This document shows, in pieces, positions 1 to 63,506 of a stretch of 63,506 nucleotides of DNA (position 1 is its first letter; every line of letters starts with the position of its first letter). The notes beneath the pieces were generated by a model that had not been told where the DNA came from, did no database searches, and saw nothing but the letters and a program-made list of their open reading frames with translations. Position numbers and translations under genes: made by a program. This stretch comes from an uncultured Mollicutes bacterium (GTDB lineage Bacteria > Bacillota_I > Bacilli_A > RF39 > UBA660), in the NCBI GenBank assembly GCA_900543055.1, contig UQQI01000002.1:1-63506 (forward strand). Direction: 5' to 3'.

Positions 1-55
1 ACCTTTGTTTGTTATCAATATTATAAATCGGTGACATTTTAACTAATGTTTAACA
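1..55. repeat. Terminal inverted repeat, left arm (perfect reverse complement of 63452..63506)
   Basis: Compared base by base: nt 1-55 equal the reverse complement of nt 63452-63506. Identity stops at position 56, immediately after the stop codons of the two outward-facing terminal genes. Confidence 0.95.
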
Positions 56-295
56 CTAATTTTTTAAAAGTTTAGCACATTTTTCCAATTGATCTAATAA
101 AGTCTTATTTTTTTCAATCTGTGTAAGAATCTTTTTTAAGGCCTCACAAGCTTCTTCTCCATTCCAATAAGCATCATCATTATTACCAACTTGAATCATT
201 GTAGCGTCTGTAAGAAGTAATTCTGTTGAATTTTTTAATCTGTCAATTTCTTTTGTTAATTTTTTTTCAAGTTTTTCCTTTTCCTTTGTTTTCAT
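56..295 (-). CDS. Small helical-hairpin protein with a central W-x-G motif (YWNGEEACEAL); possibly WXG100-like
   Basis: 79-aa ORF. AAGGAG lies 9 nt upstream of the ATG at 295. Two predicted helices flank WNG in mid-protein. The gene sits 20 nt downstream of the 126-aa ORF, so the two look like an operon. Confidence 0.5.
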   Translation of the reverse strand: MKTKEKEKLEKKLTKEIDRLKNSTELLLTDATMIQVGNNDDAYWNGEEACEALKKILTQIEKNKTLLDQLEKCAKLLKN

Positions 296-315
296 ATGTT
301 ACATCTCCTTATTAA

Positions 316-696
316 TTATTCATTGTATAGTAAAGATATCTTATCTTCTAAATTTGAAATTCTTTCATTTAGTTCTTTAATTTGAAATTTTTTCAAAGAA
401 TCATTAAATTTCATTTCTGTATTTGTACTTAATCTATTATAATTACCAGCAGTAGTAGAGCATTTTGTTCCTATATTTAAAAAATTATCTATATCTTTTC
501 CATCTACAATTTTTTTGTAAACTACTTTATTTAAAATATTATTTATTTGATTTAATGAATCTTCAATTATACTCATTTGTTTTACCATATCATTAATTAA
601 TGGCAAAGCATTTTTATGATTAACAACCAAATTATTTTTTTTCATATTTTTACCTAATTTTGAAGATTTAACAGACTCTATTTTATTCATAAACAT
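316..696 (-). CDS. Hypothetical coiled-coil protein, 126 aa, partner of the WxG-motif protein
   Basis: GGAGGG lies 8 nt upstream of the ATG at 696. The protein is helical, Asn/Lys-rich, and has no recognisable catalytic motif. Confidence 0.5.
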   Translation of the reverse strand: MFMNKIESVKSSKLGKNMKKNNLVVNHKNALPLINDMVKQMSIIEDSLNQINNILNKVVYKKIVDGKDIDNFLNIGTKCSTTAGNYNRLSTNTEMKFNDSLKKFQIKELNERISNLEDKISLLYNE

Positions 697-723
697 ATCA
701 TTATCCCTCCTATTATAGTAAAA

Positions 724-732
724 ATTATAACA
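724..732 (-). promoter_or_regulatory. Extended -10 promoter (TGTTATAAT) for the two-gene small-protein operon
   Basis: The reverse complement of 724-732 reads TGTTATAAT, about 30 nt upstream of the ATG at 696. There is no clear -35. Confidence 0.35.
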
Positions 733-1400
733 TGTTTTTAAAATAAAAAAAAGAAGTTAAATTTTTGAGTTTAGTTTTTTAGAAAGAAATTTATTATATT
801 TACTTAAATTCTTATTAATTTATAAAATATATTTTTTAAGATTGTAATTGTTTTACGACAAAATTTAGCATATTTATGCTATCTTTTTTATACTGAATTA
901 GCCTAAATTAGAGAAGAAACCGTAACTGTTTAATCTTTTCTCATTCTTCTATTTTCTACTATTATTTTATTTCTCTTGCTATTTTACTTAATAATATTAC
1001 TATATTTTTTATTAGATGAAATATTATTTTTTTATGATTTGTGCTAACTCCATATTCATAGTTATCATAAAATAACAATATAAATTTTACTTTTCTTTTC
1101 AGAACTTCTTCGTAACATTTTTTCTTTTCTCTTTAAATAAAAAGTTTCTTCTATCTTTATTCTTATTTTCATTAATCTCTTTATAATAATTATTTATTGC
1201 TAAATTGAAATTATCAAATAATCTTTCTATTATATATACTAGTTTAATATCTATTTTTAAATTTCTAACAAATCTTCTTATTAGAGCAGAATCACATTTA
1301 GATATAAGAAATGACATACCTGTAACAAATTTTGATTCAAGTTTTTGACAGTCTATTAGTATTTTTTTTATAAATTATATAAATAAGGATATTCTCTTAT

Positions 1401-1440
1401 TAAAAAAAATGAATCTATAAAAATACAGATTCATTTTTTT
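1401..1440 (-). terminator. Intrinsic terminator downstream of rplL (bidirectional shape)
   Basis: Perfect 9-bp stem AATGAATCT (1408-1416) / AGATTCATT (1427-1435), flanked by an A-run and a T-run. Confidence 0.7.
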
Positions 1441-1476
1441 AATTATTTTGAAATTTTATATAAACTCAAAGTTAAA

Positions 1477-1845
1477 TTATTTAACTTCTACAGTAGCTCC
1501 AGCTTCTTCAAGCTTAGCTTTGATTTCATCAGCTTCAGCTGTTGGAATATTTTCTTTAACAGCTCCGTTGTTATCAACGATATCTTTAGATTCTTTTAAT
1601 CCTAAACCAGTAATTTCTTTAACAACTTTGATTACAGCAACTTTAGAAGCCCCAGCATCAGCAATTGTTACAGTAACTGTACTTGGTGCAGCATCAGCAA
1701 CTCCTGCTCCAGCAGGTGCAGCAACTGCTACAGCAGATGGATCAACACCAAATTCTTCCTTCATTGCATCTACTAATTCTTTAATTTCTAATAAATTCAT
1801 TTCTTTTAAACTACTGATAAAATCTTCTTTTGTTAATTTAGCCAT
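1477..1845 (-). CDS. rplL: 50S ribosomal protein bL12 (L7/L12)
   Basis: Start trimmed to the ATG at 1845, preceded by GGGAGG. The protein has an Ala-rich hinge and the C-terminal ...[14 protein letters not shown], and follows rplJ. Confidence 0.95.
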
Positions 1846-1872
1846 TTTATTTCCTCCCATATTTTTTTATTA

Positions 1873-2367
1873 TTAATTTTCTTCTTTTTGTTGACTATAT
1901 AAGTCTAAGCAAATAGATAAGTCTCTTGCGATACCCATCATACCACCTGCTAGCATTGTTAATAATTGGTCTCTAGATGGTAATGAAGCATACTCAGCTA
2001 ATTTAGCTTGATCAGCCTTTTCTCCATCAACAATCCCTACTTTTAAAACTAATGCTGGGTGAGTTTTAGCAAATTCTGATATAACCTTAATTGGAGCAAT
2101 TTGATCTTCACCAAATGCAAATGCGCTTGGTCCATTTAATCCTTCAGAAAGGTCAATACCTAAATCATTGAAAGCTCTAGTCATTAAAGTATTCTTATAT
2201 ACTTTATAATCTGAATTTGTTTCTCTTAACTTAACACGTAATTCTTTTGCTTCACTATCAGTAATTCCACGATAATCGAATAATACTATAGTTTTAGCAT
2301 TAGAAGCACGATCTTTAATTTCATCAATTACAGATTGCTTTTGCTTTAATATCTTTTCACTTGCCAT
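1873..2367 (-). CDS. rplJ: 50S ribosomal protein uL10
   Basis: ATG at 2367 with AAGGAGGTG upstream; the track ORF extends to 2400 without an RBS. uL10-like sequence located between rplA and rplL. Confidence 0.9.
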   Translation of the reverse strand: MASEKILKQKQSVIDEIKDRASNAKTIVLFDYRGITDSEAKELRVKLRETNSDYKVYKNTLMTRAFNDLGIDLSEGLNGPSAFAFGEDQIAPIKVISEFAKTHPALVLKVGIVDGEKADQAKLAEYASLPSRDQLLTMLAGGMMGIARDLSICLDLYSQQKEEN

Positions 2368-2403
2368 AATACACCTCCTTAATTTATTGAGGGATGCCAT
2401 AAT

Positions 2404-2433
2404 AAAAGGTTCTCAATCATACGAGAACCTTTT
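2404..2433 (-). promoter_or_regulatory. rplJ leader attenuator hairpin (L10-leader-like)
   Basis: Perfect 11-bp stem AAAAGGTTCTC / GAGAACCTTTT with an 8-nt loop. A U-rich tract follows on the minus-strand transcript, 35-65 nt upstream of the rplJ start. Confidence 0.5.
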
Positions 2434-2524
2434 AAATCTACTAGTAAAAGTCCTCGGTAGGATTTATTTTAACACCTACTGTCTATGGCACCTACAAATT
2501 GTCTTTATTATATACTATAAATTA

Positions 2525-3220
2525 TTATTTGTCAAAATTATTTTCAACTTTAATACCAGGACCCATAGTTGATGATATAGAAATGTTCTTAATATATTCA
2601 CCTTTTACAGTTGCTGGCTTAATTCTTATAATTTGAGCAACAAATGCATCTAAGTTAGCAAGTAAATCTTCTTCGCTGAAAGAAGCTTTTCCAATAACAC
2701 CATGAATATTTCCGAATGAATCAGTTCTATATTCAACACGTCCAGCTTTTACTTCTTCAACTGCTTTTTTTACATCCATTGTAACTGTACCTGTTTTAGG
2801 GTTTGGCATTAATCCTTTTGGTCCTAAAACTCTACCTAATTTACCAAGTAAAGGCATCATATCAGGAGTCGCAATCATTGTATCAAAATCGAACCAATTT
2901 TCTTTTTCGATTTTTTCTAACATATCAGTATCTCCTACATAATCTGCGCCAGCATCTTTTGCTTCTTGTGCTTTAGGTCCTCTTGCAATTACTAAAACTT
3001 TCTTAGTCTTTCCTGTTCCTTTAGGAAGTACTATAGCACCTCTTAATTGTTGATCAGCTTTTTTAGTATCTAGATTTAATCTCATAGCTACTTCAACTGA
3101 ACCATCAAAAGAACTAATAGAAGTTTCTTTAACTAACTTAACAGCTTCTTGTTTTGTATATGCTTTAGTCTTATCAATTTTAGATAAAACTTCAGTATAC
3201 TTCTTACTTCTCTTTTTCAT
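2525..3220 (-). CDS. rplA: 50S ribosomal protein uL1
   Basis: 231 aa containing [12 protein letters not shown]...GADYVG and [16 protein letters not shown] motifs. Sits in rplK-rplA-rplJ-rplL synteny. Confidence 0.95.
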
Positions 3221-3302
3221 TTTCTTTCCTCCTTATGTGGTTAAAGCGGATAATTCCTTCCACTAGGTTTGTTTGTCCTATATATTGAAGGTAAATTACT
3301 TA

Positions 3303-3728
3303 TTAATCTTTAATTTCAATACCCATGTTTTTTGCAGTACCAGCAACAATCTTCATTGCTTCTTCTACAGTATATGCATTCAAATCAGGTAACTTAATTT
3401 CTGCAATTTCTTTTAATGTTGCATTATTAATTGTTGCAACAGTTTGTTTTGCACCAGTTGTTGAACCTTTTTGTACATTTGCATATTTCTTTAATAAGAA
3501 ACTTGTTGGTGGAGTTTTAACTACAAAATCAAAACTTCTATCATCATAAATTGTGATTTCAACAGGTAAAATATCACCCATTTTATCTCTAGTTGCATCA
3601 TTGTACTTAGTACAGAAATCTTGTAAGTTTATTCCTGCAGGTCCTAATACAGTTCCAACTGGTGGAGCTGGTGTAGCTTTCCCTGCAGCGATTTGTAATT
3701 TAATCTTTTTTACTACTTCTTTTGCCAC
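3303..3728 (-). CDS. rplK: 50S ribosomal protein uL11
   Basis: GTG start at 3728, 6 nt after AGGAGGTG. Contains KLQIAAGKATPAPPVGTVLGPAGIN. Confidence 0.9.
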   Translation of the reverse strand: MAKEVVKKIKLQIAAGKATPAPPVGTVLGPAGINLQDFCTKYNDATRDKMGDILPVEITIYDDRSFDFVVKTPPTSFLLKKYANVQKGSTTGAKQTVATINNATLKEIAEIKLPDLNAYTVEEAMKIVAGTAKNMGIEIKD

Positions 3729-3905
3729 GAAAAACACCTCCTATAATTTTTAGTTTTCGCGAGTGGTCCAAATAGCTTGATTCCCGCTTTTATAAATGCA
3801 AACCATGCTTCCCACTGAATAACTATATATATAAACTAAATATAGCCCCTAAATAATAACACATAATGTTTAAAATATCAAGTAAAATAAGTGTTTTATT
3901 GCTTT

Positions 3906-4439
3906 TTATGCATTTTCTATTTGTCCAAGTTCAACTTCAACAGATGTTTCTTGTCCAAATAAGTCTACTGAAAGCATAACTTTTTGATTAGCTAAGTCAA
4001 CAGAATCAATTTTTCCAAACATTCCATTAAATGGCCCAGCAATAATTTTAACCTTAGTACCTTCTTTAAGTTCAGTATCTACGTTCATTCTGCTAATTCC
4101 CATATTACCTAAAATATTATCAACCTCATAAGGTTGTAATGGTGTTGGTTTAGCACCTTTTCCGCTTGACCCAATAAATCCAGTTACTCCAGGTGTATTT
4201 CTTACTACATACCAAGCCTCATCACTCATTACCATTTCAACTAAAATATAACCAGGGAACATTTTCTTTGTTCTTTCCTTAGTTACACCATTTTTAACTT
4301 CTGTAACTTTTTCTTCAGGAATAACCACTCTATAAATATAATCTTTCATATCCATAGATTCAGCTCTCATTTCTAATTTTTCTTTAACCTTATTCTCATG
4401 ACCAGAATAAGTATTAACTACATACCATTGTTTTTCCAT
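3906..4439 (-). CDS. nusG: Transcription termination/antitermination factor NusG
   Basis: ATG at 4439 after AAAGGAG. N-terminal WYVVNTYSGHENKV and a C-terminal KOW-like region. Sits in secE-nusG-rplK synteny. Confidence 0.92.
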   Translation of the reverse strand: MEKQWYVVNTYSGHENKVKEKLEMRAESMDMKDYIYRVVIPEEKVTEVKNGVTKERTKKMFPGYILVEMVMSDEAWYVVRNTPGVTGFIGSSGKGAKPTPLQPYEVDNILGNMGISRMNVDTELKEGTKVKIIAGPFNGMFGKIDSVDLANQKVMLSVDLFGQETSVEVELGQIENA

Positions 4440-4455
4440 AAATACTAACTCCTTT

Positions 4456-4776
4456 TTAACCAATTAAAGATTGAACCAATGCGAAAAGAACATCAATTAA
4501 ATAAAAGAAAAGTGAACAAAATATTATAGTAATAATAGTTGCTATAGAATATTTAACCATATCTTTCTTATTTGTCCAATGAACTTTTTTAAATTCAGAT
4601 TTAACACCATGACAAAATGTCATAAATCTAGCAAATAAACTTTTCTTCTCAACTACAATTTCTTTCTTGTTAGTAGTCTTTTTTTCCTTTTTTTTATTTT
4701 CTACTTTCTTTGTTTCTGTTTTTATACTTGATGTATTATACTTGTCTTCAACAACTTTCTTTCTAACTTCAGCCAT
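4456..4776 (-). CDS. secE: Preprotein translocase subunit SecE with a Lys-rich N-terminal extension
   Basis: C-terminal KKVHWTNKKDMVKYSIATIITIIFCSLFFYLID resembles the B. subtilis SecE TM segment. Located directly upstream of nusG. Confidence 0.8.
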   Translation of the reverse strand: MAEVRKKVVEDKYNTSSIKTETKKVENKKKEKKTTNKKEIVVEKKSLFARFMTFCHGVKSEFKKVHWTNKKDMVKYSIATIITIIFCSLFFYLIDVLFALVQSLIG

Positions 4777-4874
4777 ATCTTCACCTATTCCTAATTTGTT
4801 TCAAAATAAAAACACTTCTGAGTGCTTACACCATTAAAATAGCACAAACACAAAGAAATGTCAACGAATATGAA

Positions 4875-5576
4875 CTAAATTAAACTTAATACCCATCCTA
4901 TCATACACATTAGTAAAAGAGTAAACATACAAATAGTTGGAACTAGTAAATAATTAATAAAGGCTGAATCACGAATTCCGCTGATTTGCTTGTAAATAGT
5001 ATCATTTATTCTATTATTATTAAAATTACTTAAATTGAGCCTATTGTTTTCTTTCACAAGTGACTTATCTTTTGATGCATTTTCCCCTAATTCATTTTCT
5101 AAATTTATTAAATCCCTATTACGTCTTTCAACATCGTATTCACACAAATAAACTGAAGCACCTCTTTGAATCACACCTCTATAATAAGGAACATTTTCAC
5201 TAGGCAAAAATTGAGCAAATGAATCAAAATTTTCTTTTAAAAATTCAATATTTAACTGACTAAGTGGAATATGTAAATAATAACAAATTTGTATAATACT
5301 GGAGTTAAATATATCTTCATTTATCATTTTCTTTTTTCTTATAGGATCAGGAGATAATTGAATTAAACTAACGAATTGGACATAATCAGGTCTATTTTCC
5401 AACACATCAATCTGAGTTGGACTAAAATCATTAATACAATAATCATGTTCATGAATATATTTTAAAGCTTTATCCATATTTAAAAATAACTCTTTCATAT
5501 CATTTTCTGATGAATGAATCTTAATCCATTCATCAAGATTACATGATTCATAATTTCTATAATTATTACCAATCAT
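4875..5576 (-). CDS. Tail-anchored membrane protein with a degenerate protein-kinase C-lobe-like region (pseudokinase-like); possible SigH partner
   Basis: 233 aa. ALKYIHEHDYCINDFSPTQIDV aligns to the kinase HRD/catalytic-loop segment, and DIFNSSIIQICYYL to subdomain IX. No Gly-loop or VAIK Lys. One C-terminal TM helix (LLVPTICMFTLLLMCMIGWVLSLI). Confidence 0.6.
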   Translation of the reverse strand: MIGNNYRNYESCNLDEWIKIHSSENDMKELFLNMDKALKYIHEHDYCINDFSPTQIDVLENRPDYVQFVSLIQLSPDPIRKKKMINEDIFNSSIIQICYYLHIPLSQLNIEFLKENFDSFAQFLPSENVPYYRGVIQRGASVYLCEYDVERRNRDLINLENELGENASKDKSLVKENNRLNLSNFNNNRINDTIYKQISGIRDSAFINYLLVPTICMFTLLLMCMIGWVLSLI

Positions 5577-5645
5577 ATTAAAACCATCCTATCCTAATAT
5601 AATTTTAAATCATATTAAGAAAAAAAACAATTTATAAATTAATAA

Positions 5646-6227
5646 TTATTCACATAATATTCTCGTCCTTATTTCGTCTCTAACTAAATTCACTCTATAA
5701 GAAACTGAATTTATTGATACTTCTAAAAGAATAGAAATTTCTTTCAAAGAAAAATTATTCATTTTTAATTCAAAAGGAGCAGTATATTTTAAATCTAATG
5801 AATATAAAACATCTTTAATAGTATTCATAGTATCTTCATAGTCTAATTCATCATTTAAAGATACAGAATTATCTCTTACATCTAAATCATCTAATGAAAC
5901 AAAGTATTTATTACTTATATTTCTTTTTGGTAAAGTTATATTCTTAGTAAAACTAAGTAATCGTCTCCTAATACACAATTCAACAAAAGTATAAAATAAT
6001 GCCCCTTTCGAAGAATCATACTTATTTAAAGCATTTTGAAATCCAACATAACCTTCTTGAATAAAATCATCATAGTCATATCCATAATCAGAATACCTAT
6101 CATAAAATTCCTTAGAGATATTTTTTACAATAGGCTTATACTTTTCAAATAAAGAATAATATGAAAACTCATCATTTTCTCTTACCATCGATATTAATTC
6201 ATAATCATTATAATTTTTATAATTCAT
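5646..6227 (-). CDS. sigH: RNA polymerase sigma factor SigH-like (sigma-70 family)
   Basis: FIQEGYVGFQNAL...FYTFVELCIRRRLLSF resembles B. subtilis SigH regions 2-3. Occupies the conserved position cysS-mrnC-rlmB-sigH-secE-nusG. Confidence 0.75.
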   Translation of the reverse strand: MNYKNYNDYELISMVRENDEFSYYSLFEKYKPIVKNISKEFYDRYSDYGYDYDDFIQEGYVGFQNALNKYDSSKGALFYTFVELCIRRRLLSFTKNITLPKRNISNKYFVSLDDLDVRDNSVSLNDELDYEDTMNTIKDVLYSLDLKYTAPFELKMNNFSLKEISILLEVSINSVSYRVNLVRDEIRTRILCE

Positions 6228-6232
6228 TTAAC

Positions 6233-6931
6233 CTACTTTCTATTACGAATCATCTCATATATCATTATACCAGTAGCAACACTTGCATTTAAACTATTAG
6301 TTTCTCCATACATTGGAATTTTTGCAATAAAGTCACATTTTTTCATAACTAAATTAGATATTCCTGTTCCTTCATTACCAACTATAAGAGCTATCTTACC
6401 AGTATAGTCAATATCTCTATAGTCAACACTATCTTTAAGAGCAGTACCAACTATCCAATATCCATTTTCTTTTAATTTATCTATTGTATTAGATAAATTC
6501 GTAACTTGAACTATATTTACATTATCCAATGTACCAACACTAGTTTTCATAACAGTTGCATTGACTTGTACTTGTCTATCTTTAGGAATAATAACAGATT
6601 TTATTCCTGCAGCCTCACAAGTTCTAATAATAGCACCTAAATTATGAGGATCTTCGATATGATCTAAAATAACAACTTTCTCCTCATTTTTATTTAAAAA
6701 AGTGTTAATATTAGAATATTGATAATCCGGAATAAATAAGAGTATACCTTGATGTACCCCAGAACACAAATTATCAATTTCTCTTTTTTTCTTATAAAAA
6801 ACTACAATTTTAGAATTTTCGATAAGTGAAATTATCTCTTTATCATTAAAATTCTCTTGCAAAAAAATTTTTTCGACTTTTTCACCTTTTTTTAAAATAT
6901 CCTTTGCTACATTTCTTCCATAAACTAACAT
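6233..6931 (-). CDS. rlmB: 23S rRNA (guanosine-2'-O)-methyltransferase RlmB/YacO (SpoU/TrmH family)
   Basis: SpoU motifs DHIEDPHNLGAIIRT, LIVGNEGTGIS and SLNASVATGI, plus synteny. Confidence 0.85.
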   Translation of the reverse strand: MLVYGRNVAKDILKKGEKVEKIFLQENFNDKEIISLIENSKIVVFYKKKREIDNLCSGVHQGILLFIPDYQYSNINTFLNKNEEKVVILDHIEDPHNLGAIIRTCEAAGIKSVIIPKDRQVQVNATVMKTSVGTLDNVNIVQVTNLSNTIDKLKENGYWIVGTALKDSVDYRDIDYTGKIALIVGNEGTGISNLVMKKCDFIAKIPMYGETNSLNASVATGIMIYEMIRNRK

Positions 6932-6934
6932 AAA

Positions 6935-7306
6935 CTATACCAAGATAAAATTCATTATTTCATCTATCCTTTCAATGTTTTCTTTTAAATTCAAATAACC
7001 AATTAAGGCTTCCAAACCTGTCGCATATTTATACATAATAATATCACAATTCTTAGGGTGGGAAGTTGTTTTATAATTTCTAGCTCTCTTTACAACATCG
7101 AGTTCTTCATTAGATAAAAAATTACCAGCTATCATTTTCTTCAAATACCCTGATTGTGATTTTGCACTTACATAATTAACAGCCTCTTTTTGTAAATCGT
7201 TAACATTTGCAATACCTTTATTAATTAAATACTTTCTAACATAATTTTCATATATAGTATCACCTAAATAAGCTAAAACTAAAACGTTTATTTCTAATAT
7301 ATTCAT
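6935..7306 (-). CDS. mrnC: Mini-ribonuclease 3 (YazC/MrnC)
   Basis: LAYLGDTIYE and ATGLEALIGYL RNase III-like motifs. ATG at 7306 follows GGTGA. Located downstream of cysS. Confidence 0.85.
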   Translation of the reverse strand: MNILEINVLVLAYLGDTIYENYVRKYLINKGIANVNDLQKEAVNYVSAKSQSGYLKKMIAGNFLSNEELDVVKRARNYKTTSHPKNCDIIMYKYATGLEALIGYLNLKENIERIDEIMNFILV

Positions 7307-7351
7307 AAAATCACCATACATATTATATCATAAGAAAAGAATTAGTAAAAA

Positions 7352-8749
7352 CTAATCCTTAATTATTTCATAAATAGTTCCTTCACGAGTATCAATTAGC
7401 TTAATTCCCTCTTTTAATAAATTATCTCTAATTTCATCTGCTAAAACATAATTTTTATTTTTCTTTGCTTCATTTCTTTCAGCAATTTTTTCTTTTATAT
7501 ACGCATCATTTTCTAGATTTTCTTCTTCATTACTAATTAAATTAAGAGATAAAACTTCATCAAATGATGTAATTAATGATATTTTAGTCTTATCTGACAC
7601 ATAAGAATCTTTAAGTAATTCATAAATAACAGTTATAGCATTTGCAGTATTTAAATCATTAGATATTTCTAAAATAAATTTATTATTGTATATTTTGTAT
7701 AAATTTCTATCTAATTCGCCACTATCCGAAAGCGATTTGATTTTATTTCTCAATTTCTTTAATGTAGACTCTGCTTGAGTAAGCGCATCATAAGAAAAAA
7801 CTAATTGCTTCCTATAATGAGAATTTAAACACATAAATCTAAAGGCTAAAGGATCAAATCCATTTTCTTTTAATTTAGTTACAGTAAGTATAGCTCCTTT
7901 AGATTTACTCATTTTACCAGTTTGATCTAAAAGATGTTCATTATGAAACCAGTAATTACACCACTTATGACCAAGATAAGCTTCACTTTGTGCTATTTCA
8001 TTTGTATGATGTGGAAAAATATTATCAACTCCTCCACCATGAATATCTAAATGTTCTCCTAAATATTTTATAGAAATTCCACTACATTCTATATGCCATC
8101 CAGGATAACCTTTTCCCCAAGGAGAATCCCATAACAATTCATGATTTTCAAACTTAGATGTTGTAAACCACAAAGCAAAATCTGCTTGATTCCTCTTATT
8201 TGAATCTTCTTCTACTCCATCTCTTGCGCCAACAACCAAATCATCTTCTTGATGATTAGTTAAAACATAATAGTCATTAAGTTTACTAATGTCAAAATAT
8301 ACATTTCCACCAGAAATATAAGCATATTCATCTTTTAGTAATTTTTCTATTATCTTAATATACATATCAATATTTTCAGTAGCAGGAGAAACTATTTCTG
8401 GCATTTTACAGTTAACAAGACTAAAATCTTCAAAAAAAGCATCTGTATAAAATTTAGCTATTTCCATTGAAGACTTATGTTCTCTTTTTCTAGCAACTTC
8501 CATCTTATCTTCACCGGAATCAGAATCACTTGTTAAATGTCCAACATCAGTTATATTCATTGCACGTGTAACATCATACCCTAAATATCTTAATGTTTTA
8601 TCTAAGATATCATGCCCTATATAATTTCTAATATTACCAATATGAGCATAATGATAAACTGTAGGTCCACAAGTATATAATTTTACTTTTCCATCTTCAT
8701 TAGGAACAAATTCTTCCACTTTCCTTGTTAACGTATTGTATAATTTCAT
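7352..8749 (-). CDS. cysS: Cysteinyl-tRNA synthetase
   Basis: 465 aa with a HIGN-type motif (YHYAHIGNIRNY), KMSKS and the WHIECS zinc site. Confidence 0.95.
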   Translation of the reverse strand: MKLYNTLTRKVEEFVPNEDGKVKLYTCGPTVYHYAHIGNIRNYIGHDILDKTLRYLGYDVTRAMNITDVGHLTSDSDSGEDKMEVARKREHKSSMEIAKFYTDAFFEDFSLVNCKMPEIVSPATENIDMYIKIIEKLLKDEYAYISGGNVYFDISKLNDYYVLTNHQEDDLVVGARDGVEEDSNKRNQADFALWFTTSKFENHELLWDSPWGKGYPGWHIECSGISIKYLGEHLDIHGGGVDNIFPHHTNEIAQSEAYLGHKWCNYWFHNEHLLDQTGKMSKSKGAILTVTKLKENGFDPLAFRFMCLNSHYRKQLVFSYDALTQAESTLKKLRNKIKSLSDSGELDRNLYKIYNNKFILEISNDLNTANAITVIYELLKDSYVSDKTKISLITSFDEVLSLNLISNEEENLENDAYIKEKIAERNEAKKNKNYVLADEIRDNLLKEGIKLIDTREGTIYEIIKD

Positions 8750-8799
8750 AACATCACCTCTGTTTTTATGAAAATATTATAACAAATTTAAATATAAAA

Positions 8800-10785
8800 T
8801 TAAATATTAATATACTTTTTACAAATCTTATCTATATTGTCAAATGAAATTTTCTTTAAATCAATCACATCTAATAAACTAGCAACTTCTTTGTTTTTAA
8901 TAGAAACATTATTTTTCAATAAATATTTCTTCGCATTTTCATAACTAAAATCATTAAAACACACAGAATAATCATAAAAAGAATTATTTTCTTTTATAAA
9001 ACCTAAATTATAAGGTTTATTTTCTGCAAAAAATACTAGTAAACAAAATCCTTTAGTTTTAATTTTATTTATACAATTAAGAATTAAGTTGTTAGAAGAA
9101 AAATTACAAATTATTAAATTGAAATAATTATTACTAATAGAAGCAAGAATTTCTTTATTTATAATTTCTGTAGAATCGATATATATTGTATTAGCAAAAA
9201 TAAAAAATTCATTGACAAAATCTTTAAAAATTTTCTTTTTTCCACAAGTATCTTTTCCATATAAAATTAGACATTTATTTGAACTCATATTATTAATAAT
9301 AGATCTAAGTATACTAATAAGATTAGTAATTGGAGAAACTTCCCAAAAATATTTATTTACTAGTTTCTTTTCTATTCCAGATATTAAATTATCAAAAATA
9401 TAATTCATTGGAATTCCAGTTATACTATATAACGTTTCATAAACAGTTTTAGCATCAATTATATTAATATGAGATTTTGTTAATAGTCTTTTATTATTAA
9501 TAGTAATTTTCTTTAACTCATCTTCAATATTTTTATCAGAATTCTCGCCTTTAACATATTTTTCATTTAATAACTTTACTTTTTCTTTAGAAAAACTAGC
9601 ATTCCAAGAATTTAAATTACAGGAATACTTAGCACATATATTATCTAAAAAATCAATAACAACATCAGGTTGATGTAGAAATGAAAAATAAGAATAGGAA
9701 ATATCCAATATTAAAGAAAGTATATTATCAGGAATCGTTACATTAAAATATTTTTCATAGGAATTTCTCGTATTAAGCAAAATGTTATAAATTGACTCTT
9801 TAGGTAACTCTTTTACAAATATATTTTGAAATCTTCTACAAAACGCCTTATCATTTTTTAAATATTTATTATACTCTTCCAAGGTTGTTGCTCCTATAAC
9901 TTTAATCTTTCCAGCAGATAAATACGGTTTTAAGATATTGGAAGCATCAATTGCACCATCTGCAGCCCCAGCACCTATAACAGTATGAAATTCATCTATA
10001 AAAAGTACAATATTATCATTTTGTTCTATAACATTAATAATCTTATTAAGTTTTTCTTCAAACTCTCCACGATACTTTGTTCCAGCAACAAGAGATGGAA
10101 TTAGTAGATTATAAATAACATAATCACCCAATTTACTATCGCAATTATTTATTCTTCTTACTAAACCTTCTAATAATGCTGTTTTACCAACACCTGCATC
10201 TCCAATCAACAAAATATTATTTCTATTTTTCTTCAAAAGTATTTGCTCAATTAAATTTATTTCTTTATCTCTTTCATAGATCATAAAATCATTCTTTCTA
10301 GAACAATATTCATTCATATTAATAGCATATTTATCTAAAATAGAATAATCATAATTATTAAGTATATTTTCTTTACAACTAGAATTATAATGAGAAACTA
10401 TTTCATATATATCTATATTCATACCAAGAAGTATTCTTTTAGCAATTCCATCTCTTGATTTCATAAATGAAATAAAAACATTTTCTATTTCATTATCATC
10501 ATAAGTATATTTAGTCGAATTATTTATTATTAAATTAAATAAAGGAGTAAATAATAACCATTTACTCCTTTTAGTTCCAATTCCAATAACTCTTATCAAT
10601 TCATTTCTAAACATATCATAATTTATATTATATTTATTTAAGAATTTTGTACATTTATACTCTTTATTTTTTAAAATTGCAAGAAATAAGTGTTCACTAC
10701 CAACATAAGGATGTCTTAATGAATACATCTCATCACTTGAATCTATAATAAGTTTCTTAACTTTATCACTTAAATTCATATCCAA
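8800..10785 (-). CDS. ClpC-like AAA+ protein with intact Clp-N and D1 modules and a degenerate D2 module
   Basis: Clp-N repeats are present ([13 protein letters not shown]; GIAKRILL). D1 has Walker A GDAGVGKT, Walker B LFIDEFH and the RRFQ sensor. D2 is degenerate: GKDTCGKK instead of GxxGxGKT/S, and I saw no DE Walker B or ClpP-docking loop. 661 aa, compared with about 810 for ClpC. Confidence 0.7.
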
Positions 10786-10865
10786 ACATTATCACCTCAA
10801 ATAAATTGTACATTTTATAAATATCAAATTCAAATAAATTCATACACAAAAATAAGACAAAACTC

Positions 10866-10895
10866 TTAAAAAAAAGAAACCCTAAGGCTTCTTTC
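10866..10895 (-). terminator. Probable intrinsic terminator after the YfcC-family transporter gene
   Basis: 8-bp stem (one mismatch) AAGAAACC / GGCTTCTT, followed by a U8 run on the minus-strand transcript. Confidence 0.45.
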
Positions 10896-10900
10896 AAAAA

Positions 10901-12511
10901 TTAAATTAAAGCTAAAATTATGAATATAATTAATAAAATTATAAATAATTCTAATAATAATTTCCAAATATTCTTTAACCATTCTCCATAAGAAACATCT
11001 AAATAAGATAGAACACTCATTAAGATTAAACTTGTTGGAGCAACTAACATTGTTAATCCATACATAGATTGGAAAATAACTCCAACTAATGGGTAATTAG
11101 CACTATTTGTTACTACACTTGCGTAGTATGGTAAAACACTTTGGAAAACATATGAAGCTTCAAAATTAAAGAAACTTGATAATATTGCAGTAACTGTAGT
11201 AGTAACAATATTAAATTTACTTCCAAGAATAGTTTTATAAATTACTAATTGGAATGGATGATATGTAACTAATACTAATACTGTATATAGTAAGATAACT
11301 ACACATGCAGGTAATAAGGCTTTCTTAGCTCCTTCTGCAAATCCATCTAAAGCATCATCTAATTTAACTTTATAAATTATTACAAAAATTATTGTTATTA
11401 ATAATAATGGTAATAATAAATCAACTAAAGTCCAAGAACCAAATGCATTCATTGTTCCTAAAATTTTACCGAAAATATTAAATCCGAATAATTTAAATTT
11501 AGAAACAGAATCAGTAGCAGTAGACATAGCCTTAATTCCAAAAGCACTTTCCCATGGAATGAATGCTAAAATCATCAAAACAAATAGTAATCCAAAAAGA
11601 ATAGAGAATGTAACTGTATTATAATGTTTACCACTATTAGCAACAATAACATCTTCATCTACTAACGCTGCTTTATTAGCATTTTTACTAGTAGTTTTCT
11701 TTGTAGATTTCTTTGATGATGATTTAGTTGTTGACTTCTTAGTTGATGATTTCTTTGTAGAAGTTTTTTTTGAACTTGTCTTCTTTTCTTCTACTTCTTC
11801 TTTTTCTTCTTTCTTTGCTTCTTCTTTAGCGATTTCTTCTGCCATAACTTCATCAGTTACTTTTACAGCAATACTCTTTGCATCTTCAGCAGCAACAGCT
11901 TTTTTATTCTTCTTTATGTACATAATTGTATTAAAGATTACTAAAGCTATTCCTACTAATAAGATTACAAATCTTACTCCAATTTGATAATCAGTCTTAA
12001 GACTTAATGTTTTAGTAAGTACACTTAAGTTAGTAGTTGCATAAGTACTACCTGCAAGTCCAACTGTCATTGAACCAACAATAACTAATGCTGCAACAAT
12101 CTTATCATATCCCATAAGGAAAATTAGTGAAACTAATAATGGAATAAAAATAGCAAAGGCAATTTGCAATCCACAAATTGAAACTCCAAATGCTAAAATT
12201 ATAGAAATAATTGATAAAGCAAAAATTTCTTTTCCTTTTAATTTAGCAGCTAATTTTTCAACAAAATCGTGATAAGCAGGAATTTTGTTTAAAACTCCGT
12301 AAAATCCTCCAACTAAGATTATGAATAAAGCAATATATCCAAAATATGATAATGATGTAAATGGATAATTTACTAAATCAAACAATCCCATTTGAATGCG
12401 TCCTTGTTCTACATACGAACTTGAATAATATGCAGCAGGTAAAATCCAAGAAAGTAATAAGAAAAGTAAAATTACAATTAGAACGACTTTCACTGTATTA
12501 TGTTTTTTCAT
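10901..12511 (-). CDS. YfcC-family (DcuC-like) membrane transporter with a Lys/Ser/Thr/Glu-rich low-complexity insert
   Basis: Polytopic, 536 aa. N-terminal WILPAAYY... and ILVGGFYGV, and C-terminal VAPTSLILMSVL...WLKNIW, resemble the YfcC family. The central insert reads EEAKKEEKEEVEEKKTSSKKTSTKKSSTKKSTTKSSSKKSTKKTTSK. Confidence 0.6.
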   Translation of the reverse strand: MKKHNTVKVVLIVILLFLLLSWILPAAYYSSSYVEQGRIQMGLFDLVNYPFTSLSYFGYIALFIILVGGFYGVLNKIPAYHDFVEKLAAKLKGKEIFALSIISIILAFGVSICGLQIAFAIFIPLLVSLIFLMGYDKIVAALVIVGSMTVGLAGSTYATTNLSVLTKTLSLKTDYQIGVRFVILLVGIALVIFNTIMYIKKNKKAVAAEDAKSIAVKVTDEVMAEEIAKEEAKKEEKEEVEEKKTSSKKTSTKKSSTKKSTTKSSSKKSTKKTTSKNANKAALVDEDVIVANSGKHYNTVTFSILFGLLFVLMILAFIPWESAFGIKAMSTATDSVSKFKLFGFNIFGKILGTMNAFGSWTLVDLLLPLLLITIIFVIIYKVKLDDALDGFAEGAKKALLPACVVILLYTVLVLVTYHPFQLVIYKTILGSKFNIVTTTVTAILSSFFNFEASYVFQSVLPYYASVVTNSANYPLVGVIFQSMYGLTMLVAPTSLILMSVLSYLDVSYGEWLKNIWKLLLELFIILLIIFIILALI

Positions 12512-12590
12512 AATTAACCTCCCATAATAATTATAACTATTATAACCTTATTTTACAAGCATTTACAATTTATTTTAATGAATTTTTTGT

Positions 12591-12622
12591 GAAAAAAAGA
12601 AGAACTTAATTTCTGTTCTTCT
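12591..12622 (-). terminator. Intrinsic terminator overlapping the lysS stop codon
   Basis: Stem AGAAGAAC (12598-12605) / GTTCTTCT (12615-12622), then a U7 run on the minus-strand transcript. Confidence 0.6.
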
Positions 12623-14096
12623 CCTTCATTGTAGGGAATAATAACACATCACGAATTGAATCTTGTTCAGTAAATAGCATAACAAGTCTATCAATTCCAT
12701 AACCAATACCACCAGCAGGAGGCATACCATACTCTAATGCTTCAACAAAATCATAATCGATATCATTTGCTTCATCATTTCCTAAATCTCTTTCTGCAAT
12801 TTGTGCTTCAAATCTTTCTAATTGATCAATTGGATCATTTAACTCAGTATATGCATTAGCAAATTCTTTGCCGCCGATAAATAACTCAAATCTATCAACA
12901 AATCTTGGATCTTCAGGATTTTTCTTTGTTAATGGTGATATTTCAATTGGATGACCATATAAGAATGTCGGCTGAATTAAAGTTTCTTCAACATATTTCT
13001 CAAAGAACAAATTAACTATATGCCCAAAACTCTTTTCATGTTCTTGAACTTCAATTCCATGTTCTTCCGCTAACTTTAAGCATTCTTCTAATGATAAATC
13101 TTGTTTAAAATCAATTCCTGTTTGTTCCTTAATAGCATCTACCATACTAATTCTCTTCCATGGCCCTTCTAAATTTATTTCATTTCCATAGAAAGTATAA
13201 TTCATTTTTCCAACAACGGTTTTAGCAATATTTGTAAACATTCCTTCTGTTAAGTCCATCATTCCTTCTAAATCAGAATATGCTAAATATGCTTCTAATT
13301 CAGTAAATTCAGGATTATGCCTTAAATCCATACCTTCATTTCTAAATACTCTTCCAATTTCATAAACTGCTTCCATACCACCAACTAATAGTCTCTTTAA
13401 TGGTAACTCTAAAGCAATTCTTAAATACATATCTAAATCTTGAGCATTATGATGAGTTGTGAATGGTCTTGCAGATGCTCCAGTTAATAATGTAGATAGA
13501 ACTGGTGTTTCAACTTCTACAAATCCTTGATTATCTAAATAATTTTGAATACTTCTAATAATTCTAGGTCTTAAAAAAGCTACTCTGCGTGAATCTTCAT
13601 TCATTATTAAGTCTACATATCTACGTCTATATCTTTCTTCTTTATCTGTTAATCCATGGAATTTTTCAGGTAATGGTCTAAGTGCTTTAACTAAATGAGT
13701 ATACTCTAAACATTTTATTGTAACTTCACCAGTCCTAGTTTTCATAATTTTTCCATATACACCAACAATATCACCTATATCAGCAGTTTTAAATAATGAA
13801 TAATTTTCCTCTCCAATATCATTTATTGAAATATAAATTTGAATAGTTCCTGTCTTATCTTGTATTGTAAAGAAAGATGCTTTTCCCATTTTTCTTATAA
13901 ACATAATTCTTCCTACTACTTTTGCAGTATCATCCATATTTTCAAATGCATCATGTTCAACATCAGCATATTTTTCTTTTATATCTTTAGCATAGCTATC
14001 TCTATCAAATCTATGACCAAATGGATCTAATCCTAAATCTCTTAATTTTTCTGCTTTTTCTCTTCTAACCATTTCTTGTTCAGTTAATTCTCGCAT
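12606..14096 (-). CDS. lysS: Lysyl-tRNA synthetase (class II)
   Basis: 496 aa. OB-fold N-domain and class II motifs (FRNEG..., GGIGYGIDRLVM). Confidence 0.95.
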   Translation of the reverse strand: MRELTEQEMVRREKAEKLRDLGLDPFGHRFDRDSYAKDIKEKYADVEHDAFENMDDTAKVVGRIMFIRKMGKASFFTIQDKTGTIQIYISINDIGEENYSLFKTADIGDIVGVYGKIMKTRTGEVTIKCLEYTHLVKALRPLPEKFHGLTDKEERYRRRYVDLIMNEDSRRVAFLRPRIIRSIQNYLDNQGFVEVETPVLSTLLTGASARPFTTHHNAQDLDMYLRIALELPLKRLLVGGMEAVYEIGRVFRNEGMDLRHNPEFTELEAYLAYSDLEGMMDLTEGMFTNIAKTVVGKMNYTFYGNEINLEGPWKRISMVDAIKEQTGIDFKQDLSLEECLKLAEEHGIEVQEHEKSFGHIVNLFFEKYVEETLIQPTFLYGHPIEISPLTKKNPEDPRFVDRFELFIGGKEFANAYTELNDPIDQLERFEAQIAERDLGNDEANDIDYDFVEALEYGMPPAGGIGYGIDRLVMLFTEQDSIRDVLLFPTMKEKNRN

Positions 14097-14169
14097 AAAA
14101 TCACTCCTCTTTTCTTTCTAAAATATCATATTATTTAAAACAAATAAACATAAAATAAAAAATTTAATA

Positions 14170-14922
14170 TTATTCAGCAACATTTACAACTCTAGTTCTA
14201 CAAACTAAATCATGTAATCCTTTTCCATCTTTTCTAAACAACATCATAATTGCACATATAAAAAGAACAATATATTGAATAAAACTAACACCCATAACCA
14301 CAAAAATATATGACCTTTTAGCAACCGTAAGCATAATTATAAAATCAATTATATATAGCAGCAACGAATTTATCATAAAACTTCTAAAAATCATTTGATT
14401 TATAGTAAGCTCATCTGTTTCAGACTCAACTCTTATTTTCATTAATTTTTTACCTAATGTTTGACCTTTACTATATATTTGATATACAACAAAATATAAT
14501 ATAGTTAATAAAATAACAAAGATAGATACTATCCCTTGCTCACGAGCAATACTATAACTTATATTACCATATTGAATAACATATTCTTCTGTACTAATTT
14601 CATTTTTTTGAAATTGATCAACAATTTTTGTTGCTTGATTACTTAAATTTTCAACTCTTTTTGCATCTAAAAATGGTGTTGATAGTATAGATGCAATAAA
14701 ACTTACTAAAAGAATATCTATTAAATAAGCAAAAACACGCTTAGTAAAATAAATGTTTTCTTTGTTTTCTGTTATTTTCTCCTTGGATTTTTCTGTCTTT
14801 CTAGCTTTTCCATTTTCTACATATTCTTTAATTTTAGAACTAACATCTTCTGAAACATCGTCTTTTGTCTTTTCATCAACTTTCTCTTCAGAAACTATAT
14901 CAACATCTATCTTTTTCTTCAT
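14170..14922 (-). CDS. RDD-family membrane protein
   Basis: ATG at 14922 after GGAGG. FTKRVFAYLIDILLVSF and the C-terminal GLHDLVCRTRVV are typical of the RDD domain. Three to four TM helices. Confidence 0.65.
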   Translation of the reverse strand: MKKKIDVDIVSEEKVDEKTKDDVSEDVSSKIKEYVENGKARKTEKSKEKITENKENIYFTKRVFAYLIDILLVSFIASILSTPFLDAKRVENLSNQATKIVDQFQKNEISTEEYVIQYGNISYSIAREQGIVSIFVILLTILYFVVYQIYSKGQTLGKKLMKIRVESETDELTINQMIFRSFMINSLLLYIIDFIIMLTVAKRSYIFVVMGVSFIQYIVLFICAIMMLFRKDGKGLHDLVCRTRVVNVAE

Positions 14923-15892
14923 TTTGTGCCTCCTTAAATTCATTTAATAATAAAATTATATCATGAATACTAGTTGTTTGATACACCTTATTCTTTAATT
15001 CATTAGCACCTTTAATACCTTTAAAATACCAAGAAATGTGATTTCTAATTTCTAAACAAGCTAATTTTTCATTTTTTAAGGAATCTAATAATTTCAAATG
15101 TTTTAAACACATATCAATTCTATCAACGATAGACACATCAATAACTTCTTTTCCATCAAGATAGTTAACAATATTTTTTATAAGCCAAGGATTTCCTAAA
15201 ACACCTCTACCTATCATAACAGCATCACATTTTGTCTCCTCAAGCATCCTTTTTGCATCCTCAGGAGACTTTATATCACCATTACCAATAACGGGAATTG
15301 AAACATTCTCTTTTACTTCTTTAATAATATTCCAATCTGCTTTGCCACTATATCCTTGGCTTCTAGTTCTTGGATGAACACATATAGCACTTGCTCCTGC
15401 TTTTTCTATTACTTTAGCAACTTCTACAGCATTAATATGGTTACTGTCCCAACCACTTCTGATTTTAACAGTAACAGGAACATTGACAGCCGAAACAACA
15501 CTAGAAACTATATCAAAAATTTTATCTATATCTTTAAGTAATGCTGATCCTGCCTGTGCTCTAACAGCAACTTTCGGAACAGGACACCCCATATTTATAT
15601 CGATTATATCCGGCTTCATTTCTTTTTCAATAAATTTAGCTGCCTCTACAAAAGACTCTTTATCACTACCAAAAATTTGTTGACTAATTGGTCTTTCTTT
15701 TTCTGTCATATAAAGCATATCTATTGTTTTTTGATTGTTATATGTAATTGCTTTATCACTAACCATCTCTGCATATATTAATCCACATCCCATATCTTTA
15801 CAAATTTGTCTATATGCAGAATTACAAATACCAGCCATTGGTGCCAAAACAACTTGATTTGATATCTTTATATTTCCTATTTTCCACTCCAT
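14900..15892 (-). CDS. dusB: tRNA-dihydrouridine synthase
   Basis: LAPMAGICNSAYR, DINMGCP and VKIRSGWD motifs. Ends in TGA. Confidence 0.9.
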   Translation of the reverse strand: MEWKIGNIKISNQVVLAPMAGICNSAYRQICKDMGCGLIYAEMVSDKAITYNNQKTIDMLYMTEKERPISQQIFGSDKESFVEAAKFIEKEMKPDIIDINMGCPVPKVAVRAQAGSALLKDIDKIFDIVSSVVSAVNVPVTVKIRSGWDSNHINAVEVAKVIEKAGASAICVHPRTRSQGYSGKADWNIIKEVKENVSIPVIGNGDIKSPEDAKRMLEETKCDAVMIGRGVLGNPWLIKNIVNYLDGKEVIDVSIVDRIDMCLKHLKLLDSLKNEKLACLEIRNHISWYFKGIKGANELKNKVYQTTSIHDIILLLNEFKEAQNEEKDRC

Positions 15893-15966
15893 AGAATCAC
15901 TCCCAATAATTTTCTAAGACTTGCTTATTATATTATATATTAATAATTTTTTCAATGAAAAAGGAA

Positions 15967-16398
15967 TTAATAGTTAACTCCCATTTTATATTCTCTTCTT
16001 TTCATTTTTACTAACATTTCCTTTGTTTCTTTAAATACATAATCTCTATTCGTCGAAAAATCTAAGTTTAAAATTTTATTAAACATTAACTCTATATAAA
16101 CATCATCCAAATTAATATCAACTGGATGTACGATATCTGAACTATACTTATTTAAAAAATCTAATTTTACATAAGAATATTTTTCCTCATCTAATACTAA
16201 AAAAAGGAAAATAGTAATATTAATCTTTATTATATAAAGCTGTTTTTACTCATTAGTTATAGGAGAAGTATAAACAACACTACCATTTGTAATATCTTTA
16301 AATACAACTATTGATAGTCTATTTTTCTTATTATTCATATAATTTTTATTATTAACCATAATGTACTCTCGAACTACAAGATTCCATGGTTTTAACAT
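15967..16398 (-). pseudogene. Unknown ORF of 142 sense codons interrupted by one in-frame TAA (16246..16248)
   Basis: Hand translation gives 50 codons from the ATG at 16398, then TAA, then 92 more sense codons in the same frame to the TAA at 15967-15969. No other ORF fills this 520-bp gap. Confidence 0.35.
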
Positions 16399-16415
16399 AT
16401 ATATAATTTATTCCT

Positions 16416-16853
16416 TTATTTATTATTTTCTTTAAGTAAATCTCTTATTTCTTCTAAAAGTAAAACTTCATCACTTTTCTTTACTTGTACTTCTTTTGCC
16501 TCTTTCTTTTGACCAATACTAACTAGCCTATTAAAAAACTTTAATAATAGAAATAAAACAAAAGCCATAATAAAGAAATTAATTATTGAAGTTATAAAAT
16601 CTCCATATAAAATTCTTTGACCACCATAAATCTTTAATGAACCTCCAACTTCTGCTCCACCTATTCCATTAATAAGCGGATTGATGACATCTTTTGTTAA
16701 AGCAGTGACAACATCAGAAAATGCTGCACCAATAATAACACCTACAGCCATATCCATAACATTTCCTCTCATAACAAAAGCCTTAAATTCATTTATAAAG
16801 CCTTCACTTTTTTGCTTTAGTTCGTCAACATCTACTTTTACATTTGTCTTCAT
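16416..16853 (-). CDS. mscL: Large-conductance mechanosensitive channel MscL
   Basis: ATG at 16853 after AGTGAGGTG. Contains RGNVMDMAVGVIIGAAF and FLIVAF-like TM2. Confidence 0.9.
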   Translation of the reverse strand: MKTNVKVDVDELKQKSEGFINEFKAFVMRGNVMDMAVGVIIGAAFSDVVTALTKDVINPLINGIGGAEVGGSLKIYGGQRILYGDFITSIINFFIMAFVLFLLLKFFNRLVSIGQKKEAKEVQVKKSDEVLLLEEIRDLLKENNK

Positions 16854-16895
16854 AATACTACACCTCACTTAAATTATATCAAAAAAAGAACTAGA

Positions 16896-18866
16896 TTAAT
16901 CATCTAATTCTTTTAATAATTCAGCTTTATTCATCTTTGAAACATTCTTTATACCTTTTTCCTTAGCTATTTCTCTAAGTTTTGTAATTGACATTGACTC
17001 ATAACTATCATCTTTTTCTTCTGGCATTTTTCCATTTTCAACAAGATAATCAATTTGTTCCTTTGTTAATGTCTCATACTCAAGTAATGCTTCAGCAATT
17101 AATTTTAATAAATCTTTATTCTTAGAAATTATTTCTTTTGCTTCTTTATGACAATCATTAATAATCTTTCTCATTTCCATGTCTATTTCATTAGCAACTT
17201 CATTAGAAAAATGTTGTGGTTTATTATAATCTCTTCCTAAGAACACACTTCCACTTTGTTGTTCAAATTGTAGCGGTCCTAAATCACTCATACCATACTC
17301 AGTAACCATAGCACGTGCAATCTTAGTTGCTTTTTCAAAATCGTTATGAGCACCAGTTGTTATTTCTCCAAATGTAATTTCTTCAGCAGTTCTTCCACCA
17401 AGAAGACCAGTTATTTCTTCAAGTAAATCTGTCTTAGTTGAACATAATTTTTCTTCGCTTGGAACCATCATATTATATCCACCAGCTTGTCCACGAGGAA
17501 TTATCGTTACCTTTTGAACATCACTAGCATTTCTTAATTTAAGTCCAATAACAGCATGTCCTGCTTCATGATATGCTACTAATTTTCTATCTGCTTCACT
17601 ATATTTATGACTAGTCTTTGCAGGTCCCATTAATACTCTATCAGTAGCTTCGTCTATTTCACTCATTGTAATTTCAGATTTATTTCTTCTTACAGCAAGT
17701 AAAGCAGCCTCATTTAATAAGTTTTCAAGATCAGCTCCACTAAAACCTGGAGTTCTCTTAGCTAAGTTCTTTAATGTAATACCATCTGCTAAGATCTTGT
17801 TCTTAGCATGTACTGCAAGTATTTCTTCACGACCTTTTACATCTGGTAAGCTTACTGTAATTTGTCTATCGAATCTTCCTGGTCTTAATAATGCTGGGTC
17901 TAAAACATCTGGTCTATTAGTTGCAGCAATTATTATTATACCTTCATTTGCTCCAAAACCATCCATTTCAGTAAGTAATTGGTTAAGTGTTTGTTCACGT
18001 TCATCATGTCCTCCACCTAAACCAGTTCCTCTTTGACGACCAACTGCATCTATTTCATCGATAAAGATTAAACATGGAGCAGTTCTCTTAGCTTGTTGGA
18101 ACATATCACGAACACGGCTTGCTCCAACACCAACAAATAATTCAACAAAATCAGAACCACTTATAAAATAGAATGGAACATCAGCTTCTCCTGCAACAGC
18201 TTTAGCAAGTAAAGTTTTACCTGTTCCTGGAGGCCCCATTAATAAAACACCTTTTGGAATTCTTGCTCCTAATTTTTGAAATTTCTTAGGTGCTTTTAAG
18301 AAATCAATAAGTTCCTTAACTTCTTCTTTTTCTTCACTAAGTCCAGCTACATCCTTAAATGTAACTTTATTAGTATCACTATTCAATCTAGCACGACTTT
18401 TACCAAAATCTAATGACCCTTTGTTACTTGCCATTTGCTTATTAAAGAACCAGAAAGCAACTCCAACTAATAGTACTATTGGTAAAATATTAACTAAAAT
18501 ATATAAAAGTGATGATGAATCAGGATCTGGTACAACAGTTAACTTAAAATCTTGATTATCACTTGCTTTTACAATCTTTTTCATAACTTCATCACTTAAA
18601 GGTAAAGTAGATTCAAATGATTCATTTTTCTTATATCCTTCTAATTTACCAGATACATCATAGACATATCCACTTCCTCTAGTAACAATAGTTAATTCTG
18701 TTATTTCCTCTTTATTTAATTTTTCAATAAATTTATCATATGTTAAATCATTTACTTTTTGACCAGCAACTGTGTAAAAATAAAAAACACCTAACATAAT
18801 AACAAAAATAAATAAGTAAGGTAATAACCCTTTTTTTATAGTTTTCTTATCCATTTTTTTATTCAC
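16896..18866 (-). CDS. ftsH: ATP-dependent zinc metalloprotease FtsH
   Basis: GTG start 7 nt after AAGGAGG. Walker A GPPGTGKT, the SRH region and the HEAGH zinc motif are present. Confidence 0.97.
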
Positions 18867-18878
18867 AAATTTTCCTCC

Positions 18879-20192
18879 TTAACTATATTTCAATATTATA
18901 TCATAAACATCAGATTTCTTTTTGTCAAATTTAGATTTTTTAATTCCAGGAATCCATACTACATTCCCACGTGAATCAACAACAATAGGCCAACTATCAC
19001 GCTTATCCAATGATATTTTTTTATCTATAAATATATCTTTTACTTTTTTAGTACCATTTAAACCCTTCACCTTTATCTTATCTCCAAATCTTCTGGTTCT
19101 AACAATTAAAGGTAAAGTTATCTCTGATGTATCAAGTCTACATACATTATTACTATTATCAGAATCATCAATTGTTTTTTCTATATAATGATTATTTGGT
19201 AACATAGCATAATTATCAAACTCAATCTCATAAGATGAAATAGTATCAATATTTCTATTAAGAGTAAAATAATTATATTCTTTCTTTGCTATTACATCGT
19301 TTGGTAAATTAATAAAAATATTAGCTTTTCTACTATTAATTAAAGTTATAATCAAATCGATATGTCTATCTCCAACTAATATTAAATCATCTTGATAAAA
19401 CTCACTCAACATATAGTATAGTAATTCTCTTTGAATAAATTCATCTTCTAACAAAAATTTATCAACAATTAACTTTTCTTTATCAAAAACTCTTTTTATA
19501 GCCTTATCAGTTTCCTTTTCAATAAACTTATTTGCTTCATTTAATGTGTCACTAAATTTTAAAAATTTTAAATGAACGTCTTTTTCTTCTTTTTTTAGGA
19601 ATGGTAACACATATTTTCTATATCTATTTCTGGTATACTTATCTTTATCATTTGAACTATCAACGTAATACTTAACATTATTATCAATATCATATTGATG
19701 AAGTTCTTCCTTAGTATAATGAACTAATGGTCTAACAATTTTATAAGTATCCATATCTACAACATTTTTAAAGCCACTATAACCATTTAAGTTAGACCCT
19801 CTAACTATTCTCATTAAAACAGTCTCCATTAAATCATCACCATGATGTGCAGTCATTAAGTAATTAGCGTCATATTTATGAACTAAATTTTCAAAAAAGT
19901 TATATCTTATATTTCTTGCTTCATTATGAAAATTATCATCACCATACTCTTCAATAACCATAACTTCAAATACTAAATTATTATCTATACAATATTGTTT
20001 TAAAAATTCTGCCTCTTCATAACTCTCCTTTCTAACATTATGATTTACATGAGCAATTATTAAACTTAAATTGTATTTATTTCTAATCTTTAACAGCATA
20101 TCAACAAGAGCCATTGAATCAGGTCCAGTAGAACAACCAATGACAATCTTATCATTTTGCTTAAATTTAAAGTCCTTCTCTATATTAATCAT
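18879..20192 (-). CDS. tilS: tRNA(Ile)-lysidine synthase
   Basis: ATG at 20192 after GGAGG. PP-loop variant CSTGPDSMAL. Located directly upstream of ftsH. Confidence 0.85.
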   Translation of the reverse strand: MINIEKDFKFKQNDKIVIGCSTGPDSMALVDMLLKIRNKYNLSLIIAHVNHNVRKESYEEAEFLKQYCIDNNLVFEVMVIEEYGDDNFHNEARNIRYNFFENLVHKYDANYLMTAHHGDDLMETVLMRIVRGSNLNGYSGFKNVVDMDTYKIVRPLVHYTKEELHQYDIDNNVKYYVDSSNDKDKYTRNRYRKYVLPFLKKEEKDVHLKFLKFSDTLNEANKFIEKETDKAIKRVFDKEKLIVDKFLLEDEFIQRELLYYMLSEFYQDDLILVGDRHIDLIITLINSRKANIFINLPNDVIAKKEYNYFTLNRNIDTISSYEIEFDNYAMLPNNHYIEKTIDDSDNSNNVCRLDTSEITLPLIVRTRRFGDKIKVKGLNGTKKVKDIFIDKKISLDKRDSWPIVVDSRGNVVWIPGIKKSKFDKKKSDVYDIILKYS

Positions 20193-20254
20193 GGACATTC
20201 CTCCAATCAACCAATATTATAACATAGTTACACAAAAAAAAAGAAAATATATTT

Positions 20255-20563
20255 CTATTTATCTGGAATTTGCAAAATATATTCTCCATCTTTAGAATAT
20301 GAATATTTTTCCCTTGCATATCTAGCTACATAATCTGGATTTTGTAATTTTTTAGCATCTACTTGTAATTCTTCCTCTTTTTCTTTTAAACTAGTAAGTT
20401 GCTTATCAAGTTCCTTTTTCTCTTGATACTTATCAAAAATTTCAATCCAGTATCTACCAATAGAGAATGTAACGCCGAATATAACTACAAGAGATAGAAT
20501 AGCTAAAATAAAAGTCCTAAGCTTTCTCTTATTAACTTTTTTTACTTTTGTCATCACATTCAC
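20255..20563 (-). CDS. divIC: Septum-formation initiator, FtsB/DivIC family
   Basis: N-terminal TM helix, a coiled coil, and YVARYAREKYSYSKDGE. Follows yabP-yabQ, as in Bacillus. Confidence 0.6.
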   Translation of the reverse strand: MNVMTKVKKVNKRKLRTFILAILSLVVIFGVTFSIGRYWIEIFDKYQEKKELDKQLTSLKEKEEELQVDAKKLQNPDYVARYAREKYSYSKDGEYILQIPDK

Positions 20564-20646
20564 CTACCTTTTCACCTTATATTATATATCTTTTGAAAAA
20601 CTCAATCTTAGCAAATAATTAAATTTATTACTCGTTTTACATTTAT

Positions 20647-20916
20647 TTACATCTTTTTATTAAGAAAATTATAACTAATTAAAAAACCAAATATAATTAA
20701 TAAAAGAAAATATAAATGTAAAATTCCATTATTTAAATAATTTAAAATTACAAAATATAGAATAGAAATAAATAAAAACAAAGAAATATAATATAAAATT
20801 CTTAACCTATATCTTCTTAAAATCAATAATTTATAATTAACTTTAAACATAAAAAACAAAAAAACACCAAATATAAAAGAAAAAAACATACTAATAATTT
20901 GAGTAACTAAATTCAT
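20647..20916 (-). CDS. yabQ: Spore cortex biosynthesis protein YabQ-like (small three-TM protein)
   Basis: The call rests mainly on its position immediately after yabP, with overlapping stop and start. Three hydrophobic helices. Confidence 0.5.
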   Translation of the reverse strand: MNLVTQIISMFFSFIFGVFLFFMFKVNYKLLILRRYRLRILYYISLFLFISILYFVILNYLNNGILHLYFLLLIIFGFLISYNFLNKKM

Positions 20917-21206
20917 TACTTAAATAACCTATTGAAAATACCATCTTCTTCTTTCTTCTTATTCTCAACAACGTAATTAATTGAATCAATAGTTCCTTTA
21001 ATAGTAACATTTCCAGCAAGTGTATCTAATTTTATAAGTTCTAAACCTTCTCCTTTAATAACCATAAATCCCATAGTTGTTTCTAAAATAAAATGTAATT
21101 TATCAAAATTATCTATTTTTTTTACACCAGTAATTACAAGCGTTTTTCTTTCAAGTAAACTAACACTATGATTATAATTATTTATTGTAGAACTTTCCTT
21201 ATCCAT
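20916..21206 (-). CDS. yabP: Sporulation protein YabP
   Basis: HSVSLLERKTLVITGVKKIDNFD...IKGEGLELIKLD...GTIDSINY matches the YabP family pattern. Confidence 0.75.
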   Translation of the reverse strand: MDKESSTINNYNHSVSLLERKTLVITGVKKIDNFDKLHFILETTMGFMVIKGEGLELIKLDTLAGNVTIKGTIDSINYVVENKKKEEDGIFNRLFK

Positions 21207-21277
21207 ATTTGTTCCTCCTAATAATATATATGTTAAAAGGAAAAATTTTATGCAAGAAAAAAAGATGTAATCACATC

Positions 21278-21556
21278 TTATTCTTCGGTAGATGGTTCAT
21301 CTTCTGCTTTTTCGTAAGCTTCTAAAATAGCTTCTTCAAACATAGCACGAACTTCAGGATTAATTGGATGAGCGATATCGCGGTATCCTCCTGTAGCTGT
21401 TTTACGACTTGGCATTGCTATAAATAAACCGTTGTCTCCTTCAATAATACGAATATCATGTACTGCAAAACTATCATCTAATAATACAGATGCAATTCCC
21501 TTCATACGAGAACTTTCCTTATCAATTTTACGTACATTTACAGATGTAATCTTCAT
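21278..21556 (-). CDS. spoVG: Septation/regulatory protein SpoVG
   Basis: [11 protein letters not shown]...[32 protein letters not shown]. Confidence 0.95.
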
Positions 21557-21639
21557 ACGATTTTCCTCCCTCTTAAAGCGTTACCACTTTATAAGTTAAT
21601 TTTATAATATTATTTATTAAAATGCAATATATTTTAATT

Positions 21640-21852
21640 TTAACCAACTATTTTCAAGTTATTTATAAGTAAATCACTATAAGTAAAAGACAAAGTTCTA
21701 CCATCACAAGTACTTATAGTGAATATTGCTGGATATGCTTTGTCAATAAAACCTTCAAAAATTTCATTTTGATTTCTAGGTCCCTTATAAAAAAATTTTC
21801 TTTTTATACCAATATTTTTATAAATAATATTTTTCGCAATATTAATATTCAT
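21640..21852 (-). CDS. veg: Veg-like protein (DUF1021)
   Basis: 70 aa. AYPAIFTIS...LSFTYSDLL resembles B. subtilis Veg. Sits between yabG and spoVG. Confidence 0.65.
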   Translation of the reverse strand: MNINIAKNIIYKNIGIKRKFFYKGPRNQNEIFEGFIDKAYPAIFTISTCDGRTLSFTYSDLLINNLKIVG

Positions 21853-22628
21853 CGTGGATACCCCACATACATAGTACCATTAGTAATTATTCCTCCAATA
21901 CCATCACTACCATATTTTGTTTTCTTAATCATATTAATTAAATCAATACTTTGATTTTTATCAGATAAAGCAACACTTGACGCTATTATTGCAGGGTCTA
22001 GAGCATGAATATTTATTCTCTTAGGACTCGACGCAAAATTAGCACCTGCTTGAATTAGTTTTTCGTAATTAGATTGACAAGCACCAGCTATTATAATTAA
22101 CTTATCTTGACTCTTTTCATATTTTCTTGCTTCTTTAATAGCCGAAATAAAATTAGATGAATTTTCATAATTATTTAAATCATTTTCATCGTGTTTTTTA
22201 GAAAAATAAGCATCGTGACCAGTAACAACAACAATATCCGGTCTATATTCCTTTATAAGGTTAACAATTTTAGAGGAAACGCTTTTTTCAGACAAAGTAA
22301 TTCCATTTGCCTTAATACCCATATTTTTATAAAATTTCATACACCTATTCAAATAATCATTATCTCCATCAATATGTAATATTTTTCCAGGTATGTAAAA
22401 ATAATTATCTCTATCCATATGAATTAAAGATAAATTTCTCTTTATTATAGAATCATCGTCATTTAAAACATTATTAACTATAGTAAGATCATCTATATCA
22501 GCATCAGCATATAAACGTAAATCAACACCTTTTAAAACTACATTTTGTTGATCTATACTAATGATTCTAAAAACAATGTCATGATTATGAGAAATACGAC
22601 TTACTAAATCACCTACTTTGAATTTCAA
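21849..22628 (-). CDS. yabG: Sporulation peptidase YabG
   Basis: The N-terminal MKFKVGDLVSRISHNHDIVFRIISI is YabG-like. Located downstream of rsmA, as in Bacillus. Confidence 0.75.
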   Translation of the reverse strand: MKFKVGDLVSRISHNHDIVFRIISIDQQNVVLKGVDLRLYADADIDDLTIVNNVLNDDDSIIKRNLSLIHMDRDNYFYIPGKILHIDGDNDYLNRCMKFYKNMGIKANGITLSEKSVSSKIVNLIKEYRPDIVVVTGHDAYFSKKHDENDLNNYENSSNFISAIKEARKYEKSQDKLIIIAGACQSNYEKLIQAGANFASSPKRINIHALDPAIIASSVALSDKNQSIDLINMIKKTKYGSDGIGGIITNGTMYVGYPR

Positions 22629-22685
22629 TCAATCATCTCCCATAAATTTATATGCTAAAAAAAGAAAAATAGAATAAAAAAAGGA

Positions 22686-23486
22686 TTATCTATATAACCC
22701 ATTTGCTAAATCAATAAAAACATCTAATTGTAAATTTTCTGCTCTTATACTCAAATCATAACCATAATTATTTAAAATACTCTCAACAATATTTAAATCA
22801 TAACTTTTTAAATTGTTTTTAATTGTTTTTCTCTTAAATTGAAAAGAGTCTCTAACAATTTTTTCAAAAAAATCTAAATCAATAACTTCTCTTCTTTGCT
22901 TTTTTTCTTTAAATGATACTATTACACTATCAACTTTAGGTTCTGGTATAAACTCTCTTTTTGAAACAAAAAACTCCTTTTTTATATCATAAAAATAATT
23001 TAATAACACAGTAATCGACCCATATTCTCTAGTTCCAGGTCCAGTTGAAAATCTATCACCTACCTCTTTTTGTACCATCATTACAATTTTTTCAAAAGAT
23101 AAATGTGATTTTACCAGTTTCATAAGTATAGGTGTTGTTATATAATATGGCACATTACTAACAAAATATAATTTATTGTAATCATATTTTTCAACATCTG
23201 ATGGAATATCAGCCTCTAAAAAGTCTTGAAATAAAACATCAACATTATCAAGACCATCAAGTCTTTTAAATAACTCATCAGAAAGTTCTCTATCTATTTC
23301 ATATGCAAGAACATTCTTAGCACACAATGCAAGCTCTCTAGTCATAATTGCTCCACCTGGACCAACCTCTATAACTAAATCACTAGAATTAACACCACTT
23401 ACATCAACAATTCTTTTTACTGTATTAATATTTTTTAAAAAATTTTGTCCAAACTTCTTTTTAAATTTAACATCATACTTTTCCAT
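22686..23486 (-). CDS. rsmA: 16S rRNA (adenine1518/1519-N6)-dimethyltransferase
   Basis: ATG at 23486 after GGTGAT; the longer track ORF overlaps the upstream gene. Motifs KKFGQNFL, EVGPGGG-like and NVPYYIT are present. Confidence 0.9.
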   Translation of the reverse strand: MEKYDVKFKKKFGQNFLKNINTVKRIVDVSGVNSSDLVIEVGPGGAIMTRELALCAKNVLAYEIDRELSDELFKRLDGLDNVDVLFQDFLEADIPSDVEKYDYNKLYFVSNVPYYITTPILMKLVKSHLSFEKIVMMVQKEVGDRFSTGPGTREYGSITVLLNYFYDIKKEFFVSKREFIPEPKVDSVIVSFKEKKQRREVIDLDFFEKIVRDSFQFKRKTIKNNLKSYDLNIVESILNNYGYDLSIRAENLQLDVFIDLANGLYR

Positions 23487-23541
23487 AAAATCACCAACTG
23501 TTCCTATTATAAAACATATCAAAAGAAAAGAAAAGAATTTA

Positions 23542-24150
23542 TTAAGACTCTCTTCTCTTTGACATAAGAACAGTAATTTTAATAGTATCATATAAAATAA
23601 CTATTCCTATAGGAATTAAAAAACAATATAAGAAATTAGAAGGTTTTGATAAAAATGAATGTACATAACCTATTTTTGGAATAACAAATAAAACTTTTCC
23701 ATAAATCTGATTAGTTGCAACAGAAGCATAATCAGCAACTGGATTATTATCACCTTTTGTAGTATAAATCGAACTGTCCTTATTAACGTTCTCTTTATTT
23801 ATAACTCTATGAGTTACTGTTAACCCTTTATAATAAGTATCGCTAGATGAAAAACTTATAATATCTCCAACCTTATATTTATCATGATCAACTCTTTTTA
23901 CAATAATAGCATCATTAATATTTATTGTTGGAACCATACTTTGTGAAACTATAATATAACCATTAAATAAAGGACTTTTATAATGTGGATTATTAGAATT
24001 AATTAAAATATCTCCGAAATAAAGACAAAAAACAAAACCAAGCACAACTATAAGGCATAAAATTGCCAATAAAAATGCTCTTAAAATAAAATGTGATAAG
24101 TACTTAATTTTATCAAAAGGATTTTCTAATCTACCTTCCATCTTTATCAA
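23542..24150 (-). CDS. Signal peptidase I, SipW (archaeal/ER) type
   Basis: SQSMVPT (Ser box), VTHRV (His box), TKGDNN, and both N- and C-terminal TM helices. This is the same architecture as B. subtilis SipW. The start is uncertain (TTG 24150 or ATG 24141). Confidence 0.75.
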   Translation of the reverse strand: MIKMEGRLENPFDKIKYLSHFILRAFLLAILCLIVVLGFVFCLYFGDILINSNNPHYKSPLFNGYIIVSQSMVPTININDAIIVKRVDHDKYKVGDIISFSSSDTYYKGLTVTHRVINKENVNKDSSIYTTKGDNNPVADYASVATNQIYGKVLFVIPKIGYVHSFLSKPSNFLYCFLIPIGIVILYDTIKITVLMSKRRES

Positions 24151-24235
24151 CTTCTCCTATCATATTTTTATTATAATACTCAAAAAACCAAAAAACTATA
24201 AATAAAAATAAAAAGAAGTCAACTTTACACTTCTT

Positions 24236-24838
24236 TTATTTAGCCTTTCCATTAATATCAACTTCTACAGAATAACTACCATTTTGAACTAAACTGGTAT
24301 CAGCAAGCCAAATTCTTAATCTATAATTATCAGTACCAGACTTAATTTTCTTTGCTTTAGTAAGAACCATACTATCTTTTTCACTACCTAATACAGTTTT
24401 TTTCTTTAAACCTTCAAATTTTGTTGGACCAAATACTTTAGAATAAGTTCCATCACTTTCTTTTTCCAAGTAAACTCTTATATCACTATCCGAAATAGTA
24501 CTTTTACTTTTATCTCTTTTTATAGAAACTTCATATTCTACATACTTAGCTTCATCTAAATTAGCATCTACAGAAAAATCAAAATATGAACCTTCTGTAT
24601 TATCTTTTATTCCGATTAAATCAGAAGTTGGAATAGCATTCGATATACTTAAACCATCTATATTATCAGAATAGTTAAGTAAAATGTTTCCTCCTTCTTT
24701 TTTCTCAACAACAACTTCTTGCTTCTTATTACTAACAAGAACTATACCAACAGCAAGAACTATTATAAATATAGAACACACACATACTAAAATTATCCAA
24801 AAATTCTTTGATAATTTTTCTTTTCTTGAACTAGCCAT
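24236..24838 (-). CDS. N-terminally anchored or secreted beta-rich protein, paralogue A (200 aa)
   Basis: TAGGAGG RBS and a single N-terminal TM helix. Shares ordered motifs with the 197-aa neighbour: IPTSD..G, Y.V.IK, RVYL, YRLRIWLAD, YSVEVDI. Confidence 0.6.
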   Translation of the reverse strand: MASSRKEKLSKNFWIILVCVCSIFIIVLAVGIVLVSNKKQEVVVEKKEGGNILLNYSDNIDGLSISNAIPTSDLIGIKDNTEGSYFDFSVDANLDEAKYVEYEVSIKRDKSKSTISDSDIRVYLEKESDGTYSKVFGPTKFEGLKKKTVLGSEKDSMVLTKAKKIKSGTDNYRLRIWLADTSLVQNGSYSVEVDINGKAK

Positions 24839-24846
24839 ATTTCCTC

Positions 24847-25440
24847 CTAAATACTCCTTACATATATATCAAAAGATATACACTTATTATCATTACCTAA
24901 TGAATACAAATCAGATACCCAAGCTCTTAATTTTAATTTCATACTACTATTAGACTTAATAATACCAGAATATAAAAGTTTAGAATCTGGTAAATCATCT
25001 ATAACAGATAAAGATGAATATGTAGGTAACTTATTATTAGTAAATCCATTTAATGCATTATCATTAGAATCAGTCAAATATAAATTTACAAATTCATTTC
25101 CAATTTCATTATTACCAGAACACTTAGAATTTTTCTTTAAGTATACTTGATAATTTATATCAGTAGAATATTCATTCTTATAAGTGAATTCTTTTAATAC
25201 TTGCTTTGCATCATCAGCATCTCCTTTATATACTTTACCTAAAGCATCAGAAACTGGAAAACTACTATTCAAATAAACATTATTTGTCTCAACATAGTGT
25301 TCTTCTAAAACATATGCTCTCTTTGAATTATTTCTATTACTAGTATAAAAATATCCAAGCAACATAAAAAAAACAAATAAAAATACAATTACAATAAGTG
25401 CCAGCATAACTTGTTTTTTATCTTTAACATTCATATCCAC
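24847..25440 (-). CDS. N-terminally anchored or secreted beta-rich protein, paralogue B (197 aa)
   Basis: GTG start and an N-terminal TM helix. Motifs FPVSD..G, YQVYLKK, NLYL, LKLRAWVSD and ISFDIYV occur in the same order as in paralogue A. Confidence 0.55.
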   Translation of the reverse strand: MDMNVKDKKQVMLALIVIVFLFVFFMLLGYFYTSNRNNSKRAYVLEEHYVETNNVYLNSSFPVSDALGKVYKGDADDAKQVLKEFTYKNEYSTDINYQVYLKKNSKCSGNNEIGNEFVNLYLTDSNDNALNGFTNNKLPTYSSLSVIDDLPDSKLLYSGIIKSNSSMKLKLRAWVSDLYSLGNDNKCISFDIYVRSI

Positions 25441-25475
25441 ACCAACCTATTATTTCCTAAAGAATATCACAAAAA

Positions 25476-26234
25476 CTATTTCAAGTCAAATAAGTTATAC
25501 GTACTAGAAAGTGTATTTTCAGATACATTTTCAATAGATAAATTAAGAATTTCTGCTACTTTTTCTGCGATTAATGGTATATATTTAGAACTGTTTTTCT
25601 GTCCTCTATAAGGAACAGGTGTTAAATATGGACTATCCGTTTCTAATAAAATATTTTTAATACCAATAGCATCAACTACTTTATACAAATTACTATTTTT
25701 AAATGTAACAACTCCACCTATTCCAATTTTATATCCCATTGAAATATATACTTTAGCAGTTTCTGGACTTCCACTAAAACAATGAATATCTCCAATTACA
25801 TTAGGAAACTCTTTCAATATATTAATTGTATCTTGAGTAGCATCTCTACTATGAATAACAACAGGTAAATTTAATTTTTCAGCAAGAACCATTTGCTTTC
25901 TAAACAAATCTTGTTGCTCTAGTATATCTTCTTTTCCATAATGATAATCAAGACCAATCTCACCTATACCTACTACTTTATTAATATTAATCAATTGAGT
26001 TTCCAATAATTCTAAGTCTTTATTTGTTATAATAGAAACTTCACTAGGATGATATCCTAAAGTTAAATAAACATTCTCATACTTTTTTGATAATTCTATC
26101 GATTCTAAAATACTTTCTTTAGTACATCCAGAAATGATTATTTTTTCTATTCCTGCTTTTTTATTTTCTTCTATAATTAAATCAATATCATCATAATCTT
26201 CACAAGATAAATGACAATGTGTATCAATAAACAT
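25476..26234 (-). CDS. tatD: TatD-family metal-dependent DNase/hydrolase (YabD)
   Basis: MFIDTHCHL, GEIGLDYH, VIHSRDA and ETDSPYL motifs. Located downstream of metG. Confidence 0.9.
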   Translation of the reverse strand: MFIDTHCHLSCEDYDDIDLIIEENKKAGIEKIIISGCTKESILESIELSKKYENVYLTLGYHPSEVSIITNKDLELLETQLININKVVGIGEIGLDYHYGKEDILEQQDLFRKQMVLAEKLNLPVVIHSRDATQDTINILKEFPNVIGDIHCFSGSPETAKVYISMGYKIGIGGVVTFKNSNLYKVVDAIGIKNILLETDSPYLTPVPYRGQKNSSKYIPLIAEKVAEILNLSIENVSENTLSSTYNLFDLK

Positions 26235-26305
26235 ATTATCCCTCCAAAATAATTATACACTAAAAAGAAAAATCCTATAATGTTGATTTACATTATAGGA
26301 TAACT

Positions 26306-27826
26306 TTACTTTGTAGTATCAATTCTCATAAATAATGGAGATGGTTGACCTAAAGAATAATTGTTATCGTCCAAATAACTAAAATCTTTTTTATCATTTG
26401 ATAATTGACTAAATATTTTATCACTAGTATTAGTTAAGAATGGAGCCAAGAAAACTGCACTTACTCTAATAGCTTCTAATAAATTATATAAGACAGTTTC
26501 AAGTCTATCTTTTAGAGCATCATCCTTAGCAAGAACCCATGGAGTAGTTTCATCTATATACTTATTACTTAATCTTAATAAATTAAATATTTCAGTAATA
26601 GCATCACAAATTTGTAATTTATCCATCTTTTCAGTTACTTTACTATCTAAATTATTAATATTCATAATAAAGTCTGTATCAATATCATCATATACTTTCT
26701 TATTAGTAACTTTTCCATCAAAATATTTATTTGCCATAGAAATAGTCCTTTGAACTAAATTTCCTAAAATATTGGCAAGATCACCATTTATTCTTTCAAT
26801 TAATAAATCTTTTGAAAAAACACCATCACTTGCAAATGGAATTTCATGTAAGAAGTAATATCTAACAGCATCCACACCAAATTCATTGACTAAATCATCT
26901 GCGTATAACACATTTCCTTTTGATTTACTCATCTTACCATCACTCATTATAACCCAAGGATGTCCAAATACTTGTTTAGGTAATGGTAAATCTAAACTCA
27001 TCAAGAAACATGGCCAATAAATAGTATGAAATCTAATAATATCTTTACCAATTACATGAATGTCAGCTGGCCAATACTTCTTAAACATATCAGTTTGACT
27101 ATCTATATCATATCCAATATTAGTAATATAATTTGTCAATGCATCAAGCCAAACATAAACTACATGCTTAGGATCAAAATCGACTGGTATTCCCCAACTA
27201 AATGATGTACGTGAAACGCATAAATCTTGTAATCCAGGTTTAATAAAATTATTAATCATTTCATTTTTTCTTGCTACTGGTTGAATAAACTCAGGATGCT
27301 CTTCAATGTATTTTTCAAGTCTATCTTGATATTTACTTAATTTAAAGAAGTAAGCTTCCTCACATTTTTCTTCAACATCACGTCCACAATCAGGACATTT
27401 ACCATCTAACAATTGACTTTCTGTCCAAAAAGATTCACAAGGAGTACAATATAACCCTTTATATTCTCCTTTGTAAATATCCCCTTTGTCATACATATAT
27501 TTAAAAATATGTTGTACTACTTTCTCATGACTTTCATCTGTTGTTCTAACAAATTTATCATAACTTGTGTTCATAATATCCCAAATATTCTTAATTTCAC
27601 TTGAAACATTATCAACAAATTCCTTAGGACTTATACCTGATTCTTTTGCTTTAATCTCTATTTTCTCACCATGTTCATCAGTACCAGTTTGAAAATAAAC
27701 ATCATATCCCTTTAACCTTTTAAATCTAGCAATTGCATCAGAAAGAACTATCTCATAAGTATTTCCAATATGAGGCTTTCCTGAAGTATATGCAATAGCT
27801 GTTGAAATATAAAATTTTTCTTTCAT
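26306..27826 (-). CDS. metG: Methionyl-tRNA synthetase (short form, no C-terminal tRNA-binding domain)
   Basis: GKPHIGNTYE (HIGH), KMSKSKGN and a CPDCG zinc knuckle. 506 aa. Confidence 0.95.
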   Translation of the reverse strand: MKEKFYISTAIAYTSGKPHIGNTYEIVLSDAIARFKRLKGYDVYFQTGTDEHGEKIEIKAKESGISPKEFVDNVSSEIKNIWDIMNTSYDKFVRTTDESHEKVVQHIFKYMYDKGDIYKGEYKGLYCTPCESFWTESQLLDGKCPDCGRDVEEKCEEAYFFKLSKYQDRLEKYIEEHPEFIQPVARKNEMINNFIKPGLQDLCVSRTSFSWGIPVDFDPKHVVYVWLDALTNYITNIGYDIDSQTDMFKKYWPADIHVIGKDIIRFHTIYWPCFLMSLDLPLPKQVFGHPWVIMSDGKMSKSKGNVLYADDLVNEFGVDAVRYYFLHEIPFASDGVFSKDLLIERINGDLANILGNLVQRTISMANKYFDGKVTNKKVYDDIDTDFIMNINNLDSKVTEKMDKLQICDAITEIFNLLRLSNKYIDETTPWVLAKDDALKDRLETVLYNLLEAIRVSAVFLAPFLTNTSDKIFSQLSNDKKDFSYLDDNNYSLGQPSPLFMRIDTTK

Positions 27827-27844
27827 AATTATCCCTCCAAAAAA

Positions 27845-28065
27845 AAATTACTATAAACATAAGGACGAATAATATCGCGGTACCACCTTATTTTATAATA
27901 ATTAATATTATACACTCATATAGTTAACGCCTATCTACGTCTATACCTACATATCGATATAGAAGTTCAGAAGCCATACTTTTATAAAATAATTATACTC
28001 ATTTTCACCAACAGAGTTCTCTAAAATAATCTTTCTTATAAAGCTCTTCATCAAAACATTTAAAA
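27845..28065 (-). promoter_or_regulatory. T-box leader (Met, AUG specifier) controlling metG
   Basis: The minus strand carries AGAGA...GGTGAAA stem I motifs. There is a specifier-loop candidate AAAGUAUGGC, and the conserved T-box AAGGTGGTACCGCG (reverse complement of 27876-27889). A U-rich tract precedes the metG RBS. Confidence 0.8.
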
Positions 28066-28104
28066 TATGAAAATAATATAACATAAATATATTAAATTAA
28101 CAAG

Positions 28105-28773
28105 TTAATCATCTAAATTATCATTTAATAATCTAGAATTATTTAAAGTAAATAAATATCTTTCAGCTTGCTCCTTAGCACTATTCATCAAAGTTGTATC
28201 TTTCACTAATATCTTAATATCAACATTTTCAAGTAACTGATTTTTATATGTACTCTTAATCCACTTAGAAATATCATTAGCAATTTTAGCCTTTTTAACA
28301 TTATCAGCATCATCCATAAATATGCAATTTATTTTTTCCAAAATATATTTATCAAGTCCTGTAGCTAACTGATTTTTAATAATTTTTTTTATTTGTTTAT
28401 TTATATTACTAAAATCCTTTTCATTAATTTTAATAATATCACTATTTTTAACAAATTCAGTACTTTCAACCTTACTAGATAATTCAGATACTCTAATTGT
28501 TTTTATTTCATTACAACATTTCATAATATATTTTCTATAATTATCAAGAATTCTCTTTAATTCATCAGTATTTAAAATTATTTTATTTTTCTTTGCTAAA
28601 TCAAGAAATTTTGCCTTAATTAAATCCATAGAATCTAATGGAGGTGTCTTTAATAATGATTTAATATCTTCATCAACTAAAACATTAGTATTATTTTTGA
28701 TATTCTCTAATATTGCTTTTTTATAATTATCAATATGTTGAATCTTTATTTTTTTAAGTTCTTCTTCACTCAT
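28105..28773 (-). CDS. Hypothetical helical protein, 222 aa
   Basis: Long ORF with AGGAGG upstream. Lys/Asn/Ile-rich with no recognisable motif. Confidence 0.5.
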   Translation of the reverse strand: MSEEELKKIKIQHIDNYKKAILENIKNNTNVLVDEDIKSLLKTPPLDSMDLIKAKFLDLAKKNKIILNTDELKRILDNYRKYIMKCCNEIKTIRVSELSSKVESTEFVKNSDIIKINEKDFSNINKQIKKIIKNQLATGLDKYILEKINCIFMDDADNVKKAKIANDISKWIKSTYKNQLLENVDIKILVKDTTLMNSAKEQAERYLFTLNNSRLLNDNLDD

Positions 28774-28815
28774 TTTTATCCTCCTAGCACAATAAATTTA
28801 ACAAGTATAAAATAA

Positions 28816-31800
28816 TTAGTCAAGAGCTTTACCAAATTTATCATATATTTTATTTAATAAATTGACCAGATAATAAATAGGATGTTTTTCAAGTTTTATA
28901 GTATCTAAAATAATAATTAAATTACTTCCACGACTAACAAACCTAAACATTGTTGTAATATAAAATGCATCCATAAATATTTCTTCAGTATCAAGTTTTT
29001 CAACGACTTCTTTAGGAAATGTTATCTCTATAGAATTTCTAGTCTCCCTAACATGTTCAATATGTAATTTATTAGCCAACTTCTCAAACCATTCATTGTA
29101 CATATAAATAATAATTTCTTCTGATAATTTACCAAATCTATCTTCTAATTCATTCTTTACACTATCAAATGATTTCTCATCTTCTATAGTATTAATTAAC
29201 TTATGAATCTCAATTTTTAAATCATCCTCTGATACATAATCATCAGAAATATGTGTTGCTACATTAATAAGTGGCTTTTTATCGGCAATTTCATCTTCAA
29301 TAACAACTTCATTATTGCGTCGTTTAACTTCATCATTAAGCATCTTTAAATATAAGTCAAAACCAACACTATCAATAAATCCTGCTTGTTCACTTCCCAA
29401 TATGTCACCAGCCCCACGAATAGATAAATCACGTGTTGCAATAGAAAAACCACTACCAAGTTCAGTAAACTCTTTTATAACATTAAGTCTCTTAATTGCG
29501 GTTTCAGTAAGGGATTTAAAAGGTTGATACATTAAATATGCATAAGCAAATTTGTTAGAACGACCTACTCTTCCTCTTATCTGATATAACTGACTCAATC
29601 CAAATCTATCAGCATCCATTATAATTAATGTATTTACATTAGGTATATCAATACCAGTTTCTATTATAGTAGTACAAACTAAAATATCAAACTTATAATT
29701 AACAAAATCCATTATAGTATTTTCAAGTTCATTTTTATTCATTTGACCATGAGCAATACTAATTCTAGCATCTGGAACTAAATTTCTTATTCTATTACTA
29801 AATTCATCAATAGATTGAACCCTATTATACAATATAAAAACTTGACCATTTCGTGACAATTCTTTATAAATAGCATCTTTTAATATTTGTTTATTTTCTT
29901 CAACAACATAAGTTTGAACAGGATATCTATTTACTGGTGGAGTCTCTATTAAACTAAGACTTCTTATTCCAACTAATGACATCTGCAAAGTTCTAGGAAT
30001 AGGCGTCGCTGTAAGTGTTAAAACATCAACATTAGTTTTATACTGTTTAATTTTTTCTTTATGAGCAACTCCAAATCTTTGTTCCTCATCTATTACAAGT
30101 AACCCTAAATTTTTAGGAATAATATCATCACTTAAAAGTCTATGAGTACCAAATACCATATCAATAGTACCATCTTTAAGACCAGAAATAATTCTTTTTA
30201 CTTCTTTTGGAGAAGTAAATCTATTAAGTAATCCTATATTTACAGGAAAATTTCTAAATCTAACTTTAGCATTTTCATAATGCTGATTAGAAAGAATAGT
30301 AGTAGGACATAAAAATAAAACTTGCTTTGAATCTAAAATTGCTTTAAATGCTGCTACAAAAGCAACTTCAGTCTTACCAAAACCGACATCACCACATAAT
30401 AATCTATCCATTGGAGAAGGCTTTTCCATATCATCTTTAATTTGCTTAATAGCTCTAGATTGATCAGCAGTAAGTTCATACGGAAAATCATTCTCAAAAT
30501 CTTTTGACATATCACAATCAGGTGAAAAAGCAAATCCTTTTTGTGACTCTCTCTCTGCATACAATTTTATTAATTTATCAGCCATATCATTAACTCTAGA
30601 CTGAACTCTCTTCTTAGTCTTAATCCACTCAGTACCACCTAATTTATTTACTTTAGGAGTAATTCCTTCTCTTCCAGAATATTTACTTATTAAAGATATT
30701 TTTTCAACAGGAATATAAATTTTATCAGTACCAGCATATAAAAGTTCTAAATAATCTTTAGAAACATTATTATTTTCTAAAGTAACTATACCATTATAAA
30801 CACCAATTCCATGAACATTATGAACAACATAATCACCTACTTCTAATTTATTTATATCTTTAATAGGTGATGAATATTTAAACTTAGTATTATATTTTTT
30901 TGATGAACTCTTAGCATTAAATAACTCATTCGCAGTTAAATAAACTAAATTATCATACATAAACCCTTCACTAGCATCACAATCAATAAGATTAACACAA
31001 TTATTATGTACATCAGAAAAACTAGTTTCAAATAATTTCATATTCAAATGTTTAATAATATTTTTAATTTGAAATTTTTTCAAACAAATAAGAACTGTTT
31101 TAGAATGATTAATAGAATCATTTATAAATTTATTAATAGCTTCCTCATTTTCATTAAAATTATTAATAGTTCTAACAGAAAAGTCTTTAATATCAGAAAT
31201 ATATTCACTACTTATTAAGTTATTTAACGAGAAAAAGTATACAGGAAATTCATGAGTGCTAGAAATTTTATTAAAATCAAGCATATAGTCTTTTTCAAAA
31301 TTTTTATCTTTTTCTATTTTATATTCACTTACTTCATCCATTATATTAATATAACTTAACTTTAATTGCTCATAGTCTTTGAAAAATACAATTGAATTAT
31401 CTAAATAATTTGAAATAGATACAACGTTTTCATAATTTGGTAAATACTTTTGTTTACCTGCTTCATCATCGCTCACTTTATTTATAGTTAAAAATTCAGA
31501 AAAAGGTTTTATAAATATTTTTTCTACTGAAGAAATAGACTTTTGCGTATCAGGATCAAAACATCTAATTGACTCTATTTCATCATCAAAAAATTCAATT
31601 CTTAAAGGATACTCTTCATCAATAGGAAATATATCAATTACAAAACCTCTAACACCAAATTCCCCAGTCTTATTAACCAAAGTATCTCTAGAATAGCCTA
31701 ATGATACAAGTTTTTCTGTTAAAATAGCAGGTTCAATAATATCACCATTTTTTAATGAAAGAATACTGTTTTCATAAACTTTCTTTTCTGGTAAAAATCT

Positions 31801-32136
31801 TAAATATCCCATTAAATTTGTTATAACAATACATTTTTCACAAGAAATAATACTATTTATAGTCTCGAGACGATTAATCATTAAATCTGGAGAAATAGCA
31901 AGTGCTTCACTAGTTAAAAAATCATCCATTGGAAATAAAAACACATTATTAGTATAATTACTAAGTGAATTATATAATTTGTTAGCCTCAAATAAACTAT
32001 TTACAACGACTAAACAATTTTTATTTTCTCTAGAATAAATCTTGCTTAAAAGTAAACAAAAAAACTCATCGGTAACATTACATATACCCATGCTTTTTTT
32101 TACGTCAAAATTTAAATAATTATCAAAAAAATTCAT
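28816..32136 (-). CDS. mfd: Transcription-repair coupling factor Mfd
   Basis: 1106 aa. Has a CarD/TRCF domain (VGDYVVHNVHGIG), helicase motifs GDVGFGKTEVA and DEEQRFG, and a TRG-like region. Confidence 0.95.
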   Translation of the reverse strand: MNFFDNYLNFDVKKSMGICNVTDEFFCLLLSKIYSRENKNCLVVVNSLFEANKLYNSLSNYTNNVFLFPMDDFLTSEALAISPDLMINRLETINSIISCEKCIVITNLMGYLRFLPEKKVYENSILSLKNGDIIEPAILTEKLVSLGYSRDTLVNKTGEFGVRGFVIDIFPIDEEYPLRIEFFDDEIESIRCFDPDTQKSISSVEKIFIKPFSEFLTINKVSDDEAGKQKYLPNYENVVSISNYLDNSIVFFKDYEQLKLSYINIMDEVSEYKIEKDKNFEKDYMLDFNKISSTHEFPVYFFSLNNLISSEYISDIKDFSVRTINNFNENEEAINKFINDSINHSKTVLICLKKFQIKNIIKHLNMKLFETSFSDVHNNCVNLIDCDASEGFMYDNLVYLTANELFNAKSSSKKYNTKFKYSSPIKDINKLEVGDYVVHNVHGIGVYNGIVTLENNNVSKDYLELLYAGTDKIYIPVEKISLISKYSGREGITPKVNKLGGTEWIKTKKRVQSRVNDMADKLIKLYAERESQKGFAFSPDCDMSKDFENDFPYELTADQSRAIKQIKDDMEKPSPMDRLLCGDVGFGKTEVAFVAAFKAILDSKQVLFLCPTTILSNQHYENAKVRFRNFPVNIGLLNRFTSPKEVKRIISGLKDGTIDMVFGTHRLLSDDIIPKNLGLLVIDEEQRFGVAHKEKIKQYKTNVDVLTLTATPIPRTLQMSLVGIRSLSLIETPPVNRYPVQTYVVEENKQILKDAIYKELSRNGQVFILYNRVQSIDEFSNRIRNLVPDARISIAHGQMNKNELENTIMDFVNYKFDILVCTTIIETGIDIPNVNTLIIMDADRFGLSQLYQIRGRVGRSNKFAYAYLMYQPFKSLTETAIKRLNVIKEFTELGSGFSIATRDLSIRGAGDILGSEQAGFIDSVGFDLYLKMLNDEVKRRNNEVVIEDEIADKKPLINVATHISDDYVSEDDLKIEIHKLINTIEDEKSFDSVKNELEDRFGKLSEEIIIYMYNEWFEKLANKLHIEHVRETRNSIEITFPKEVVEKLDTEEIFMDAFYITTMFRFVSRGSNLIIILDTIKLEKHPIYYLVNLLNKIYDKFGKALD

Positions 32137-32140
32137 GCTA

Positions 32141-32710
32141 TCACCTATTCTTACGATTATACTTACTCATTAAATCACCAAATGGAAGTTCAAAATAATC
32201 ATCAAGAACATTAAACAATTCTTTATATAAACTTACAAAAATTGTCTTTTCTTCACTTGAAAATGAACCTAACACATAATCTTTAGTATCAACATTACTA
32301 TTCTTTGAAATACCTATCTTAAGTCGTTTATAATTAGAACTACCAAGTTTATTTTCAATATCTCTTAATCCATTATGACCACCACAAGAACCATTCGCCT
32401 TTAATTTAAAGTTACCAACTTTTAAATCTAAATCATCACTAACTACTAGAATATCTGCCATATCTATTTTAAAATAATCAACAATTTTTCTAACACTATT
32501 ACCAGACAAATTCATATATGTTTGTGGTTTTAAAAACAATACTTTTTCTTCATCTATATTTGTCTGTAAAAATAATCCATCAAATTTATTTGACCAAGAT
32601 ACAGTTATTTTTTTATATAATAAATAGCTATCTACAAATGAAAAACCTACATTATGTCTTGTATTTTCATATTCTTTTCCAGGATTACCTAACCCTACTA
32701 TTAACTTCAT
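32141..32710 (-). CDS. pth: Peptidyl-tRNA hydrolase
   Basis: MKLIVGLGNPG..Y..TRHNVGF and GGHNGLRDI motifs. Confidence 0.95.
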   Translation of the reverse strand: MKLIVGLGNPGKEYENTRHNVGFSFVDSYLLYKKITVSWSNKFDGLFLQTNIDEEKVLFLKPQTYMNLSGNSVRKIVDYFKIDMADILVVSDDLDLKVGNFKLKANGSCGGHNGLRDIENKLGSSNYKRLKIGISKNSNVDTKDYVLGSFSSEEKTIFVSLYKELFNVLDDYFELPFGDLMSKYNRKNR

Positions 32711-32714
32711 AAAA

Positions 32715-33554
32715 TCACTTCCTATTATGATATTCAGAATATATTACTGACTTAGCAACATCTCTTTCTTTTGCAACTATCTTAATTGCATCTTTCTCAC
32801 TCATACCATCATCTACATATAATTTAACATGTTCAAAAACATCCAAATCACTAAAGTCTTGTACATCTTTGTTACCTTCAACAACTATCACAAACTCACC
32901 TTTCATTGAATCAACTAAAGGAATAAGTTCACTAATTCTCCCACGAGTTATTTCTTCATGAATCTTAGATAATTCTCTACATATGGCTATGTTTCTATCT
33001 CCAAAAATATTTAACATATTTTCTAATGTCTTTTTTAATCTATGTATTGATTCATAAAAAATTATTGTATAACTTAAAGTTTTAAGACTTTTTAATTCAT
33101 TAACTTGTTTTGAACTCTTAGCATTTAAAAAACCATAAAATAAAAATGGTGAAGGTTCAATGCCAGATGAAGAAATTGCCGGAACAAAAGCTGTTGCTCC
33201 AGGTAAACTAATTACATTAAAGCCAGCATTAATAACTCCTCTTGCAACTATATATCCAGGATCACTAATTATAGGAGAACCTTGATCTGTAACAAGTCCT
33301 AAGTTATAACCAGCTTGAAGTTTAGAAATAACATAGTCAATCATTTTATCTTCATTATATTCATGACAACTAACTAATCTTTTCTTTATATTATAATTTT
33401 TTAATAAAATACCCGTATCACGAGTATCTTCACAAAGAATTTCATCAACACTTTCTAAAGTTTTCAAAGCTCTCACTGTTATATCATCGAGATTTCCAAT
33501 GGGAGTTGGAATTAAATAAAGACTTGCACTATCATCATAACTTTTCTGTATCAT
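32715..33554 (-). CDS. rsmI: 16S rRNA (cytidine1402-2'-O)-methyltransferase RsmI (YabC)
   Basis: LYLIPTPIGNLDDITVRAL...ILCEDTR. Tetrapyrrole-methylase-like fold and synteny. Confidence 0.88.
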   Translation of the reverse strand: MIQKSYDDSASLYLIPTPIGNLDDITVRALKTLESVDEILCEDTRDTGILLKNYNIKKRLVSCHEYNEDKMIDYVISKLQAGYNLGLVTDQGSPIISDPGYIVARGVINAGFNVISLPGATAFVPAISSSGIEPSPFLFYGFLNAKSSKQVNELKSLKTLSYTIIFYESIHRLKKTLENMLNIFGDRNIAICRELSKIHEEITRGRISELIPLVDSMKGEFVIVVEGNKDVQDFSDLDVFEHVKLYVDDGMSEKDAIKIVAKERDVAKSVIYSEYHNRK

Positions 33555-34278
33555 TATTTATTACCTCCTGTAATTTTTTATATTCTTCTGTATCATTACC
33601 TTCCAAATCATGAAGAATTAGAGGTTTATCAACAATAAGACCACACTTTCCAGCCTTTTGTCCCTCAATCAATACGAGAGTAGAATTAGAATCAATATTA
33701 TTATATATAAATTTAATTTTCTTTGGTTCTATATTATTTTCCTTAAAACAATCAATTATCTCAATCAATCTATCACTTCTATGAACCATACAAAATGTAC
33801 CATTATCCTTTAATACTCTTTTAGCACAATCAACTACTCCATTTAAATCAATTAATACTTCATGTCTCGCTACCATTTTCTCATAGTTTAAATTCTTAAT
33901 ACTTTTTTCTTCATTTTTAAAATAAGGTGGATTACATAAAACCAAGTCAAACGAATTACAATTATTAATAGAAAAATCTTTTATATCAGAATTAACAATT
34001 TCAATATAATCACTTAATTTATTTTGATTAATGCTCTTTTTTGCTAAATCACATAACTTTTTCTGTATTTCTACCCCAATTATTCGACTTTTAGTTCTTC
34101 TAGACATAATTAATGGTACAATAGCATTCCCTGTACAAAAATCAACTATTTTTTTATCTCTTAGACGAATTGTAGAGAAATTGGCTAAAATTATACTATC
34201 TAATGAAAAAGAAAAAAAATCAGTATTCTGATAAATTTTCATATTTTTATATCCTAAAACATCATTTATCATTTCCAT
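33535..34278 (-). CDS. SAM-dependent methyltransferase, YabB/TrmN6-like (NPPY motif)
   Basis: DFCTGNA and LVLCNPPYF motifs. Located between ricT and rsmI, where B. subtilis has yabB. Confidence 0.7.
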   Translation of the reverse strand: MEMINDVLGYKNMKIYQNTDFFSFSLDSIILANFSTIRLRDKKIVDFCTGNAIVPLIMSRRTKSRIIGVEIQKKLCDLAKKSINQNKLSDYIEIVNSDIKDFSINNCNSFDLVLCNPPYFKNEEKSIKNLNYEKMVARHEVLIDLNGVVDCAKRVLKDNGTFCMVHRSDRLIEIIDCFKENNIEPKKIKFIYNNIDSNSTLVLIEGQKAGKCGLIVDKPLILHDLEGNDTEEYKKLQEVINNDTEKL

Positions 34279-35068
34279 CTTTATTATTATCTCCAGCTAT
34301 TTTTATTATTCCTTTTTCTTTTAAATCAACAGAATATGTATTATTAAAAATATCAATTGAAACAACCTTACCTGTCCCTTGAGGGGTTTCTACATTATGT
34401 CCAACTTTTGGTAAATTTTTCTTTAAATCTGTATAAATATCATTTTCATAAGCAAGACAGCATAACAATCTACCACAAATACCATTTATTTTACTAGGAT
34501 TTAAAGCAAGCATTTGATTTTTTGCCATATTAATTGAAACACTATTAAAATCAGTTAAAAATGAATTACAACAAAGCATCAAACCACAAGGACCGATTCC
34601 ACCAATTTTTTTTGACTTATCTCTTACACCAATCTGTCTAAGTTCTATTCTAGTTTTATATTTTTGAGCTAATTTTTTAGCTAATTCTCTAAAATCAACT
34701 CTATTATCAGATAAAAAAGATAAAATAAGTTGAGAATTATCAAAATTCATATAAGAATAAATAAAATTCATATCAAGGTCTAAATCCCGACTAATTTTTT
34801 TGGCATCTCTTAAAGACTTTTCAGAAATAATACGATTTTTTTCAATTTTCTTTTTATCTTCATCTTCTACAATTCTACTTACATTAAACAAAGGTAATAC
34901 CAAATTTTCTTCTTTTTCCTCATATTTTTCTTTTAAGATACACCCTGAAAAGAGACCATTATCTGTCTCAAAAATGATATTGTCACCAATATTTAATTCT
35001 AATGAATTAGGAGACAAATAATAAACAATTTTAGTTTCTGGAACAATTGCAACAACTACTTCTACCAT
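34262..35068 (-). CDS. ricT: PSP1-domain protein RicT/YaaT (stage 0 sporulation protein)
   Basis: Has the PSP1 C-terminal Cys cluster (GPCGLMLCCNSFL, CGRLLCCLAYE). Located directly downstream of holB. Confidence 0.85.
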   Translation of the reverse strand: MVEVVVAIVPETKIVYYLSPNSLELNIGDNIIFETDNGLFSGCILKEKYEEKEENLVLPLFNVSRIVEDEDKKKIEKNRIISEKSLRDAKKISRDLDLDMNFIYSYMNFDNSQLILSFLSDNRVDFRELAKKLAQKYKTRIELRQIGVRDKSKKIGGIGPCGLMLCCNSFLTDFNSVSINMAKNQMLALNPSKINGICGRLLCCLAYENDIYTDLKKNLPKVGHNVETPQGTGKVVSIDIFNNTYSVDLKEKGIIKIAGDNNKDGNDK

Positions 35069-35070
35069 AT

Positions 35071-35913
35071 CTAACCTCCAATTAGCCTACAAAACAAACC
35101 ATCTAACCATAATTTATAATTAACATTAAAAGAAAGTTTTTGTATTTCTTCTTCAATTACAGAAATAATATATATTAATTTTTTTTCAGACTTATTTTTA
35201 AATAAATATTTCAAGTCTTCATTAAAATTGACATTAAGTGATAAAGAATTCAAATAATTTATTATTATATTTTCTGAATCAATTAACATCTCTTTAGCAA
35301 TATTTTTATCTGGAATAACATTATTAAATATATTCTTATAATTAATAAAAAAATTATCAGGATTTAAAACACAGTCTAAAAAATCTGCAAATTCATCACT
35401 ATAAGAAAACTTAAATTCATTTTCTTTTAAAGATAAAATCTGACACCTAGATAAAATCGTATCTAAAACATGATACCTATTATCAGTTAATAATATAGCA
35501 ATTATTCCATCCTCAGGTTCTTCCAAAAATTTTAATATTGTATTAGCTGACGATGCATTTAATTTTTCTGTTTCTTTTATTATATAAAATCTTTTATCAC
35601 TATATAATGACTTATTACTATATTCCTTTTGTAAATCAATCATCTGACTCTTCTTTATTATACTAGTATCACTAGAAATAATTCTAATATCAGGATAATT
35701 ATTATTATCAATCAAATTTATAATTTTATTAGAAGTATTTTGCAGCTCACCATAAGATAAATTACATATTATCATTTTGATAAAATCAAGAACATATACT
35801 AAATCTTGATCGTAATTATCAACTTCAATTAAATAAGCATGAGATACCTTTTTATTTTTTATAATTTCATCAATATATTGAAGATAATTTTTTTTAATTA
35901 ATGACTCTGACAT
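35071..35913 (-). CDS. holB: DNA polymerase III subunit delta'
   Basis: AAA+-like with SHAYL, LKFLEEP and SRCQ motifs. 280 aa. Sits in holB-ricT synteny. Confidence 0.8.
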   Translation of the reverse strand: MSESLIKKNYLQYIDEIIKNKKVSHAYLIEVDNYDQDLVYVLDFIKMIICNLSYGELQNTSNKIINLIDNNNYPDIRIISSDTSIIKKSQMIDLQKEYSNKSLYSDKRFYIIKETEKLNASSANTILKFLEEPEDGIIAILLTDNRYHVLDTILSRCQILSLKENEFKFSYSDEFADFLDCVLNPDNFFINYKNIFNNVIPDKNIAKEMLIDSENIIINYLNSLSLNVNFNEDLKYLFKNKSEKKLIYIISVIEEEIQKLSFNVNYKLWLDGLFCRLIGG

Positions 35914-35922
35914 AGATACCTC

Positions 35923-36120
35923 CTAAATAAACAATTTAAATAAAACAATAAAAATAACCCCTAAAGTTCCAAAAATACTTATAAATAATATATTAATAAG
36001 ATTAATAGGAATAAAGACATTAAATTTCATTCCAATACAGTTAAAACTATATATAAACAATGAAGTAACAATTAATTTAAATGTAATTTTCTTTAACAAT
36101 CGAAATATATTAATCACCAT
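35923..36120 (-). CDS. bofA: BofA-family small membrane protein (pro-sigma-K processing inhibitor-like)
   Basis: FIPINLINILFISIFGTLGVIFIVLFKLFI resembles the B. subtilis BofA C-terminus (VPINLVTTAISGILGIPG...). Located after recR. Confidence 0.6.
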   Translation of the reverse strand: MVINIFRLLKKITFKLIVTSLFIYSFNCIGMKFNVFIPINLINILFISIFGTLGVIFIVLFKLFI

Positions 36121-36145
36121 TATAAATTATGATATTAAAATAAAT

Positions 36146-36742
36146 TTATTCAATTATTTTTCTATCATTTAAGGCTCTTTCTAAAGTAAGACTGTCTACA
36201 TATTCAATATCTGCACCTATAGGTACTCCACTAGCTAATCTTGTAACTTTAATATTAAGCCCATCCAAAACTTTTTTTATATACAATGACGTTGTTTCTC
36301 CTTCAATACTAGGCTTAAAAGCAAATATAATCTCTTTAAATTTTTCTTTTTCAATCCTATTTAAAAGTTTATCAATTCCTATATCTTCTGGATTAATACC
36401 ATCAAGTGGAGAAATCAATCCATCAAGGACATGATACTTTCCATTAAACATACCTAACTTTTCAAATAAGAAAACACTTTTACAATCATCAACAACACAT
36501 AACACATTATTATCACGTGTATCATCAGAACATATATAACAAAGCTCATTTTCTGTTAAAGTATTACAATTTTCACATTTATGAATATTATTTTTTACAT
36601 CATTCAAACACTCAGAAAATAACTCTACTTGCTCTTCTTCTAAATCCAACACAGAAAAGGCCAATCTCTCAGCCGTTTTCTCACCAATACCAGGCAAATA
36701 TTTAAAAGATTCTATTAAACTTTTAATACTTTCTGGATACAT
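36146..36742 (-). CDS. recR: Recombination protein RecR
   Basis: LPGIGEKTAERLAF helix-hairpin-helix motif, a C4 zinc finger (CENCNT...CYIC) and a Toprim domain. Confidence 0.95.
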   Translation of the reverse strand: MYPESIKSLIESFKYLPGIGEKTAERLAFSVLDLEEEQVELFSECLNDVKNNIHKCENCNTLTENELCYICSDDTRDNNVLCVVDDCKSVFLFEKLGMFNGKYHVLDGLISPLDGINPEDIGIDKLLNRIEKEKFKEIIFAFKPSIEGETTSLYIKKVLDGLNIKVTRLASGVPIGADIEYVDSLTLERALNDRKIIE

Positions 36743-36750
36743 ATTAACTC

Positions 36751-37047
36751 CTAAAATAAACCTGGAATGTTACCAAATTTACCCATCTTTGATTCAGTCA
36801 TTTTATCTATTTTTTTATTAGCATCATTAATTGCTAAAACTAAACTATCTTGCAACATTTCAATATCATCTTTATCTAATGAATCTTCAAAATCAATTTC
36901 AACTTTAACTGCTTCTCTTGTACCCTTCATAGTTACTTTAACCATTGAACTTTCTCCAACAAATTCAGTTTCATCTATTTCATTCTTAATTTTCATCATA
37001 TCTTTTTGTAAAGCTTGTGCTTGCTTTAACATTGCTTGCATATTCAT
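36751..37047 (-). CDS. ybaB: Nucleoid-associated protein YbaB/EbfC
   Basis: 98 aa starting MLKQAQALQKDMMK and ending ...PGLF. Located between dnaX and recR. Confidence 0.9.
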   Translation of the reverse strand: MNMQAMLKQAQALQKDMMKIKNEIDETEFVGESSMVKVTMKGTREAVKVEIDFEDSLDKDDIEMLQDSLVLAINDANKKIDKMTESKMGKFGNIPGLF

Positions 37048-37065
37048 ATATTCATTTCTCCTTTT

Positions 37066-38820
37066 CTAATCAATTTCTACAATATCGCCAAATAGGCTTA
37101 CTGCACTACTTGTTATTATATCATCATTTTTTAATTCTTCATAGACTGCTCTTGGTTCTTCCTCAACCTCATATTTTATTCCGTTTCTTAAATCATTAAT
37201 ATATTCTTGTTTAACTTTCTCCCAATAATCATCAGAAATAATAGCAATTTTCTTATTTGAATTAGTAATTTTATTATATACATCCTCTATTTTATCAATT
37301 ATGTATAAATTTTGTTTAACGTTAGAGTCATATTCATAACTAATTATTATCGCATCTGAACTAACTGCTCTTAATTTTCCGTCTAAAATACCACAAATAA
37401 TATATCCAATTTCTTGATCAAAACTATAATCTCTTAAAACCTCAAAATTATTCATTTCTAATCTTAATAAATTTTTATTAGCAAGTGCTAATGTATTATT
37501 AACTCTTATTTTCATTATGGCATCAATATTTATAATTTTAGGATTTTTATTATCAAAATTTTCTTCTGTTATTTCTTCTTTGTTGTAACTTATTTCAATA
37601 TTGCTATCTTTCATAGAATTTTTTTCTTCAACAGCATCATTATTACCATCCTTATTATTTTCTACTACATTATCGTTATTAATTTTTTCTTCATTAACTG
37701 TAACTTCATTATTATTTGTTACAGAAACATTCTTATTTATCTCTTTTACATAATTATTCTTTTCCACAATTTTTGTTTTTAAATTAACATAATCATTTAT
37801 AAATTTAAGCAAGAGCATTTCAATATATATTTTAGTATTACCACTTTTCTTTATATCAAACATCTTTTCATTCAAAATATTTACGAAATTTTGCACAACA
37901 TCTATGGAAAAATTATATTCTTTATTTGAGATATAATAATTAACCACAATATCTCTTGAAAAATTAATTAATTGAGACATAATTTGAATTAAATTTTTAC
38001 CTGAATCATTAAATTTAGCTATTGAGGTTAAAACATTAGGTATATTTCCAGATAAAATATCTGAAAGAAAAACATCCATATCATTACTAGATATTACACC
38101 ATTAACTTCATTAAAATCATCTATGGTAATTTTATTTTCTGTATAAGAAACGAGTTTATCTAAAGAACCCAATGCATCCCTTAATCCTCCATCAGATAAT
38201 AGAGCAATATTTTCTAAAACATCTTCTTCTACATCAATATCTTCACTAGAACAAACATACTTTAATCTATCAACAATAGCTTTGTCTGATATTCTTTTAA
38301 AAGAAAAACATTGACATCTAGATATAATTGTTTCTGGTACTTTTTGAGGATCAGTTGTTGCTAAAATAAAAATAGCATGTTCTGGTGGTTCTTCAAGTGT
38401 CTTTAATAAAGCATTAAATGCACCTATAGAAAGCATATGAACTTCATCAATTATATAAACTTTATATTTCAATTCACTAGGAACTAATGAAATTTTATTT
38501 TTTAATTCTCTAATTTCATCAACTCCATTATTAGAAGCAGCGTCTATTTCTATAATGTCAACACAATCTTTTGAAAAAGAAACTTTACATGCAGAGCATT
38601 CTTCACATGCAATACCATCATTTGAATTCAAACAATTAATATTTCTTGCAAATATCTTAGAAACAGTTGTCTTTCCTGTACCTCTAGGCCCAAAAAACAT
38701 ATAAGCATGTGAAAAATTATGATTTTTTATTGAATTTTTTAAAGTTTTAATTATAGAATCTTGACCAACTACAGAATTAAAATCAACTGGTCTATATTTT
38801 CTATATAAAGCATGATACAT
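37066..38820 (-). CDS. dnaX: DNA polymerase III subunits gamma/tau
   Basis: ATG at 38820 after GGAGG. YRKYRP, GPRGTGKTT, a zinc module (CLNS..CEECSAC) and SRCQ are present. The C-terminal half contains an Asn/Glu-rich insert. Confidence 0.93.
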   Translation of the reverse strand: MYHALYRKYRPVDFNSVVGQDSIIKTLKNSIKNHNFSHAYMFFGPRGTGKTTVSKIFARNINCLNSNDGIACEECSACKVSFSKDCVDIIEIDAASNNGVDEIRELKNKISLVPSELKYKVYIIDEVHMLSIGAFNALLKTLEEPPEHAIFILATTDPQKVPETIISRCQCFSFKRISDKAIVDRLKYVCSSEDIDVEEDVLENIALLSDGGLRDALGSLDKLVSYTENKITIDDFNEVNGVISSNDMDVFLSDILSGNIPNVLTSIAKFNDSGKNLIQIMSQLINFSRDIVVNYYISNKEYNFSIDVVQNFVNILNEKMFDIKKSGNTKIYIEMLLLKFINDYVNLKTKIVEKNNYVKEINKNVSVTNNNEVTVNEEKINNDNVVENNKDGNNDAVEEKNSMKDSNIEISYNKEEITEENFDNKNPKIINIDAIMKIRVNNTLALANKNLLRLEMNNFEVLRDYSFDQEIGYIICGILDGKLRAVSSDAIIISYEYDSNVKQNLYIIDKIEDVYNKITNSNKKIAIISDDYWEKVKQEYINDLRNGIKYEVEEEPRAVYEELKNDDIITSSAVSLFGDIVEID

Positions 38821-38873
38821 AAAGATTCCTCCAATCAAGTAGTATTATAACATAAAAAAAAGCAAAGATTTCA

Positions 38874-39320
38874 TTATTTTCTTTGCTTTTTAAAAAAATC
38901 ACTTAAAATTTTCTTAGTTTTTTCAACATCCAAATTTGTTATAAAATTTACCTCTGAATTTGTGGAATCTTTTTTAAAAATTGAATTTAAAATATCAAAA
39001 TTTTTCGTATATGAATTTTCACATGCAGAAAAAACATTTTTTATTCTTGCTTGCTTTATAGCACTAGCACACATTGGACAAGGATCTAATGTGACATATA
39101 TATCACAATTATCTAATCTCCAATTATTTAATTTTTTAGATGCCTGGTTTATAGCAATCAATTCAGCATGAGCTAAAACTGATTGTTTTTCTTCCTTTAC
39201 ATTATATCCAATACCTATTATTTCATTATTTTTAACAATAACTGCTCCTATTGGTACTTCTCCATGTACAAAAGCTTTTTTAGCATATTCAAAAGCTAAA
39301 TTTAAATATTTCAAATTCAT
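38874..39320 (-). CDS. tadA: tRNA-specific adenosine deaminase
   Basis: HAELIAI and PCPMCASAI deaminase zinc motifs. 148 aa. Confidence 0.92.
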   Translation of the reverse strand: MNLKYLNLAFEYAKKAFVHGEVPIGAVIVKNNEIIGIGYNVKEEKQSVLAHAELIAINQASKKLNNWRLDNCDIYVTLDPCPMCASAIKQARIKNVFSACENSYTKNFDILNSIFKKDSTNSEVNFITNLDVEKTKKILSDFFKKQRK

Positions 39321-39340
39321 TTAATTCCTCCAAAATAAAA

Positions 39341-39413
39341 AGTGCACATGAAAGGAGGATCTTAAGGCTGCTATTTTCCAATCCTGACCTATTTCAATCA
39401 CTTTCATTGCACG
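39341..39413 (-). ncRNA. ffs: Signal recognition particle RNA, minimal 4.5S-like form
   Basis: The minus strand reads GUGCAAUGAAAG...AGGUCAGGAUUGGAAAAUAGCAGCC...CUUUCAUGUGCAC. It has the conserved helix 8 motifs (GGUCAGG, GGAA tetraloop, AGCAGCC) and a closing stem with one bulge. A U-run follows, and a TATAAT lies about 8-10 nt upstream (39424-39429). Confidence 0.75.
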
Positions 39414-39666
39414 AATACATTGTATTATAAACTTAACAAAAAGTAAATACTTTTTTCTTTTTTTATAAGATAACTGTAAAAATCTGCTATATTTCTAAAC
39501 ATTTTGAGTTAATAAAAAATTTCATCTCTATATATAACAAAAATTGTGATTTTCTATTTTATAAATTTCAAATATTAGAATTCATTACTTTTTTTATACT
39601 TTTGATGTTGATATTTATTTTTTTCTTATCTATTATCACATAACATATTAAGATATTAACTTTTGT

Positions 39667-39675
39667 TGTGGAAAA
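39667..39675 (-). promoter_or_regulatory. DnaA-box-like 9-mer TGTGGAAAA (TTTTCCACA), directly abutting parS-1
   Basis: One mismatch from TTATCCACA. Identical to the box form repeated in the dnaA-flanking regions. Confidence 0.55.
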
Positions 39676-39691
39676 TGTTTCACGTGAAACA
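39676..39691. promoter_or_regulatory. parS: parS site 1, TGTTTCACGTGAAACA (perfect)
   Basis: Perfect 16-bp palindrome matching the Firmicute parS consensus TGTTNCACGTGAAACA. The palindrome extends to 18 bp with its flanks. Confidence 0.85.
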
Positions 39692-39854
39692 TTGGAAATT
39701 TAATTTTAATTAATACATAGTTTACATTTTATAATTAATACTTCTAAAAGAAATAAAACTAAAGCAGTATATCATTATTGTACTCAATAAATGTTAATAA
39801 AACTTTTAGTTTTAATACTTACAACTTAGTTATAAACTTAACCTGTGAATTTAA

Positions 39855-39870
39855 TGTTTCACGTGAAACA
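39855..39870. promoter_or_regulatory. parS: parS site 2, TGTTTCACGTGAAACA (perfect)
   Basis: Perfect 16-mer inside the 24-bp palindrome TTAATGTTTCACGTGAAACATTAA. Confidence 0.85.
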
Positions 39871-39968
39871 TTAAATGTTGAAAATAACAATATTGATATA
39901 ATTAACAAATTATTTACAAAAATTTATAAAATATTTTCTAATTATATGAATCACTTATAAACTCTTAC

Positions 39969-39977
39969 TGTGGAAAA
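39969..39977 (-). promoter_or_regulatory. DnaA-box-like 9-mer TGTGGAAAA, 1 nt from parS-3
   Basis: Same 9-mer as at 39667, 47693 and 47756. Confidence 0.55.
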
Positions 39978-39978
39978 A

Positions 39979-39994
39979 GGTTTCACGTGAAACT
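39979..39994. promoter_or_regulatory. parS: parS site 3, GGTTTCACGTGAAACT (outermost positions diverge)
   Basis: The 14-bp core GTTTCACGTGAAAC is perfect. The two outer bases differ from consensus. Confidence 0.7.
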
Positions 39995-40015
39995 ATTACA
40001 AAATTTAACTTTTTC

Positions 40016-40024
40016 TGTGAATAA
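40016..40024 (-). promoter_or_regulatory. DnaA-box-like 9-mer TGTGAATAA (TTATTCACA), 3 nt before NBS-1
   Basis: One mismatch from TTATCCACA. Confidence 0.5.
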
Positions 40025-40027
40025 AAT

Positions 40028-40041
40028 ATTTCCCGGGAAAT
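40028..40041. promoter_or_regulatory. Noc-binding-site-type palindrome 1, ATTTCCCGGGAAAT
   Basis: Perfect 14-bp palindrome (16 bp with its T/A flanks). From memory, it equals the B. subtilis NBS consensus. Confidence 0.75.
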
Positions 40042-40093
40042 AATTTTAAAATTTACATATTTTTACAAATAAATGACAGAATTTTATTAAATA

Positions 40094-40179
40094 AATGCAT
40101 TAAAAATTAAAAATGCATTCTCGTAAATTTAAATTATATATTATTCACCTATTAATCTTTAAATTCATTAGAATGCATT
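40094..40179. repeat. Three copies of the 8-bp palindrome AATGCATT between the two NBS sites
   Basis: Copies at 40094-40101, 40112-40119 and 40172-40179. No known factor assigned. Confidence 0.6.
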
Positions 40180-40194
40180 TTATAAATTATTGAT

Positions 40195-40202
40195 ATTTCC
40201 CG
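40195..40202. promoter_or_regulatory. NBS half site ATTTCCCG
   Basis: The left half of the NBS palindrome, 4 nt upstream of NBS-2. Confidence 0.4.
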
Positions 40203-40206
40203 AATT

Positions 40207-40220
40207 ATTTCCCGGGAAAT
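40207..40220. promoter_or_regulatory. Noc-binding-site-type palindrome 2, ATTTCCCGGGAAAT
   Basis: Perfect copy in the same extended context, TATTTCCCGGGAAATAATTTTAA, as site 1. Confidence 0.75.
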
Positions 40221-40233
40221 AATTTTAATTGTT

Positions 40234-40261
40234 GAAAAAAGAAGAAATTATTTTTCTTCTT
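40234..40261 (-). terminator. Probable intrinsic terminator overlapping the gyrA stop codon
   Basis: 9-bp stem AAGAAGAAA (40239-40247) / TTTCTTCTT (40253-40261), followed by a short U-run on the minus-strand transcript. Confidence 0.45.
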
Positions 40262-42713
40262 CTATTTCTTGATTTTCGTTATCTAAATTTTCTTCAGTAT
40301 TTTCTCTTTCTACTAAAGCAACAGTTGTAACCTTTTGATTATCTTTCAAGTTCATTAATCTTACACCTTGAGTTGCTCTCTTCAAAGTAGATACTTGTTC
40401 AAGCGGTAATTTAATAATTATGCCACTATCTGTCATTATCATTAAATCTAATTGTTCATTAGGTGCTAATGTCTTTAATGAAACCATACTACCATTTTTA
40501 TCTGTAATATTAAGTGCTTTAACACCCTTACTTCCTCTATGAGTTAATCTATATTCATCAATAACAGTTTGTTTTCCATAACCATTTTCTGTAACAATTA
40601 ATACCATTTGATTTGATTCTACAACTTCTGCACCTACAACTATAGCTCCATCTAATTCCATTCCTTTTACACCAGAACTACTTCTTCCCATAGATCTGAC
40701 TTCATTTTCATCAAATCTTACCATACGTCCATTGCTTGCTCCTATAACAATTTCATTCTTTCCACAAGTCTTTTTAACGCTTATAAGTTCGTCATTTTCT
40801 TTTAAAACTATAGCGATTTTTCCACCTTTACGAATACTATCAAATTCGTCTATTGGTGTACGTTTTACAATACCATTCTTAGTAGCAAACATTAAGAATT
40901 TAGTAACATCATCATTTTGTTTTACACTCAACATCGAACTAATGTTCTCATTTTTCTCTAAAGGTAATAAATTAATTATTGGTAAACCTTTAGACTGTCT
41001 TGAAAATTCTGGAACTTCATATCCTTTCATTCTGTAAACTCTACCTTTATTTGAGAAGAATAAAAGATGATCATGTGTATTCATTGATAATATTTTTTCC
41101 ACAAAGTCTTCTTCATTAGTAGACATACCTTTAATACCTACTCCTCCTCTATTTTGAGTTTTGTAAGTATCAGCTCTTAATCTCTTTATATAACCATTAT
41201 TAGTTAAATTAATAATTATATCTTCTTCTGGAATTAAAGACTCATCTTCTATATATTCTATTGCTGTCATATCTATATTTGTACGTCTCTCATCACCATA
41301 TTTTTGCTTTATTTCTAATAATTCATTTTTAATAACTTCTAATATTTTTTCATCACTAGCTAAAATTGATTTTAATTCAGCAATTGTTTTTAATAATTCA
41401 TTTAACTCATTTTCAATCTTATCTCTCTCTAATCCAGTTAAACGACGTAGTTTCATTTCAAGTATTGCATTAGCTTGAATTTCAGTCAATCCAAAACCTT
41501 CCATTAATCCTTTTCTAGCTTCTTCATCCGATTTAGAACCTCTAATCACTTTAATAACAGCATCAATATTATCTAAAGCTATTTTTAAACCTTCTAATAT
41601 ATGTACTCTCTTTTCAGCAACATCTAAATCAAATTTTGTTCTTCTTATAATGACTTCTTTTTGATAATCAATATATTTTACAATTATATCTTTTAAACCT
41701 AATGTTTTTGGAACACCTTGATCAAGCATCAAGAATATAATTCCATAAGATGTTTGAAATGCAGTATGTTTATATAATTTATTTAAAACAACTTGTGCGT
41801 TTGCATCTTTTTTTAATGTAATCGTTATTTTAATGCCATTTTTTAAATCTGAATGATAATCAGCAATACCTTCAATAGTTTTATTATGAACTAATTCAGC
41901 CACCTTATTTTTTAATTCTAAAGTATTAACACCATATGGAACTTCATCAATTATAATTTGTTGTTTTCCATTCTGTTCCTCAATAGTAGCCTTACTTCTA
42001 ATAGTAATACTACCTCTACCTGTTTCATATGCTTTTCTAATACCACTATTACCTAGAATAATTGCTCCTGTTGGAAAATCTGGTCCTTTAATATATTTCA
42101 TTAAACCATCTAAATCAATATCAGGATTATCAATATATGCTACACAACCATCTATAACTTCACCTAAATTATGAGGAGGTATATTAGTTGCCATACCAAC
42201 AGCAATACCAGTAGTTCCATTAACTAAAATATTAGGAAATCTAGAAGGTAAAACTTCAGGCTCTCTTTCACTCTCATCAAAATTAGGGGTAAAATTAACC
42301 GTATCTTTATTTATATTTCTTAACAATTCTAGTGATATTTTCGAAAGTCTTGATTCAGTATAACGCATTGCAGCTGCACCATAACCTTCAATATTACCAA
42401 AATTACCATGTCCATCAACAAGCATATATCTGTAAGAAAAATCTTGTGCCATTCTTACCATTGCTTCATAAATTGAAGAATCACCATGTGGATGATATTT
42501 ACCCATAACGTCTCCAACTATTCTAGCACTCTTTTTATGAGGTTTATCTGGTGTGTAACCTGATTCATACATAGAATATAAAATTCGTCTATGAACAGGC
42601 TTTAAACCATCTCTAAGGTCAGGTAAAGCACGAGCAACAATAACACTCATTGAATACTCTAAAAATGAATCCTGAACCTCTTTTACAATATTATTCTTTT
42701 CTAATCTATCCAT
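40248..42713 (-). CDS. gyrA: DNA gyrase subunit A
   Basis: 821 aa. [17 protein letters not shown], the active-site AAMRYTE and a beta-pinwheel CTD. Follows gyrB. Confidence 0.97.
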
Positions 42714-42722
42714 AAGACCCTC

Positions 42723-44657
<1,935 letters not shown>

Positions 44658-45770
44658 CTACTTTCTTTCTACATTCCCATTATTAACATTGAAAATGTAT
44701 GCATTTTCTACATATTTTTTATTAATATTTCTTAGATCTGTTGTAGTAATTATACTTTGAACATCATCTAAATTAATAATTTTCAATAACTTATTTCTCT
44801 TTTTTATATCCAATTCACTAAAAATATCATCCAATAGTAGAACTGGAGAAGTACCAGTAAACTCTTTAAATATAGGAATTTCTGATATTTTAAAAGATAA
44901 AATAGCTAATTTTTGTTGTCCTTGAGAACCATAATATTTTAAATCATTACCTTTATATTCAAAATAGAAATCATCTCTATGAGGACCATATATAGTCATA
45001 CCATAGTTAAGTTCTTTTAAATAATTTTTTTTAAATGTATGTTTTAACTTTTTTCTTATATTTTCAGAATCGTAATCATTAATTTGAATATTAGGAACAT
45101 ATTTAACAACAAGACCATTATCATTTGATATATCTTTATAATATTTATCTATATATATATTTATAAAATCAATATATTCTTTTCTTTTTTGATAAATATA
45201 CGTTGCTTTCTCTATTAATTTATCAGTTATTATATCCAAATAATTAATATCTGCAATACTATTATTAAACAATATCTTCAAATATTCATTTCTCGTTTTT
45301 AATAATTTATTATATTCATTGTAAATTTTTATATAACTTCTAGATAATTGTGATAATTGAATGTTAAGTAAATTTCTACGAACATTAGGAGATCCTTTTA
45401 TTATTTCTAAATCATCAGGAGTAAATACTATTACATTTAGATTTGTTATATAATCTACTATTTTTCTAATAGTATTTTTATTAACTTCTAATTTTTTTTC
45501 TTCTTCAGAAATATTAATAGATAATTTAGTAATAATTTTATTATTTTTTATTGTTCCTTCTATTGAACATTTATTTTTACCAAACTGTATTATATTAGGA
45601 CTATTTCCTACTCTATGTGATTTAGTTAGAGCTAAAATAGTAATTGCTTCAAGAATATTAGTTTTTCCTTGAGCATTATCTCCAACGAAAATATTCATCT
45701 TATTATTTAAAGTTATATTACATTTTGAATAGTTTCTAAAATTAAGTAAGTTAATTTTTCTAATAATCAT
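44658..45770 (-). CDS. recF: DNA replication and repair protein RecF
   Basis: Walker A GDNAQGKTN, SQGQQK signature and LLLDDIFSELD Walker B. Confidence 0.93.
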   Translation of the reverse strand: MIIRKINLLNFRNYSKCNITLNNKMNIFVGDNAQGKTNILEAITILALTKSHRVGNSPNIIQFGKNKCSIEGTIKNNKIITKLSINISEEEKKLEVNKNTIRKIVDYITNLNVIVFTPDDLEIIKGSPNVRRNLLNIQLSQLSRSYIKIYNEYNKLLKTRNEYLKILFNNSIADINYLDIITDKLIEKATYIYQKRKEYIDFINIYIDKYYKDISNDNGLVVKYVPNIQINDYDSENIRKKLKHTFKKNYLKELNYGMTIYGPHRDDFYFEYKGNDLKYYGSQGQQKLAILSFKISEIPIFKEFTGTSPVLLLDDIFSELDIKKRNKLLKIINLDDVQSIITTTDLRNINKKYVENAYIFNVNNGNVERK

Positions 45771-45838
45771 TTTAAACCGCTAAAAAGACACATCCATAAA
45801 ATTACCCCCTAACATGGTATTCCTATACATACATGTAT

Positions 45839-45847
45839 ATTATACCA
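45839..45847 (-). promoter_or_regulatory. Extended -10 promoter (TGGTATAAT) upstream of recF
   Basis: The reverse complement of 45839-45847 is TGGTATAAT, about 70 nt upstream of the recF ATG and downstream of the comK-like terminator. Confidence 0.4.
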
Positions 45848-45870
45848 TAAATAGCCCTATTTAAGCAGAA

Positions 45871-45895
45871 AAAAATAGCTAAATTAGCTATTTTT
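45871..45895 (-). terminator. Intrinsic terminator overlapping the stop of the ComK-like gene
   Basis: Perfect 11-bp stem AAAAATAGCTA / TAGCTATTTTT with a 3-nt loop. U-run on the minus-strand transcript. Confidence 0.65.
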
Positions 45896-46345
45896 TCTTT
45901 TTGATAACACATTTTTTAACCTCGTTGCTCTAGCAATTTGATTTTCCATTGATCGAAGTGAGCACGGAACTATAATTTCCTTCTTGTTGTCAAAAACAAT
46001 TCTCGTATTGCTCTCATCTACTCTATAGATATTTTCGACTCTTCCAACAGAAATCCACGCACAATCGTCGGCTCTAGGTGATGTTGTAGGAAATGCAATT
46101 AATTCATTTGTATCAGCAATAACTATTGGCACTTTATATTCGGCTCCTAGTATTTCTTTAGCTCCCTTCTTTCTGCCTTCATAGCTACTACCAAAATATT
46201 TACAACTATCTTCCATAATATTTAAAGGATTATCGTCAATTATATAACGACTATCATCTTCATATATTAGGCTAGACTCCTTTCCGTTTGGCAAAATTGC
46301 CAATGTTCCCTTATTAAACTCGTATAAATTCTTGTTATTTAACAT
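45884..46345 (-). CDS. comK: ComK-family competence transcription factor (short form, 153 aa)
   Basis: YEFNKGTLAILP, SCKYFGSSYEGRKKG, ELIAFPTTSPRADDCAWIS and SMENQIARATRLKN align with my recollection of B. subtilis ComK motifs. ATG at 46345 after GGGGGGAG. Confidence 0.8.
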   Translation of the reverse strand: MLNNKNLYEFNKGTLAILPNGKESSLIYEDDSRYIIDDNPLNIMEDSCKYFGSSYEGRKKGAKEILGAEYKVPIVIADTNELIAFPTTSPRADDCAWISVGRVENIYRVDESNTRIVFDNKKEIIVPCSLRSMENQIARATRLKNVLSKRKNS

Positions 46346-46494
46346 ATTATCAATTCTCCCCCCAAACAAGAGCTAATGTGCTCTTGCATAATAATCATAT
46401 AACAATAAGTTTTACACTTTTGTAGAATTTTGACGAAAGAACACATAAAATTTTCTTTCTATATAAATTATTATTAATTTTTATGATTTTTTTG

Positions 46495-46527
46495 TAAAAA
46501 AAAAGAGAAATTTAAATTTTTTCTCTT
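46495..46527 (-). terminator. Intrinsic terminator at the dnaN stop codon
   Basis: Stem AAGAGAAA (46503-46510) / TTTCTCTT (46520-46527), then a U-run on the minus-strand transcript. Confidence 0.65.
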
Positions 46528-47653
46528 AATATGTTCTAATTGGTAAAACTAATTGAGTTAAAGTTTCGTCTTCTGTTGATTTTATAAGGATTGGCTTTAC
46601 TTCTCCTACAAAATGTAAATCAACAGTTTCTGTTGAAAAACTCTTTAATGCTTCCATCATATATTTAGCACTAAATGAAATTTTAATATCTTCATTATTG
46701 TTTTTAGAAATACTCATTTTTTCTTCTACACGACCAATTTCAGCAGAACTACTTTTTAATGTTAATGTATTTCCTTCTGTTTCTAAAGTAACTATATTTT
46801 TTTCTTTATCACTAGTTAAAATACTTACACGATCAATTACACTATAGAAATCATTTAAATTAGTACTTACTACTAAATAAGAATCATCAGGTAAAAGATT
46901 TGCAGTATTAGGATATGTTCCATTAATTAAACGAGATTCAAATTTTAAATTACCATTTTTAAATAAAACTTTATTATTAAAGATATGAACCTCAACTTCT
47001 TCACTATCATCACCTAAAATTTTTGTAAATTCAATCAAGTTATGACTAGGAATTACGATATTATAATTATCTTCACTTACTTTTTCTAATTTAACTATTT
47101 TTCTAGCTAAACGATATGAATCTGTAGAATTACATTCAAGAATATCCCCTACTATATTAAAGTTAATACCAGTTAAAACAGGCTTACTTTCTTCATTAGA
47201 TGTTGCAAATGCTGTTTGATTAACAATACTTTTTAAAACACCAGCATTAATATTAATTTTTTTCTTACTTTCTTCTAAACCAACATTAGGATATTCTGAT
47301 TCACTAATACCATTTAAATTAAATTCACTATTTTCTGTGTAAATTAATATTTTTAATTCATCAATAACTTCTACATTGATATATTGGTCAGGTAATTTTC
47401 TAACTATATCTAATATGTATTTACCTTGAATAATGATACTACCTTCGCTATCTATTTTAAATTCATCATCATTAACCGATTCAATAGTAGTTTGAATAGT
47501 AATATCATTGTCACTTGCAGTTAAAGTAAGTTTTTTCTTTTTTAATTCAAATTTAATACCTGCAAGTACTGGAATTAAATTTTTAGTAGATATTGCTTTT
47601 GATACTTTTGATAAAGCGTCTAATAATAAATCTTTTTTAATTGTAAATTTCAT
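46526..47653 (-). CDS. dnaN: DNA polymerase III beta sliding clamp
   Basis: 375 aa. MKFTIKKDLLLDAL...PVLAGIKF and the C-terminal LVLPIRTY. Located downstream of dnaA. Confidence 0.95.
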   Translation of the reverse strand: MKFTIKKDLLLDALSKVSKAISTKNLIPVLAGIKFELKKKKLTLTASDNDITIQTTIESVNDDEFKIDSEGSIIIQGKYILDIVRKLPDQYINVEVIDELKILIYTENSEFNLNGISESEYPNVGLEESKKKININAGVLKSIVNQTAFATSNEESKPVLTGINFNIVGDILECNSTDSYRLARKIVKLEKVSEDNYNIVIPSHNLIEFTKILGDDSEEVEVHIFNNKVLFKNGNLKFESRLINGTYPNTANLLPDDSYLVVSTNLNDFYSVIDRVSILTSDKEKNIVTLETEGNTLTLKSSSAEIGRVEEKMSISKNNNEDIKISFSAKYMMEALKSFSTETVDLHFVGEVKPILIKSTEDETLTQLVLPIRTY

Positions 47654-47776
47654 ATATTATTCCTTCTTTCTTATTTATATTTATATTATAGCTGTGGAAA
47701 AAGTTGAAAACTCAAAAATTATCTTATTTTTCAACAAAAATGTATTCACATAACCTGTGGAAAAGCATCTTAAAAC
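47654..47776. promoter_or_regulatory. oriC: oriC, dnaA-dnaN part: DnaA boxes plus an AT-rich candidate unwinding element
   Basis: TGTGGAAAA at 47693-47701 and 47756-47764. Weaker TTTTCAACA at 47728-47736. A pure A/T 20-mer, TTATTTATATTTATATTATA, at 47671-47690. Confidence 0.7.
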
Positions 47777-49171
47777 TCACATGTTTTTCACAACCCCAAT
47801 ATCTTTCTTTAATTTTTCTATTATATTAGCTAAATCTTTATTAACTTTTATCTCATTTTCAATTTTTTCAACTGAATGCATTACTGTAGAATGGTCTTTA
47901 CCACCAAATTCAGTACCAATCTTAGGAAAACTCTCATTTGTCATTACTCTACATAAATACATAGCAATTTGCCGTGGAAAAGAAATATTTGAACTCCTCT
48001 TTTTACTTCTTATATCATCAACTGTGATTTGGAAATATTCAGATACGATTTTTTGTATCCTATGAATATCATTTTTCTCTCCTATTCCTTTACTAATAAA
48101 GTCTTTTAAAGCATCAATTGCTAAATCAAGATTAATTTTTTCTTTTCCCATAATAGTTGAATATGCAATTAATCTAGTAATAGAACCTTCTAGATTTCTA
48201 ACATCCGGTCCTATATTTGATGCAATATACTCTATTACATCATCTGGTATTTCTTGCTCAACATTTTCTGCAACTATTTTTTTCTTTAAAATTTCCATTC
48301 TAAGAGAGAAATCTGGTGGGAATATATTAACTGTTAATCCCCAGCAAAATCTTGTTCTTAAACGATCTTCTAATAATTTTAAATCATCTGGAGATCTATC
48401 TGATGAAATAATAATTTGCTTATTATCATTATATAAATTATTAAATGTATGGAAAAATTCTTGTTGCGATTGTGTTGCTCCTCCTAAAAATTGTATATCA
48501 TCAATTAATAAAACATCTATATTTCTATATTTATCTTTAAAGAAATCAACATAATTAAAATTAGTTCCTTTATCATCTTTTCTTGTAGATTTAACAAATT
48601 CTTCTCTAAATTGTTCGCTTGTAACATAAAGGACTCTTTTATCAGAATTTTCAACTATATAGTTTCCTATAGCATGCATTAAATGGGTCTTCCCTAACCC
48701 ACTATTTCCAAATAGAAATAAAGGATTATATATTTTTCCAGGATTCTCTGCTACAGAAAGAGCAGCCGCTCTTGCGAATTTGTTTGTATTTCCTACAATA
48801 AAATTATCAAAAGTATAGTTTTTCTTTAAATTAGAATTAATATTAAATTGTTTATTAGGTGGTGATTTATCTTCTAGTTTTTTCTTTTCTTCTAACATTT
48901 CTTTTTCAACTATAATTGAGGATATTTCTTCTTCCAATAAAAATAATAGTTCATATGAAGAATCAGTTAATTCATTTAGTTTGTTAGATATTGTCTCATA
49001 ATAATTCTCTTGCAAATGTTTTTTGTGGATTGGCATAGGAACTATTATATAAGCTTTTTCATCTTTTAGTTCATACAATTTTGTTTCCTTAAACCAAGTT
49101 TGATAAGAGATGGATGAGATTTCATCTTTTATTTGTTCAAGTATTTTAGACCATAGAATATCTACATTCAA
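47777..49171 (-). CDS. dnaA: Chromosomal replication initiator protein DnaA
   Basis: Probable TTG start at 49171, 8 nt after GGGGAG, giving (M)NVDILWSKILEQIK like other DnaA N-termini; the track ORF runs to 49204. Walker A GNSGLGKTHL and the C-terminal DnaA-box-binding domain (HSTVMHS) are present. Confidence 0.93.
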   Translation of the reverse strand: MNVDILWSKILEQIKDEISSISYQTWFKETKLYELKDEKAYIIVPMPIHKKHLQENYYETISNKLNELTDSSYELLFLLEEEISSIIVEKEMLEEKKKLEDKSPPNKQFNINSNLKKNYTFDNFIVGNTNKFARAAALSVAENPGKIYNPLFLFGNSGLGKTHLMHAIGNYIVENSDKRVLYVTSEQFREEFVKSTRKDDKGTNFNYVDFFKDKYRNIDVLLIDDIQFLGGATQSQQEFFHTFNNLYNDNKQIIISSDRSPDDLKLLEDRLRTRFCWGLTVNIFPPDFSLRMEILKKKIVAENVEQEIPDDVIEYIASNIGPDVRNLEGSITRLIAYSTIMGKEKINLDLAIDALKDFISKGIGEKNDIHRIQKIVSEYFQITVDDIRSKKRSSNISFPRQIAMYLCRVMTNESFPKIGTEFGGKDHSTVMHSVEKIENEIKVNKDLANIIEKLKKDIGVVKNM

Positions 49172-49204
49172 TTTACCATCTCCCCATAAGTAATAATCAA
49201 TCAA

Positions 49205-49603
49205 ACCTATTCTACATTAAAACAATTAAAAATGAAAGTAAAAAAACATAAAAAAACAAATTAATTTTGTAGATTAAATTTGATGTGTCGATATATACAA
49301 TAACATATTTTTTCATTTTATTGAATAAAAAAATAATTAAATTTTTTTTATTGCAAAAACAAGATACTTTTCAACATAATTTTACACTTCAAAAACATAA
49401 AGAAAATAGGTTTCGACATTTTCCACCAATATTCCACAAAGTTTTCAACAATTGAAGTGTATATATAATAAGGTTAAAAATAAGTTTTCCACATTTTCCA
49501 CAGAAAAGTTATTAATAGGTAACAAAAAAGTTTTAAACAAACTTGTGGAAATTGTTAATAACTAAAAAAAATAATTAAAAAAAAATAAATTAACAACTTT
49601 TAT
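49205..49603. promoter_or_regulatory. oriC: oriC, dnaA-upstream part: DnaA-box cluster at the strand-switch point
   Basis: Tandem abutting TTTTCCACA-TTTTCCACA at 49485-49502. TGTGGAAAT at 49544-49552. Weaker boxes at 49419-49427, 49430-49438 and 49442-49450. Long A/T tracts at 49205-49400. Confidence 0.75.
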
Positions 49604-49633
49604 TTGACAAAATCACAATTATATTATTATAAT
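49604..49633 (+). promoter_or_regulatory. rpmH promoter (TTGACA - 18 nt - TATAAT)
   Basis: TTGACA at 49604-49609 and TATAAT at 49628-49633, about 30 nt upstream of the rpmH ATG. Confidence 0.65.
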
Positions 49634-49663
49634 AATGTAGATTTATGTCTGGAGGTGGAACAA

Positions 49664-49786
49664 ATGAAGAGAACATATCAACCAAACAATCGTAAAAAAT
49701 CAAAAAAATTAGGATTTTTTGCACGTAAGAAAACAAACATTTTAAATCGTCGTCGTCGTAAAGGACGTAAAAGTCTTTGCAAATAA
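49664..49786 (+). CDS. rpmH: 50S ribosomal protein bL34
   Basis: ATG at 49664 after GGAGGTGG. MKRTYQPNNRKKSKK...RRRRKGRK. Confidence 0.93.
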   Translation: MKRTYQPNNRKKSKKLGFFARKKTNILNRRRRKGRKSLCK

Positions 49787-49845
49787 AAATACCGCTGCTA
49801 AAAAACAGTGGTTTTTTACTATAAAAAGATAGGAATAGGGATATT

Positions 49846-50166
49846 ATGAGAAAAACATACATAGTAAAAGAAGCAAAAGATTTTGAAAATATAATAAAAA
49901 AAGGAAAATGTCGTAAAAATCAAAGCTTTGTAATACATTTTAAAAAGAATAATTTACCATATGATAAATATGGAATATCTGTTAGTAAAAAATTAGGTAA
50001 TGCTGTTTTTAGAAACAAATATAAGAGAAAATTAAGAAGTATTATAGATAATTATAGAAAAATATATAATAATGGAGAAGATTATATTATAATATTAAGA
50101 AGAGGCGGAGTAGAGAAGTCGTTTCAAGATTTGGAAAGAGATTTTTTAAATCTTATGAAACGTTAG
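49846..50166 (+). CDS. rnpA: Ribonuclease P protein component
   Basis: 106 aa and basic, with an RNR-like KLGNAVFRNKYKRKLR. Follows rpmH. Confidence 0.88.
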   Translation: MRKTYIVKEAKDFENIIKKGKCRKNQSFVIHFKKNNLPYDKYGISVSKKLGNAVFRNKYKRKLRSIIDNYRKIYNNGEDYIIILRRGGVEKSFQDLERDFLNLMKR

Positions 50167-50185
50167 TGTAGAAAGGAAAGCAAGG

Positions 50186-51118
50186 ATGAAAAAAAACAAA
50201 AAATTCAAAATAGTAATAGTATTGTTACTTTTATTATTAACAACAGGGTGTACAAAGACATTAACAGATAGTGATAAGAAAGCTGTAAAAAATGAAAAAA
50301 CAGGTCAAACATTAACGGAGAATATATTATGTAGACCAACAAATAAAGAAACAATAAAACTTTATGAAAAAAATAAAGTTAAAATTGATAAATTACCTGA
50401 ATGTAAAGATTTTAGTATAACTTCTGGTAAATATGAAGGTTTATGGACAAGTTTATTCGTAAAACCATTAGCTTTTATATTAATATGGTTAGGAAATCTA
50501 GTTAAAAACAACGCAATATCAATTATTATTGTAAGTATAGCTATAAGATTAATTGCATTCCCATTAACAAAAAAGACTGCAATGCAATCTGAGTTAATAA
50601 AAAAAGCACAACCAGAATTAAATAGAATTCAAAAAAAATATGCTAATAAACAAGATCAAGAGTCAATGATTAAACAAAATCAAGAAATTATGATGGTATA
50701 TCAAAAATATAAAATAAATCCTATTTCAGGATGCTTATTTGCTTTTATACAATTACCAATATTTATTGCATTTTTTGAAGCAATTCAAAGAACACCAGTA
50801 ATTTTTGAAGACAAATTCTTAGGATTACAACTTGGAACAACACCAGCAATTGGTATTACATCATCAACATTATATGCATATTTAATTATAATGATAATAA
50901 TTGGAGCAACAACTTTCTTCTCATTTAAACTAAACTCAACAGGAAACATGGAAGACCCATCAATGAAAATGATGCCAACTATGATGACTGTGATGATTAT
51001 TGTAACTGCCTTATTCATGCCATCAGGTTTAGGAATATATTGGGCTACATCAAATTTATTTACAATAGTTCAAAATGTAATGGTTAAAAGGAGTAAAGAA
51101 GTAAATGGAAAAGCATAA
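50186..51118 (+). CDS. yidC: Membrane protein insertase YidC/SpoIIIJ (lipoprotein form)
   Basis: Lipobox LLLTTGC and a conserved YidC core (IAFPLT, INPISGCL, GLGIYWATSN). Confidence 0.92.
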   Translation: MKKNKKFKIVIVLLLLLLTTGCTKTLTDSDKKAVKNEKTGQTLTENILCRPTNKETIKLYEKNKVKIDKLPECKDFSITSGKYEGLWTSLFVKPLAFILIWLGNLVKNNAISIIIVSIAIRLIAFPLTKKTAMQSELIKKAQPELNRIQKKYANKQDQESMIKQNQEIMMVYQKYKINPISGCLFAFIQLPIFIAFFEAIQRTPVIFEDKFLGLQLGTTPAIGITSSTLYAYLIIMIIIGATTFFSFKLNSTGNMEDPSMKMMPTMMTVMIIVTALFMPSGLGIYWATSNLFTIVQNVMVKRSKEVNGKA

Positions 51119-51725
51119 ATATAGTGGAAAATCTAAAGAAGAAGCAATCAAGAAAGCACAAGAAGAATTACAAGAATTAGAAAGTAATTTATTTATTAGA
51201 GAAATATCAGAAACAAAAGCAGGCTTATTTAAGAGTAAAAAAGTAGAAATAGAAGTAATTGAAAAAAGAGATGTTGTACAACATATTAAAGAATATTTAA
51301 TAAAAATATTAAGGTCTATGGGAATCACAGCAAATATCGAAATAAAAAACAAAGATGATGTTCCAAAATATATAATCTATTCTGATAATGATGGAATTTT
51401 AATTGGAAAGAATGGAAAAAATTTAAAAGCCTTATTAATGATAGTTGCACAACATCTTAATACAGAGTTATCAAGAACTTATAGATTTACGATAGATGTT
51501 AATGATTATCAAGAAAGAAGAGAAAAATCATTAGAACATCTTGCAAAAAGAGTAGCAAAAGAGGTTTCAGAGACAAAAATTGAAGCAAAACTTGATTCAA
51601 TGAATTCTTATGAAAGAAGAATAATACACAATGCTTTAACAAATAATAAAAAGGTTTATACAGAAAGTGAAGGGGAAGAACCTAACAGATATGTTGTAAT
51701 TAAACCAAAAGAAGAAAAAGAGTAG
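51105..51725 (+). CDS. jag: RNA-binding protein Jag/KhpB (Jag-N, KH, R3H)
   Basis: Jag-N (GKSKEEAIKKAQEEL) and R3H (MNSYERRIIHNAL). Overlaps the yidC end. Confidence 0.88.
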   Translation: MEKHKYSGKSKEEAIKKAQEELQELESNLFIREISETKAGLFKSKKVEIEVIEKRDVVQHIKEYLIKILRSMGITANIEIKNKDDVPKYIIYSDNDGILIGKNGKNLKALLMIVAQHLNTELSRTYRFTIDVNDYQERREKSLEHLAKRVAKEVSETKIEAKLDSMNSYERRIIHNALTNNKKVYTESEGEEPNRYVVIKPKEEKE

Positions 51726-51740
51726 ATTTCTATTCTTTTT

Positions 51741-51770
51741 TTGTTTATACTGAAAAAGATATGTTATAAT
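51741..51770 (+). promoter_or_regulatory. mnmE promoter candidate (TTGTTT - 18 nt - TGtTATAAT)
   Basis: TTGTTT at 51741-51746 and TGTTATAAT at 51762-51770, about 25 nt upstream of the ATG at 51795. Confidence 0.45.
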
Positions 51771-51794
51771 AACAAAGAAAAAAGGAGGTATACC

Positions 51795-53156
51795 ATGAAT
51801 GATACAATATGTGCAATTGCAACAAGTCAAGGTGTAGGAGCGATTGCAATAATAAGGATTAGTGGAGAAGATTCTATAAAAGTTGTTAATAAAATATTTA
51901 AAGGTAAAGATTTAGAAAAAGCTGAGTCTCATACAATAAACTATGGTCATATTACTGATGGAGATAAAATAATAGATGAAGTCTTAGTTTCAGTAATGAA
52001 AGCGCCGAAAACATTTACAGCAGAAGATACAGTAGAAATAAATACTCATGGTGGAATATCTCCAACTAATAAAGTCTTGGAATTATTGTTAGAAAATGGA
52101 TGTAGATTAGCAGAACCTGGTGAATTTACTAAAAGAGCTTTTTTAAATGGAAGAATAGATTTATTAGAAGCAGAAGCAGTAATGGATATGATTAATTCTA
52201 AAACTGATGCTCAAAGACAAATGGCAATAAATCAAATTGGTGGAAAAGTATCAGATCTAATAAATAATTTAAGAAGCGACATGGTTCAAATAATATCGAA
52301 TATAAATGTAAATATCGACTATCCAGAGTATGATGATGTTGATATTATTACAAATGAAATATTAATTCCAAAAATAACAAGTTTAAAAGCAAGAATAGAA
52401 AAAATATTAAAAGAATCTGAAAATGGAAAAATAATTAAAGAAGGTATAAAGACTTCCATTGTAGGGAGACCAAATGTAGGAAAAAGTTCACTTTTAAATG
52501 CGCTGTTAGAAGAAGATAAAGCAATTGTCACAGATATAGCAGGAACAACAAGAGATATTGTAGAAGGACAAATTACAATTAATGGTATATTGCTAAACAT
52601 GATAGATACGGCAGGTATTAGAAAAACAGAAGATAAGATTGAAGCAATAGGAGTTGAAAAAAGTTTTAAAATGATAGACGATTCAGAACTAGTGCTACTA
52701 ATGCTTAATAATAACGAAAATCTATCAAATGATATAAAAGAAATAATAGAAAAAATAAAAGAAAAACACTATATAGCAATAATAAACAAAATAGATTTAG
52801 AAAATAAATTAAATAGAGATGAATTAGGTATACCTTTAGATAAAATTGTTGAAATAAGTGTAAAAGAAAACAAAGGTATTGATGATTTAAAAGAAAAAAT
52901 AGTAAAAATGTTCAATATAGATGAATTAGAAACAAAAGATCCAACATATTTAAATAATTCTAGAAGTATTAGCATTTTAAAAAGATGTTTGAAATCTATT
53001 AATGACATTGAATATGGATTAAAAAATAACATGCCAATAGATATGATAGAGTTAGACATAAAAAATATTTGGGAAGAACTAGGAACAATAAATGGAACAA
53101 CGTATGAAGAAGAATTATTAGATGAGATGTTTCAAAGGTTTTGTTTAGGAAAGTAA
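51795..53156 (+). CDS. mnmE: tRNA modification GTPase MnmE
   Basis: ATG at 51795 after AAAGGAGG. DTICAIATSQG, G1 GRPNVGKSS, DTAGIR and the C-terminal FCLGK. Confidence 0.95.
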   Translation: MNDTICAIATSQGVGAIAIIRISGEDSIKVVNKIFKGKDLEKAESHTINYGHITDGDKIIDEVLVSVMKAPKTFTAEDTVEINTHGGISPTNKVLELLLENGCRLAEPGEFTKRAFLNGRIDLLEAEAVMDMINSKTDAQRQMAINQIGGKVSDLINNLRSDMVQIISNINVNIDYPEYDDVDIITNEILIPKITSLKARIEKILKESENGKIIKEGIKTSIVGRPNVGKSSLLNALLEEDKAIVTDIAGTTRDIVEGQITINGILLNMIDTAGIRKTEDKIEAIGVEKSFKMIDDSELVLLMLNNNENLSNDIKEIIEKIKEKHYIAIINKIDLENKLNRDELGIPLDKIVEISVKENKGIDDLKEKIVKMFNIDELETKDPTYLNNSRSISILKRCLKSINDIEYGLKNNMPIDMIELDIKNIWEELGTINGTTYEEELLDEMFQRFCLGK

Positions 53157-53170
53157 GAGAAGGTGATAAA

Positions 53171-55039
53171 ATGTATGAAATAATAGTTGTTGGTGGTGGT
53201 CATGCTGGATGTGAAGCTGCTCATGCCTGTGCCAGAAAAGGTCATAAAACTTTATTAATAACAAGCAACATAAAAAATATAGCAGATATGCCATGTAATC
53301 CTCATATTGGAGGAAGTGCAAAAGGAATCGTAGTAAGAGAAATTGATGCATTAGGTGGAGTAATGGGGCGTGTTGCAGATAAAACACATTTACAAATTAA
53401 AATGCTAAATAGTGCAAAAGGTCCTGCTGTTCAATCATTAAGAGCACAAGGAGATAAAGTTGCTTATCCAAAAGAAATGCTAAAAGAATTAAATAGTCTT
53501 GAAAGCTTAGAAATAAAAGAAGCAATGGTAGAAGATTTAATAGTAGAAGACGAAACAGTTAAAGGTGTAATCTTAGAAGATGGAGAAAAAATAAAAAGTA
53601 AAGCTGTAATACTAACAACAGGAACATATTTAAAAGCAGATGTATTAGTCGGAAGTACTAGAACAAGACAAGGTCCACATGGAGAGAAACCATCAAATCA
53701 TTTGAGTGATAAATTAAAGGAATATGGTTTTAAAATTATTAGATTAAAAACTGGAACACCTCAAAGAATTGATAGAAAAACAATAGACTTTACTAAAACT
53801 AAATTAGAACCAGGTGATGATAAGTTACTTACTTTTAGCTTTGATTTAGAACCCTGCTATAAAATAGAAGACCAATTACCTTGTTATTTGACATATACCA
53901 CTAAAGAGACTCATCAGATAATAAGAGATAATCTAAAAAAATCAAGTATGTATGGTGCACTTGATGATATAGAAGGAATAGGTCCAAGATATTGCCCTTC
54001 AATTGAAGATAAAGTTGTAAGATTCTCAGATAAAGAAAGACACCAACTATTTTTAGAGCCAGAGAGTAAATATTATGATGATATTTATGTACAAGGATTT
54101 TCTACATCTATGCCACCAGAAATTCAAGAGAAAATGGTACACAGTCTACCAGGTCTAGAAAATGCTAAAATATTAAAATATGGTTATGCAATAGAGTACG
54201 ATGCAATATATCCAACTCAATTAAATGCCTCATTAGAAACTAAAATCTTAAGTAATTTATATACTGCAGGACAAATTAACGGGACTAGCGGATATGAAGA
54301 AGCAGCATGTCAAGGTTTAATGGCTGGAATAAATGCAAGCTTAAAATTAGAAAACAAAGAACCATTAATTTTAAAAAGAAATGATGCTTATATCGGTGTT
54401 TTAATAGATGACTTAATAACAAAAGGAATAAGAGACCCATATAGACTATTAACAAGTAGAGCAGAATTTAGATTATTATTAAGAAGTGATAATGCAGATT
54501 TAAGATTAAGAAAATATGGTTTTGAAGTTGGTATGATTGATAATGAACAACTAAACAGATTAATTGAAAAAGAAAATAAAATTCAAGAGTTAAAAGAATT
54601 CTTAAAAGAGAATAAGTTAAAAATAACAGAAGAAGTAAAACAAGAATTTGAAAAAAATAATTATCAAGTTCCAACAGCAACAATGACTTTAGAGCAACTT
54701 ATAAAAAGACCAGAAATAAACATGAATTTTATAGATAAATTTATAGAGATACCATATCAAGATGAAATAAAAGAACAAGTAGAAATAAATCTTAAGTATG
54801 AAGGATATATTGCAAAAGCATATAAAGAAGCAGAAAAAATGTTAAAATTAGAAAAAAAACAAATTCCTGAAGATATAAATTATGATGATATAACTAATAT
54901 TGCATCAGAGGCTCGTCAAAAATTAAAAGAAGTAAGACCAAAAACAATAGCTCAAGCTATAAGAATAAGTGGAGTAAATCCTTCAGACATATCAATTCTT
55001 TCAGTATATTTAAAAAAGGAATACAATAAAAATGAATAA
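53171..55039 (+). CDS. mnmG: tRNA uridine 5-carboxymethylaminomethyl modification enzyme MnmG (GidA)
   Basis: ATG at 53171. FAD motif VVGGGHAGCEAA and GPRYCPSIEDK. Confidence 0.96.
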   Translation: MYEIIVVGGGHAGCEAAHACARKGHKTLLITSNIKNIADMPCNPHIGGSAKGIVVREIDALGGVMGRVADKTHLQIKMLNSAKGPAVQSLRAQGDKVAYPKEMLKELNSLESLEIKEAMVEDLIVEDETVKGVILEDGEKIKSKAVILTTGTYLKADVLVGSTRTRQGPHGEKPSNHLSDKLKEYGFKIIRLKTGTPQRIDRKTIDFTKTKLEPGDDKLLTFSFDLEPCYKIEDQLPCYLTYTTKETHQIIRDNLKKSSMYGALDDIEGIGPRYCPSIEDKVVRFSDKERHQLFLEPESKYYDDIYVQGFSTSMPPEIQEKMVHSLPGLENAKILKYGYAIEYDAIYPTQLNASLETKILSNLYTAGQINGTSGYEEAACQGLMAGINASLKLENKEPLILKRNDAYIGVLIDDLITKGIRDPYRLLTSRAEFRLLLRSDNADLRLRKYGFEVGMIDNEQLNRLIEKENKIQELKEFLKENKLKITEEVKQEFEKNNYQVPTATMTLEQLIKRPEINMNFIDKFIEIPYQDEIKEQVEINLKYEGYIAKAYKEAEKMLKLEKKQIPEDINYDDITNIASEARQKLKEVRPKTIAQAIRISGVNPSDISILSVYLKKEYNKNE

Positions 55040-55667
55040 AGAAGAATTTATAAAAGCAGTTAAACAATTAAATGTTGATTTAACAGAAGAAAAATTAGAA
55101 AAATTAAATAAATTTTATAATTTGTTAATAGAATGGAACAAGAAAATAAATTTGACAAGAATTGAAGAGGAAGAAGAAGTTTACTTAAAACACTTTTATG
55201 ATAGTTTAACTATTGCAAAAGCAGTTGATTTATCAGAAATAAAGACATTATGCGATATAGGAACAGGCGCAGGTTTTCCAGGAATAGTTTTAAAAATTTT
55301 TTATCCAAATTTAAAAATCACATTAATAGATTCTTTAAAAAAAAGAGTAAATTATCTAAATGAAATAATAAAAGATTTAGGAATTGATAACATTGAAGCA
55401 ATCCATGTACGTGGAGAAGACTATAAGGGTCAATATGATGTTGTCACATCACGTGCAGTAGCAAATATTGAAAAATTATTAGGATATACAATGCATTTAG
55501 TTTCACCAACAGGAATTTTTATTGCTATGAAGGGTGATATAGAAAAAGAACTAACACCTGATGTTAAGAAGAAAATAGAAAAGAAATATAAAATAGAAAA
55601 AATAGAAAAATTTCTATTACCTAAAGAAAATAGTAATAGAAGTTTAGTTGTTATTAAAAATAAATAG
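55032..55667 (+). CDS. rsmG: 16S rRNA (guanine527-N7)-methyltransferase RsmG (GidB)
   Basis: DIGTGAGFPGI SAM motif. Overlaps the mnmG end. Confidence 0.92.
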   Translation: MNKEEFIKAVKQLNVDLTEEKLEKLNKFYNLLIEWNKKINLTRIEEEEEVYLKHFYDSLTIAKAVDLSEIKTLCDIGTGAGFPGIVLKIFYPNLKITLIDSLKKRVNYLNEIIKDLGIDNIEAIHVRGEDYKGQYDVVTSRAVANIEKLLGYTMHLVSPTGIFIAMKGDIEKELTPDVKKKIEKKYKIEKIEKFLLPKENSNRSLVVIKNK

Positions 55668-55695
55668 AACATGTCAAACAGATATGTTCTTTTTA
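55666..55695 (+). terminator. Probable terminator after rsmG
   Basis: 7-bp stem AGAACAT / ATGTTCT with an 11-nt loop, followed by a T-run. Confidence 0.45.
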
Positions 55696-55702
55696 AAAAC
55701 TA

Positions 55703-55731
55703 TTGAAAGAAAAAACAAAATAAACTATAAT
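55703..55731 (+). promoter_or_regulatory. noc promoter candidate (TTGAAA - 17 nt - TATAAT)
   Basis: TTGAAA at 55703-55708 and TATAAT at 55726-55731. Confidence 0.55.
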
Positions 55732-55792
55732 GATAATATAGGGAAAATAAAAGTAAATAAATGAAAAAGGATAATAGAAAGGGGAATGACTC

Positions 55793-57073
55793 ATGTTTAA
55801 TACGGAAAAAGATGAGGTTGTACAACTATATTTAGACGATATTATTCCAAATAGATTTCAACCTAGAGAAATTTTTGATGAAAGAGCATTAAAAGAGTTA
55901 GCGGTTTCTATAAGAGAACATGGTGTTATTCAACCAATAATTGTAAGAAGTGTTGCAAACGGAAAATACGAGATAATAGCAGGAGAAAGAAGATACAAAG
56001 CCTCAGCCTTAGCAGGATTAACGAAAATTCCCGCAATAATAAGAAATTTAGATGATAAAGAAAGTTCAAAAGTCGCATTATTAGAAAATTTACAAAGAAA
56101 AAACTTAAATCCAATAGAAGAGGCCAGAACGTATCAAAAAATTCTTGAAATTGATCAGATGACACAAGAAGAATTAGCAAAAACAATGGGAAAGAGTCAA
56201 TCTGCAGTAGCAAATAAATTAAGATTACTTTCATTACCAGATGCTATACAAAATGCTCTTTTAAAAGAACAAATTTCTGAAAGGCATGCTAGAGCACTTA
56301 TAAATGTGCCAGATACAAAAAAACAAAAAGATTTATTAAAAAAAATAATCGATAACAAAATGAGTGTACGTGCAGTAGAAGAAGAAATCAAGAAATTGTA
56401 TCCAAAAGATACAAAGAACGGAAATGATGTTCCATTGATGCCACAGGACCAAGTTGCCTCAGCATCATCTTTTGTTAATAGTAATCCTTTAATACCAACT
56501 GCAGAGTTACCACAAGACGAATCAAATTTCGGAAAGGTTACTATTGCACCACCAGAAGGAGAGGAGATGCCTACGGGTAAATTTATAAATTATGGAGAAA
56601 TAGGAAAAGAAAAAGACGAAGAGCCAACGATACCAAACATTCCAAATTCAATTACATCAATAGATGTTAATACATTAAGAAACAATGCTAACGATATTAA
56701 CTCTGGAAATAATGGTTCATCACTAGACAATTTATTAAATATTGGAGGACAATCAAGTTTTATAACTCCAGCGGAACAAATAGTTAAAACTGATACATTT
56801 GATAAAGAAAATAAATCAAAAGACTATTTCAGTACAGCAGATTTATCAGCGTTAAATATTCCACAAGAAACATCTAATATAGTTCCAATTAACAATGGTA
56901 TGATTCCAATTTCAAATGTTGCCGAAGAAAATTACACAATAGAACAAGCAACAGAAAAGATTAGAGAATTAGTAAATGATTTAAAAGAACATGGTGTTAA
57001 TATAAATACTGATGAAATGAACTTTGAAAAGTCTTATCAAATTATCATAAAATTATATAAAGACAATAAATAA
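55793..57073 (+). CDS. noc: Nucleoid occlusion protein Noc-like ParB paralogue, with a long low-complexity insert and no N-terminal amphipathic helix
   Basis: ParB N-domain (IPNRFQPRE, GERRYKA). The HTH region KSQSAVANKLRLL...ISERHARAL matches my recollection of B. subtilis Noc rather than Spo0J. The C-terminal EKIRELVNDLKEHGVNINTDEMNFEKSYQIIIKL resembles the Noc C-terminus. 426 aa, compared with about 283. Confidence 0.8.
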   Translation: MFNTEKDEVVQLYLDDIIPNRFQPREIFDERALKELAVSIREHGVIQPIIVRSVANGKYEIIAGERRYKASALAGLTKIPAIIRNLDDKESSKVALLENLQRKNLNPIEEARTYQKILEIDQMTQEELAKTMGKSQSAVANKLRLLSLPDAIQNALLKEQISERHARALINVPDTKKQKDLLKKIIDNKMSVRAVEEEIKKLYPKDTKNGNDVPLMPQDQVASASSFVNSNPLIPTAELPQDESNFGKVTIAPPEGEEMPTGKFINYGEIGKEKDEEPTIPNIPNSITSIDVNTLRNNANDINSGNNGSSLDNLLNIGGQSSFITPAEQIVKTDTFDKENKSKDYFSTADLSALNIPQETSNIVPINNGMIPISNVAEENYTIEQATEKIRELVNDLKEHGVNINTDEMNFEKSYQIIIKLYKDNK

Positions 57074-57100
57074 GTGGAGTTTAAAAACTCTACTTTTTTT
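57074..57100 (+). terminator. Intrinsic terminator after noc
   Basis: 9-bp stem GTGGAGTTT / AAACTCTAC (one G-U pair), followed by T7. Confidence 0.6.
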
Positions 57101-57110
57101 ATTAAAAACA

Positions 57111-57139
57111 TTTAAAAATAATATATTATTTGATACAAT
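57111..57139 (+). promoter_or_regulatory. soj promoter candidate (TTTAAA - 17 nt - TGaTACAAT)
   Basis: TTTAAA at 57111-57116 and TACAAT at 57134-57139, with TG at 57131-57132. Confidence 0.4.
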
Positions 57140-57169
57140 ATACTAGTAAAATGGAAAATGGGTGATTAG

Positions 57170-57967
57170 ATGGGAAAGGTTATATCTTTAGTTAATCAAA
57201 AAGGTGGAGTAGGAAAAACTACCACAAGTATTAATCTTTCTGCATCATTAGCAGTATTAGGGAAAAGAGTTTTATTAATAGACTTAGACCCTCAAGGAAA
57301 TACAACTACTGGTGTAGGAATAAATAAAGGAGAGATAGAAAAAAGTATATATGATGTTTTAATTGGAGAGTGTAATGCAACAGAAGCTATGATTAAAACA
57401 AAATATAAAGGACTATATGTTCTACCAGCAACAATAAATTTAGCGGGAATTGATGCTGAGTTATTAGAAAAAAGTAGAACACAAAATGGATTCAAAAAAG
57501 GTGAACAATTAAAAAATAGTTTAGCTGATTTAAAGGATAGTTTTGACTATATTATAATAGATTGTCCACCATCTCTAGGTGTAATTACAACCAATGCGTT
57601 AACAGCATCAAACTCAGTAATCATCCCTGTACAATGTGAATTCTTTGCATTAGAGGGAATTACTCAGTTATTAAAAACAATAATGTTGGCCCAAAAAGGA
57701 TTAAATCCAACATTAGATATAGAAGGGGTACTATTGACTATGTTAGATTCAAGAACAAATCTTGGGTTTGAAGTTGTAGAAGATATAAGAAGATTCTTTA
57801 AAGAAAAAGTATATAATACAATAATACCAAGACTAGTAAGATTAACAGAAGCTCCATCTCATGGAGAACCAATAGTAGCATATGACCCAAAAAGTAGAGG
57901 GTCAGAGGCCTATATCAATCTAGCAAAGGAAGTGATTGAAAGAAATGAAGGAAATGGAAATAAATAA
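57170..57967 (+). CDS. soj: Chromosome partitioning ATPase ParA/Soj
   Basis: Deviant Walker A NQKGGVGKTTT, and DCPPSLG. Confidence 0.95.
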   Translation: MGKVISLVNQKGGVGKTTTSINLSASLAVLGKRVLLIDLDPQGNTTTGVGINKGEIEKSIYDVLIGECNATEAMIKTKYKGLYVLPATINLAGIDAELLEKSRTQNGFKKGEQLKNSLADLKDSFDYIIIDCPPSLGVITTNALTASNSVIIPVQCEFFALEGITQLLKTIMLAQKGLNPTLDIEGVLLTMLDSRTNLGFEVVEDIRRFFKEKVYNTIIPRLVRLTEAPSHGEPIVAYDPKSRGSEAYINLAKEVIERNEGNGNK

Positions 57968-58877
57968 TATTCATGAAAATGAACACGAAGGAGAAATACC
58001 TAAAAGAAGAGCATTAGGAAGAGGTTTGGAAGAATTATTTAGTAGTGAAGTACTTGATTATAGTTCAGTTGAAAAACAAATTGTAGAAGAAACGTCAAAA
58101 GATGAAATAGTAAATATAAAATTAAGTGAACTTAGAAGCAATCCATATCAGCCAAGAAAAATTTTTGATGAAAAAGCTTTGGAAGAACTTTCCAATTCAA
58201 TTAAAGAACATGGAGTTTTCCAACCAATAATTGTAAAAAAATCAATTAAAGGTTATGAAATAATAGCAGGTGAGCGAAGAGTTAAAGCATCACTTATGGC
58301 AGGATTAACTGAAATTCCAGCAATTGTAAGAGATTTTAATGATACTCAAATGATGGAAATTGCTTTGCTTGAAAACTTACAAAGAGAAAACTTAACAGCT
58401 ATAGAAGAAGCCAACGCTTATAAAAAATTACAAGATACTCTTGGCTTAACACAAGAACAATTAGCAAATAGGCTTGGAAAAAGTAGGAGTCACGTAACTA
58501 ATATGTTAGGTCTTCTAAACTTACCAGAAACAATCCAAAGTGATATCAATGATAAAAAAATCACTATGGGACACGCAAGAGTTCTAAGTAAATTACAAGA
58601 TAAAGTCCAGCAAGCAGAATTAGAAGAAAAAGTTATTTCAGAAGGAATGAGTGTTAGAGAATTAGAAGAATTAACACAAGCACCAAAAATAATAAAAACA
58701 AACCCACAGAAACCAAAAATAAGAGAAAATAATGAATATAGTTACTTACAAGAGGAACTAAGTGAAAAATTAGGCACAAAAGTTATAGTTAAGAAAAACA
58801 AATTGGAAATAAGTTTTGTTAATGGAAATGATTTGAATAGACTATTAGAATTAATGCATATAGAGGTTGGAAAGTAA
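57945..58877 (+). CDS. spo0J: Chromosome partitioning protein ParB/Spo0J
   Basis: ALGRGLEELF, NPYQPRK and GERRVKA. The HTH region KSRSHVTNMLGLL...GHARVL is Spo0J-type. The start is uncertain (TTG 57936, ATG 57945 or ATG 57954) and overlaps the soj end. Confidence 0.9.
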   Translation: MKEMEINNIHENEHEGEIPKRRALGRGLEELFSSEVLDYSSVEKQIVEETSKDEIVNIKLSELRSNPYQPRKIFDEKALEELSNSIKEHGVFQPIIVKKSIKGYEIIAGERRVKASLMAGLTEIPAIVRDFNDTQMMEIALLENLQRENLTAIEEANAYKKLQDTLGLTQEQLANRLGKSRSHVTNMLGLLNLPETIQSDINDKKITMGHARVLSKLQDKVQQAELEEKVISEGMSVRELEELTQAPKIIKTNPQKPKIRENNEYSYLQEELSEKLGTKVIVKKNKLEISFVNGNDLNRLLELMHIEVGK

Positions 58878-58878
58878 A

Positions 58879-59691
58879 ATGCTGGATATATTAGGGCTTA
58901 AAATAAATATTATTCAATTAATTTTACCAATTGTATATATAACATTTGGTTCAATATTATTTAAAATTCTAAAAAAATTAATATTAAGAGCAACAACTAA
59001 ACAAACTTTTATTAGAAAAGAACAACAACAAAAAGTTAATACTATGAGAAGTATAATAGTAAACATAATAAAATATACAATAGTAATAATAGTACTTTTG
59101 GCAATCCTTGCTAACTTTGGTATAAATGTAAAATCAATTTTAGCAGGACTAGGTATTGGAACTGCTTTAGTAGGACTTGCATTTCAAGATTTAGCAAAAG
59201 ACCTTATTGCAGGTTTCTCCATAATAACTGAAGGGGAATATGAAGTGGGCGATACTATAGAAGTAGATGGTTTTATGGGTGAAGTTGTTTCTATAGGTTT
59301 AAGAACAACAAGAATTAAGAACTTTAAAGGTGCCACAAAAATAATAGCAAATCATTACATGGACAATTTAATAAATTATAGTAATAATAATTCATTAGCA
59401 GTTGTTGATGTTGGTATAGCATATGAAAATAATGAAGATAAAATAGAAAAAGTATTTGATAAATTATTCAAAAGGCTTAATGGTAACATTAAAGACGCTA
59501 CAAAAGATTTAGAATTATGGGGCGTAAATGAACTTGCTGATTCATCAGTAGTTTACAGAGTTGTAGTAGAAACAAAACCAACTAAACAATTTGCAGTAGA
59601 AAGATTTTTAAGAAAAGAAATAAAAAAGGAGTTTGATCAAGCAGGAATAAAGATTCCTTATCAACAAATAGAGGTGCATAATGGAAAATAA
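58879..59691 (+). CDS. Small-conductance mechanosensitive channel (MscS family)
   Basis: ATG at 58879 after GAGG. Three TM helices, then [37 protein letters not shown]. Confidence 0.8.
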
Positions 59692-59884
59692 AGATTATAA
59701 GTTAGGTTCGATTGTAATCATGAAAAAGCAACATCCGTGTGGCACAAACGAGTGGGAAGTAGTTCGGGTAGGAGCGGATATAAAAATAAAATGTTTAAAT
59801 TGTGGAAGAACAGTTTTAATTCCTAGAATAGACTTTAATAAAAAACTGAAAAAGATTAAAGATGTAGGAGGAGAAACATGTTAG
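59681..59884 (+). CDS. DUF951-family small protein (YyzM-like)
   Basis: [30 protein letters not shown], a four-Cys pattern typical of DUF951. Confidence 0.7.
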
Positions 59885-61473
59885 AAAAACCAAAATTAAA
59901 ATTAAAAAAATTTTATTTTCATCCCATAACCGTATTTATATTTTTAACATTCTTTGTAATGGCACTGAGTGGAATACTTTCACTTTTTCAAGTACAAGCA
60001 ACTTACAATACAATTAATAGTAATACACATGAGTTAGAACCTGTATTACTTTCAGTAGAAAATTTATTTTCATTTGATGGATTAAAATTTCTAATAAGTA
60101 ATGCAGCAGTAAATTTCTTAAGTTTTGCTCCTTTAGGAACATTATTAATATCACTTATCGGATTAACAATAGCTGAAGGAACAGGATTTATTGAAATGCT
60201 AACAAAAAGACATATAAGTAAAGCAAATAAATATGTCTTAACATTTATAATTATATTAATATCAACAATATCTTCATTAATAAATGAAGTAGGATATGCA
60301 ATATTAATACCACTAGTTGCATTAATATACTTTATAAATAATAGAAATCCTATTTTAGGAATAGTTACAGCATTTTGTGGAGTATCATTTGGATACGGTG
60401 TATCAATATTTATAGGTTCTACAGAAGTAAACCTTATGGGATATACAAAAGTTGCAGCAAGATTAGTAGATGATACAGCTCATATTGCTCTAACATCTAA
60501 CTTAATATTTATAATAGTTGCAACTATAATATTATCAATAGTAGGTACTATTATAATAGAAAAAATAGTAGCACCAAAAATAGGAAAATATAAAAAGGAT
60601 GAAGAGTTTGCAAAAACAGAACAATATAGAGTTATAAATATTGAAGAAGAAGAACAAAAACAAATCGAAAAAGATAAATATGAAAATAGAGGTTTAAGAT
60701 TTTCTTTAATAGTAGGAATTATAATGCTTTTATTATTTATATATGCATTAATTCCAAATCTTCCATATTCTGGAATGTTATTAGATAAAGATGCTACTAC
60801 ATATTTAGACCAGTTATTTGGAAAGAATTCTTACTTCCAAGATGGCTTTACATATATGGTATCATTAGTATTTATCCTTATGGGAATAGCATATGGATTA
60901 GGAAGTAAATCTATAAAAAGTGATAAGGAAATAATTGAAAATGCTAGTAAAAGATTTACTGGTATTGGAAGTATGATTATTCTTATATTTGTTGTATCAC
61001 AATTCATTGCAGTATTTAGAAAAACAAATATTGGTTATATAGTAACAGCATGGTTTGCAACAATTCTAGAGAATATGCAACTTAGTGGAATCCCATTAGT
61101 TTTAATAACATTATTACTAATAGCAATTTCAGGATTCTTCTTAACATCTCCATCAAGTAAATGGATGATATTCTCACCAGTTGTAGTTCCAATGTTTATG
61201 CAATCAAATCTATCTCCACAATTTGCCCAAATAATTATGAGAGCAGGAGATTCAATGACAAAAGGATTTACACCATTACTTGCCTCGTTTGTTATTTATA
61301 TAGGATATTTAAATATTTATAACTTAAATAAAAAGAAACCTTATACTATAAGAAAATCATTAAAATTAATAACACCATACTTTTTAATAATTGCAGCAAC
61401 ATGGATTCTTATAGTAATTGGATGGTATATTTTAGGATTGCCAATAGGACCTGGAGTTGGACCAACAATTTAA
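59878..61473 (+). CDS. AbgT-family transporter (p-aminobenzoyl-glutamate / antimetabolite efflux family)
   Basis: Polytopic, 531 aa. [26 protein letters not shown] resembles the AbgT N-terminal signature. Confidence 0.65.
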
Positions 61474-61482
61474 TAGTAAGAG

Positions 61483-61510
61483 AGCACTAATTTTAGTGCT
61501 TTTTTCTTTT
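61483..61510 (+). terminator. Intrinsic terminator after the AbgT-family gene
   Basis: Stem AGCACT(AA) / (TT)AGTGCT, followed by TTTTTCTTTTT. Confidence 0.6.
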
Positions 61511-61518
61511 TGTATTAT

Positions 61519-61547
61519 TTTACATTAAAGATTATAAATGATATAAT
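61519..61547 (+). promoter_or_regulatory. ychF promoter (TTTACA - 17 nt - TGaTATAAT)
   Basis: TTTACA at 61519-61524, TG at 61539-61540 and TATAAT at 61542-61547, 27 nt upstream of the ATG. Confidence 0.6.
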
Positions 61548-61574
61548 ATTGACGAAAGAAAAGAGGTATAAATT

Positions 61575-62675
61575 ATGAGTTTAACAGCAGGAATAGTAGG
61601 ATTACCAAATGTGGGAAAATCAACATTATTTAATGCAATTACAAATCAAAAAATATTAGCAGAAAACTATCCATTTGCAACAATAGAACCAAACGTAGGA
61701 ATAGTTACTGTACCAGATAAAAGAATGGATAAATTAAAAGAAATGTATGAACCAAATAAATTTATTCCAACAGCCTATGAATTTACTGATATAGCAGGAC
61801 TGGTAAAAGGAGCAAGTAAGGGTGAAGGACTTGGAAATAAATTCTTATCTCATATAAGAGAAGTAGATGCAATTGTTGAAGTAGTTAGATGCTTCGATGA
61901 TGGAAAAATTATCCACGTAGATGGAAACATTGATCCAATAAGAGATATTGAAACTATTAATCTAGAGCTTGCAATAGCAGACTTAGATGTAATTAATGGA
62001 AGACTTGAAAGAGTTGCTAAAAAAGCAAGAACAACAAAGAATAAAGATGACATTTTAGAAACAGAAGTTTTAGAAAAATGTAAAAAAGCCTTAGAAGAAA
62101 ATACACCAATTAGACAACTAGACTTAAATGATGAAGAAAAAAAGGTAATCAAGTCATATAGTTTCTTAACTCAAAAGCCAATAATTTATTTAGCAAATAT
62201 TAAAGAGTCAGAATTAGGAAATCCAGATAATATATATGTTGAAAAAGTAAAAAAGTATGCATCACAAGAAAATGCTAGAGTAGTTAGCTTGTGTGCAAAA
62301 GTAGAAGAAGATTTAAGTGAACTAAGTAAAGATGAAAAACAAGAAATGTTAGATGCTCTAGGAATAGATGGCTCAGGATTAGATAAGTTAATAACTGCAA
62401 CATATGATATCTTAGGACTAGCAACATATTTTACAGTAGGAAGAGATGAAGTAAGAGCGTGGACATTTAAAAAAGGAATGAATGCCAAACAATGTGCAGG
62501 AATAATTCATACAGATTTTGAAAAAGGGTTCATTAGAGCAGAAGTTATGTCATATGAAGACTTAATTGAATGTGGTAGTGAGTTAAAAGTAAAGGAGTCA
62601 GGCAAAGCAAGATTAGAAGGAAAAGAATACCTTATGCAAGATGGAGATATTTGCCATTTCAGATTTAATGTGTAG
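61575..62675 (+). CDS. ychF: Ribosome-binding ATPase YchF
   Basis: GIVGLPNVGKSTLFNA, DIAGLVKGAS and the C-terminal TGS-like CHFRFNV. Confidence 0.95.
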   Translation: MSLTAGIVGLPNVGKSTLFNAITNQKILAENYPFATIEPNVGIVTVPDKRMDKLKEMYEPNKFIPTAYEFTDIAGLVKGASKGEGLGNKFLSHIREVDAIVEVVRCFDDGKIIHVDGNIDPIRDIETINLELAIADLDVINGRLERVAKKARTTKNKDDILETEVLEKCKKALEENTPIRQLDLNDEEKKVIKSYSFLTQKPIIYLANIKESELGNPDNIYVEKVKKYASQENARVVSLCAKVEEDLSELSKDEKQEMLDALGIDGSGLDKLITATYDILGLATYFTVGRDEVRAWTFKKGMNAKQCAGIIHTDFEKGFIRAEVMSYEDLIECGSELKVKESGKARLEGKEYLMQDGDICHFRFNV

Positions 62676-63450
62676 ATTAGATTCTCAAATAAAAATATTT
62701 GAAGCAAATAAAAAAGATGGAATAATGAGTAGGAACAAAATATTCTATGACGAAAATTTCACTCAAGATGATATAAATGAAATATTTAAAGAAACAAGAA
62801 TAAAACTTGGAGAAAAGCATGGATTTAATGGATTAAGAATGATACAAGCATCCCAAAAAACAGAAACTAATAATGTAAAGTATCCTGATGGAAAATATAT
62901 AAGTATTAATGATAAATTATTAACTGCAGATGACTATTGGTATTTAAATTTAGAGGCAGATATATTAATGATTAATAATAAATATAAAGGTATTGTAATA
63001 GGAAATATGTGTGCAGATTGTCCAATAGTTATAGCAGAAGACAGAAAAAAAGGAGTAACAGCTCTTGCCCATTGTGGAGCAGCATATATTGATAGAAATC
63101 TTCCATACCAAATAATAGAATCTTTAAAAAAAGAATATAGTAGTAATTCAGAGGATATTTATGTGTATATATCTAGTGGAGCTAAAAAAGAAAATTTTAT
63201 ATATGATACATACCCACATTGGGCTAAAAATGATGATGTCTGGATTGGTTGCATAGATAAAAAAGATAATAAGTATCAAATAGATATGTATAAAGCAATA
63301 ATTAATCAACTAAAAAAGCAAGAGATAAAGAATATAGAAATAAGTGAAATAGATACTATAACTAATCAAGATTATGCTTCTCATTACTGTAGAATAAGAG
63401 GTCAAGAAAATAAATCTGGACAAAATTTTGTTGGTTTCTTTTATAAATAA
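62668..63450 (+). CDS. Divergent YfiH/PgeF (DUF152, laccase-domain) family protein
   Basis: MCADCPIVIAED...ALAHCGAAY aligns to the ADC..HAGWRG core, and the C-terminal SHYCRIRG...GQNFVGFFY to the SYRRD...G tail. The start is uncertain (62641, 62668 or 62725). Confidence 0.55.
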   Translation: MCRLDSQIKIFEANKKDGIMSRNKIFYDENFTQDDINEIFKETRIKLGEKHGFNGLRMIQASQKTETNNVKYPDGKYISINDKLLTADDYWYLNLEADILMINNKYKGIVIGNMCADCPIVIAEDRKKGVTALAHCGAAYIDRNLPYQIIESLKKEYSSNSEDIYVYISSGAKKENFIYDTYPHWAKNDDVWIGCIDKKDNKYQIDMYKAIINQLKKQEIKNIEISEIDTITNQDYASHYCRIRGQENKSGQNFVGFFYK

Positions 63451-63451
63451 C

Positions 63452-63506
63452 TGTTAAACATTAGTTAAAATGTCACCGATTTATAATATTGATAACAAAC
63501 AAAGGT
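63452..63506. repeat. Terminal inverted repeat, right arm (reverse complement of 1..55)
   Basis: See the left arm. Read outward, the sequence is TGTTAAACATTAGTTAAAATGTCACCGATTTATAATATTGATAACAAACAAAGGT. Confidence 0.95.

Follow-up and report, generated by a model that had tools for sequence, protein, structure and literature searches.

A conserved array of predicted ParB and Noc recognition sites beside gyrA in an uncultured Mollicutes bacterium and its relatives

ParB and Noc, the two founding CTP-gated DNA clamps, have been treated as separate in both their sites and their jobs. In model Firmicutes, parS sites are often located within genes and scattered singly. Clustered chromosomal parS occur in Corynebacterium, Streptomyces, Myxococcus, and Caulobacter, and in the sopC centromere of plasmid F a 43-bp unit containing one 16-bp SopB palindrome is repeated twelve times. 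In Vibrio cholerae, rctA/parS2 is bound by RctB. DnaA of Caulobacter crescentus binds boxes in the parS region (Mera et al. 2014, reviewed in PMC6399470). The consensus sequences of parS, TGTTTCACGTGAAACA, and of the Noc-binding site (NBS), TATTTCCCGGGAAATA, have been published, and the four specificity positions that separate parS from NBS have been defined (Q173 / K179 or K184 / R201 type, Caulobacter ParB numbering) (PMC7383237). NBS of the model organisms are scattered around the chromosome (PMC8429893, PMC7383237). In S. aureus, the sites of Noc are biased to the origin-proximal half; the protein spreads over 8-10 kb, and initiation dependent on DnaA is restrained by it (PMC5540599). To bind the membrane and exert nucleoid occlusion, canonical Noc depends on an N-terminal amphipathic helix and on helix alpha-2 (PMC8429893).

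Here, a stretch of 63,506 nucleotides from an uncultured Mollicutes bacterium, referred to below as the window, was analyzed, in which both kinds of site occur in one intergenic region. The 824-bp gap between gyrA and the small SRP RNA gene contains two perfect parS, one parS with a 14-bp core, two perfect 16-bp NBS, and one half site, together with three DnaA-box variants of the type used at the organism's own oriC (Table 1). It is probable that this region, situated near the origin at about 8 kb from oriC, is a composite array on which two paralogous ParB-family proteins load. In B. subtilis and S. aureus, the same 16-bp consensus sites are found, the same gene order rsmG-noc-soj-spo0J is located beside oriC, the same specificity residues are present (R..G versus Q-K-x-R), and CTP-motif residues are conserved. 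The arrangement differs, in that both kinds of site are packed here, usually alternating, in a single intergenic array whose size reaches 17 or more sites. In sopC and the clustered parS of other chromosomes, many ParB-family palindromes are likewise amplified near the origin for one large partition complex, but these are the sites of one ParB-family protein, whereas the units described here appear to serve two paralogues with mutually exclusive specificities. The arrangement had been thought undescribed and unlike that of B. subtilis, and in the literature library that was searched no paper describing such a parS-NBS array or pairing was found.

The content of the gap was confirmed by sequence scanning. 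The parS inverted repeat TGTTNCACGTGAAACA is present as two perfect copies and one 14-bp-core copy, as the original prediction had it, although the palindromes extending from the first two, formerly given as 18 and 24 bp, measure 20 and 28 bp. The two perfect copies of the 14-mer and the half site were likewise found, and both 14-mers sit in the full 16-bp consensus; their proposed identity with the B. subtilis Noc consensus agrees with the published NBS (PMC7383237). When up to three mismatches were allowed, four parS matches were found in the 63.5-kb window against 0.2 expected. The fourth, at 27593 with three mismatches, lies within a gene and was dismissed. No perfect parS or NBS palindrome occurs in the rest of the window, and CCCGGG is found there only at the two NBS, as had been noticed. 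The gap is also, as had been claimed, the longest ORF-free stretch of the window (927 bp with the SRP RNA, 824 bp without). A hidden gene was rejected, the sole ORF being a spurious one of 60 aa, and a hidden RNA was rejected since the only Rfam match is to the SRP RNA. Within the gap, no terminator-like sites and no excess of promoter-like sites were observed. The order of sites, P-P-P-N-N, is degenerate and forms no clean tandem repeat; Tandem Repeats Finder reported no unit spanning the sites of the window. The half site is probably a decayed NBS copy, and the array of the window as a whole is what remains, after decay, of the regular type seen in relatives. The starts of parS-3 and NBS-1 are 48 bp apart, which is typical of the parS-NBS pairs of relatives. 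The centre spacing of 179 bp for both parS1-parS2 and NBS1-NBS2 holds in the window but becomes 178 bp for parS1-parS2 in other strains of the species (L001-L003), and the suggested phasing of 17 helical turns is not conserved between strains or between species, with unit periods ranging from about 62 to more than 300 bp.

Table 1. Predicted sites of the gyrA-SRP RNA gap and the genes related to them (positions in the window)
Feature	Position	Strand	Description
Small SRP RNA gene	39329..39423	-	Downstream boundary of the island; Rfam
DnaA box TTTTCCACA	39667..39675	-	Abuts parS-1 (0 nt); forward-strand letters TGTGGAAAA
parS-1	39676..39691	.	Perfect 16-bp predicted ParB site TGTTTCACGTGAAACA; 20-bp palindrome 39674-39693
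Weak box-like AAATTCACA(G)	39844..39852	-	2 nt from parS-2; 3 mismatches; forward TGTGAATTT
parS-2	39855..39870	.	Perfect 16-bp predicted ParB site TGTTTCACGTGAAACA; perfect 28-bp palindrome 39849-39876
DnaA box TTTTCCACA(G)	39969..39977	-	1 nt from parS-3; forward-strand letters TGTGGAAAA
parS-3	39979..39994	.	GGTTTCACGTGAAACT; 14-bp core perfect, outer base of both arms altered
DnaA-box variant TTATTCACA(G)	40016..40024	-	Between parS-3 and NBS-1, 2 nt from 16-bp NBS-1; forward letters TGTGAATAA
NBS-1	40027..40042	.	Perfect 16-bp Noc-binding consensus TATTTCCCGGGAAATA (consensus: PMC7383237); inner 14-mer ATTTCCCGGGAAAT 40028-40041
NBS half site	40195..40202	.	ATTTCCCG, directly before NBS-2
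NBS-2	40206..40221	.	Perfect 16-bp NBS TATTTCCCGGGAAATA; inner ATTTCCCGGGAAAT 40207-40220; 22-bp palindrome AATTATTTCCCGGGAAATAATT
gyrA	40248..42713	-	Upstream boundary; array located past the gyrA stop in almost every relative
dnaA + oriC	47693..49502	-	dnaA 47777-49204; boxes TTTTCCACA at 47693, 47756, 49485, 49494
Noc-family ParB paralogue	55793..57073	+	426 aa; residues Q-K-S-R; GERR and ENLQR motifs; N-terminal amphipathic helix absent; linker insertion of roughly 170 aa; Noc-type C-terminal domain
Soj/ParA ATPase	57170..57967	+	Encoded between the noc-like gene and parB
ParB/Spo0J	57936..58877	+	R-M-N-G residues; N-terminal KRRALGRGLEELF peptide; ParB C-terminal dimerisation domain

Comparison of orthologous gaps, which the original prediction had proposed, revealed that dozens of species have the mixed island in this syntenic position. 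Among the 49 related species-level genomes that cover the gyrA gap, parS and/or NBS are present in 46 and both kinds in 39; in three further species both kinds are located just past tadA. A single kind occupies the gap in L071, L077, and L025 (parS) and in L063 (NBS), where the contig ends inside the array. The small SRP RNA also comes after the array in L192 and L069. Moreover, a parS and an NBS separated by 8–38 nt were found in 120 metagenome contigs, and all 120 have the gyrA/tadA/dnaX neighbourhood. A phage or plasmid origin was rejected, the paired parS-NBS pattern giving no matches in viral contigs. The density of sites was determined in 1.28 Mb of related loci, namely DnaA-centred, origin-proximal contig regions. 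Here, 28 kb of arrays hold 297 sites, approximately 10 per kb, while the remaining 1.25 Mb outside arrays holds 14 (1 parS and 13 NBS). Perfect copies in 80 related loci amount to 84 parS and 139 NBS, with a chance expectation of about 3e-4 per perfect 16-mer in 1.28 Mb. Isolated perfect NBS occur outside arrays about once per 30-100 kb of flanking DNA, a figure for origin-proximal DNA only, which implies that the sites of the Noc paralogue probably extend beyond the arrays, in the manner of B. subtilis.

Many of the arrays are composed of regular tandem units, each with one parS and one NBS. The largest, in L082, contains 9 parS and 8 NBS, and others display 7+7, 6+6, or 5+5 sites as regular tandem units. 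Neighbouring sites are unlike in kind 176 times, against 124 expected at random order, and the closest parS-NBS spacing per species is mostly 25-76 bp. Spacers diverge within and between species while the palindromes remain intact; a shared-12-mer comparison of spacers is uninformative in such AT-rich DNA. The wide variation in parS-NBS spacing and in period indicates that there is no fixed geometry, and gives no indication of an obligatory direct contact between ParB and Noc. It could be argued from the same features that the two kinds of site cohabit without coupling, parS and NBS each serving its own protein in the sole large tolerant non-coding stretch near the origin of a compact genome, where slippage of tandem units amplifies whatever the gap contains. 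The gap is indeed the longest non-coding stretch of the window, the spacing is not fixed, alternation can arise from tandem duplication alone, and in L025, L064, and L037 one kind lies in the gap and the other 1-2 kb away. This explanation is nevertheless rather unlikely. Both kinds are kept in one gap in the 39 species mentioned above; units of clearly different lengths (62, 76, 97, 127, and 197 bp) each contain a single site of either kind; less than 60 bp usually separates the nearest parS and NBS; and a compact NBS-box-parS module of 43-45 bp is common to several species. Furthermore, room is a weak constraint, given the frequent intragenic position of parS in model Firmicutes.

Close packing of the sites could alternatively reflect a boundary or roadblock, at which site-bound dimers of one paralogue stop the clamps of the other, either confining both to a dense patch or insulating gyrA and the SRP RNA. 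DNA-bound proteins block ParB-CTP clamps, which is in favour of such a role, as is the density of roughly 10 sites per kb of array; a DnaA box 2-4 nt from both palindromes would act likewise. However, the sequence offers nothing that tells a roadblock from simple co-loading, single-kind arrays exist (L071, L063), and one strong block would suffice, leaving up to 17 sites unneeded. We therefore regard the roadblock as improbable.

The DnaA boxes were analyzed in the same way. The window contains 10 exact copies of TTTTCCACA, where 1.0 would be expected, and four of them flank dnaA, where the GC skew flips 7.5-9 kb from the island; the distance between island and oriC is the same in relatives. 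It had been proposed that DnaA-like 9-mers accompany four palindromes. Three boxes were upheld, and the variant at 40016..40024 has the orientation seen in the NBS-box-parS module of relatives. The fourth, TGTGAATTT, has three mismatches and carries no evidential weight alone; it belongs to a shared flank module, AACTnnnnYTGTGrA. Across relatives, an unbiased recurrence test of masked arrays identified TGTGGAAA as the most species-recurrent 8-mer, present in 17 of 48 arrays against 0.8 expected. Proximity to the palindromes is pronounced: 22 of 43 boxes are situated 0-5 nt from a palindrome, compared with a permutation mean of 5.5, and 22 was reached in none of 2000 permutations. The compact module, NBS-TTWTCCACA-parS, in which the box is 2-4 nt from both palindromes, was found in at least 20 of the 120 metagenome loci and is a recurrent feature of a sub-lineage.

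A primary function as a DnaA-box cluster, of the datA- or DBC-like titration type with secondary palindromes, was also considered. Two exact TTTTCCACA and one TTATTCACA, of the oriC type, lie within 360 bp of the window outside oriC, and box 8-mers top the recurrence test. Such a function is nonetheless very improbable, for TTWTCCACA boxes are found in only 17 of 48 arrays, at 1.0 per kb, just twice the density of flanking DNA that includes oriC, and the universally conserved element is the palindrome rather than the box. Arrays without boxes include the most regular ones. B. subtilis DnaA-box clusters and E. coli datA resemble the locus in having extra-origin boxes near oriC, but the boxes here are few (0-6 per array), not universal, and subordinate to the palindromes. 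They are an accessory of a sub-lineage and not a defining part of the array. In the Caulobacter and V. cholerae loci, too, the centromere region contains sites for a replication initiator, by which initiation and segregation are linked; these loci have one ParB and no Noc-type paralogue, whereas the array here has both. The box also differs from those loci in its position 0-5 nt from the palindromes, in some species between NBS and parS, and in being limited to part of the lineage.

Chance, an artefact of assembly, a CRISPR-like array, and a mobile repeat of the MITE or REP kind can be dismissed, although the array DNA is repetitive and rich in AT and is a place where many MAG contigs break. 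Perfect 16-mers are about 10^5-fold over expectation, and the palindromes are the exact consensus sites of two proteins encoded nearby. The repeats are confined to one syntenic locus across about 2 Mb of related sequence, and Rfam gives no match in the gap besides the SRP RNA. Two palindromes alternate, the 'spacers' are themselves repeated, and no cas genes are among the flanking genes. Moreover, a circular long-read MAG (L054, OZ006970.1) and ~170 independent contigs contain the array.

The proteins expected to recognize the sites are encoded on the far side of oriC, where the noc-like, soj, and parB genes were found as predicted. ParB carries R/G and the Noc paralogue Q/K/R at the published specificity positions (PMC7383237), and the GERR and ENLQR motifs are kept in both. 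In the Noc-like proteins of relatives the pattern is readable in 39 of 45 (36 Q-K-x-R, 2 variant), and in their ParB proteins in 27 of 29, with R at the first position in all and G at the fourth in 22. Among the best 150 Noc-like cluster representatives, 71 of the 73 readable ones have Q-K-x-R, the other 77 not being readable. The proposal that these are the cognate proteins is thus borne out as regards specificity residues, which fit both sites, but the Noc paralogue departs from the canonical form. Solved Noc structures can be aligned with its N-terminal and DNA-binding domains (E = 3.5e-66), the protein beginning at the equivalent of residue 23-24 in the solved chains, and both the N-terminal amphipathic membrane-targeting helix (about 10 aa) and helix alpha-2 are absent from the window protein. 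A hidden N-terminal helix was excluded by in-frame stops just upstream, one of them two codons before the ATG. The short N-terminus is shared by 45 relatives and by 144 of the 148 best cluster representatives with a locatable PNRFQPR motif, two more having no recognisable motif. Compared with canonical Noc, the paralogue also has a long linker insertion of roughly 170-200 residues between the DNA-binding and C-terminal domains (roughly 130-500 in the comparison with Noc of B. subtilis and S. aureus). The NCBIfam Noc model TIGR04285 scores the protein at 288.6 bits, under the cut-off of 315, while the C-terminal 40-55 residues alone match model positions 202/215-255 (E = 3e-6 to 5e-3). In the homologue search, the best matches listed are near-identical proteins from two species clusters only. 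Judged from its sequence, the paralogue is not a canonical nucleoid-occlusion protein, with no membrane helix and a sub-cut-off NCBIfam score. What the sequences establish is that the sites are present in statistical excess, that they are conserved and amplified at one syntenic locus, and that the cognate genes encode the matching specificity and CTP-motif residues.

For the composite loading array, we infer binding, CTP-dependent spreading, mixing of two clamp populations, and all downstream function, including the coupling of SMC loading, Noc nucleation, and DnaA titration that the original prediction had suggested, as follows. ParB would nucleate at the parS palindromes and the Noc-derived paralogue at NBS, with a few tens of bp between them. 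If the two behave like their characterised counterparts, each dimer would bind CTP at its own site, close to a clamp, and slide into the shared flanks, so that both clamp populations would come to occupy a single mixed nucleoprotein domain at 7.5-9 kb from oriC. Of this domain, ParB is expected to contribute to origin segregation driven by Soj/SMC. The helix-less Noc part probably acts through its long linker, which has conserved short motifs (KFINYGE, DYF..PDL), and candidate roles are marking or tethering of the origin region, or restraint of initiation. The paralogue also has a conserved LD(S/N)LLN motif, a candidate for a relocated membrane element. In part of the lineage, this organism included, the putative oriC-type DnaA boxes lie against or between the palindromes; such direct placement means that DnaA occupancy and clamp loading likely influence each other, and DnaA is likely coupled to this platform in that part of the lineage. 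A more specific and tentative reading, possible but doubtful at present, is that the Noc paralogue is a second centromere-bound clamp instead of a nucleoid-occlusion factor, within a hub of ParB, helix-less Noc, and DnaA. A tandem array dedicated to this purpose would then carry ParB and Noc next to each other, with DnaA in part of the lineage only, and the hub would tie together initiation, origin segregation and, via the linker motifs of Noc, division or anchoring. The arrangement could also preserve a state soon after the parB-to-noc duplication, in which NBS would have arisen from nearby parS by two substitutions per half site, and Noc would have gained its membrane helix and dispersed sites only later.

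Well over a hundred related genomes share this mixed array and its syntenic position. Conserved predicted loading sites for the two clamps, separated by tens of bp and in some cases by a DnaA box, provide a ready-made substrate for questions of loading, collision, mixing, and exclusion of two clamps, and of input from initiator occupancy. The array is also a sharp origin-region marker for annotating a widespread group of gut bacteria, and its presence is the reason that assemblies often break just after gyrA. Furthermore, a large helix-less Noc subfamily is revealed, of at least 150 clusters at 50% identity; as this subfamily lacks the helix required by the nucleoid-occlusion model, the Noc family probably has an undescribed function. 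If the reading of a hub of ParB, helix-less Noc, and DnaA were true, the Noc paralogue in a large, mostly uncultured branch of gut Bacilli would serve at the centromere.

The 824 bp separating the gyrA stop (40248) from the small SRP RNA gene form the longest ORF-free stretch of the whole window, as the original prediction had it, and the predicted parS and NBS palindromes were recovered there at all five positions (see table). TGTTTCACGTGAAACA and TATTTCCCGGGAAATA are the exact consensus parS (ParB/Spo0J site) and NBS (Noc-binding site) used by Jalal et al. (PMC7383237). No further parS or NBS was found in the 63.5-kb window at ≤2 mismatches, and the predicted restriction of CCCGGG to the two NBS holds across the window. 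The extended palindromes, given earlier as 18 and 24 bp, measure 20 and 28 bp; the 179-bp spacing is real in the window but measures 178 bp in further strains of this species. In the next-longest ORF-free stretches, neither a tRNA gene nor an Rfam match at gathering score was found.

Features of the gyrA-SRP RNA gap, the origin neighbourhood and the rest of the window
Feature	Position	Strand	Remark
Small SRP RNA gene	39329-39423	-	bounds island
parS-1, parS-2: TGTTTCACGTGAAACA, perfect	39676, 39855		pattern match
parS-3: variant GGTTTCACGTGAAACT	39979		pattern match
NBS-1, NBS-2: TATTTCCCGGGAAATA, perfect	40027, 40206		pattern match
NBS half site	40195		within gap
ComK-family gene	45884-46369	-	Pfam ComK, E = 1e-42
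oriC, between dnaA and dnaN	47693-47764		two CTGTGGAAAA boxes
dnaA	47777-49204	-	
oriC, upstream of dnaA	49485-49520		tandem pair TTTTCCACATTTTCCACAG, then GAAAAGTTATTAATA
Noc paralogue (426 aa)	55793-57073	+	ParB family
ORF-free stretch, 664 bp	757-1420		
ORF-free stretch, 502 bp	15914-16415		
Ribosomal protein L10 leader	2393-2506	-	Rfam; ordinary
T-box leader	27858-28063	-	Rfam; ordinary

A DnaA-centred search with one genome per species gave 80 loci (L-numbers) from uncultured gut Bacilli, labelled Bacilli, Tenericutes or Erysipelotrichaceae and including Candidatus Faecimonas, whose DnaA is 61-99% identical to that of the window. The original prediction had proposed a comparison with relatives, and the island proved to be conserved: among the 49 loci reaching at least 300 bp past gyrA, 46 carry parS and/or NBS in the post-gyrA gap and 39 carry both kinds, which also occur together just beyond tadA in three more loci. 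In many arrays a unit holding a single parS and a single NBS is repeated regularly in tandem, as with 7+7 sites in L058 (127-bp period), 6+6 in L059 (76 bp) and L043 (62 bp), and 5+5 in L069 (~197 bp); L082 holds 9 parS and 8 NBS. Neighbouring sites are of unlike kind in 176 cases, compared with 124 expected for random order, and, measured between site starts, the nearest parS and NBS of a species are mostly 25-76 bp apart. At ≤1 mismatch, 152 parS and 145 NBS lie in the arrays (28 kb of 1.28 Mb), against 1 parS and 13 NBS in the 1.25 Mb outside. Perfect 16-mers number 84 for parS and 139 for NBS versus ~3e-4 expected by chance. Even among strains of the window's species the spacers diverge, while the palindromes persist. 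The mixed array is real, highly non-random and deeply conserved.

Moreover, an exact-pattern scan for parS 8-38 nt from NBS yielded at least 120 metagenome contigs and no match in viral contigs. The gyrA/tadA/dnaX context was present in every listed metagenome match with recognisable neighbours, with GyrA 49-94% identical to that of the window. MAG contigs stop inside the array in L008, L034, L043, L052, L053, L058, L063, L068, L069, L073 and L076, and therefore the assemblies break on the tandem repeats and array lengths are underestimated; real arrays are probably longer than seen. In the circular long-read MAG L054, the 10-kb flank examined ends still inside the array. Isolated perfect NBS were also observed 1.5-2 kb beyond the array, shortly after the conserved portion of dnaX, in metagenome loci (L094, L104, L111, L114, L115, L182 and others). 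Part of the lineage seems to have a second conserved NBS position here, one that the window's dnaX lacks. In one 9295-bp metagenome contig (L192; overall GC 48%), the array, SRP RNA, tadA and dnaX part are AT-rich and a high-GC left part, which carries a 751-aa ORF on the opposite strand, takes the place of gyrA; it may be a chimeric contig or a rearranged locus.

In the window, GC skew flips at ~49-50 kb, around dnaA, and the island lies 7.5-9 kb from oriC, with rsmG, the Noc paralogue, soj and parB on the far side of dnaA. The ComK-family gene, located between dnaN and recF, interrupts an otherwise classical dnaA-dnaN-recF-gyrB-gyrA block and is present in other strains of the species. At the four specificity-setting positions defined in PMC7383237, ParB has R-M-N-G (parS type) and the Noc paralogue Q-K-S-R (NBS type), the latter having its permissive lysine in one of the two positions allowed. 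ParB also has an N-terminal KRRALGRGLEELF peptide and the ParB C-terminal domain. The Noc paralogue aligns best with solved Noc structures (E = 3.5e-66), retains GERR and ENLQR, and in its last 40-55 residues matches the Noc model's C-terminal portion; its score of 288.6 is below the NCBIfam Noc cut-off of 315. Canonical Noc depends on a defining 10-residue amphipathic helix and on helix alpha-2 to bind the membrane and bring about nucleoid occlusion (PMC8429893). The paralogue, in contrast, lacks both, because it starts at the equivalent of residue 23-24 in the solved chains and a stop codon is located two codons upstream of its ATG. Furthermore, ~170 extra residues, among them several conserved short motifs, separate its DNA-binding domain from the C-terminus. 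Among the window protein and the Noc-like ORFs of L005-L082, linker islands (residues ~205-380) were seen as KFINYGEI (263-270), ID(I/V)..K.NA.DIN (290-303), A.LD(S/N)LLN (309-316), F..PAE (323-328) and DYF..PDL.....P (344-357). A.LD(S/N)LLN has hydrophobic residues at i, i+3, i+4 and i+7, a spacing that possibly reflects a short amphipathic helix. These motifs could bind a partner or the membrane.

A short N-terminus and long linker are common to 45/45 Noc-like proteins of the related loci, and Q-K-x-R is found in 36 of the 39 with readable specificity residues. Helix-less, long-linker Noc-type proteins also make up the whole of the best 150 clusters defined at 50% identity (P0121-P0270). Their representatives have a median length of 471 aa (range 221-798); nearly all share the short N-terminus, and Q-K-x-R is present in 71 of the 73 that could be read. 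The PNRFQPR motif is preceded by 16 residues (median), compared with ~39 in B. subtilis Noc. Judged from these sequences, such proteins are a large family rather than an oddity.

Regarding the DnaA-box-like 9-mers predicted beside the palindromes, TTTTCCACA (two copies) and TTATTCACA (one) stand, but AAATTCACA (one) is a poor match; perfect TTATCCACA is absent from the window. Exact TTTTCCACA occurs in 10 copies in this origin-proximal window versus 1.0 expected, a 10-fold enrichment with all copies counted. Four of the ten flank dnaA, including the tandem pair TTTTCCACATTTTCCACAG upstream, and the island boxes are thus of the type used at the organism's own origin, including the following G. 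The flank after the island boxes (e.g. TTATTCACAGAAAAAGTTAAAT) is similar to that at oriC. Four more exact copies, outside oriC and the island (8010, 9238, 37760, 41095), are apparently within genes. With palindromes masked, TGTGGAAA is the 8-mer that recurs in the arrays of the largest number of species (17/48 versus 0.8 expected), followed by other DnaA-box family members and decayed NBS halves; TTWTCCACA likewise occurs in 17/48 arrays. A distance of 0-5 nt from a palindrome edge was observed for 22 of 43 boxes (permutation mean 5.5; 22 reached in 0/2000 permutations). Two geometries recur: a box abutting parS (window, L005, L020, L023, L031, L072), and TATTTCCCGGGAAATA-ATTTTATCCACAA-TGTTTCACGTGAAACA, a compact module of 43-45 bp seen in L061 and in at least 20 of the 120 metagenome loci listed. 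The parS-3/TTATTCACA/NBS-1 group of the window is a looser form of this module in the same orientation. No DnaA box was found in the most regular arrays (L058, L054, L069, L070, L043). The array is not defined by the box, which is a frequent accessory.

After nucleating on a palindrome, dimers of the ParB and Noc families bind CTP, form closed clamps and spread over kilobases (PMC8429893, PMC7383237, PMC5540599); the Noc of S. aureus extends over 8-10 kb around its site and restrains DnaA-dependent initiation (PMC5540599). We infer the function of the array from sequence. Given these family properties, the presence of cognate sites, of matching proteins whose CTP motifs are intact, and a position 7.5-9 kb from oriC, it is most likely a dual loading platform for ParB and the Noc paralogue near the origin. 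The array would build one mixed domain of both proteins over the origin region, in which ParB would supply Soj/SMC functions, the helix-less paralogue would add a further function via its linker, and DnaA would compete or cooperate with clamp loading where boxes exist. The two site types might merely share the gap without coupling, as the variable parS-NBS spacing and the few arrays with a single site type would allow. This is rather unlikely, and coupling is a good deal more probable, since the pairing is conserved across unit types. The isolated NBS outside the arrays suggest that the Noc paralogue also has scattered sites, as seen in origin-proximal DNA only.

Both sites and proteins are members of the known ParB-parS and Noc-NBS families, but NBS are described as scattered in the B. 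subtilis and S. aureus models, for which the literature searched reports no pairing with parS, whereas here both form one array. The F sopC centromere resembles these arrays in its tandem units and differs in having one site type. Caulobacter offers a precedent for DnaA boxes within a centromere (PMC6399470). A full-text literature search found no description of interleaved parS/NBS arrays, and 'DnaA box', 'parS', 'Noc' and 'NBS' together only in the S. aureus study. The helix-less subfamily is not told apart from canonical Noc by current models or annotation rules, and for research on ParB/Noc and the bacterial cell cycle the mixed array is of high interest.
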